DNA of 48,649 nucleotides, from positions 248,001-296,649 of the forward strand of contig BCIN01000004.1 of assembly GCA_039545335.1 (NCBI GenBank), in the 5' to 3' direction. The notes under the pieces were generated by a model. That model did not search any database, was not told the DNA's origin, and saw nothing but the letters and a program-made list of their open reading frames with translations. Made by a program: the position numbers and the translations under genes. The DNA is from Kondoa subrosea (taxonomy: Eukaryota). This document shows positions 1-48,649 of the stretch, one piece after another (position 1 is the first letter of the stretch; each line of letters begins with the position of its first letter).

Positions 1-1
1 C

Positions 2-670
2 ACTAAATCCAAGCGAGATCTCTTCGCTAAGTATACTACTCTGCTGAATGGATCACCTCTGGTTCTATTCTTTCGACCTAAACACCTTACAGCAGGTCAA
101 TTCAATTTATTCCGAGCAGAAGTGAAGAACCTTAGCCCGGATGAAGAGAATCCTTTATTGTCAATAACTCATTTACGAACAAATCTCTTACCTCCCCTCT
201 TACGCACTTTAACTTTACCAGCTTCTTTACTAAAACCAGAACTCAAAGGCGATTTAGCTGTACTCACTTTAAACGCACCTGAATTAGATCCACCTTTGCT
301 TAAAGCTTTCCTTAAAGTATTCGACAAACATACTAAACTTTTACGCAACGCTCAATTGGAGAAACGCAAGTATTTACCAAAATCAGATCAATCATCATCT
401 GGTGTTGCTCAACCTGAAAATCAATTGGAAATCTTGACTGCTATTTTAGAAAAAAGAAAAGAATTGTCTGCCAAGCAAGTTAGGGAGTTTGCTGATTTAC
501 CTGGATTGCAAGAGTTGAGAGGACAGATTGTTGGTTTGATTGAAACGCAAGCGAGGGAATTGGTTGGTGTGCTTGATAGAGCTAAAGGGAGTGAATTGGC
601 AATGGTTTTGGGTGAGAGAGTGAAGCAGTTGGAGTCGAAGAAGGGAGAGGAAGATGTGGTGAAGGCTTAG
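2..670 (+). CDS. MRPL11: Mitochondrial ribosomal protein uL10m (yeast Mrpl11-like), 5'-truncated by the window edge
   Basis: The frame is open from base 2 (TKSKRDLFAKYTTLLNGSPLVLFFRPKHLTAGQFNLFRAEV...). The C-terminal 'LPGLQELRGQIVGLIETQARELVGVL' resembles the L10 C-terminal helix. Confidence 0.75.
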   Translation, partial: TKSKRDLFAKYTTLLNGSPLVLFFRPKHLTAGQFNLFRAEVKNLSPDEENPLLSITHLRTNLLPPLLRTLTLPASLLKPELKGDLAVLTLNAPELDPPLLKAFLKVFDKHTKLLRNAQLEKRKYLPKSDQSSSGVAQPENQLEILTAILEKRKELSAKQVREFADLPGLQELRGQIVGLIETQARELVGVLDRAKGSELAMVLGERVKQLESKKGEEDVVKA

Positions 671-1096
671 AGCGGGGAGCGAATCATCGGTCGTAGGAAA
701 TTGGTCTTGCATGACCTCCTAGAGGTATGTTCTTCGATCGAGGAATCGACTCATAGTGCTGATATGCCTTTATCTCCTTTCGATCAGTCATGGGCCTTGT
801 TTTCTCGTCATCATCTTGCGTCCAACACAGGCAAAAGAAGATTGCTCACCTCCATTTGAATGTAAGGGAATGCTCATTTAGAGAAAATGGTTTGGAGCAG
901 AAGGGTCTCAAGGCACGCATGACGCACTGATCGCACAATGTATATACCAGCGGACGAGATGATTTTGACGAAACTCACTTTCGCCTTCACTTCAAGCTTG
1001 CCTTGTTTTGAACGATCACTGTGTATGAGCATTGTCTTTCGCTCTACTTCTCTCAGAATCATCAAATCGCGTATACTACCAGCCAAATCATTTCAT

Positions 1097-2588
1097 ATGT
1101 CGAGCACTACTTGGGTGCGTTTCATCATCGCATCATCGCGTTATACAGAATTCCAATCTCATCCTTTATGCGAACAGGAATTAGGGACAGCTAAGGTTAA
1201 TTCACCCACTATTGTGTCGAAAGGAGCTCTGTTGACGTATTGCAAGAGTAGATTCTGTCGCGAAAAGCATTGGACAGCTCGGAAGCGAAATGGTGAGCTC
1301 ATTCCATGTCATCTGATTCTTGCTTGTCTGAGTAATTCAATAGGTGAGATTCACGCGATGCAGTACCAGTGTGACATTGATGCTGAAGACAATGAAATCA
1401 CAGGGTTTCAATGGAAGCGCTCAATGTAAGTCTTCGCTCATGCAAACCTTTTCGCTCGATTAACAGTATATTCAGTGGGTAGATGAAGAAGGTCGACACG
1501 TAGGTACCTTCACTGTAACTCATTCTTCCTTCATTGGTTTCATGAAATAGCGAGTTTGGGAATCGACTTCCCGTAAGACGAGGAAAGGTTCAGGCATAGA
1601 TGGTTTGTTCCTTGTCTGCTTGTTGCTAGATTAGCTCAAGCAGATAGAATATAAACAGCCGTAGCGGTTCGTCGAGCTATTGCAGACTCAGATTCGGTTC
1701 TGATCTGTTGGTTCCATGTGAACAGATCTTCGCCTTGATCAAAGCGCCTAAAAAACCTTTGTCCACTGTATTGGTTATGCAATACAGGTACATCTCTAAA
1801 CCTGTCACGACTGCCGTGCTAAGCAAGGGAATATAGACCACCTGTGGACCGAATTTGCGTGGAAATGCCTGCTGGTTTAATTGACGAGGGTAAGCAGACT
1901 CATTTGTCGTGAGGACATCACTTAACAGGCCAAAAAAGGCGAATCGCCCGAAGAAGCAGCAGGTCAGCAGGTGTCGATCCGTCAGCCTACGATTTATGTT
2001 GAGTATTGTGCGCGTTGACAGTCCGCGAATTGAAGGAAGAAGTCGGCTATGAAAATGTCACTGTACACGAGAGCTCTGGCATGTCAGCCGGCGTCGATCA
2101 TCAGCATGTTCATCCGCTGATAAAGATGCCGAACTTGACAGGATTGTTACGTATGTTTCGCACTCGCTTACAGTCATCATACTCAATCGTTTCGTCAAAG
2201 TGATCCGGGAATGAGCAACGTCAATATGTCCCTCGTCACAATCAATGTAGATGTCAAAGAAGACGAACCAGAACCAGAACAGAAGCTTGATTCAGGAGAG
2301 CATATCGTCAAACGCTTAGTACCAGTTAAAGGTGAGCGAAGCTATAACATGATTCCAGGCTTGCTTGACATGTACGGTAGATTTGCTCAAAGTCCTCAAA
2401 GGTCAGTCTCCAAAGCTATTAATGACGCATAAATTGATGTCTGCGCAGAGTACAACCAGAAAGAGAGTGAGTTGTTCGGTTGATCAGGATTTGCGCATCT
2501 AATGGTATCAATTGCAGACTACGCGGTCGATGCGCGCCTATGGCATTTGGCTCAAGGCCTCGATTTGGGTGCATCTATGCTTAAATGA
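1097..2588 (+). CDS. YSA1: Nudix hydrolase, ADP-ribose pyrophosphatase (Ysa1/NUDT5 family), with many small exons
   Basis: Manual splicing gives MSSTTWELGTAKILSRKALDSSEAKWVSMEALNWVDEEGRHRVWESTSRKTRKGSGID...[37 protein letters not shown] (Nudix box)...DPGMSN...YAVDARLWHLAQG. Confidence 0.9.
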
Positions 2589-2689
2589 ATGCTTGCACCG
2601 AGAAAGGAGACTTCAGCAGATGTGTATAGTAATGAGGGTATGCTGCAATGCAAGAGATACTACGTAAGCTAAACGAAAATGTGCACAAC

Positions 2690-5447
2690 TCATTCCTCTA
2701 TGCCATTCCAGATCGATTTCTCCTCATCTTTTTGGTTATTTTCTTTCTCAGCTGGAGCAGCTTTCTTCACCTTCTGCTTTCGAGCTTTTGCATCGCCATG
2801 AGCATTACTTTGAGTTGTTCCGATGAATTTGGCATGACCTGTGAAGCAGTAAGCAACCAGGAAGTAGCCTAGAGCAAATCGACATTGACTCACTTGTCTT
2901 CTCCAGCATCGAATCGGCGAACTTTGCTTGTCCTCCTACACCTGCTGTGATGTACTTTGCCGAAATACCATGTCGCATCAAAGGTCTGGCTAATTCTTGA
3001 GCAAGTTCAGCTTTCAAAGCAGCTACTTTGCCTTTCGACTTTGCGTTGCCTAGATTGCCACGTTCATCATCCGAGCTAAAGGCACATCAGCAAAAGTCCG
3101 GTCAGCATTGACGCAAGCTTACTCTAAATTATCAAGATCAAGCTCCATGGCTTCTGCAGCTTCTCGCAGCCACTTCTCCTCGTGATTGGCTTTCCTGACT
3201 TTGTGATTTGCATTCTCAATTTGTCTTGCAAGATCAATACGTTTCTTCAGTCGATCCATAATGCTCCATTCCACAGGCAATTCGCCGAGATCCTTGACAT
3301 CTAGGATTTACACCAATACTTTAACCATGTGCTTCAAGGAACCTTGAAGCCTGAGGACATACCTCTACCAAGACTGTTGAACAATTCTCGCTGTAGACCT
3401 TTCTCTTCTGGCGAGACCAACTGAAGCGAAACACCTTCTCTACCCGCTCGAGCCGTACGACCGCTTCTGTGAATGTACGTGTCTGCCGTTCTTGGTAATT
3501 GATAATGCACAACATGATGCACGGAAGCGATATCCAAACCTCTTGCGGCTACATCAGTACAAAGCAAGACGCTAGTTGGGGAAGTTGAATTGGTGAACCG
3601 ATCCAAAGCTTTCAAACGAGCTTTCTGTTGCATTCCTGAGTGTAAGAGACCGACTTCGCCTAAGTTGAGAACGGAGATGAGTGGGTGAAGTCGACGAATA
3701 CCGTCAATGCTGGAAAGGAAGACTAGTGTTTTGCCAGGATAGCGAAGGAGAAAGTAATAGAGATGCATGTCCTGAAAGGCGGATTATTACACGGCGACAA
3801 ATAATGCCGAGGCGGGACTAACCTTTTCGGTCATGAGACATTCGATACTACATTCTTTCAAGGAAGAAATTGTTGAACCAGCTTCAATGAGATTGATGAT
3901 TTCCGGCTCAGGGTCACGAAAGTCGACAGTGTCCATTAAGTCACCTGCCAACAGAGTTCAGTTTTGCATTGTCAACGCCTGTTTCAGGGCGCACCTAGAG
4001 CACCCATGGTTCCCTTTTGGCCAGGCTTTATCTTCGCTCGCTTATGTCTAGGTTTCTTCAGGTTTTTCTGCAATTCTTTGCTCATAGTTGCAGAAAAGAC
4101 ATAAGTCCTCAATTCGTTCTTATTTGGCTTGACATCTTCTTCTTCAACTTCATCCTCTGCTGCAACAGCTTCGCCAAAATCATTTTTGAAAACATCAGCT
4201 TCCCTGTTAGCCAAAAGCGTTCTCTAAGCTGCATCCAGCAGCTAGAAGCCAACTTTGACCAACCTTTTCAGCAAACGGAACACTTTCTCCAATTCGGCAA
4301 AATGACCGCTTTCGACCATTCTATCCGCTTCATCAAGAACCAAGAACCTAATCCCTTTGATTTGTTCGCCAAGTCCATTGGAATCCGTATCTTCTTCAAT
4401 CAAATCCCATAATCGACCAGGAGTAGCCACCAATATATCCACACCATATCCAATTTGTCTTCTTTGTTTATGAATTGACATGCCACCAGTTATAGCTAAA
4501 ATATTAATTGGTGCTCTTTTACTTTTCGCTTCTTCTGGGTTTAAAGAAGCAGCTAAAAAAGTAACTAGATGAGCTTTGACTTGTAATGCTAATTCTCTTG
4601 TTGGTGTTAAAATGAGTGATTTCAAACCAGGACCAGGGTTGGTTAAACAGGATTGTAAGATAGGTAAACCGTAAGCTAAAGTTTTACCAGAACCGGTTTG
4701 AGCTATACCGATTATATCTCTTGCTTCTATTGATCTCGAAGTAGAAGAGAAAGCAGTAGACCAAGTGGAAGATTGAATAGGTGTTGGTTTTGTGAAATTG
4801 AGGGAGAGGAAAGCGTGCTTGAATGGTAGCATGAATGGTAAAGATGCTACTTCAGGGGAGCAATTTTCCGGGAGAGGCAGTTCGTTCATAGATGCTATGA
4901 TCGGATCGGGAGTTGTGAGCTGTTCTGCAGATTCGTGTTCAAGAGGTTCCGTGGGAAGTTGCGAGATAGAAGCAGGTACCCATTCTTCTTCTGCTTCCTC
5001 TTGTGGAACAAATGCATCCTTCTCAGCCTGGTCTTTATTTTGAGGAGTCAATTCCGTTTGATTGTTAACAGAGGCAGATATATCTTCTTTTTCCTCTTGA
5101 TCGAAAGCAGACACAAAGGTATCGTCGACTTCCGAAGCTCCTTCAGCATCGTTTGCTTCACTTTGTGAGCCAATCAAAGCCAGATCTTCGTCTACCATAA
5201 ACTTGACTGTTTTCCCATCTTCGCCGTAAGCTACAGTAACACCTTCAAGCTCTTCCATTTCCATCAAGCCGCCCATCTCATCATCCGAAAATCCCTCGCC
5301 TATAGCTAGACTGTTCAATGCATTCTGAGTTGAGATCTTCTTCCAAGGTAAACTGCTCGCTTGAACAGAGACTCGTTGTCTCTTCTGACTAGATCCATTA
5401 CTACTACTACGGGAAGCCTTGGATCGCTTTCGCTTAGTGGCCAGCAT
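2690..5447 (-). CDS. MAK5: DEAD-box RNA helicase Mak5/DDX24 (60S biogenesis), multi-exon
   Basis: Q motif (PTPIQ), [26 protein letters not shown] and HRSGRTAR are present. The Mak5-type N-terminus reads 'LPWKKI...[12 protein letters not shown]'. Confidence 0.9.
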
Positions 5448-5619
5448 AGCAGACTGTTGTAGCAGGTTAAGGAGCAAGTTTTTATTTTTCTACTTTGTTC
5501 AGTTTCGTCCATCGCATATACCCGTTCTTGGTTCTGGAGCATACTCCTTCGCTGTATATCCCAAGCCAGACTGTGTGTGGCTGACAGGATTCCCCTTTCA
5601 CTTCTTTGGACATCCTTCA

Positions 5620-8600
5620 ATGCTTCGATCTTTGAATGCATTCAAACGATCTTTTGTATCTTCACGTTTCCGCACAGCTTCAACAGCCGCAACAACGTCA
5701 ACATCATCAAACAATGGATCCTCTCAATTCAGACCCATGGGCAGCATTCTGCCTTTGCCAATGCAACCTACCAGTACAATGACACCTTTTGCTCAACATG
5801 CAGCTTACCCTTCTTCTTTCTTGGCTGAACAAATTGCAATCTTGTCTGCTTGCTTAGCTGGCGGCCATTTGGCAAGAGCAAAGAATTTGTGGGATCGCTT
5901 AAGGAGAACTTATTCTGAAGAAGTGCAGACTCCAACATCTGAAGATCCAGCTGCTGGAATAGCAACATTGAAATTTCATCAGATCGTTCCTCCTTCAGTT
6001 CATGCTTCTTTTCTTCGAGCTTTCTACAGAGACGCTTTGAATTCAAGAAGTAGGACATCTCGTACAGTCAGAGATGCTTGGGAATGGTGGGATATGATAG
6101 TTAGAGAAGGAGATGATGTAGGATATCCTCAAGCTGAAGCTTTTGCTGTCATGCTCAAAGGAGCTGTGTCGTGCGTTTATTACAAGTCTCCTCCGACAAA
6201 GCTTGACAAGTCTGGCTTATGCAGGACAATCAAAGAAGATGTCACTTTAGTGGACCAGAGAGAGAAGATAGCAGCTTTGGTCTCCCTTCTGCCTACTTAC
6301 GATCTTACCCTTTCTTTGATTCTGTCCAATCCAATCTTCAGCTCTTCAGCTCCAGCTGCTCTTGGTCCAGTCAGCGCTGACGAAGTATTAGATTATCTGG
6401 ATACCATTACGATTGTTACTGGCCTCGAAACCAATCTTACAAGTCAAGCTCGTGGCCAACTTTATGAGCTCGAAAAACCAATAGAGCCAGATCAAGCAGT
6501 CAACACCACCGCCGCGGAACCAACTGTCGATCCCTTACTGAATGTTCCTCTTCTGTCGCCCACAATGAAGCCAGCTCCCTCCAATGCAACAGATCAGACT
6601 CAAGATGATCTACCAAATCTAGAACCTACTATTCCTGGTCGACTCGATTCTTTGCGATCGCATTTAACTTCTATAACAAGCCAAAGAACCTCTTTAACTG
6701 ATCCACAACTTCGACAAAGGTTTCTGGAAGAATCGGCTTACGATGCAGCAAGGTTACAATCCGAAAACGAAATCTTGACAATGAAAGCCAATTCAAATGT
6801 GGATATCACTTTAGCTTTAGCTCAAGACGATGTCAAATCCCTCATGTTTCGATGGACGAACGGTTTAAAAGCCAAATTGGATGAACTTGTTGATCCTGAA
6901 AAAAATCCTGGTCGAATCGTCAATCTCAATTCCTTTCGAGCTTCTAATTCACTTATTGAAGCTCAATTCTTATCTTTGGTACCTACTGAAAAAGCAGCTT
7001 ACTTAACCGTTGCTGAAATACTAAGGATGCAAGGTTTAGGACCAGTACATGAAGGTACTACTATTGCTTCAGCTTGTGTTAACGTTGGTAAAGCAATGGA
7101 AAGAGAATATCAAGCTCAAGAAATCATGAAAAGAGATAAAGATCGATACAAAAGAAATATGGAACTAGCTAAATTAGGCATGTTAGGTACTGGTGGTCAA
7201 TATGCTGAATTGGGTAGAATGTGGAAAAAGGAGTTGGGAAAGAAAGAAGAGGAAGATAAAGCTGCTTCGGATTTGGAAACTTGGACTCATGTCATTCGAG
7301 TTCGGATTGGCGCTGCTCTGATTTCAGCTTTGATTGATACGGCTACCATCACTCGTAAAGTTACTAAGATGGAGAAGGACGAATTTGGACAAGAGCACCC
7401 TGTGGTCCAGTACGTGTTTGAGAGTGGTGTGAAAACGTTGATGATCTAATTTTGCATCATCAGTTCTGAACAGCAACCTGCTTTTATGCATTCGTATCAA
7501 TACGTTCGAGGTACCAAGCTGGGCGTAATCAAGTGCAACACTGCTCTCATTGAACGTCTCGACCGAGATCCCTTAAGGGTCATTATACACCCCCGACAAC
7601 TTCCCATGATCATCCGACCACGGATCTGGACTGATTGGAATTCTGGGTGCTATATCGTTCATCGCAGTACGTTCAAAAATCTGCATGGATTGAAACGACA
7701 TTGATTTAGTATGTGATCAGCTGAAGTCATGCGCATCCGAGACTGTCCAGAACAGCTACAACATATCAAGAAAGCTTCGGAAAACAGAGAACTGGATTCG
7801 GTTTTTGCTGCACTTGATGTCCTTGGTTCTACAGCTTGGTCCATCAATCGCCGGATATACGATGTTGTCAGTGAAGTGTGGAATCGAGGCGAAGACATAG
7901 GTGGAATGCCAATCAAGGATCCTCTGCTCACTATTCCAGACCCACCCCGACCTTCTAACGTCGAAACTGATCAAGTTGCTCGAACGGACTACCGGAGAAG
8001 AATGAAAGAAACTGAACTGCACAGAAGAAATCAGCATGCCGACAGGTGCACCATCAACTATAAATTAGAGATAGCCAGAGCAGTCAGTGTCGTTCAATCT
8101 TGCTTTAGTCTGGCTGATTTGCGCACAGTATCTTGGCGAGACCTTCTACTTCCCACACAACGTCGATTTTCGAGGCAGGACGTATCCTATTCCTTCTCAT
8201 CTGTCCCATATCGGAGACGACATCTCTCGTGGTCTACTACAATTCGCTGAAGCCAAAACCCTGGGTGTATCCGGTCTCAAATGGCTGAAGGTCCATCTAG
8301 CCAATACATATGGGTACGACAAGCAAAGCTTGGATGATCGAGAGCTTTTTGCTACAAATCACCTCGAAGATATAGCTGATTCTGCCGAGAGCCCTCTCGA
8401 AGTAAATGAAATTTTTTTCGAACATAAATCTTGTTCTGACTTGATTCACCAGGGAAAACGCTGGTGGCTGAGCGCAGAGGATCCTTGGCAATGTCTTGCG
8501 GCCTGCATTGAATTGACAGAGGCACTAAAACTCTCTGATCCTACGTCTTTCAAGTCACAATTGCCAATTCATCAAGACGGCACTTGCAATGGTTTACAAC

Positions 8601-10052
8601 ATTATGCTGCTCTTGGCGGTGATACTCTTGGTGCGAAGGCGGTCAATTTAATCGGTGGCGACAAGCCGTCTGATGTCTATGGCAATGTTGCGCAACTGGT
8701 CTCAGCATTGGTCGATCAAGATGCTCAAAAAGATAATCGCGTGGCTAAACTTTTGGTCGGCCGCATCACACGTAAGCTTGTCAAGCAGACAGTCATGACC
8801 ACTGTATATGGTAAGTAACGATCGTCTGATTCTTTGGCCTACCCTTAAAATTGCCTAGGGGTCACATTCATCGGCGCCAAAAGAATGATTGCAAAGCAGT
8901 TACGAGAAAATACCATAGTACCAAGAGAAGATCAGTATGCAGCTGCCACATACCTGACGCACAAGGTAATCTTCTTCATCTGGTATTCGTTCTTCGTTTA
9001 CTCTTGAGCAGGTCCTGGGCAGTATTGGTGATCTATTTGCGGGTGCCGCGAGAATTCAAAAATGGTTCAGTCATGCTGCCAAGTTAATTACAAAATCTTC
9101 TCCCGCCAATCGATTTGGAGCAGACTCCATGCCCGCACGCATGACCTCTGTAATATGGACAACTCCGTTGGGACTTCCGGTTGTACAACCATATCGCAAG
9201 CCCATCAGGAAACAGGTCAGCCAAAGCAATGATTTACGCTGGGATTCGGGAGAGCTGATCTGTGAAATATAAGATTACAACAGCACTTCAATCTATATAT
9301 CTGGAAGACCCCAGTATTCCTTCGCCAGTCGATCCCTCTGCGCAAGCGTCGGCTTTCCCTCCAAATTTCGTGCATTCACTTGACGCGACACATATGATGA
9401 TGACCGCTGTCAATTGCAAAGTTCGTTATCTTTCCGATTCAAGCCTGAAAGTATCTCATTTCTGGATATTAGAAAGAGAACATCAGCTTTGCTTCCGTAC
9501 ATGATTCCTTCTGGACGCATCCTTCCGATGTGGACAGAATGAATACGGTGCTGCGACAAGCTTTTGTCGATCTCCATTCTGAACCAATCTTAGAGAATCT
9601 TCGCTCCGAAGTGAGTTGCAGCCAGTCTATCCAAATCAATAGTGTTTTGACTTTTGGGATAGATGTTGAAGCGTTACTCTGGATATCGGATACCCATAGT
9701 TACTCTGCCCAGAGCGGACAGGGTAGCATTAGGCCTTCTCAAGATCAGACCGAGGAGACGAAGCTCTAAGACCAAGGCTACATTATCATCCGACGTGGAC
9801 GAAGCAGACGACACTGATACCGGTACAGACATGGATATACCTTTTGCTGCATCTAAGACGGAAGACTTGGAGCTGGAGCTGGACGAAGAACAACTTGCTC
9901 GCTTACGACCGCAAATTGCAGGACAAGAACTGCTGTCGTCTGACCCAGCCCTCAAGAATACAGTTTTGCTTAGCGATATCTTACCTCGAATTCCAGCTCG
10001 TGGAGACTTTGATGTTACTGAAGTTACCAAATCTCAGTATTTCTTTTCGTGA
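5620..10052 (+). CDS. RPO41: Mitochondrial DNA-directed RNA polymerase (T7-like single subunit), multi-exon
   Basis: Motifs [55 protein letters not shown] and C-terminal YFFS are present. The N-terminus is an Arg/Ser-rich presequence. Confidence 0.96.
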
Positions 10053-10299
10053 CCGGTTGACCAAGACATATATTGTAAGCTTGTAGAACCTAAACTAACG
10101 CAAAGGCTGATCATACTGTAGTCGCATTGTGTATACCTTACATCTGAAAATCATTGTAAAAGAGTGTACAGACATAGATGCATCAAACACCCCTATCATT
10201 GGACTATTTCATTGCTATTTACAGTCGAGCGAACTCCGAACCTCCTCTAACCGCCTTAACCCAAAATTCGAGGACCACGATTTACAGAGTATAGCCTCC

Positions 10300-12714
10300 C
10301 TATAGAGCGCGCCTAAACCCTCTTTTGAAACTGCCTTTGCTGAAAGAAGACCTAGACTTGGACAAAGCGCTGATCGGAGAATCAGAGTCCGAGACAGACC
10401 CTAGAAGCAAAGCAACATACCGCTTTACATAGATGTCAACGCAGCCGGAAATATCATCTTGATTGTAGACCCAACGATATGAAGTAAACTTCGAACGGCA
10501 TTGGCAGGAGTCGTTGACATTCAGTACTCCAGATAGATCATTGCTGTTACATTCTTGGCAACCCAATTCCGGATGCAGAGGATCTATGCCGCTATATTCG
10601 TCACAGACATTGCATGCTTTAGTGATTGAATCTATGACATACTGAGCAATGTTCCTGTGAGCTAGCAGTAACACTCACTGGTACCCAAGAGACAGCCATC
10701 AACGCAGCCATCGCCCGCATCATTGACAATTTGTCCCATTGAACATGAGACGCATTTGTTAGTAGCGGGAGAAGTAAAGCCGCCGTTGCAGTCTTCACAA
10801 TGCACGTTATCTGATGTTCTACCGAATCCAGCAGGGCAAATACAGCCTCCAGAGACAAGATTTGTTGGCACGCCGCGTGATTGGCAAAGAGGTAGACAAG
10901 TTGAGCGATCTTTCTTGAATCCGGTCGGCGCTGAAAAGGTCAAGGGCATCAAAACAAGCTCTTTGCTCGATATGTATCACAAAGCGCACCTGTGCAGGCC
11001 GTACAGCCTAGATTATTTGAGTTGATGACTGCTTGATCACTGCAAGTGCATCCTCCGCCATCATCTGCGATCATCACATCAGATATGAGTGATCGATGGC
11101 AATGAGGGACCTCACTCTGAGATGATCCAGGTGTGGACAGATCACAAGTGGGAACACAAGCAGTGCCCATCGAGTTGAGTTGAGTACCAGTTGGACAATC
11201 CTTGCAACCACCAGCTTCATCTGATGCATCAGAAAGACAGTCAATGAGTAACAGTTCTTTTCTGGGTACATGAGGGAGATTGCCCACCTTGATTCTGAAC
11301 ACCACCACTGGAAGTATCGCATTTCTTGATGCACTTGTTGTTAGTTGTAGAAGTTATGAACCCTGCTGCTGCGTCACATTGCTCGCAGTGCAGATTATCT
11401 GAAGTTCTTCCTGAGTTGTTCGGGCATATACAGCCACCGTTAACGTAATCTGAAGGAACGCCAGGTGTTTGACAGAGCTTCAAACAGGTTGAGGCATCTC
11501 TCTTGAATTGGAGTGGTGCTTTTGATCGAAGAAGCGTTAGTTCGTTTGTCATTCCAAAAGGCAAGTACGAACCTAAGCAGGCTGTACAGCCTAGATTATT
11601 TGAGTTGATCACTGCTTCATCATTGCAGGTGCATCCCCCAGTATCACCTGCATCATCACATCAGATATTATACTGACGAAAGGCAATGGCGAATCTCACT
11701 TTGAGATGATCCAGGTGTGGACAGATCGCAGGAAGCTACACAAACGCCTTTTGAGTTGAGGTATGTATCGCCACCGCATGTCTGTATCAGGTCAATTTTA
11801 CCATAAGGCAGTCTTGCGCAGCAGCAACTCACACAGACCGAGGAACCCGGAACTCTATTCGATCCCACGGGGCATTTTTCAACGCACTGATCACCGAACT
11901 AAGAGAACCAAGCATGAGAAAACAGTCTATCGCAAGTATTTGTGACTTACAAGAACTTCTTTATTGCCAACACATACGCAGGAATAGCTGAGTGGGTCAT
12001 AAGTGAAGCCTTTGGTGCACGTATCGGTACAGGTGGTCTTCCCGGGCACCTGTTAGGCATTGATTGGACAGTGAGCTTTGTCCATTTATATACATACCAA
12101 AAGCCTACCCTCTTTTGGCCCGATGGGCATTTTTCGACGCACTGATCGCCAAACTAGTCCCATATGCGAGCATCAGAACACAAATCTGATAACGATGTTT
12201 CTGACTCACGAGAACTTCTTTACCGCTACCGCAAACGCATGAGTTGCTGATTGGGTCATAGGTGAAACCGTTGGTGCAAGTGTCTGTGCAAGTCGTCTTT
12301 CCGGGATCCTGTTAGACAATCAGAGTACAATTAGCACTATCGATCTATATGTGCTAAATGCCTTACCCTCTTCTTTCCCTCTGGGCATTTGTCCACGCAA
12401 AGGTCACCGAAAAGTAGATCTTGAGTTGGCAGACACTGGATTACACACATTCCATCTACACATTGTTTCCCACCAGAACAAGGTAAATGTATGCTGCATT
12501 CAGCTGAAGAACGTGGTCGAAGTGCTCGAGCTGTTTTGGCGGAAGATCTTGATTTTGGATTATATTGCGCTCGTTTAATTCTTTCATAATCAAAAGTAGA
12601 TTTCTTGAGCAGAGAGTTGGATCGTTTGTTGAGATTACCGGTAAGGAAAGTACCGCCAAGAACTTGATAGCAGAGATTGAGAAGGATAATCTTGCATAAA
12701 AGAGTCTTCATCAT
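10300..12714 (-). CDS. Secreted cysteine-rich repeat protein of unknown function, about 11 exons
   Basis: Signal peptide MMKTLLCKIILLNLCYQVLG, KR dibasic sites, repeated CxxxC/CxC modules joined in frame across GT-AG introns, and a basic C-terminal tail. Confidence 0.8.
10740..11735 (-). repeat. Internal tandem duplication B (~585 bp period, 2 copies, introns included)
   Basis: 'gtacagcctagattatttgagttgat' occurs near 11001 and 11584. 'gagatgatccaggtgtggacagatc' occurs near 11119 and 11703. Both copies encode CDLSTPGSSQ...INSNNLGCTAC...GGCICP...GRTSDNxHCE. Confidence 0.9.
11866..12412 (-). repeat. Internal tandem duplication A (~256 bp period, about 2.3 copies)
   Basis: 'gggcattt..c.acgca...tc.cc.aa' recurs near 11869, 12125 and 12383. 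It encodes FGDxCVxKCP...PGKTTCTDTCTxGFTYDP. Confidence 0.85.
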
Positions 12715-13031
12715 CGGAATGAGAAAGAGAAAGAGTGTGTCAAAAGGGAGAGTATGTGATATTCAAGGGAAGTTCAAGAAAGAGAGGAAAGGAACGAATT
12801 GTTGAGGGCAAGAAGTCTCGCCGGTCACATCAGCGCTATTGGCGCTTACTTTATCTTCCGTACTTGCGACCCACGACTAGCAAAGACAGAAGTCTAAGCT
12901 CTGCATGAGAGACACATTTGGCGCCTAGAAAGCTTTGAGAACGTGTTACAGCATGTACGAGAGACAGCAGAACAAACAGCAGGAGGCAGTTTGGCCAGCT
13001 AGCGAACTGTGCATCTAGTCTTGTTCAAACG

Positions 13032-13431
13032 ACGCGTCTCACGACGTGCGGTCCCTGTCGATCAAGGACTGGAGAATATAAGTGATAAAAGCGAGAGACA
13101 GGTCTCAGAGGAAACAGGTCTTGAGCCCGCGAGGCAAATCCCGAAGTGGTTGCATGAAGAAGAAGCGCAAGGCATATACGTATATTGAGGTCTGAAGCAC
13201 CGGTGACAGGATCTTGATGCATGATGAATTTGCCGTTTTGGGGTGCCCAGTGAAGTAGTATGGTAATGGAAGACAGAGTTCGTCTATACGGCGCCTGCGC
13301 AGAGTTCGGAAGGTAGATTGCAGTTCGTTGCTCTACATAGCGCGCGTACAGGACCAACCTTGCAATCTTTATTATTTTTCTTGCCTCTCATTCTCTACCG
13401 TCCCTTCGGTCAAAACAACTCGCAAACGCGT
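13032..13431. promoter_or_regulatory. MCB (ACGCGT) elements upstream of CSM3
   Basis: ACGCGT occurs at 13032-13037 and 13426-13431, with a further CGCG near 13341. Yeast CSM3 is a G1/S MBF-type target. Function here is inferred. Confidence 0.4.
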
Positions 13432-13438
13432 GTCTGTC

Positions 13439-14897
13439 ATGTCCTCAGACTTGGATCTAGACGATTTGCCTCCTCCAAATCAGCAGCAAGCGCGTTTATT
13501 CGGTCCAGCAAGTTCGCAACCTTCATCACCAATCCAAGAACACCAATCCCCCGTGCAAGAACAAGCTCGTATTGTGCCAAAGAAACGTGTTGCTAGATTT
13601 TTAGGAGACGACGACGATGATTTAGGCGATATTAACAATTTGTTTGAAGACTTGGATGACATTCCAGATGTCTTGCCCGAACGAGTTGCAAGTAAGAAGA
13701 AGAAGAAGAGTCGGACTTCCGATGCAGACGCAGACGCAGGAGGAGGAGGAGCAGGAGGAGTAGCGGACGATAACAAATGGGATGGTGATGATTTAGGTTT
13801 GGATGGTGAAGTAGAAGGTAAGAAGAAACGAGCACCGAAACCTAAACTGGACGAAGAAAGGTTGTTGGGTGTCAATGGGTTCCCTAAGTTGAAAGAGACA
13901 GCAAAGTCTTTCAAGTTTAGCAAGAAGGGCAATGAGGTATGTCTGTCTATCCGCACTTCTTACTCTTCATCCTGATATAATGGACATTGCAGGCGGAAGA
14001 TCTCAAACGACTCATGACCATGTATCAACTTTGGGCGCATCAAATGTTCCCGGCGATGAATTTCAACGACACCGTCAATCGAGTAGAGACCTTATGCAAG
14101 AAACGCAGATTAGCTGTATGTTCTTCCTTTGTTCTCCTGCCTATTTGCTCCTTTCTCATCTTCATTGTCACTAGTCTGCATTGACTGATTGGCGAAGGGA
14201 AGCTGATGGTAGAAATCGTCAAAAGAGTAAATCTCCATCACCTGTTCCCCTCGAAGAAGAAGGAGAAGAACCTATTCCACAGCCACAGCAACATCCCCAA
14301 CAAAGTCAAAGAGGTCCATCACCCTCTTTCGATGATGATCTAGATGCGGCATTAGCTTCCACTCAAGCACCTCTTTCCCCTACTGCTTTACCTCCGCCTA
14401 TTTTACCTCCTGCAGCTACTACAGAAGACGATCTGGGATTCAACGATGATGATTTAGATGGTTTGATGGAACAAGAAAGACAAACGGCAGATGAAACTGC
14501 TATGCTAGAATTAGAAATGGAAGAATTCAATCCACCTTCTCTTCCTCCTGCCCTTCCTCAAGCTAGTACTTCCACCTCGTCGAAAGCAGTCTCAGCGGTC
14601 AAGAGTAATCACCATGGGATGGAAGACCAGTTTGATGAAGATGAAGAAGCTATGCTAGCGATGGAAAGAGAAATGGATGATATGGAGGCTACTACCTTGA
14701 AACCCAAAGAGACAGCTCCAATGGTGGTGGCGGCGGCGGCGGATGAGTTTGAAGGGATGGATTTCGGTGATGAGGAGGAAATGATGCGTGAACTGGAAGC
14801 GGCAGAATTGAAAAGCAAAGAAGCGCCTGCTACAACAAAGGAAGTTGATCGAGCGAGTGTGATACCGCCTTACGAGGAAGAAGATTTGTATGCATGA
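13439..14897 (+). CDS. CSM3: Replication fork protection factor Csm3/Swi3/Tipin, 3 exons
   Basis: Swi3 domain PKLDEERLLGVNGFPKL...KGNE|AEDLKRLMTMYQLWAHQMFPAMNFNDTVNRVETLCK, with acidic disordered tails. Confidence 0.9.
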
Positions 14898-14970
14898 ACA
14901 TTGTGATGAATCAATTAACATATATGAAAATTGATACGATATGGTAGAAAATTAATTTCTACGATCGACA

Positions 14971-15885
14971 TCAGGCATGCCCGATAATATCGTTCGCCGC
15001 TAGGAAAGCTTCATAGAGCTCTTCTGCCCATGGGTCATACCGCATTCTGAGTAGGTCCTCGCCATTGTAATAGTCTACCTCAGAATTGTATTCTTCGATT
15101 CGTCGTTCTTCCGCGTTTATTTCCTCTTTTAGTTTGACACCGATTGCCTGAAACCGATCAACTAAAGGTCTCGCGTTGTTGTAAAACTGCTGGACCTGTG
15201 AAACAAACGTTCTGAGGGATGAAATCCGGTGGAAGCAAGAGGCTAGACCAACCAATCTTCTGGCTCCTGCGAACGTCATTTCTTTTGGCCAATTACCGGC
15301 ATGATATATATCGGGCCATGAGCCACAGTACTTGACTGCCGCTGTTGAAAGAGCGGGTTGAGATAGTTTATATCCTATAACATATGCTTCGAAAGCGTTT
15401 TCGTTCAATTCCGTTCTGTCTACTGAGTCCATCGGGGTAAGATGAGGAGCACTGATACCTTTCTTGAAATGTAACATACATCGATGGTCCATGTCTGGCT
15501 TCTTCCCCCTGCGCTCAAGCGATTCAATCATCTGTTGCGTACCCGCTTGAAGTAATCGAGGGCAGCCCATCTTATCTCCCAGTGCTACTACACTTGACAG
15601 CTCTTCCCAATTCAGTTGATCAAGCAAATAGACTAGGGAAGAGTAGCAATTGTGAAGCAAGATATCGAGCAATTGAGTAGATTCAGTCATTTGTTGCACT
15701 CTTGGTAGAGAACCTAGCTCTGTAGGTTGCGGCGAGGCATCGGAGAAGAGTGTCCAGAAGAGTGTACAGTTCGCTATCAGAAACGCCTTGTGCGTTGGAA
15801 ACGCATGGCCAGAAGAGGAGACCAGCTCGACATCTGGACCAGGGACAGGTGCGACGAAGCGATGCTCATAGACAGTAGTCGACAT
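14971..15885 (-). CDS. BTB/POZ-domain protein (basidiomycete expanded type)
   Basis: 'PDVELVSSSGHAFPTHKAFLIANCTLFWTLFSD...LPRVQQMTESTQLLDILL' matches the fungal BTB N-terminal pattern. Confidence 0.75.
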   Translation of the reverse strand: MSTTVYEHRFVAPVPGPDVELVSSSGHAFPTHKAFLIANCTLFWTLFSDASPQPTELGSLPRVQQMTESTQLLDILLHNCYSSLVYLLDQLNWEELSSVVALGDKMGCPRLLQAGTQQMIESLERRGKKPDMDHRCMLHFKKGISAPHLTPMDSVDRTELNENAFEAYVIGYKLSQPALSTAAVKYCGSWPDIYHAGNWPKEMTFAGARRLVGLASCFHRISSLRTFVSQVQQFYNNARPLVDRFQAIGVKLKEEINAEERRIEEYNSEVDYYNGEDLLRMRYDPWAEELYEAFLAANDIIGHA

Positions 15886-16069
15886 TGAGTACAATCCGCG
15901 CGGTGGTGTGTAACCAAAATGCGATTTCTTGCTCGTGGAAGAAAGTCGGTGCTCGGTATTGACAGTACAGTGGACCACAGACTACAGACATCTGCGCAGG
16001 TATAATTGCAAAAGCGAAGACTGTATTGCCGTTTGTGTTCAACCTTGCTCTCAACTTGAATCAGCCAAT

Positions 16070-16385
16070 ATGCACGCCTCCGCCCTGCATCTATCCCGAC
16101 TGGCACCTAAACCGATCAGAGCTCTACCTAATCGTCTAATAAGACTACCAACTCCTAAAGCACCAGCACCATTGCCGACTAAAGAAATCTTAGTTTTGAA
16201 AGCGGATGAGTTTGAAGGGAGAGTGCCATTAAATTTGAGGGTGGAAGCTTGTGATGGGAATAGGAAATCAGGGAGATATGATATGCCTTCGGCAGCTAGG
16301 GCAATGGTGCGCTTCCAAGTGTCGCCTAAGTTTGTGCATTCGTCTGATTCGGTAAATCCAGTTCAAGCAATTTGCAAGAGAATAG
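16070..16385 (+). CDS. Small (86 aa) hypothetical protein with a presequence-like N-terminus, 2 exons (intron 16307-16361)
   Basis: MHASALHLSRLAPKPIRALPNRLIRL...NLRVE...SAARAM|FKQFARE*. The intron is canonical GT-AG and codon usage is gene-like. Confidence 0.65.
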
Positions 16386-16520
16386 ATACGTAGGGCCGAC
16401 AGGAGATATGAAGAGCTGGTCTCTCTTGGACATTATTGTGGAACAGTGTATATGTACAGGAAATGTTTTGCGGCATCCAAATGCAACCCAAAAGAAAACC
16501 CTCTAAAATGACGATGCTTG

Positions 16521-17017
16521 CTACGACTCGCTCGCTTTCTGCAGTAGTACACCTCTATGTTGAATGTTCATAAAACCCGACCTTGAATCCAATTGATCTA
16601 TAGTTCTGCTCAAAATTCGTAATCAAATGATTTCGCGTTGTAAGGACAAAGAGGACACACTTTTGACGATAATCATGCTCCCAAGTAATGTTCTCCAATG
16701 GTGTAGCAGTGAGTACAACGCCCCAAAGAAGTAAAATGAAAGAAGCAGCAATTTCCAGCGTTGTCTGTCATACAGACCACTCAGACCAGAGACTCAGCTA
16801 CGGCAAACGGAGGCACACATCTGATGTATAGAAGCTATAAGGTTCTCCTATTGATCGCAGAGCAGCTCTGACTATTCACAACAGAATGAGCATCAAGCAA
16901 GAATACTAAGGAAACGCGGAAAGACGGACGTTCGTAGGTCGAGTAACCAGCATGGAAGAAGAGAATAGAGCCTATCCAGAGCAGGAATTTCCCAAAGGAC
17001 TGCGAGGCAGAAGGCAT
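16521..17017 (-). CDS. EMC5: ER membrane protein complex subunit 5 / MMgT family, multi-exon
   Basis: MPSASQSFGKFLLWIGSILFFHAGYSTYE...TLEIAASFILLLWGVVLTATPLENITWE...TIDQLDSRSGFMNIQHRG. Confidence 0.85.
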
Positions 17018-17287
17018 TGGTCGAGGTCGTTTGCGGAACAGCAATGAGATAATTAAATAGTGCTGTCAATCTAAAACAGGTTACATGATGCTAGGTATAC
17101 ATATGCCATCAATCCATCTCTAGCGCTCACTTGCTAGAACTTGTGATTCCAACCGACCCCTGAAACCCAAAATCATTCGCGACGACATGCTCCCCTTTCG
17201 CGCTTGTGGTTTAACAATAGTATGAGACAGACTTCGAGTCGCCAAATACTATGATATTTGATGAACCTTGCAGAACAATGCAAGAGT

Positions 17288-17550
17288 TCAGCTTGCCGTT
17301 GCTGAAAAGGGGACGTAATCTTCGCCCAACAAGGCTCGAAGGCGCATTTTATCATGTTCCATAGCGTTCCTACACACGTTCGCATCAGCTCCTGACTCGT
17401 GTCTATCAAGCGAATCGAAGAGCTCACTGAAGGAATAATCTCAATCTCTCATCCTGATCTAGGAATTCAGGCGTAACAGATCCGCTAACATCTGTTGTAT
17501 CAGCTATCCTATCCCAACGTATATTAGATATAGGATAGCTCACGCTTCAT
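17288..17550 (-). CDS. Putative spliced 50-aa microprotein (exons 17550-17544, 17491-17428, 17369-17288)
   Basis: Two canonical introns (gtgagc...gctgat...cag, 52 nt; gtgagc...gctgat...tag, 58 nt) join MKHVSGSVTPEFLDQDERLRLFLQNAMEHDKMRLRALLGEDYVPFSATAS*. A CT-rich promoter-like tract lies upstream near 17660-17700. Confidence 0.5.
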
Positions 17551-18058
17551 GTGTATAGTGATAAGGCGCAGTAGGGGTTTCACTCGGTCTTATCTCTTGC
17601 ATTCCAGGCATCCAGAAAGGAATGATAGGGGTAATTGTGAGATCACACGCGAGAAGAAATGAAGATGGTTGGAAGAGAGCGAGAGAGAGAGAGAGCGCGG
17701 TAGGGATTCGTTCCTGCTCAAAAATAGAATCAGTCCTGCGTCTGGATGGTTTCGAAAACTTGTATGGACTGACTTTTATGTATTTGCAATTCAGAAAATG
17801 GTGTGATTTCGAAATGAGGAAGAGGAGTGGTTTGGGAAAAAAGAAATAGCTGGCTTGGGAAGTCAAAACTTGACAATGCAGCAAGGGGAATCTCGACTTG
17901 CGATCTCGAGCTGCCCAGGGGCTTGACCTATTCATGCATGCCAGGTACTAATAAAAGACTTCTCGTACGATGAGTGTTTGCAAAGCGATAGAAACCCGTG
18001 AGTGAACTGACCGATTGGGATGGCTACAAAACTATGATTCAAAATCCCGCTCCCCAAG

Positions 18059-19373
18059 TCAATGCTTGCAATCGCTCGAAATTTTTTGCTTGGAGCTTGA
18101 TGTTAAGCAAGATGCCACTGGGTTCTTTGACAAGAAAGGAACGCGTTTCAATTTGGGCCCGAGCAGAAATTTTTCAGTATAGAACTCACGAGCTCCACTA
18201 TCTACGCTGACTACCATGATATACGTGTTCGGACTCAGCACGGCCAATACTGCAGTATATGACCGATGCTTGATTTCCATTGATTGGAACTCGATCCTTA
18301 ACATTCGTCTGTAGGCATGAAGCTCCAATTAGATTAGACACATCTAGATCACAACATGTACTGACTTGCAACTCAGACGAAACATCTTGATACACTGCGA
18401 GATCTTCTCGAAGCGTTCTGCTTCCCAAGCTTTATCTTTCTCTATTTGTTCGTCTGTACTCCGGCTTATAACTAGGAAAGTAGTTCGCTCGAATAAGACC
18501 ACTTCAGAAGCTTTGCAAACTTGAGCGAAAGCGTCCAAATGCGTTCGCAATGTGGAGACATTCGGTATGAGCGTTGATACGATTTGAGACCATGCCTATT
18601 CTTGATTAGCCTGACGTGATGCAGCCTCAGAGAAAGATGGAATATACCTTGTACAGAGTCTCGTTCCATATACTTGTACCAAAGATTCTGACACCTTGGA
18701 AATCAACAGCTTTGCATCTATTCCTTATCTCTTCACTCTTCTTGGCAAAGATCTGTTCTTTGTTCGTCTGCTGAACCAAATCCATCTTATGTATTAAAAC
18801 ATGAACGAAAGGACCAGAGGTTTGCACCGCTTCACCATTATCGGCTGTGACTGAATTGCCAGGTTTACCGGAAAAGGATCGTAAAGCAGTGAGGCATTCA
18901 ACAAAATAATCAAGATCAGATGTACTGAAGGCAGGTGATTCTACGTCGAAGATGTATATAAGAGAATGCACTTGACGGAAGATGCTATCTTGGCGGTTGT
19001 TCAAGAAGTCGTCCATGAAGCCTAGCAGGACACATTAGCTGACACATGGAAGATGTGTCAAACGGCGTCGCATACTCTCTTGCCCTCCGCAGTCCCATAG
19101 ATCCAATCGCAAATCCCCGAGAAACTTGATATTGCTCATTTCAATGTCTATCGTTGCTCCAAAGCGTCGAGTATCGCTTGCAACCTGATTCGAGAAGCTG
19201 TACGATGCCTCTTCAGCTCTATACAGCCTGGACTGAGAGGTAACAAGACTTGCATAATAGAACGCATTGATGTTTTGCCAGAACCAGATCTGCCCATCAG
19301 CAGGACCTGCAATTCATGTGAGCTAGCAATACGCTGACCAGACAACCTATTGCACCTTTTTCTTCGCGCTCAT
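18059..19373 (-). CDS. GTR1: Rag GTPase Gtr1/RagA, multi-exon
   Basis: KKVLLMGRSGSGKTSMRSIIFSN, LWDCGGQ, HKMDL, TSIWNETLYK, VVLFERTTFLVI and RFEKISQCIKMF. Confidence 0.95.
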
Positions 19374-19549
19374 GTCTGTTTCTGAAAGCTTCGTCGATGG
19401 GCAAGCTTCAAGTGTTCAGAATGCGATGGTAGGCTCTGCTTTGTCATACTTCATGCGTGCGTATACGTGCCAGTGCTAGTATTACATTACATTACTATAC
19501 AATACATACAAATGCAAATAATTTAGATAATCTAATGCGCGCTTGACCC

Positions 19550-20539
19550 TCAAGCATTAGTTGCGCCCTCTTGTCTTGATATAGCTAATGTGCAAATGTT
19601 CCATGCGTTTTCTAAAGACCACCAAAGTTCTTCTGAGCCAATTTCAAGATCTATGACCACTCCACGAAGATCAGTTATCCGACGAATACTGCTCACCTGT
19701 GGAACGATATCATTGTTAGCGAATGTAGAATCGAAACGAACCATGGCACCTACGATAGTCTGATGGTCGCAAGAAGTAACCTCATTCACCAATGCGTTCA
19801 CATCGTCCCCATCATAGTCTTCTAATAATCCCGCTATCTCTCTTGTGCTGGGTAATAATCGACTGAGCAGCTGAAAAGAATCGAAAACATGTGCAAAGTC
19901 GTTAAGAAGAGAAAGAGATTCCATGCTGCAATTCGATGATAGGTTTATAGTTGCGACCGGAAGTATTAAAGGTTGATCTGAAGTTGTAGATAAAGAGGGC
20001 GCTTTGGCAAGATGCGCTAGTCTAGGTGAAAGAAGAGCATATAGTAGGCCATGCGTGGCGAAGAAGGAGACATGATTGCTGGTGGAATTCCGAAAAGCGA
20101 TAACATAATTAGGAAGAATGCTTGTATTCGATCCAGGTTCATATTCAAGAAAGACAGGTATACTTGCATTCCGGTTTGGTGGTAATTTGAGCTGACCATT
20201 CCCTTCGAGCAGTATAGGCGCTAGATTTCTTAACTGGTCGACCACATAGGATATTGGAACTTGATCGAGCTCGACGTCTTTCACGGATAGCTCAAAGACA
20301 TTGACAGATCGGAGTGAAGATGGTTTAAATCGAGCTGTAGAGGATTGAGAGGAAGAAAGTGCGCCTGCCGGTGTCATGCTGTGGGAGGTGCAACTGGAGG
20401 CTGTTGTGGAGTCGAAAAATGTTGCAGATGAAGGACTACTTTCTCCAGAGTCCCGTGCATGGTAACACTATCCATGTTTATAGTCAGATCCCCAGAATTA
20501 TTTGATGTGCTTGAGGGAAAGGCAGGGACTGACTTCCAT
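19550..20539 (-). CDS. Clampless1 (Clp1)-like basidiomycete protein
   Basis: Segments 'VPISYVVDQL', 'FFATHGLLYA', 'LPVATINL', 'LLSRLLP' and the C-terminal 'LEIGSEELWWSLENAWNICTLAI' resemble my recollection of the Coprinopsis/Ustilago Clp1 family. A 2-codon first exon (ATG at 20539) splices in frame to the main ORF. Confidence 0.65.
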
Positions 20540-21124
20540 ACTACTTGACCAAGCCAAAAAAGAAGAAAAAATCGTGTTCTGCGATAGCGGAGAAGAACAG
20601 GACCACCACCAAAGATTTGAAATCGCTAGCAGGGAGGCGAAAAGTTCCAAGGCGATGGACAAACGTATCGAATTATAAGACCATCGGGTCCACCAATTGT
20701 GTACCTCGGTGGGTCGGGCGGTTCTCGGAAGACTTCCAGTTGACTTGGATGGGACGATCCCTATAGCGAGTGCCTTGGCGAGCGGGATCGCAAGGGAGCT
20801 GGGTAGTAGCTGGGTATAGAATGGACAGATTCACCAAAACTTTCGCAACCCAGCTTGTGTTATCGACGCAGGGTTTTACAATGGCCATTAGAATGAGATT
20901 CAGGGAGCAGGAAGCCCTCCAGCCAGCTCCAGCCGATCAGACATCGGTGCATTCATTCCTGTGTCCACACGCGTGATTACCGAGGTTAACGGCGACAAAC
21001 TATATTGTGTAAACTTGCACAAAAGAACCGAAAAAGAGGTTGTCAGGCGATCAATAATGGCTCAGACTAGACTTGTATGGCACAGCCTGAGACAGTACCC
21101 GTTTTGGATTTGCAAGTGATCAGC

Positions 21125-21484
21125 TCATCTAGCCGTCGGGAGCAACAACCCAGAAACGAGAGCAGAGTAGCAATGCATCGAGCAAAAGGAGAGGGAACGA
21201 TTGGAGCTCGAATCACAAGGTGCGGGAGTCCTGCAGACTGGGCAGCCGTCTCGCGATATCGAAATCCCAACATAGAAATCGAGAAATCCCATCTTCGCTG
21301 GTTTCTGTGAACCACCGAAAGAACATGAAGTGCTGATTTCAAGCTGCTGCTGTCTAAGCACTGTATACCCTGTCCCGTTGTAGCGGTGTCAGCTCTGCGA
21401 TAATGTGAGTGTCGCGGTCCTTGACTCACTTTCGAATGTGCCAAACTTTTCTACTCGCTCTTGATGAAACTCGATATATCGCAT
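21125..21484 (-). CDS. Putative spliced 99-aa protein with a CxxC-x16-CxxxC (FCS-like) motif, intron 21429-21370
   Basis: A canonical gtgagt...gctgac...cag intron joins MRYIEFHQERVEKFGTFE in frame to RYTVLRQQQ...GCPVCRTPAPCDSSSNRSLSFCSMHCYSAL. Confidence 0.4.
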
Positions 21485-21629
21485 GTTAGACTGCTGAGGG
21501 TTCTTCCTTTGATGAATCCAATCCAAAAGACAATTTGCACGTCAGTCTGAGGCTTCTCTAATATTTATTTTTCGCTATTGCAAAAGTCTGTTAATGTGGT
21601 AGACCGGAGCTGATTCAGGTGAACAATAG

Positions 21630-23566
21630 ATGACCACAGATCAGAATGTCTTGGCAGATATTTCGGGCGTCTACACATTTCTGGATCAGCTACCCGAGCG
21701 AACTTTGGCTCGACTGTATCAAAAGCCTAGCAGCTGTCTGACGATTTTCCGGTGAGCCTGGTCTCCGAGTCTTTGCTACAAAAGGTTGACATGCGCGCAG
21801 TCTTCTTCCTGTCTACGCTCGACACATCGTGCTTGATTTGCTATGGCATGACACGCCCTTCAAATTATCGGAAATAGAGGTCATCTTTAGAAAAGCAGAG
21901 GGCAAGAGGTCCGCTCTGGTCACATGCAATATTATCTTCCAAATTCTCATTGCTCCTGGCAGACAACTAGATACCTCTATCGCTGCCTTGACTCGTCTTC
22001 ATATCCTGACTGTTGATGAAGATGTCCTTTCTTTCGACGATTCCTTTCGCTCGCATTTTCGGCAGGCTCTGACTGGAGGGTATGCTTTGTTTACTCGTGC
22101 AGCGATTAAAAGTCACGCCTGGTATATAGAGGCGATCATCAATCTTTCGGTGTTCCCTCATCCGACCCAGACTCTCATGCTGTCGACGTCGCTTTCCTAG
22201 ACAAGTATGCAAATGACCAATGGGAGGTCAGCTTCACATCGACTTACTTGTTCATCACTCAAGGCGTTTACAGACCATTTTACATTTCATGGTCGGATCA
22301 GATCGGACAATCAAACCCAACGACACTGTGCTAGCTCTTTTGGAACAAGGAAATCTTATGGTTCAATCGTGAGTATCTTTGCGACCTACTCAGCCTGAAT
22401 GCACCTGAATCATGCATAGCGGCACGCGTGGGAATATGATCATTACTTCCAGGGGCTTCCAATTTTTGCTTGAGGAGGTCAACACTCAGCTTTGGGGGCT
22501 GCTGTTGAAATATCTTGAGATGGCAGAGGTAGGCTGACCTCGTTAGCTTGGCATCATTTTATTAATCGCGTCAGGCTCGCGAAATGGATCTAGTAGAAGT
22601 GCTTGGGTTCCTTTTCATGCTCGGCAGTCTTGAACTAGGAAGAGTAAGCTCTCTTTGTGTGCTCGAAGGTCAACACTGACTCAGAAGCAGGACTACTCTA
22701 CTTCGAACCTTTCGCCTGGGCAGAGACAAATGTTGCAAGACTTGAGTGCTTACGGTCTGATCTATCAGCGCAAAGTAGGTCATATAGCTCTATGCAACGT
22801 TGAGGTACTCATTGCCCTCACAGAGCACATCAAGTCGTTTCTATCCAACCCGCCTCGCAACTACGCTTACTTCTTCTGCTCCGCCTTTGATCTCAGCTTC
22901 ACATGCAGAAGAGGAGAAAGGTTTCTTGATCCTTGAGACTAACTACCGAGTCTATGCTTATACTAGTATGTGCTACTGTCTCCATGTTTTAAACTATATT
23001 AATCATACTATCTAGGCAATCCTTTACAAATCGCTGTTCTTAATCTCTTCATTACACTCAAAGCTCGCTTTGCTAATCTGGTCATTGGCTCGATTACAAG
23101 AGAGAGCGTAAAAGCTGCTCTGAAAAATGGCATTACAGCGGAACAGGTAAGTTTGCGCTTGAAACATCTATTTCTCGGCTGATTATAGTTGCAGATTGTT
23201 GCCTATCTTAATGCACATGCACATCCGCAGATGAGAAAGCAGGTAAAGTTCGTGACTATACTTGAACTTCAACCTTTGATGCTCGAGCAGGATCCTTTAC
23301 TTCCACCAACTGTAACGGACCAGATCAGACTATGGGAACTAGAGAAAAACCGAGTTCAATCAAGCAATGGTTACCTGTATGACGATTTCCGGGCTGAAGG
23401 GGATTTCAAACTCGTTCGAGATTACGCTCGACAATTGGATGTGGTCGTTTGGGAAGCTTCACCTGATTTACCACAACCTGCATGTTGGCGATTGTTTGTT
23501 ACTGAAGAAGGACATCCGCCTATCAGGGATTACATCAAGAGACGAATGGCCGCGCCGCAGAGATAA
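21630..23566 (+). CDS. TFB2: TFIIH core subunit Tfb2/p52, multi-exon
   Basis: [56 protein letters not shown] and [17 protein letters not shown]. Confidence 0.95.
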
Positions 23567-23777
23567 TGATCGCGAGTTTGTGACCAATTTTTCGGATCAG
23601 ACATTTGTATATAGCGGAACATATGCACTCCATTGATCGAAGCATGAGCTTTCAAAGACGATTTAACAGAACTTGAATAAATCTCACAAGTCCTCGCAGA
23701 CTCGCGCTGAATGCAGTTTCTTTCTCGAGCCACGACACTGGGCTAAGATATACCTCTGGCGACAACGGGAATACCAC

Positions 23778-26700
23778 ATGTCCTTGAGGAGTGCTCTGTC
23801 TTCCGAACCAGGCGATGGGCACAACAGAACTTCAAGCATTGGAAGTGTGCTGAATGACGATAGAGTCTATCAGTTCGCGCTCCGTGTAGCTTACTTGGCC
23901 TACATTACTACGGTCAAGCCTCAATCAGAGCCACCTGCTACACCTACACAAGCCTCGGTGTCTGCTAGCTCAAATGCAGGACATAACCGAACTCTGTCAA
24001 GAGGTGATGGCTGGACTACTGCGCTGAATTCGTTGGGCGATATCTTTGGTCCTTCACGCTCAAGAGAAGGTGTTCGCTTTCCGAAAGAATTCATCAAGGC
24101 TTTAGGAACGAAAATTCAAGCTATTGCAACAGGATCAGATCAACAACATCGAGACGAACTCTTCAGAGCTACAGTTGGAGCTTTCTATGGATCTTATAAT
24201 AATCCTATGATTCAGAAAAACTTGAAAGAGAATCGTAAAGTGGAAGAATTGATCATTACTTTCGTCTCTTCTGCTCAAGCTGTGCTCAAACGTCGTTTTC
24301 CTGACTCGGAAGCATGGAAAGACTTATTGATGCAACATGTGGGACTCTTTGTAGCTGTATTAAGGGATACACTACGAGGAAAGGATGTAGCGCAAAGGCA
24401 TGTGTCGAAAGAATTGATGGACCGACTCAATTCGTACCTCGAACGACTGTCTTCTTCGACACCTGCTACCCCGAATTTGGCTGCCAGTACCATTGGGGAG
24501 GGATATGTCTCTGTTGAACCGCCAATCGCATCGACAAGCGCTACACCTTGGTCTGGATCAGCATCTATACAAGACATGGAGATGGTCAAGCAAGTTGGAG
24601 TGGTTTTCCACAAGCCAGATGCACAATTGCAGCGAGATATGATTGCTGTCAAGAGGATATGTGATGAAAAGGTAGCTTCCTGCTTGGATTGGTAATCTTC
24701 TTGCTTACTGTGTTTCGTCCCTCTCCCTATAGATAGCGCTACGAGATCTCAAAACATGTATAAGCCTCGTCAACCAAAATGCTAGATTTCCTGGACGAAG
24801 GGAAGACTTTGATTCGGACGATGCGTACCGAGATTGGCGCAAAGCAGAACTCGACTATCTTCAGCAGCAAATTCTTACCCTAGCAACGGTCAACCGCGAT
24901 GCCTTCCGTTCAGAACAACGCATAGCACCGACTACTCCTTCTACAAATGGTCGACCTATTTCACTTTCTGTTTCCACTTCCAGTTCATCTGGTTTTGCGG
25001 GATTTTTACCCTCGCCACATGCTCGCACACCCTCTCTTGGGGGACGTGCATCTGCTCTCGACTACTTCTCCACTTCGACGTCCACTCCTAGCTTAGCAGC
25101 TTCAAGTACACCTTTTTCCGATGACAGTGGGTTCCAATCAGAAGAGGTGTTAGCAAACCCTGCACAATCTTCTGCGGAAACGCCAGCTGCGGGCCAAGAA
25201 TTCACATATATTCCTCCGGCACCTCGGTTATTTTATTCTCGTTTGCTCGATATTTGCTTGGAGTATGATTTGGACGTATTGAAGAATCTCGAACCAGACG
25301 AAGAAGTGTCTTTACGAATCTTATCACGACAAAATAGCGCCCTGCTAGCAGAATGCGCAAGTCGTTGGCGTGTACAACCGACGACCTGTGGTGTTATGTT
25401 TCTGGAAGCAATCGCGCAGAAATATCAAACAGATGAAGTGCCTCTTATTCAATGCGTTGTGGAAGCTATGCAGGATGTGCAAAAAGCGGCAGAATCATGG
25501 GATTTTGATAATTGGATCATTGTTGACGTAAGTCCAGCTTTTGTTTTGCCCCAAGCATCGTCTGATGCTAACGTCCGACAGCGTCTTCAATTGCAAGATG
25601 TTCTTTCCTCTCTTTTTGATACTCTGATACGTAGAATGTATGACGCTGTGCAAAATCCAGACAACATCTCGCCAGATGAAGTACACCTCTTGCACGAAAC
25701 AGTCGAGCAAGTGCACAACAACCCACTCTTCCAAGAAGGCCCCGCTCGCGATCTGCCTCAACGTTTCAAAGAACTTCGAGAAGCTATCGAAATGGTTGCA
25801 GCTTATCAGTATGATCAAAGGCGGCAGGCTAGTCTTTACACGCCAGCCGTCGCGCAAGATCCGCATGCATATATCATCGAGCTGCTACGATTGCTCGATT
25901 GGTTCACGAGTGCTGTACAGAGAATAGACAAGCTTTTCCGGGTTCCAGTTCTTGAGCGAGTTTTATCTCACATCTTTCTTAAAATAAGCTGATGTTGGTA
26001 ATGGTAGTCAAGTAGACTTCACTTCTATCTATGTCTCTACCTGTGCACCGATGTTTACAGAAGATTTGCAGCAGAGCTCCCAAGTTATATCTCACCTATT
26101 ATCTAATCAACAACCACCTGTCTCGGAAGAAGTATCTGCCAAGCGAGAGAAGGATATTCGTGCTCTATACGAAAGTGTACGCGAATTGCTAAGAATGCAT
26201 AAGGCTTTCTGTCAAGAGTCAGTCAAAGTCTGTTCTCCATTGCATCGAACTGATCAGTGATCAGGCAAGAACTCGATATTGATCTCATGCCTTTTGAGCC
26301 GTATGTCTACAAATGGCTCGCAGCGACGCATGCCAAGACGCTCGATTGGGTCCAACGTGCTGTAGGCGCTGACAAAGTGAGTAGCTATCATGATTATTAT
26401 TTACATATCATTGATGTTCGACTTCAGTTCGAACCGGAAGGGTCAGATCACCACAGCTCATCTATCGTGGACTTGATCGAATCATGCAAGTCAGCAGTCG
26501 CGTTCGTGCAGAATCTAGAATGGCCTGATCCAGTCGCCAACGCACTCTTTTTCACGCGCTTGTCGCACGTATGTCTTTCCTTAAGCTTTTAGCTTGTCTC
26601 AACGCCGATGCTCATCTGTCTCACAGACAATTTCTAAAGCTATCGAAGAATACTGTCAAAAATTAGAAAGTCTCTTCATGTCGGAAATGTTCCCGATAAG

Positions 26701-28726
26701 ACCAGAAGACCTGGCAGGCATCGATGAGCAGAGATCAGCATGGTTGGTCAAAGCAAAAGGATTGTATCAAGCAGACAAGAAGGCAGAACCCTTTGCCCTT
26801 GATCCCGCTGTAAGTTGATTACTTACCGACGAGTTGCTATCCTGACTTCCTTTCAGTCATTGGTCAAGCTGAACAATATCCAAGCTGCGAGAAATCTTCT
26901 CGACAAGATGTACACCGCTATTGATGCTGATGCGGTAGCAGACATTGCAGAACAGCAAGCTCCAGCTGTGCCTGACAAGTCATCCGCCGCTAGAAATCTC
27001 TTTTCAATCAAAGTTGTATTGGCTGAGAATCTGGCCTCGCCGAACGGTACCACATCGAAACCAAATCCTTTCTTAACGTTATCAAATCCTGCTGGCGAAC
27101 GCTTAGCCAAGACTCGGACGTTATACGACACCAGTGATCCAAGATGGTCAGAGACCTTTGACATATCGGTCACTGGATCCCTTTGGCTGGCAGCAACAAC
27201 ATACAGCCGAAATCTAGTAGAAGATCACAAATTCATGGGCAGAGCTCTAGTTCATCTCGATCCTCGCAAGTACGATGACTACTTGCCTCACGAACTATGG
27301 CTAGACCTGAACACACACGGTCGTCTGCTTGTCCGCATAAGCATGGAAGGCGAGAAGGATGATATTCAGTTCTATTTCGGCCGCGCTTTCCGGTCGCTGA
27401 AGCGTACAGAAGCTGACATGGTCCGCATCATTGTTGACAAGGTATGTGCTTATCGACCTTTGGCATATGACAGCTCATATAAGGGATCGCAGATGTCGCC
27501 TATGATTCGACAGTTCCTCTCTCGCCAAGTTCTGAAATCGTTGGTGAAGAAGGGCGGCTTCAACTTTGATCTCAATCTCAAAGATCTTCGTATCAACGAG
27601 AAGCTGAAAGACATCAAGCTGGACAAGCTGAAAAGCATGTTTGCTTCGCAGAGCAATGATCTGCCGGAAATACCACCCTTCGAAGGCGATATTCCAAAAT
27701 CGAGACCAACATCCAAGACAGAAGGAAAGCCTAGGGAAGCAGGTCTTACAGACGCAGAGATTGAGGAAGCCATTGGTCCGCTATTCGAATACTTTGAGGT
27801 CAACTTTGCCACAGTGAAAGGCACTCTGAATGACACGGGTAAGTCTCTTCTCGGGCAGAGTAACTATTGTGCTTATCTCTTCAAATAGCTTTCAATATCG
27901 TGATGGGCAAGATCTGGAAAGAGATTCTTTCCGTCATAGAAAGCCTTCTTGTTCCGCCGCTGTCTGAAGTTCCAGCTGAAATGCGTCCTCTGACCGACAA
28001 AGAAGTGTACATCGTCATTCGCTGGCTTAAGGTCTGTTGTTTGAGATCATGCTTTACCTTGCTGATCATCAATCTAGGGCTTATCGAACTTTTTCTATGC
28101 TGAAGGCGAAGGCGTTCCAATAGAAGAGCTACATAATGCTCGCTTCCGTCAAATTCTCGCACTACCGCTCTTCTACGAAATGCATACCGATAATTTGAGT
28201 AAGGCTTTCTCTTCTTGATTTTGAAATATCGCTAAGCACTTTTGACAGTGATGGAGTGCAATCGTGCCTTAAATCAAATGATGAACAGTGGAGTCGGTGC
28301 CAAACGCGGCATGACTAGAAGCAAGTCTGTCTATCAGCAAAGAAATCTAGGCACAATACGCCAGCGAAAGAAAGACAAACGGCAAGAGAAAGATGTTGGA
28401 AGTGCTGAAATGATGATGCGAATTCTGCGAATGAGGTGCACTCTCTGTCCCTGCCATTCCAGAGCTTTACTTACAGCTTTGAGTAGACCCAACACTCAAG
28501 ATTTCTTGTCGCAGCAGATCGACACTTTGAACAAGATCTCACAAGTAGGGCTCATCTTCCGATTGGAGGGTATAGCTGACATATATCATCTATTGAATAG
28601 GAAGCAGCCAAACCTGTCCTCAATCGAAGAGCCAACTCAGATATAAGTCGTCTGAGAGGAGCGGCACACCGACGAGCAAAAGACTCTTTTCCCGCTCCAC
28701 CTGCAATCGCGGAAGACTATAGATGA
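23778..28726 (+). CDS. C2 plus Munc13-homology-domain protein (S. pombe Git1 / yeast YOR296W-like), multi-exon
   Basis: YQFALRVAYLAY, RKVEELIITFV, WVQRAVGADK|FEPEG...HSSSIVDL (MHD1), the C2 domain FSIKVVLAENL...KTRTLYDTSDPRWSETFD, and MEGEKDDIQFYFGRAFRSLKRTE. Confidence 0.85.
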
Positions 28727-29087
28727 TAATATAGCAGTATCTAGTATTTGTTACAATTATTGGCATTGTGATACCCTTTTCATTTAGGATTTGTATGCTT
28801 GAAAGTTTTATTACACTGTTGTATCGTTAATTATATAGTCGTTAGCTACTAATACATTGGCATTCATCTGACTAAACTTTCGTGCCGAGCAAGCTTCAGC
28901 AGACACTTCTGCTCATCCGAAAGGCCGACAAATCACGCGAGAACGAGCTTAGACGGTGCTTCGCAGGCTTTCCGGTCCAGCATGGAGTAACGGTGCTGCT
29001 TGACATTCGAATCGATCGTCTCCGCTTAGCTGCCAGCCTCATTGCAAAAAGTCAGACCGTTCTGACGAATCGTCTTCTATTTTCCGG

Positions 29088-30322
29088 TCACGATCCATTT
29101 TGCGGTGTAAAACGCTTGACAGTAGCTGCTGAGAATTTAGTACCGCAAGTCGTACAATTTGGAATAGCAGAACAGAAGACTGCACATGTCATCAAAACTC
29201 TTCCTTACAGACGCGAAACAAGGGAGGAAGAACTGACTTGAAAGACAGACAGAGCAGACGTAGCCTATATCTACTATCCTTCGATGACAGAAACAAGCGG
29301 CTCTTAAATCGACAGAATCTTGTAATGGCATATTAAGGTGTTTGCGAATTGCTCGACCAGGCAAGAAGAACATCTGGACCCCAAAAGATCAGTGCTGTCT
29401 GTGTGAACGCAAAGACGGATCACCTACCATGAGGTATTGCAGAAGGCCTTCAGCATGTTCTAGACGATAGTAAGCGCCTCCTGTGAGATGGGATGCTTGT
29501 TGCAGAAAGACGGTATCGCCTCCGTAGATCTTGCAAACATCAATAGGTATGCTCTGTTTCGCCATGAGAGCGAATTCCAAGACTACGAGAAGATACACTC
29601 ACTGTCTTTTGGGCGGAAAAGATACAATTCATGATTGGAATATACTGAGCTGAAGAATCGGCTGTCACACTTATTATGAGAATTCTGGCCTTCGGTGTAG
29701 TCTTTGCGTCCGATTTGGAAATGCGATTGATGTCTGTAGCTAAGTCAGCTCGTAGTGAGAAATGAAGCAATACAACGTACGAGATAGACTCTTTGCTAAA
29801 GCTCCAACAAGACCCATGCGGCCTGAGAAGATCGTAAGCGACTTACTAATGCGTTGATCGCGCAACTCACCATCTCCTTCATCCTCTGTCTCGTGCATCA
29901 TCTGAGACAGTCCATCCGAAACTCGCGCATCCACAAATCGAAACTGCTGATAGCTGTTTGCGTCTGGCTTAACTTGTCCGCCGACAGCAGTGTCCGGAAG
30001 CAGAGATGAAAAAATCAACTTGCTGTTCCCCGAACGAAGATCTCAGCTCTCTTCATGCATTGGCCAAAAGATCTTACACACCTTGTTCCTCGACTGGCTC
30101 CATAAATCGCTACTTGATTCTCATCTCTCAAAGCCAGATGTGCGTTGCAGAAGGTCAACAAGCTCTCCAGGGCTCGCTGCAATGTAATGCATTTCGAATC
30201 TTGTTCTGCCAATCCCCAAGAAGCTGGATTAACATCGAGCTGGGCATACTGCGTCAGCCTTGCTAGACAGACTTTTCGAGCAGACGCACAATGATTGAGA
30301 CGATATCAGGATCAGTTTGCAT
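29088..30322 (-). CDS. TFB4: TFIIH core subunit Tfb4/p34, multi-exon, ends approximate
   Basis: [67 protein letters not shown] and a C-terminal CTTC. Confidence 0.93.
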
Positions 30323-30755
30323 TTCTGTTTACAGTCAAGCTGGCATTTATAACTCGCTCGCAAACTACTTCGTGTCGCACAATTGCAATGTGCGCGTTAT
30401 CTATGGAAGAGAAATCTCCAGTGACCGTCTTGGACCGTCATCGAACTCACATTCTTGCTGCTGTTGTTCATAATCGATGATCCTTGGACGCGCGCGACTA
30501 ACAACTAACAAGGCCTACTAGCCAATGGAAGGGCGCCGAGTGCCGAGAAGAATCAAGTCCTGGTCCAGCAGGCAGTCCCACAATCCAGTCTGAAAATGGC
30601 ATGTTTTTGTGTTGTCACTTTCCCCTATCCAGCTCAAAACTCACTTTCGCGAAGTCTTTCTCTTTCTTTTCCATTCACTTCGATTCTCTCACTCTCTCAT
30701 ACGCTAAGACTAGCATCCACACTCCTTACACTTCACACTCCTTTCAATACTAAAC

Positions 30756-31857
30756 ATGAAGTACTCAATCGCTCTTTTGGCTTCCCTCTTGCTTGTTCCC
30801 TCAACTTTGGCAGCATCAGGAAGGAATCTTGCGTCTCGAACAATGCACAAGCGATCAAGGCCTTCAATTGTTTCCACCTGTCGCAAATCTGGTCAATTCG
30901 CTGTGAGTTTGGAACATCCCTTTCAATCAGATCATTTCTGACGCGTCTTTTCCATAGCTTACTTTCGATGATGGCCCATATGATTATCAGAACGAGATCT
31001 CAGACAAGCTTTCCAATTCAGGAGCAACCGGAACATTCTTTGTCAATGGCAACAACTGGGTTAGTGTTTACTTGTCGCGTTCTTTACTCAGCCTGACCAT
31101 CTCATGATAGGCTTGCATCTATGATCATGCCGAAGAACTTCAAGAAACTTTCAGACAAGGACATGTGATTGGGTTAGTCAAATTCGCTCCTCTTCTCGGA
31201 TCAATGCTCATTGTTCCTCCTTAGTTCTCATACTTGGACGCATGCAGATATTACTTCTCTTTCCGATGATGATATCAAGAAGGAGGTCCAAAAGGTTGAA
31301 GTTGCCCTTAAGAAGATCTTGTTAGTCTTTCCTCTTGCATTGCTGGTCGCTCTTTATTGACGCATGCATTTCTTAGGGGTGTCAAACCAGCTCTTTTCCG
31401 TCCTCCTTATGGTGCATATGATGAGCGAAGTCTTCGAGTGATTCAGAACATGGGTTACACTCGTAAGTCCTTCTTTCCCTGCATTCTTTCGATCAGTGAG
31501 CTGATCCTTTATTCCTCAGCTATCCTTTGGTCTTTCGACTCTGGAGATTCAGTTGGCGACTCTGTTTCTCAATCCAAAGCTCTATACGCCAAAGTTGCTA
31601 AATCGTACCCAAAACCTCAAATTGGTCTGAACCACGAAACTTACCAATCAACCGCTAGAGAAGTTTTGCCTTACGCTATTCAGCAACTTCAATCCAAAGG
31701 TTACAAGCTGGTTTCTGTTGCTGAATGCTTGGGTCAATCGCCTTATCAACGTACTTACACTCAATCGTTGCCAAAACGAGATGTAAGTTTTCTTCTTCTC
31801 TATCTGATTGTTTGTATATTGATGAGCTTGAATGTTTAGGCTTCATGGAAATGCTAA
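30756..31857 (+). CDS. Secreted carbohydrate esterase family 4 (chitin deacetylase-like, NodB domain)
   Basis: Signal peptide plus KR. Motifs LTFDDGP, TFFVNG, SHTWTH, FRPPYG, DSGDS and LNHE. Confidence 0.92.
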
Positions 31858-32112
31858 AAGCAAAGATGAAGATACATCGCGTTTGGGGATAACTTTCAAT
31901 AATTGTGGCATAGTATTGATAAAAAGGCTGGACCTCTATTACTTTTAAAGATACAGAATAAACGATTAATCTAATGCAAATTATGTGCTGTTCATGACCT
32001 GTTCACAGCGACGCGTTCTGCCTTCCTTTGCTTTCGGTTTGCTACGTCATTACGGGATTCTTACAAATTGTCGATTTCGGCTTGAGAATTCGATGTTTGC
32101 GTCTTGCTCTGA

Positions 32113-33301
32113 ATGACCACTTTGCTCTTGAGATCAAGAACAACTAGACCTCTCACTACACAGATCAGAACGATGAGCGACGTAAAACCAACTCGTGAGC
32201 TCCCCTTGCGCTGCCCTCACATCGCGTCTTCGATGGAATCTGATTCTGTCCTTGAACGCGCGCAGCTAACACCAACACCAAAGATCTCAATAGATCTGGA
32301 TTGACTCCAGAGGAATCCAAGGTGAGTTGTCCCTTACTGGTGCGAACGTCGCCAGGATCGAGCTGATCTTGGATCATTCGAATTGATAGCGATTGGCTCC
32401 TCGTACACCCTCAGCTGAAGAGAAACCTTTCCTTGAACGTCTCTACACTATGTATTCTTGCAACAACAAGATCTCCGATGATACTTACAGCATGTTCGCT
32501 CAAGATGCTACGTAAGCATTCCTTCTCGTGTATATCTTGCGTGAGGCATGCCTGATACTACTACGATGACCAGCTTTCACGATCCCGTAGGATTTGCGAC
32601 TCCACAAAGCAAAATCCGCGAACAATTTAATGGTAATGCAATGTTAATGTAATGCAGGAGATCAAACTAATTTGAAGTTTCGCTGCAAAAGGTCTGCACA
32701 AGATTTTCGAGAAGGCTACTGTGGACAAGCAGCAGTTGCTCACTAATCCTCCTGCGTGAGTTTAATCTCACTATATTCCCGTCATCGAGCTGATATGCCT
32801 TTAGTTTGCCCGATACTACTCTTCTTGTCGATCAGGTCATCACTTACTATCGCAAAGCTGATCAGGACAAGCCTACCAAGAGTGAGAGCGGTTACATCAT
32901 GTTGCGCAACATCAAGCTGATACAAAGATCCAGCTGTTAACTCTTTGATCACCATGGAACGTAATGCCCAGGGCAAAGTCACCTGGTTACAGGAAGAGGC
33001 GAGTCTTTACCCATTCTCTCGACTTCTGTGTGCTAATTCTTGTTTCTGGACAACAGTGGGACCATAAGGTTCGTCTTGAGAGCGTTTGACCTTCCTTTTA
33101 ATCTGCTCACTGCTGTCTACAGGGAGAGAAAGACTCATCTGACGGTTTCATTGGGCAACGTGAGTCATTCGGGACGCGATTTTTTGCTTGCTCACGATGT
33201 TGCTCCCGATTTGAATCCCAGTTTCTGAATGGCGCAAGAAGCTCACTGTTGCTTTGAGCGGCATGGGCTTGCCCGACGACCCTGCCAAGGTTCAAAAGTA
33301 A
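32113..33301 (+). CDS. SnoaL/NTF2-like small protein, many exons, two in-frame ATGs (32113 and 32173)
   Basis: The spliced product includes YSMFAQDATFHDPVGFA...IREQFNGLHKIF...LLVDQVITY...VNSLITMER...GKVTWLQEEWDHK. Confidence 0.7.
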
Positions 33302-33809
33302 GACCACAATCCCAGTCAAAATTGGCAAAGATGTAATATAGTATGCAAGTAAGCAATGAAAGAACAATCACGAGCTTCTCTGGAACACGTCTCTCCTGTG
33401 TACAATCCTGCTAGCTTCTCTCCTAACTTCATCATGACCGGCTAATGCAAGCTTATGCTAGCCGATCGCTGCTGTCCAAGGCGAAGCATGCCTTCTTCTA
33501 CCCTCGTCTAATCGTATTAATTTTCACTATTCGTCCAGCTCATTCTTGCAAGAATACTACAGCTAGTCTCCCTGAGACATCTCATCTCACTGTTGGTCTG
33601 TTGCAACCTGATCTAAGGAAAACGAAGCAGATGAGACAATCTAGTTGAAACCTTTAAGCTGCTCTCGCTGTATGTATGGACAACCATCTGTCCTAGACGA
33701 GTTACAAGTCCGTATAGGCGGACGACAAAGCTATATCAAATCATAATTGTAATGCACAAAGGTACCAAATATAAGACTACACCCAACCATCCTCCGGCAC
33801 TGAGCCTAC

Positions 33810-36016
33810 TCAGGCAGCCTCGCTCTTGCGCTTCTTCTTTGACTTCTTCTCTCCCTCTTCGCCATCACCTGTCGATTTCCTCTTCTTCGACTTTTTGGAT
33901 GCAGCATCTGATGCTCCATTCGTGTCAGCAATACTCGCAGGCAGTGCTGAAGTTGAGTCATCTATCGCTGCTGCAGCTGCTGCTTTAGCTGCTTTCTTGG
34001 CTTCCTTCTTGAGTCGCTTCGCTTCTGCTTTGGCCTGTTCAAAGCCATCAGTACATCATATGTTTGAGACTTCAGAGTATACATACAGCTTCATCATCAT
34101 CGGCGATATCGGCTGCTGATTCAGGTACAGGCGCATCGGTATCCATAGCTTCAGACTTCCTCTTCTGTACAGTTCAACTAGAAATCAGCACGAAGCTAAT
34201 CCAACGAAGAGTACTCTTACCTTTTTGTCCTTCTTCTCTTTCTTCTCCTTCTTGCTCGATGATTCAGCTTGAACCTCCTCTATCAGCGGCGCTCCATTTG
34301 TAGCAGCTTTGACTTTAGCAGGAGTATGAGCAGTAGGGATCAAGAAATCAGTAGCAGGATTGTAAGTAGTATTGCCATTAGTTTTGAGTTCGAACTTCTG
34401 TTGATTTGTAGGAGCATTGTTTCTCTTAACGTTAGTTATACCTAACCCAGCTTCCAATTGTCTTAACCTCGCTTCCAATTTCGCCCTTCCCATAATTCCA
34501 ATAGAAGCAGCTTCATCTGTTGATTTGGTATCCGCATCGGCCAAAGCATCGTATCGAACAGCCAAAGAAGTTTTTCCAGCAACCATTCTTGCCATTTTAC
34601 CCTTGAGTTGTTGAGGTGCTGAACCAACTAAAGAAGCATGGAAGAGTAAACCATATTTCGGGGTATCATGTTTGGTTTTCAAAGCTCTGAACAAAGCTTT
34701 TTCTGCTCCCAAAATTTGTACAGTTGAAGCTGGAGCTTTGGCTAAATTCATCAAGGAACCAGTATGAGAAATCAAACGAGCGCCAACGAGTTCTCCAACT
34801 AAAGCAGTCAAATTCGGTGCAATGGCAGCCATTCGATTCTTGAGGTATTCGTAAAGTTCGGTTCGGTAAGAAGTAATAGAGACTACTTGTTCGGCTAAGA
34901 GGTTGATGTGAATCAGATCGGACGCAGAGATTTCAGTTCCCATTGAGATGATGGCCGCTGCTTTCAAGGTTTCTTCGAGATCTTCAGGCAGGATGGTAGA
35001 GAAGTCGGTTGTGGCAGCGTTCGTTCGGTAACCTATGAACATACGATCAGATCACGTCAAATAAGCGACAGCATAAAACTTACCCATTGCGATGATGCAT
35101 TTAGCATAAGCCAAATTATCGCTAATGATCTTGGCCATTTCAGGGAAGTGCCAGCCGTACCATTCCTGTTGTTGGAGAACGCACTAAGCATCATGAAGAA
35201 GCCGTATACGTTCTTACCAACCTTTGTTCGCATAGCATAAATGTTGATCTCTTTGTCTAAATCGTCGAGAAGAGCGATAGCTTGGACAATCATAGTGTCC
35301 ACTTTGTCAGGTGAGAACTTGAGCTTGTACCTGTGCGGCACATATCATTGGCTCCACTGGCACCCTGCAATCTGCATTTCGCTGACCTTGAAAGAGAATG
35401 CGATAGACCCAAAGCCATTGTCGAAATATCCTTTTCGTCAACTTCCATATCTCCTAGAAGAGATGCCAGCTGCGATCTGATACCACGGAAGAGATCTTGA
35501 GTGGTAGAATCCGACAAGACATTTAGTGATAGCTTTTTCGAGATAGCTCCGCCTGATGGAACGGATTAGACTATTTTCAATGCCAGCACTCATGCTTTGA
35601 AAGAGCATACCTAATTTTGTATCGCTGACAACGAGAGTCTCCTTTGCCTGCTTGCCTTGAATTTCGTCTGTGAGGAATTTCTTGAGCGATTTGCTGAGTT
35701 TTCCATCTGAAATGGCTGTGATATCTTCTACTGCATCTGCTGTTGACTCGAAGCGATGAATAGATTGAAGTTTGAGTCTGTAACAAATCTTAGCATGAGC
35801 TATTTCGTCTCGCCTAGCAATGCAATGGGAAGCAAATTCACAGATTCGCAGCTGCTTCAGGTGTATCGAATTGCTTGTACAGATCTTTATCGTCTAGCTT
35901 GCCTTGATCATTGAGCTTAAAAAGTGCAAAACCGAGTGAAGTCCTGATGCGAGAAACCTTCAGTTCTAATTGCCTCGTTATACCAGCCAAGCTGCTCACT
36001 CAAACAGGACGAGCAT
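33810..36016 (-). CDS. NOP58: Box C/D snoRNP protein Nop58, multi-exon
   Basis: [71 protein letters not shown] and a KKE-rich tail. Confidence 0.96.
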
Positions 36017-36749
36017 ACTGGTATCAAGGAGCGTGGATATTGAAGAATGGTCACTTCAAGTCAGGCTGTTCGAAAAATCTTTCAATTTCTTTCAATTTCA
36101 ACCTTCAGCCAAAATGCCCAACCACAATTGGTATGAGCTAAGCCCGCGCTTATCAGCAATGTTCTATTCGCTCAGTCACTTCCTTCGCACCGCTGCCAGC
36201 ATGCAACGCAGACCCAAATTTCCTTCGTTTGAAGTTCAGATCTTTCCCCTTCACAGCGGCGTCGTGTTGCCTTGCGAAGGACCTACTTGTCGAAGAAGAA
36301 GGTACCGCTGGTATTACTGCATGATAATCTCCAAGTTTCTCAAGGCGAATTGTCAATCTTCTCTGTTCCCTGTTTCCCTCTTGCGTTTGCCTTTCTTCCC
36401 GGAATGATTATATCCGTTCCGTGTTGGCTATTACCAATCTCGTGTCCTTCTCTGGGCTCTCACGATGCTCACGACGTACAATCTTCGCTTTCTCACCGAA
36501 GTTGGACGGATTTGGCAATGAAGTCAGCCTTTCCCCAGATCCTCATCAGGGGTAACTCTGATTAACCAAAGGCGGGTGAGCGGATCGCGTTCGTCGCTGC
36601 AGATCAGAGATGTGCCTCAAGCCGCCCAGCTCAAATGAAACAAATGACGCCGAAGTTTCCTCATGTGAAGCTGTTTCCTTTTTCCCTCTGTCGGCTCTCT
36701 GTCTTGTCCTTCTATCGTCTTGGGATCTTCTGTATCCACTCTCGCAACC

Positions 36750-39656
36750 ATGCGCTGCTTCTCTGTTCTCACCCTTGCGCTCTTCCTGTGTTTCAGCTCA
36801 AAAACTCTAGCTCAAGGTAAGTTACAGCAGTCTGTCTTGTCTATCATTTGCTGACTGTTCTCGACAGACGACTCATGCGATGGAGAGGCACAGAAACTCG
36901 GGCTGGACCCAGATAACGTATGTCAAGGGCCTTTTCAGTAGCAAGATTATTGTTCGCTCATATTTCTATGCTTCTTGATTGCCGTAGTTACCTTCAGATG
37001 TCGTTGCTACATGCAAAAGCTACCTGAATCTCCGACCAGTCACTATCATTTCTACCCAAACTCTCACTCCTTACACACGGACAGTCACAACAGCAGCTTA
37101 TTCAACTAGTACTTCAGTCTTTGCTCCCGAAATCACCAAGATGTACATCAAGATGTTCAATCAAGTCACTTCCAAACAACCACCCACTTCGTTCGTTTTT
37201 TTCCCCCATTCTACCTACGCGCGCTTATTGCTCCTATTGCAGGACGGTCACAGTAAATGAGACAGAAACTGTAACACAAAGTCAGAGTCAAACCCAGCAG
37301 CCACAAAGGGTCAAAAGAGCAGGTCGCTTGCCAGCTTGCTTTGACGGCATGTCTCGGTCGCAAATCGTGGATGCTTGCGCTTGCCTTGACATTCCAGTGT
37401 CAACTATGGTCTACCAACAGACTGCCTATGCTACAGCAACAGTCACACGGACTCTCGATAGAACTATGTCAACTCTGGTTCAATTACCAACCTTGACCAG
37501 AACCGCTACGTGAGTCCGTTCCTTCCATCGTCAGCTTCTTTCCGCTGATATTCCTGATCACAGAACTACTTCAAGTATGCTCCCAAGTCAGCACACTCCT
37601 GTACAATGCTAATCTATGACATTTTTGTTTCAGCGGTGTTGAAGACTTACGTTCTGCCAACACCTATAGCTACGTTTATTAACAAGATCATCAAGTACAT
37701 TCCTGCTCCATACTATTCTTCTGGTCGATATTCTGGGCAATACGGATATAGTACTTCTCGTCCTACTGCAAATAACCAGCCTGGGGCGTCAACTATCGCC
37801 TCCTTCTCCAGCAGCCCATCTTCGAGCGTACCTCCGGCCGGATCCTCAACAGCAAGCTCGGTATACTCTCCACCTATCGTACCTTCTTCCTCTCTTTCTT
37901 CGCAATTTGCATCATCGGTTAGCTCTTCTACATCCGCCGTTCCGTCAAGCGCGATGTCAAGCTCAGCAGCACCCGCTCCTTCTGCTTCAGCTCTCACTGT
38001 AGCGTCATACAAATCCGCTGGATGCTACAATGAACCTGCTGGCGGTAGAGCTCTGCGTAAGCTTCGATTTTTGAGTGTAGATTACGTAAGACTGAACAAT
38101 TGATTTCAGAGTATACATATGCCAACGACAGTATGACTCAAGATCTCTGTATTTCTTACTGTTTGAACAACAATGCAAGCTGGTGTGGTTTAGAGTATGG
38201 TCGCGAGGTAAGTCTTGAATTCTCCTTTTCTACTTGACGGGAAGTTGAATCTCTGAACTTGAAAAGTGCTGGTTCGGAACTACTTTGGCTGCTGGTTCCG
38301 GTCCAGTTCAAGATGGTTGCACTACGGCATGTCCTGGGTAGATAATTTTCTTCTCATCATTAGACCTAGTTGACCAATTTTACAGAAACCCTAAACAACT
38401 CTGCGGTGGTTCCAATCGCTTGACGATGTTCACTACCATCGCAAGCGCTCAGCAGGCCGGTCCTGCTCCTGCGCCAGCACCAACCAACTCTCCGGGAACG
38501 GTTCAAGCTCCAACACGCATCATTACTTATGGCGATTACACTTATCAAAGCTGTCAAGTCGAAATACCTAATGGTCGACTCTTACCCAAGAGTTTAGCGC
38601 AGAACGATAATATGACGGTACCGCTTTGCCTTGATCTTGCCAAGCAGCAAGGATACGCTTGGGTGGGTCTAGGTAAGCGATTCTTCTTCCTGATACGACC
38701 TGAACGGTCTAATCTCGCCGAACAGAATATGGAAGGGAGTGCTGGGCAAGTAATACAAATCCTCAAGGTAACGTGACAGCAGATTCGGACTGTAACAAAG
38801 TGAGCTTCGCCTTCACACAAATCAGATGAGTACCATGCTAAACGCATCCCGAAAAGGTCTGCGCTGGTGATAAGACATCATATTGTGGCAACGGTAATCG
38901 CTTGCAAGTAAGCTTCTTATGTAGTTGCTCATATCGTATCAGACTTATGTGATCTGACCCAGGTTTATAAATCGTCGGCTGCTTCCACTGCCACTACTTC
39001 AAGCGCTGCTTCTCAGCCTTCGGCTGTTTACAACGCTGGCGATTATGTTTATGGTTAGTCTGATTGATACTCATGGATTTTTTCAAACTGATGAGATCTT
39101 GGTTACAACAACAGAGGGTTGTTTCCTCGACTCGGTCCAGAATAGGGCAATGCCCACCAATCCTGCTTCTGGTAACACAATGACCGTAGAACTTTGCGCT
39201 TCCAAGGCAGCGAATTTGGGCAACCGCTATTTCGGTTTGGAATATGTTCGTCGCCCATCTGACATTTTTCGAGCGAGGCTAACCTTTTAAATAGGGGCAA
39301 GAATGCTGGACATCGTTCGTTCTTCTCACTACGAGGAATGATCCTTGCTGACATTTACCGTGTAGAAATGTGGCAGGCAAAGGAACATCTCAACCAGAGC
39401 CTGATTGCAACATGGCTTGTGCTGGTAACAACGCAGAAAAGTGTGGAGCTGGCAATCGGTTGAGTGGTCAGTCGAACACTTCAAACAGGAACTTGACTTC
39501 GGCTAACATTCATTTTTCCTAGTATATACATTGAAAGGAGCACCCAAATTCGGAGCAGCTGCAGCTGGACCTGCAGGTCCCGGCGGTTCCCCTCCTCGTA
39601 TGGCTCGGAGGATGCGATTGGCCGAGACCAGAATGAAGTTTAGCAAGCGGAATTGA
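36750..39656 (+). CDS. Secreted Thr/Ser-rich protein with three WSC carbohydrate-binding domains
   Basis: Signal peptide MRCFSVLTLALFLCFSSKTLAQ. WSC repeats GCYNEPAGGRAL...GLEYGRECW, CQVEIPNGRLL...EYGRECW and GCFLDSVQNRAM...FGLEY...CAGNNAEKCGAGNRL. Confidence 0.88.
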
Positions 39657-40121
39657 AAAAGTGAATATAATACTGAAGCTGGCTCTTTTGACATCGCAAA
39701 GTAATAGTCGTTCTTGTATATAAATGTATCCTCTGGAAGGCGTATAATTTAATGTAATCAACGTTTAGAAGCATACTAGCACTGCAGAGTCACTTTATCT
39801 TTGCCCCAAGTTTTGATCATCTCTTGTCTCATTCCATACTCTATGTGCCTCAGCTTCGACTTCAGGGCACTATAGTGCAAAAATATCTCAGTAGTACTAG
39901 AGAATGCGTCTTCTTCTCTCTAGATGCTGTCTTCTTGTGCTTCTGTTGACTTTGTTTTCTTTTGATTTTTCTGCTCTCTTTTACACTGACTTTCTGCATT
40001 GAGTTCGGCACAGGCAGGAGCCTCTAAATATACCTCAATCGTTGTGTGCTTTCCTTCTCCTCATTCCTCCCTTCGCTCTTCTCAGTAGAACATCATACAA
40101 CAGAAAGGCTCTTCGAACAAT

Positions 40122-41707
40122 ATGGCTTACACGTACAACCCTAGCAGTACAGATGAATACCAGCTACGAGCTAGGATACTGGGCGGATCCCTGGACAGAA
40201 CATCTGATCTGTTGGTGCGTTCTCGTAATACAACAGTCTTTGTGATAGGCTAATTTCGACTGCAGCTCAGCACCATCGCTGGAGTGATCTTCATTCTACT
40301 GATTGGCGGACTTGCATATAGGTGTGTAGAGTTATGCTCCTTGCACAGTAGTGAATTCATGCTTAAGCGATACCGTATGCTAGATGGCTACAGTTCGACA
40401 AAGTTCGCAGACCAACTCTTTTGATCATAACGATGGTTGGATTGTTCTCAACAGCTATCGCTTTCCTTATACGAGCAGGCGCCTCAAATACTTCTGCAGC
40501 AAATCAGAAGGTCTCTACTATTCAAGCTTTCAATATCCTCTTTTTCATTGGTCTAGCATGCTTTGTCGATGCAACGATCAGTAAGTCTGCTCTTCTCATC
40601 CATTGGACGAATTTGACCAGTCATCAGCTTTGACAAGGGATCTCTTTCTGACCGTCGTCGTCTTTCGCAGCCAGTGAGTGTCTCTCTTCCATGCAGAGCA
40701 TGACAAATTTATCCTGTTCGTTGATTAGTCTAATATTCGTTCTCGCTTCTCGCGCTCTCTTGGTAGTAGCTACCGTCTTATCTTCCATCGCTATAGCGGA
40801 TCTGCCCAGTGCTCAAGCTCTCATGACCCCAATGACGAAACAAGATAACCTGCTAAGACTGTTTGGTGCTCTGATACCTTTCTTGATCATGACTTGTCAG
40901 TACTCTTCTTGCATCCTGTTACCATATAAGCTGAACTGTCAGAAACAGGCAATCTGCTCTTCTGTTAGTGGCAGACTCTACTTACAGAAGAGGCTGAGAG
41001 TTATCTGTAGATGTGCTATTTGGCGTTCTGGCATATCGACCACGTCCATAGTCAGTCGAAAAGTCAAATCGAGACGGATCTGTGATGCTGACGTTGTAAC
41101 ATAGTTCAACATTGATCGTCATCGGTCTAAATGTGTGTCAATGGGTACCAACCTGTGCGATATGTCTTTTGTCCTCAGGATATTTAGCTGATTCGTACTA
41201 GTGTACATCTGTAAGAATGCTCTCTCATAGAAATTGGGTTAAGCCTGAAGATTGAGCACCAGTCTTGATTGTCGCTATAACGAGCGATTCTCCTCTCGTA
41301 AGCCTTATCATCTACTATACTGAGTCCAGTAAATTGATGATCGAAGAAATAGGTGACAAGCAAAATCTTCTTCTATGTAGGTGTGTTGTATCGTGCTTCA
41401 GTGAGCAGATAAGATGCTGATGTGTTTCATTCAGCTTTCGGTATCTTCCAGTGAGTCTCGATGGTCACCTGACGGCGACCGTGACTGCTTGCTAATGCCA
41501 CATTGCGCAGAGGACTTGCGGTATGTCCAGAGGATCTTAGTCCACAATTCGGACTCATGTGAAAGTGTAGTGCATCGTTCTCGCTGCATTGGACCTACGA
41601 AACTTCTTCATTCTTCACGGTCAGTATCTTCATGTGAAGGCCTTCCCCCTCTATTGTTCTTACTGCTAGGCGTGATAGGTTATTTCGCCATGCGACAGAG
41701 AGTATAG
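40122..41707 (+). CDS. Multi-pass membrane protein (possibly RTA1-like 7TM) with many microexons
   Basis: Successive hydrophobic exons (STIAGVIFILLIGGLAY, MVGLFSTAIAFLIRA, FNILFFIGLACFV, RALLVVATVLSSIA, LLRLFGALIPFLI, CEGLPPLLFLLLGVIGY). The family assignment is tentative. Confidence 0.6.
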
Positions 41708-41801
41708 CCACAAGTGAAGGATGGATGCAATATGGTACAAAAGCATAACGATTACAACACGACTAACGGACTTGCGAGTACATATAGGTTTCTTGTCATC
41801 A

Positions 41802-42668
41802 TCATCTTGAGCTAGACCAAATTTGAGAAGCTTTTCCTGCTGCTTCTGCCGCTTGAAATACTAGACAGCAATTTAGCTTTGATGCAGAGTGAGATAGTGG
41901 TATGGCTCACACTCTTTCTCCCAATCTTCCATACCCTCGAGGAATGCTTCAGCTTGATAATCGACCGGCGCCTGATTTGCTGATGCTTTACTCAACCCTC
42001 CACCTGCTCCTCCTTCGCGTGACGATTTGATAGGTCTACTGGAAGCATGTTGAGCTTGATCGAATACTTCTGGCAAGCGATCTTTGAAAGCTTTATGTAA
42101 TATAGCTTTCAGTTTATCGTCGCTTATCCTGTGCCGACGCATAAGGACTAGTCAATATCAAAGTGTGGATGAGAACGTGCGTTTGATCTAGCTTGACTCC
42201 AGAGCGAAAATAAGGTCCACCACCTAAAGCTTTTAGATTGACCGATTTCGCATGAGCTTGCAACGCGTTCCTAACGCGTGAGAGAAAAGGTTTCGGTAAA
42301 GCGAGTTCAATGACTTCACTATTCTCACGCGTCTCAGACAAGAAGTAGAAGAACAAGGGGAAACAGAAGACGAAACTGATTTGGTAGAACAGCAAGATTC
42401 AAGCCTAGCCAGTAGGGAAGCTCTATAGTTGTATGTTTCCGTAGCTGTTAATGACTCTCGTGAGCGGAATTTGCATAGCTGCAGACGGGACTTGCGTCTC
42501 GTTCGACTGTTGATCCTTCCAAATAGCCTAGATTTGGAACATCGTGAAGAAAGGTGCAGGGCAGTTTCTGTGCTGTCTACTATTAGCACTACCATTGACA
42601 CAGATATAGAGCAGCCCAACCTGATTCTCTGCGAGGAAGGCTTCGACAGAGAAATATTCGCTTGTCAT
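41802..42668 (-). CDS. PSF3: GINS complex subunit Psf3, multi-exon
   Basis: MTSEYFSVEAFLAENQ|KLPCTFLHDVPNLGYLEG...IELPYWL...RVRNALQAHAKSVNL...FLEGMEDWEKE. Confidence 0.9.
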
Positions 42669-43328
42669 TGTTTTGAACAACGAGCCCAAGGAGCTTCAGC
42701 TTGCTTCTGGCGACCCGCACTAGCTCCCGCACTACATGCAGCTAGCCATTGTGCTCATGGCAAATACCTCATGACTCCAATGGCGAGGGACTCAGTCTGC
42801 AGCGATCTGTTCAGCTTATATCCCCGTGAAGTGCTGCATTCTTCCTGGATTCCTTTTTGGAGTCAAAGAAATCCTTCTGTGCTCTTTTACTAGCATAGAA
42901 ACTCTGTGTCCTGCATCATATTTTCGAACTTTACCATCGTACCTTCATGGTTGAACGGACTTTCCTTCGCACCGTGCTCTCGCTTAAGACACTGTCACAT
43001 GTATCTTCTCTTGCGGAGTATCATACTACCGACATCCGAGAGTGGCCAGCAAATTTACAGCTCAAAGCGCTGTCTCAAGTAGCCTATATGGGTTCGTGCG
43101 GAATTCGGAATGGCCGAATCAGCGCGCACAATCCTCTGATTATCGTGATATGACCGGCAAGGCGCTACCTGTGAAGCCCCGTGTTTTCCGTTAATTGCGC
43201 ACCGACTTCGTAGGTTGAAGCGCAAACTTACTGAAGTAGTATGAAGCTCTAATTGCTCTTCCTATAACACTGAAAGTAGTGTAAAGCTCTTTCTGCTTCA
43301 TCTTCTTCCTTACATCAATTTTTCCGAC

Positions 43329-45242
43329 ATGGCGGAACAAATTGCAGCTCTCGCAACTACGCTTCAAGCACTTTTGCACCCACAGCAGCCTCTACATTTT
43401 CGCAATGAAATTCTAGCCCTTGGCGTGAGTTGTCACTCCGTATATGCCTTGGCGATACCTGATGTATCAGGACAGGCCGTAAATGTGGCCACTATCGTCC
43501 TCTATGCCTTAACTGCTATCCATGAAATCTGGTCCAAATGGGGCACAAATGAACTCTGGCTCTTCCGTGTAACGAGCGATGTATGCAATTCAATTTCTGA
43601 TAAACTGGAATCAGCTAATCTTCCGGCTGCAGAGAGATTCACGCTATCTGACGCCTAATGCCCTTTTTCTTTGGTGTAAGCCCACTGGCCGAGATTGGGG
43701 AGAATCAAGCGCTGATATCGGTACACCAGTACCTCTTGCTTCAGTCTACTGTATCATCACCGCTACTCAAGCCTTTTGGAGAGCACAAAACGACTTCTAC
43801 CTCGATTCGAATCAGCACCATATGCTGCTACTTACTCTCCTTCCTGCGATTCCTCTTGGACTTGCGGGCTGGTGGACTTTCACTTCGTACTTCACTTCCT
43901 TCCTCGTTGCATGCTTGCTTTGACACTTCGCGTGCATAGGGTTTTGATTTCCTCTCTGCAAATTCTTGGAAGTTCACGCAGCTCAAGCTTGCAATGGAAA
44001 ATGCCTCCATGTTGGCTCTATCACTCAATTGTCTTTCTCGTACCGACAATTCTATTCCTTCCAGCTTTTGTAATTGTCATCCTCTCGTGAGCCAGATCTG
44101 CAGCCCACTGTCCACGTTTCTAATGGATCTTATTACAGCAATGCTAAGTACAATCAGGCTCTCAATGACGCTCAATCTCTTCTTGACGCCATCATGGCCG
44201 GTGCTGTAGAGACTGAAGCTTTCGCAATAACTCTTGCCGAATTCAAGGCTAGCACAGCTGTCGGTAAGTCCAGTTGTTTTGGCCATGTAAATTGTGACTA
44301 ATTTTGAGTTGGCAGCCACTAATCTCGTCAAAGCTTGCGTTGGTTCGTACAGAGTTGACTTCTTGCAAAGTATATTCATACTGATTGCTACTTCAGTCAT
44401 GGCTTCTTCAGAAATCACGTGCCAAGTTGCCTTGTTCTTGCCAGCTTCTCTTATCATCGGCTGGAGTGTCCGGAAATCAAGAGCATTAAGATCTCGATCG
44501 CACTCAGCCGCCGGCACCGATAATCTGGCGAGACTTCGTGTGTTCGCCTGGCAATCGCGGTTATCAGTAGCGCTGATTTTGTTTCCGATCCAGAACAAAT
44601 GTTACTGCTCTTCTGCGCCTACTCTACTGCTTGGGTTGTGGCTATCGCTATCTTCTACTATGTACTTCTTCAACAGACCATTGCAAAAGCTACTACGCCT
44701 AATTGTATGTCACTTCATTGGGTGCATTGCTTCCCTTTGTCTAATATTACACCTTTCGCTCGTTAGACAGGAGAGACACTTTAGTATCCATGTAGTAAGC
44801 TCTTCGCTTGAGATATTCTTGGATGTCTAAACTTCTCACTTACAGCATTCATACGTTCGGTTGTTCTGCATCCGCCATCTTCCTCTTGGCTAGATCGTTT
44901 TTATCCAAAAGTAGCTACAGTAGGCTTCTGTGCTTGAAAACCGACTGCCCAAACTGACTGGTAACCCAGATCATACCGACTCTCGCAGCGGTGTCAAATC
45001 CACCCATCACAAGAACACTTTCGCCGGTCGATCGAGACAAGATGGACAACCTTTGCGATTAGAAGTCTTCACAAAGTAAGCAAACTTACTTTGTTACACG
45101 AGAGGTCATGGCTGATCATCTCATCAGAACGGATGTCGTTACCGAGAGCGATTCAAACAAGGGCGAGATTGATGAGAAGTTTGGGGAGAACGATTTGGAA
45201 ATCCAGGTTGAGCGTGAAGTTCCTTTCCAGCAAAGGTCATGA
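43329..45242 (+). CDS. Multi-pass membrane protein of unknown function, multi-exon
   Basis: Several TM exons (AVNVATIVLYALTAI, LWLFR...RYLTPNALFL, LYHSIVFLVPTILFLPAFVIVIL) and a hydrophilic C-tail ending LEIQVEREVPFQQRS*. Confidence 0.65.
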
Positions 45243-45421
45243 ACAATGCAGGCGTTGGATGGGTTAGTGTTGAGGGTGTATACGGGCACAAACTCGGTAT
45301 AGCAGGGCACAAAGTGAAACACGCTCGTTCCGTCCTGTCATTCAATAGCCAGTGAACTAGGCTGCATTACTCGAAAGAGAATAACTCGAAGACTATATAC
45401 GACTGGAGCCGTGATATCAAA

Positions 45422-48096
45422 CTACTTCCTGTACTTGTCGCAAACGTTCTTGTTGAAGTATTGAGAAGGGTCTTTAGTGAGCAACCCTTGTTCAACCGAT
45501 TGAACGTAATCCTGCGGAGCTGTCATTGACTGTTGGATGACAGGGGAGAGCAGGAGAACTTACTCTGTAGACCCCTCCAATCTCTGTAAGATTTGANNTG
45601 CCGAACTTNGAGCCTCTCTCGAGCTTGAAATTCCAGAAGAACCAACCACCACCTGCCTCGAATATTTGCTTTTGAGCGTCGCCAAAGTCACGTATGAAAG
45701 AGGCGTTAGCAGGGACCATAACGTCCTCCGGAGCCAGCCACCATTCGCCTCTGTTACACTCTCTCATGTAAAGCAAGAAGATAAACCGGAGGTATCAACT
45801 CACGAAATGACTACAATANACAAGTCAGCTTGGGTCTCACGCGAAGGATCTGGGCTTACGAGGAGTGTTTCCGCGTGACGCTTCCTCCTTAACACGGGGC
45901 CAGTCTCACGAAGCACAAAAGTCAGATTAAATGATCACGTTGGATATTTGTAGGACTGACTGCAGATAGTTTGCATGTAGCTCTCTTCGGTTGGTTCAGG
46001 AGCGACGTATCCGACTACAAGACCCTTTGAGAGGAATTGTATAGGCGAATACTATACGTACACGAAAAGTAAGGATCTGTACTACTAATCAGTCATGTAT
46101 CAAGAGTAGGAAAATGACGACGCACGGTCATCGTACTGCGCAGGACCGTTGACAAACTTCTCTGGGTTGTTAATGAAATCAGGTGCTTGCCAGCCAGACG
46201 ATTGGTAGGCTGTGACGAGACATCCCGGGAAACCCTTTTGCTTGATCGGGAACTGTTTGGATTGGGTGCGAGGTGAGACGAGACCGAAGCGCTTGAAAGT
46301 TTGCAAAGTCAATTCTTCCGTTGCGGAATCGATGCCTGGAACTGGAATTGGTCTGCTGGCGCCTTTACCAGGACAGTCCATGCCGACCTGTGACCTATGT
46401 GAGAAAAGCTCTGACGAGTATGCGAGCTGAAAGACCTACGTAATCCTCAGCTCCTCGAACCACATCAGCAAAACGCTTGTAGTCTATCAGGATGATCAGT
46501 CGGTATACTGAGAGCAGGTAAGTTGAGACGGAACTCACAGTCTCCTAGACCCGGTGTTCGCGTGGTGTTTTGCAAAGGCTCGTTTATTGGTTGAATCTGC
46601 TACAGCCATCAGGACACAAAAATGAAGCATTGCATCATAACGTACAGCATAGGTCACTAAAAGCGTCAATCAGACATGTGTCATCGAAATCTAGCAAGAC
46701 CTTACTAGAGAAATCTGGATCGACATGAATCAGAGCAGTCATCGCACCAGCCAATCGGAGAGCTCGTTCGTAATTCTTGGGTTGGTAGAATTGAACATCG
46801 CTAGTGCAGCGGCCTTAAATGCACAATGCAAGCTCTTGCACACTCAGCTCCAGATCACAAGACTCACCTGCGAACAGTTGGTTTTCGGAACTAACGCCGG
46901 GAAGCTAAGAAGAGATCAGCGAGGAAGAGAGTAGCGGCGGTGAAATGTCTTACAGCGCTGTAATACGAAGGAACATGGATGAGTCAATGCTGAGATCAAA
47001 CGATACCTGGACTGACTGCAAATCGATCATGGCCCACTGCAAGAGTTGCGAGTCAGAAGAGCCATAGCTCCGGAAAGACAACNTACAATTCCCTGTTTCT
47101 TGAGCATAGCAACGACTTTCTTCAAATCTTCGAGAGTACCATTTGGGTAGTGCTCATCAGGCTCTGTTAAAGCACAGTTAAGGCCTTGATCCGCGAATAC
47201 TTAGAACCATATATACCCTTAAGCGATTCGAATATCCAGAAACCGATAGGGATTCTGNNNNNNNNNNNNNNNNNNNNNNNNNNNNNNNNNNNNNNNNNNN
47301 NNNNNNNNNNNNNNNNNNNNNNNNNNNNNNNNNNNNNNNNNNNNNNNNNNNNNNNNNTCTGTTAAAGCACAGTTAAGGCCTTGATCCGCGAATACTTAGA
47401 ACCATATATACCCTTAAGCGATTCGAATATCCAGAAACCGATAGGGATTCTGAAGACAGCATACCATCAGCCTTATCCCTTTTTGGCAGGAATCCATCTC
47501 ACCTGACAGCGTTGATTTTCAATTCCTTGAGCTTTGCTGCATCGGCGGCTGTGAACCAGGAAGCTCGATGCTGGACAGGTCACATCAATGGAGCTCCTCG
47601 CAGGAATGCAAGTTCAAGAGCACACCTTCTTGAAAACTGCATCGGCCTTGGCTTGACCCAATTTTTGAGTTAATTGGTACTCGTCCATGACGCAGTCCAT
47701 GCAGCTACCACAGATTTCGCCTCCCATCTGTGGTGATAACGATCTCAGCTCATGCTGATCTCATCTCTGCGGCTATTCTCACAGCTTTCCATTCGCTAAC
47801 ACGCATCAAAAGTGTAAGTAGGAGCGAAGAAGCACAAATTTGTCAGAGGAACTCGCCTAGGGAACATCCAAGCTATGTCAGTCAAGAAGATCAGACACGA
47901 GCAAAACCGGAATGAACCAAGACATACGTTCAGCTACGAATAAGGACCCTAGATTGACACCATAGGTTTTGCCCGGAGCCGGACCTAGAGCTGTAGTTGC
48001 CCGTTTGGAGACGGCATGCTGGATTTTTGAGAAGGTAGAGCCGTGGTCTGCGAGTGCGAAAGGCAGAGAAAGAAGAAGCAGAGTTGACAAGCGCAT
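45422..48096 (-). CDS. Secreted glycoside hydrolase family 5 (exo-beta-1,3-glucanase-like), multi-exon, spanning an assembly gap
   Basis: Signal peptide, YGVNLGSLFVAE, RIPIGFW, IDL(H), INEP (acid/base), GEWWL (nucleophile) and QKQIFEAGGGWFFWNFKLE. Confidence 0.88.
47163..47452. other. Scaffold gap (100 N, 47258-47357) flanked by an identical 95-bp overlap
   Basis: 47163-47257 is identical to 47358-47452, as expected for unmerged overlapping contig ends. Confidence 0.9.
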
Positions 48097-48439
48097 TTTA
48101 CGCGGTCTATGTTAAAATGAGTGTTGAAGTGAAATGAGCGGAAGTTAACGAGCAAGAGAAAGAGGATGAAAAGATAGAGCAAAGAGGGCTAGTCCAGAGG
48201 CGCAGCTGTACAGAACGTAGAACTGTCGTGGATATTGCCTAGACTTCTATTTTACTTCAGACGAAACGAGAAATGCCACGGCGTGGTTTCAGCTAGCTCT
48301 CGCACAGACACCAAAGGCTAAACATGAAGGCAGTCTCCAGCACAACACCATGTACGATGATCAGAAGAAACAGGAGACTGGGTCGTAGAGCGACTCGAAG
48401 TTTCATTGCAAACGAGCGTTTGATAAACGTCGGTATTGC

Positions 48440-48649
48440 GGGTATATATGGGCACAAACTCGGTATAGCAGGGCACAAAGTGAAACACGCTCGTTCCGTC
48501 CTGTCATTCAATAGCCAGTGAACTAGGCTGCATTACTCGAAAGAAAATAACTCGAGACTATATACGACTGGAGCCGTGATATCAAACTACTTCCTGTACT
48601 TGTCGCAAACGTTCTTGTTGAAGTATTGAGAAGGGTCTTTAGTGAGCAA
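48440..48649. repeat. Near-identical direct repeat of 45274-45484 (GH5 3' end plus 3' flank)
   Basis: About 210 bp match with only a few substitutions and one indel. The match continues to the window edge. Confidence 0.95.
48587..48649 (-). CDS. 3' end of a second, tandem GH5 copy (partial)
   Basis: Encodes LLTKDPSQYFNKNVCDKYRK*, identical to the end of the first GH5. Confidence 0.8.
   Translation of the reverse strand: MLTKDPSQYFNKNVCDKYRK

Follow-up and report, generated by a model that had tools for sequence, protein, structure and literature searches.

The 111 nucleotides that interrupt a tryptophan codon in a YSA1-like gene of Kondoa subrosea are best read, going by their sequence, as one intron position made up of two abutting short U2-type units, each of which would be competent alone, with a zero-nucleotide exon between them. 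We tentatively propose, at slightly less than an even chance, that a detectable share of transcripts would remove this interval in two steps, with the 5' unit leaving first. The anatomy of the interval, the strength of its signals, and the final junction in two relatives are observed, whereas the use of the internal sites and the order of the steps are inferred. In what follows, the window is the whole stretch of 48,649 nucleotides that was analyzed, and all positions are those of the window.

The host gene was modeled by coordinates. It has the following extent and includes 2 microexons, both of which the reading frame requires:

1097-2588, + strand: coding sequence of the YSA1-like NUDIX (ADP-ribose pyrophosphatase) gene, 16 exons, 15 introns, 210 amino acids
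1659-1666, + strand: microexon of 8 nt, also carried by L001, a relative's spliced contig
2142-2150, + strand: microexon of 9 nt, present in the same spliced contig

In this coordinate model, the spliced coding sequence is 633 nt and open, with ATG at 1097 and the stop codon at 2586-2588, and all 15 introns are GT-AG. Intron density is extreme, with 15 introns for 633 nt of coding sequence and exons of 8 to 131 nt. Two metatranscriptome proteins, P0002 and P0001, were 94-95% identical to the spliced protein (182/191 and 195/208 aligned residues, respectively), and both carry the Nudix domain PF00293, as found in a search with a single exon (window 2202-2330). More distant homologues bear the source names "related to YSA1" and "ADP-ribose pyrophosphatase." The spliced translation also contains a 23-residue stretch with the form of the Nudix box. 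The region 1097-2588 thus probably encodes a YSA1-like NUDIX hydrolase, the family being assigned through near-identical database proteins with PF00293. A metagenome scan returned 191 stretches fitting a search pattern, 2 of which encode a relative (L001 and L002); both contigs are already spliced. L001, from a close relative, is identical at 517 of 626 aligned coding positions and covers every exon of the model, and this alignment to all exons supports the 15-intron gene structure. The 8- and 9-nt exons that an earlier sequence-only reading had noted in this gene were borne out, since the frame requires both and L001 has both.

The lineage is poorly sampled. The nearest relatives of the Nudix protein are metatranscriptome proteins with 75-95% identity, and its best named homologues, from Ascomycota and Basidiomycota, are just 50-56% identical. 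A tree of 25 Nudix homologues left the clade of the window unplaced on a long branch. Downstream of the YSA1-like gene lies a convergent neighbor on the - strand (window 2600-5489), and L001 runs at its positions 740-1770 from the YSA1-like mRNA into spliced antisense of this neighbor. Because the contig spans both genes, the two mRNAs of the relative from which L001 comes probably have 3' ends that abut or overlap. Farther on, an open frame of 686 amino acids (5389-7446, + strand) had one database relative within the lengths searched, at 55% identity over 58% of the query; this relative carries PF14700, presumably the N-terminal domain of a mitochondrial-type RNA polymerase. The window also contains 100 N at 47258-47357 and isolated N at 45597-45598, 45609, 45819, and 47083, signs of a gap in the assembly or of base masking.

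The interval itself and its flanks were read directly from the letters and contain the following features:

1252-1292, + strand: exon 3, ending GAA GCG AAA TG, whose TG opens the Trp codon
1293-1403, + strand: intervening sequence of 111 nt, phase 2, inside the Trp codon of AKW|V
1293-1343, + strand: 5' unit of 51 nt, donor GTGAGC, acceptor TAG (1341-1343)
1313-1317, + strand: CTGAT, candidate branch site with its A at 1316, a consensus motif just 23 nt from the donor
1328-1332, + strand: CTGAG, candidate branch site of weak motif with its A at 1331; its distances of 38 nt to the donor and 12 nt to the acceptor are the usual ones
1342-1349, + strand: AG|GTGAGA, the zero-nucleotide exon, where the acceptor of the 5' unit abuts the donor of the 3' unit (GTGAGA, 1344-1349)
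1344-1403, + strand: 3' unit of 60 nt, donor GTGAGA, acceptor CAG (1401-1403)
1377-1387, + strand: TTGAT with its A at 1380 and CTGAA with its A at 1386, which could serve the acceptor at 1403 as branch sites; counted from 1344 they are 36 and 42 nt away, counted from 1293 they are 87 and 93 nt away
1404-1425, + strand: exon 4, whose first G completes the Trp codon and is followed by GTT TCA ATG GAA GCG CTC AAT

Direct reading confirmed what had been claimed of this anatomy. The Trp codon in AKW-VSMEAL is split TG|G by 111 nt with all coordinates correct, and the interval does parse into units of 51 and 60 nt, the AG at 1342-1343 abutting the GT at 1344. The spliced contigs L001 and L002 both read AAATGG with the next codon immediately after, and the only junction in these 2 metatranscriptome contigs is of the final 1292-1404 type. 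In the two relatives, at least, the final junction thus agrees with the proposal. The donor at 1293, the branch candidates at 1380 and 1386, and the acceptor at 1403 are all uninterrupted in the genomic sequence. A stwintron was rejected, as no donor, branch site, or acceptor of an outer intron is interrupted within 1293-1403.

Introns in this neighborhood are short and uniform. The other 14 introns of the YSA1-like gene measure 47-63 nt and the 4 cDNA-supported introns of the neighboring gene 47-62 nt, so that the interval is about twice the local norm, which the sequence-only reading had put at 50-60 nt and which the other 18 cDNA-supported introns nearby set at 47-63 nt. Introns elsewhere in the window were called by a splice-aware finder that combines codon log-odds from 13 long open reading frames with terms for the donor, the branch site, the acceptor, and the length; its donor score omits position +6. 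It called 180 introns in the window, 161 of them of 70 nt or less, and recovered all 4 cDNA-supported introns of the neighboring gene, which was outside the seed set. In the YSA1-like gene it was exact on 12 of the 15 introns and mis-set two (1196-1277 and 1426-1482). It also split 1293-1403, through its own length prior, and this split is not evidence of two introns. Its long introns are unreliable because it fuses neighboring genes. At 26377-26497 the finder called an intron pair with a 1-nt exon that was false, the actual arrangement being one 51-nt intron (26377-26427) followed by open frame. This error illustrates the ease with which degenerate signals divide a sequence into two "normal" introns.

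Signal strength was scored with matrices from 106 introns, namely 92 predicted ones (44-75 nt, from well-scoring chains outside YSA1) and the 14 introns of normal length in YSA1; the percentiles are approximate, as the training introns are mostly finder-predicted. The local consensus among the 106 is a GTNNGY-like donor, a branch site that is mostly CTGAT, CTCAT, or TTGAY, and a YAG acceptor, and in 81 of them the branch A lies 34-46 nt from the donor. With the branch site limited to the usual spacing, the 5' unit scored 10.52 bits in total (56th percentile of the 106) and the 3' unit 12.19 bits (74th percentile). The acceptor of the 5' unit reached 2.51 bits (76th percentile). Among the branch candidates, CTGAT (1313-1317) scored 6.83 (68th percentile), the TTGAT and CTGAA motifs of 1377-1387 scored 5.58 and 5.30 (approximately the 40th percentile), and CTGAG (1328-1332) scored 2.99 (13th percentile), a G after the branch A being found in 3 of the 106 chosen sites. 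The internal donor at 1344 had 3.97 bits in its genomic context, and the donor that would be rebuilt by joining exon 3 to 1344, ATG|GTGAGATT, had 3.16 bits (43rd percentile). Both units thus resemble ordinary local introns.

The same scores also serve the main rival explanation, which holds a considerable probability in our estimate, below even: a plain single long intron, with donor 1293, branch A1386 or A1380, and acceptor 1403, removed in one step, its internal AG|GT being a chance occurrence that is ignored or used at noise level. Scored as one unit, again with the branch site at the usual spacing, 1293-1403 has strong signals (13.25 bits, 83rd percentile of the 106). The internal donor is of a minority type with A at +6, a base found there in none of the 19 cDNA-supported introns, all of which have C or T, and in 8 of the 92 predicted local introns (T 53, C 26, A 8, G 5). 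At a good position for a branch site the 5' unit has only a weak motif, and recursion is rare in both fungi that have been surveyed (10.1101/224170, 10.1101/226894). However, a single intron would have twice the very narrow local length, and its branch candidates A1380 and A1386 lie 87-93 nt from the donor at 1293, approximately twice the usual distance.

Chance expectation bears on both explanations. We simulated 40,000 introns of 111 nt with real ends and a first-order Markov interior. An AG|GT leaving both halves at least 44 nt long arose in 1,468 of them (3.7%), and such a frequency of suitably placed sites is in keeping with a single intron. In contrast, a split as good as the observed one in both halves arose in just 30 of the 40,000 (0.075%), which speaks against a single intron. 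Both halves reached the 25th percentile of local introns or better in 248 (0.62%) and the median or better in 37 (0.09%). On both strands of the window (97 kb of strand) there are 335 AG|GT sites. At 12 of these both flanking modules are at or above the 25th percentile, and 7 of the 12 are predicted donors and 2 predicted acceptors. At only two of the 335 do the branch and acceptor module upstream and the donor downstream both reach the median or better, namely 1343|1344 and a site at 46517 on the + strand. The latter, with donor GTAAGT, is probably a chance composite, because a predicted gene (46072-46901) occupies the other strand there. The split at 1343|1344 is more than chance for the window and not clearly so for the whole intron-rich genome. 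At 7.5e-4 per intron, about one such split per genome could be expected by chance if there were approximately 1,000 introns of 90-135 nt, a number that we assumed.

In the two-step removal that we propose, the donor at 1293 would pair with A1331, approximately 38 nt away and thus at the preferred spacing, and with the first usable AG, that at 1343. Exon 3 would then adjoin GTGAGA, rebuilding a donor (ATG|GTGAGA) that would be spliced to the acceptor at 1403 through branch A1380 or A1386. One-step removal from 1293 to 1403 would compete with this route. The mRNA, with 1292 joined to 1404, would be the same whether the interval left all at once or in two parts, with either unit going first. A route with the 5' unit first is favored since the spliceosome, in a species whose introns vary so little in size, would be expected to branch at a normal distance from the donor, since 1343 is the first usable AG past A1331, and since the rebuilt donor is of median strength.

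Several observations argue for two-step use. The local size norm is narrow, both units score as ordinary introns, and an equally good split appeared in so few of the simulated introns; one-step removal would need a donor-to-branch distance of 87-93 nt, as opposed to the usual 34-46 nt; and there are precedents in Cryptococcus neoformans (10.1101/224170) and Schizosaccharomyces pombe (10.1101/226894). Arguing against a working internal site are the A at +6 of the internal donor and the weakness of CTGAG, which is the sole branch motif at the preferred spacing, the better CTGAT lying only 23 nt from the donor. The very small number of proven fungal cases points the same way, as does a predicted fold in which AG|GUGAGA pairs with upstream UCUUGCUUGU, although that fold is no better than those of shuffled sequences.

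Each partly spliced form reads Trp and then TGA, so that use of the internal acceptor without a donor right behind it would be costly. The same feature could be turned around. The acceptor at 1343 could be an alternative, unproductive 3' splice site, such that the Trp-TGA transcript decays and expression is lowered, the GT behind it being incidental. Loss of the 5' unit alone would give an immediate stop, that unit has a competent acceptor module, and splicing coupled to decay has been reported in S. pombe (10.1101/226894). However, nothing points to regulation of this housekeeping-type gene, and a donor of median strength exactly at the junction would be left unexplained. We regard this explanation as very improbable.

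As to how the arrangement arose, two once-separate introns could have been joined, either by loss of a microexon or by gain of an intron exactly at the border of an old one. Such an origin would explain the double length and the internal site together; the gene does contain exons of 8 and 9 nt, and exon loss that merged introns has been described for an Aspergillus stwintron (PMC6616335). Nevertheless, the best 120 homologues out of 422 matches were aligned, and the Trp is invariant across all 120, none of which has a residue between it and the next one. An exon lost at this place could therefore not have been coding in any sampled relative. The sequence-only reading had suggested microexon shrinkage as a possible origin; the 120 aligned homologues hold no coding trace of it, and the shrinkage is unsupported. 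Furthermore, neither half resembles other sequence in the window, so that there is no hint of a mobile intron. Overall, we consider an origin by joining unlikely, at a low probability.

Other sources of the extra length were also considered. The two halves of 1293-1403 show no relationship, since 35 of 300 shuffles aligned equally well, and neither half matches elsewhere in the window (best E 0.24), in which no repeat was found; this, too, is in keeping with a single intron. As far as the window goes, an origin by tandem duplication or from a mobile intron was rejected on these grounds. Rfam gave no matches in 900-2700 at E up to 1, and the predicted fold had a z of -1.45, with 21 of 200 shuffles folding at least as well. 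A small RNA hosted in the intron, such as a snoRNA, was therefore rejected, and so was a structure that shortens the intron, the fold being no better than those of shuffles.

For fungi, the sequence-only reading had named stwintrons. That account was incomplete, as zero-nucleotide-exon recursion has been demonstrated in C. neoformans (10.1101/224170) and S. pombe (10.1101/226894). Burke et al. reported it for a 375-nt intron of C. neoformans BOT1 that consists of 210 and 165 nt, and proved the recursion by junctions, branches, and 3' ends (10.1101/224170). Chen et al. reported two zero-length-exon cases in S. pombe, for example the 336-nt intron of SPNCRNA.445 (10.1101/226894). In these genome-wide surveys, the proven cases number one in C. 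neoformans (10.1101/224170) and two in S. pombe (10.1101/226894). Like 1293-1403, the BOT1 intron belongs to a fungus with a narrow distribution of intron sizes, and its final mRNA has the outer junction only. However, its parts of 210 and 165 nt are long for the species and its recursion is proven with RNA, whereas the units here, of 51 and 60 nt, are of normal local size and known from DNA (10.1101/224170). SPNCRNA.445, too, is a fungal transcript in whose intron a 3' and a 5' splice site abut, and the piecewise removal established in S. pombe is what we propose here. It differs in being a non-coding snoRNA host transcript with a longer intron, and its site is conserved in other Schizosaccharomyces (10.1101/226894).

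Outside of the fungi, the ratchet points of Drosophila and the recursive sites of vertebrates share with 1293-1403 the juxtaposed AG|GT and a donor that is rebuilt after the first step (Duff et al., 10.1101/006163). In contrast to the 111 nt here, those introns are tens of kilobases long, and subdivision shortens a very long removal (10.1101/006163). The fungal stwintrons of Flipphi, Fekete, and co-workers resemble the interval as we read it in that two U2 introns form one complex intervening sequence in a fungal gene and leave by consecutive reactions (PMC6616335). The order of these reactions is obligatory, however, with an inner intron interrupting a signal of the outer one, whereas one-step removal of 1293-1403 would be possible (PMC6616335). 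The same source names another class, apart from stwintrons: "abutting U2 introns excised by recursive splicing." The interval would belong with this class as PMC6616335 words it, and the mark that defines the class is present as TAG|GTGAGA at 1341-1349. A limited literature search brought up no recursive intron that consists of two minimal-size units. At best, then, 1293-1403 is an unusually compact case of the zero-nucleotide-exon recursion already published for fungi.

For the AG|GT arrangement, an accident that a long intron tolerates is a likelier explanation than adaptation. A stronger possibility, which we consider unlikely, is that AG|GT could be a selected, obligatory ratchet, a strict donor-to-branch measure of approximately 35-45 nt letting an intron of double length exit efficiently only as two standard units. 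If this were true, no recursive intron smaller than this one (51 + 60 nt) would be known, and such an arrangement would offer a harmless route for intron growth, or for intron gain beside an existing intron. The protein product would be unaffected whether or not the internal site is used. If the site is unused, splicing can pass over a median-quality pair of acceptor and donor within an intron, a point that matters for the choice of splice sites. In C. neoformans, intron size predicts progress through both catalytic steps of splicing, and that study left as a question by what means a spliceosome that prefers a narrow range of sizes gauges the length of an intron (10.1101/224170). If the internal site of the YSA1-like gene is used, recursion in fungi would extend to two minimal introns and not just to unusually long ones, and the gene would be a compact test substrate for the measurement of length by a size-selective spliceosome.
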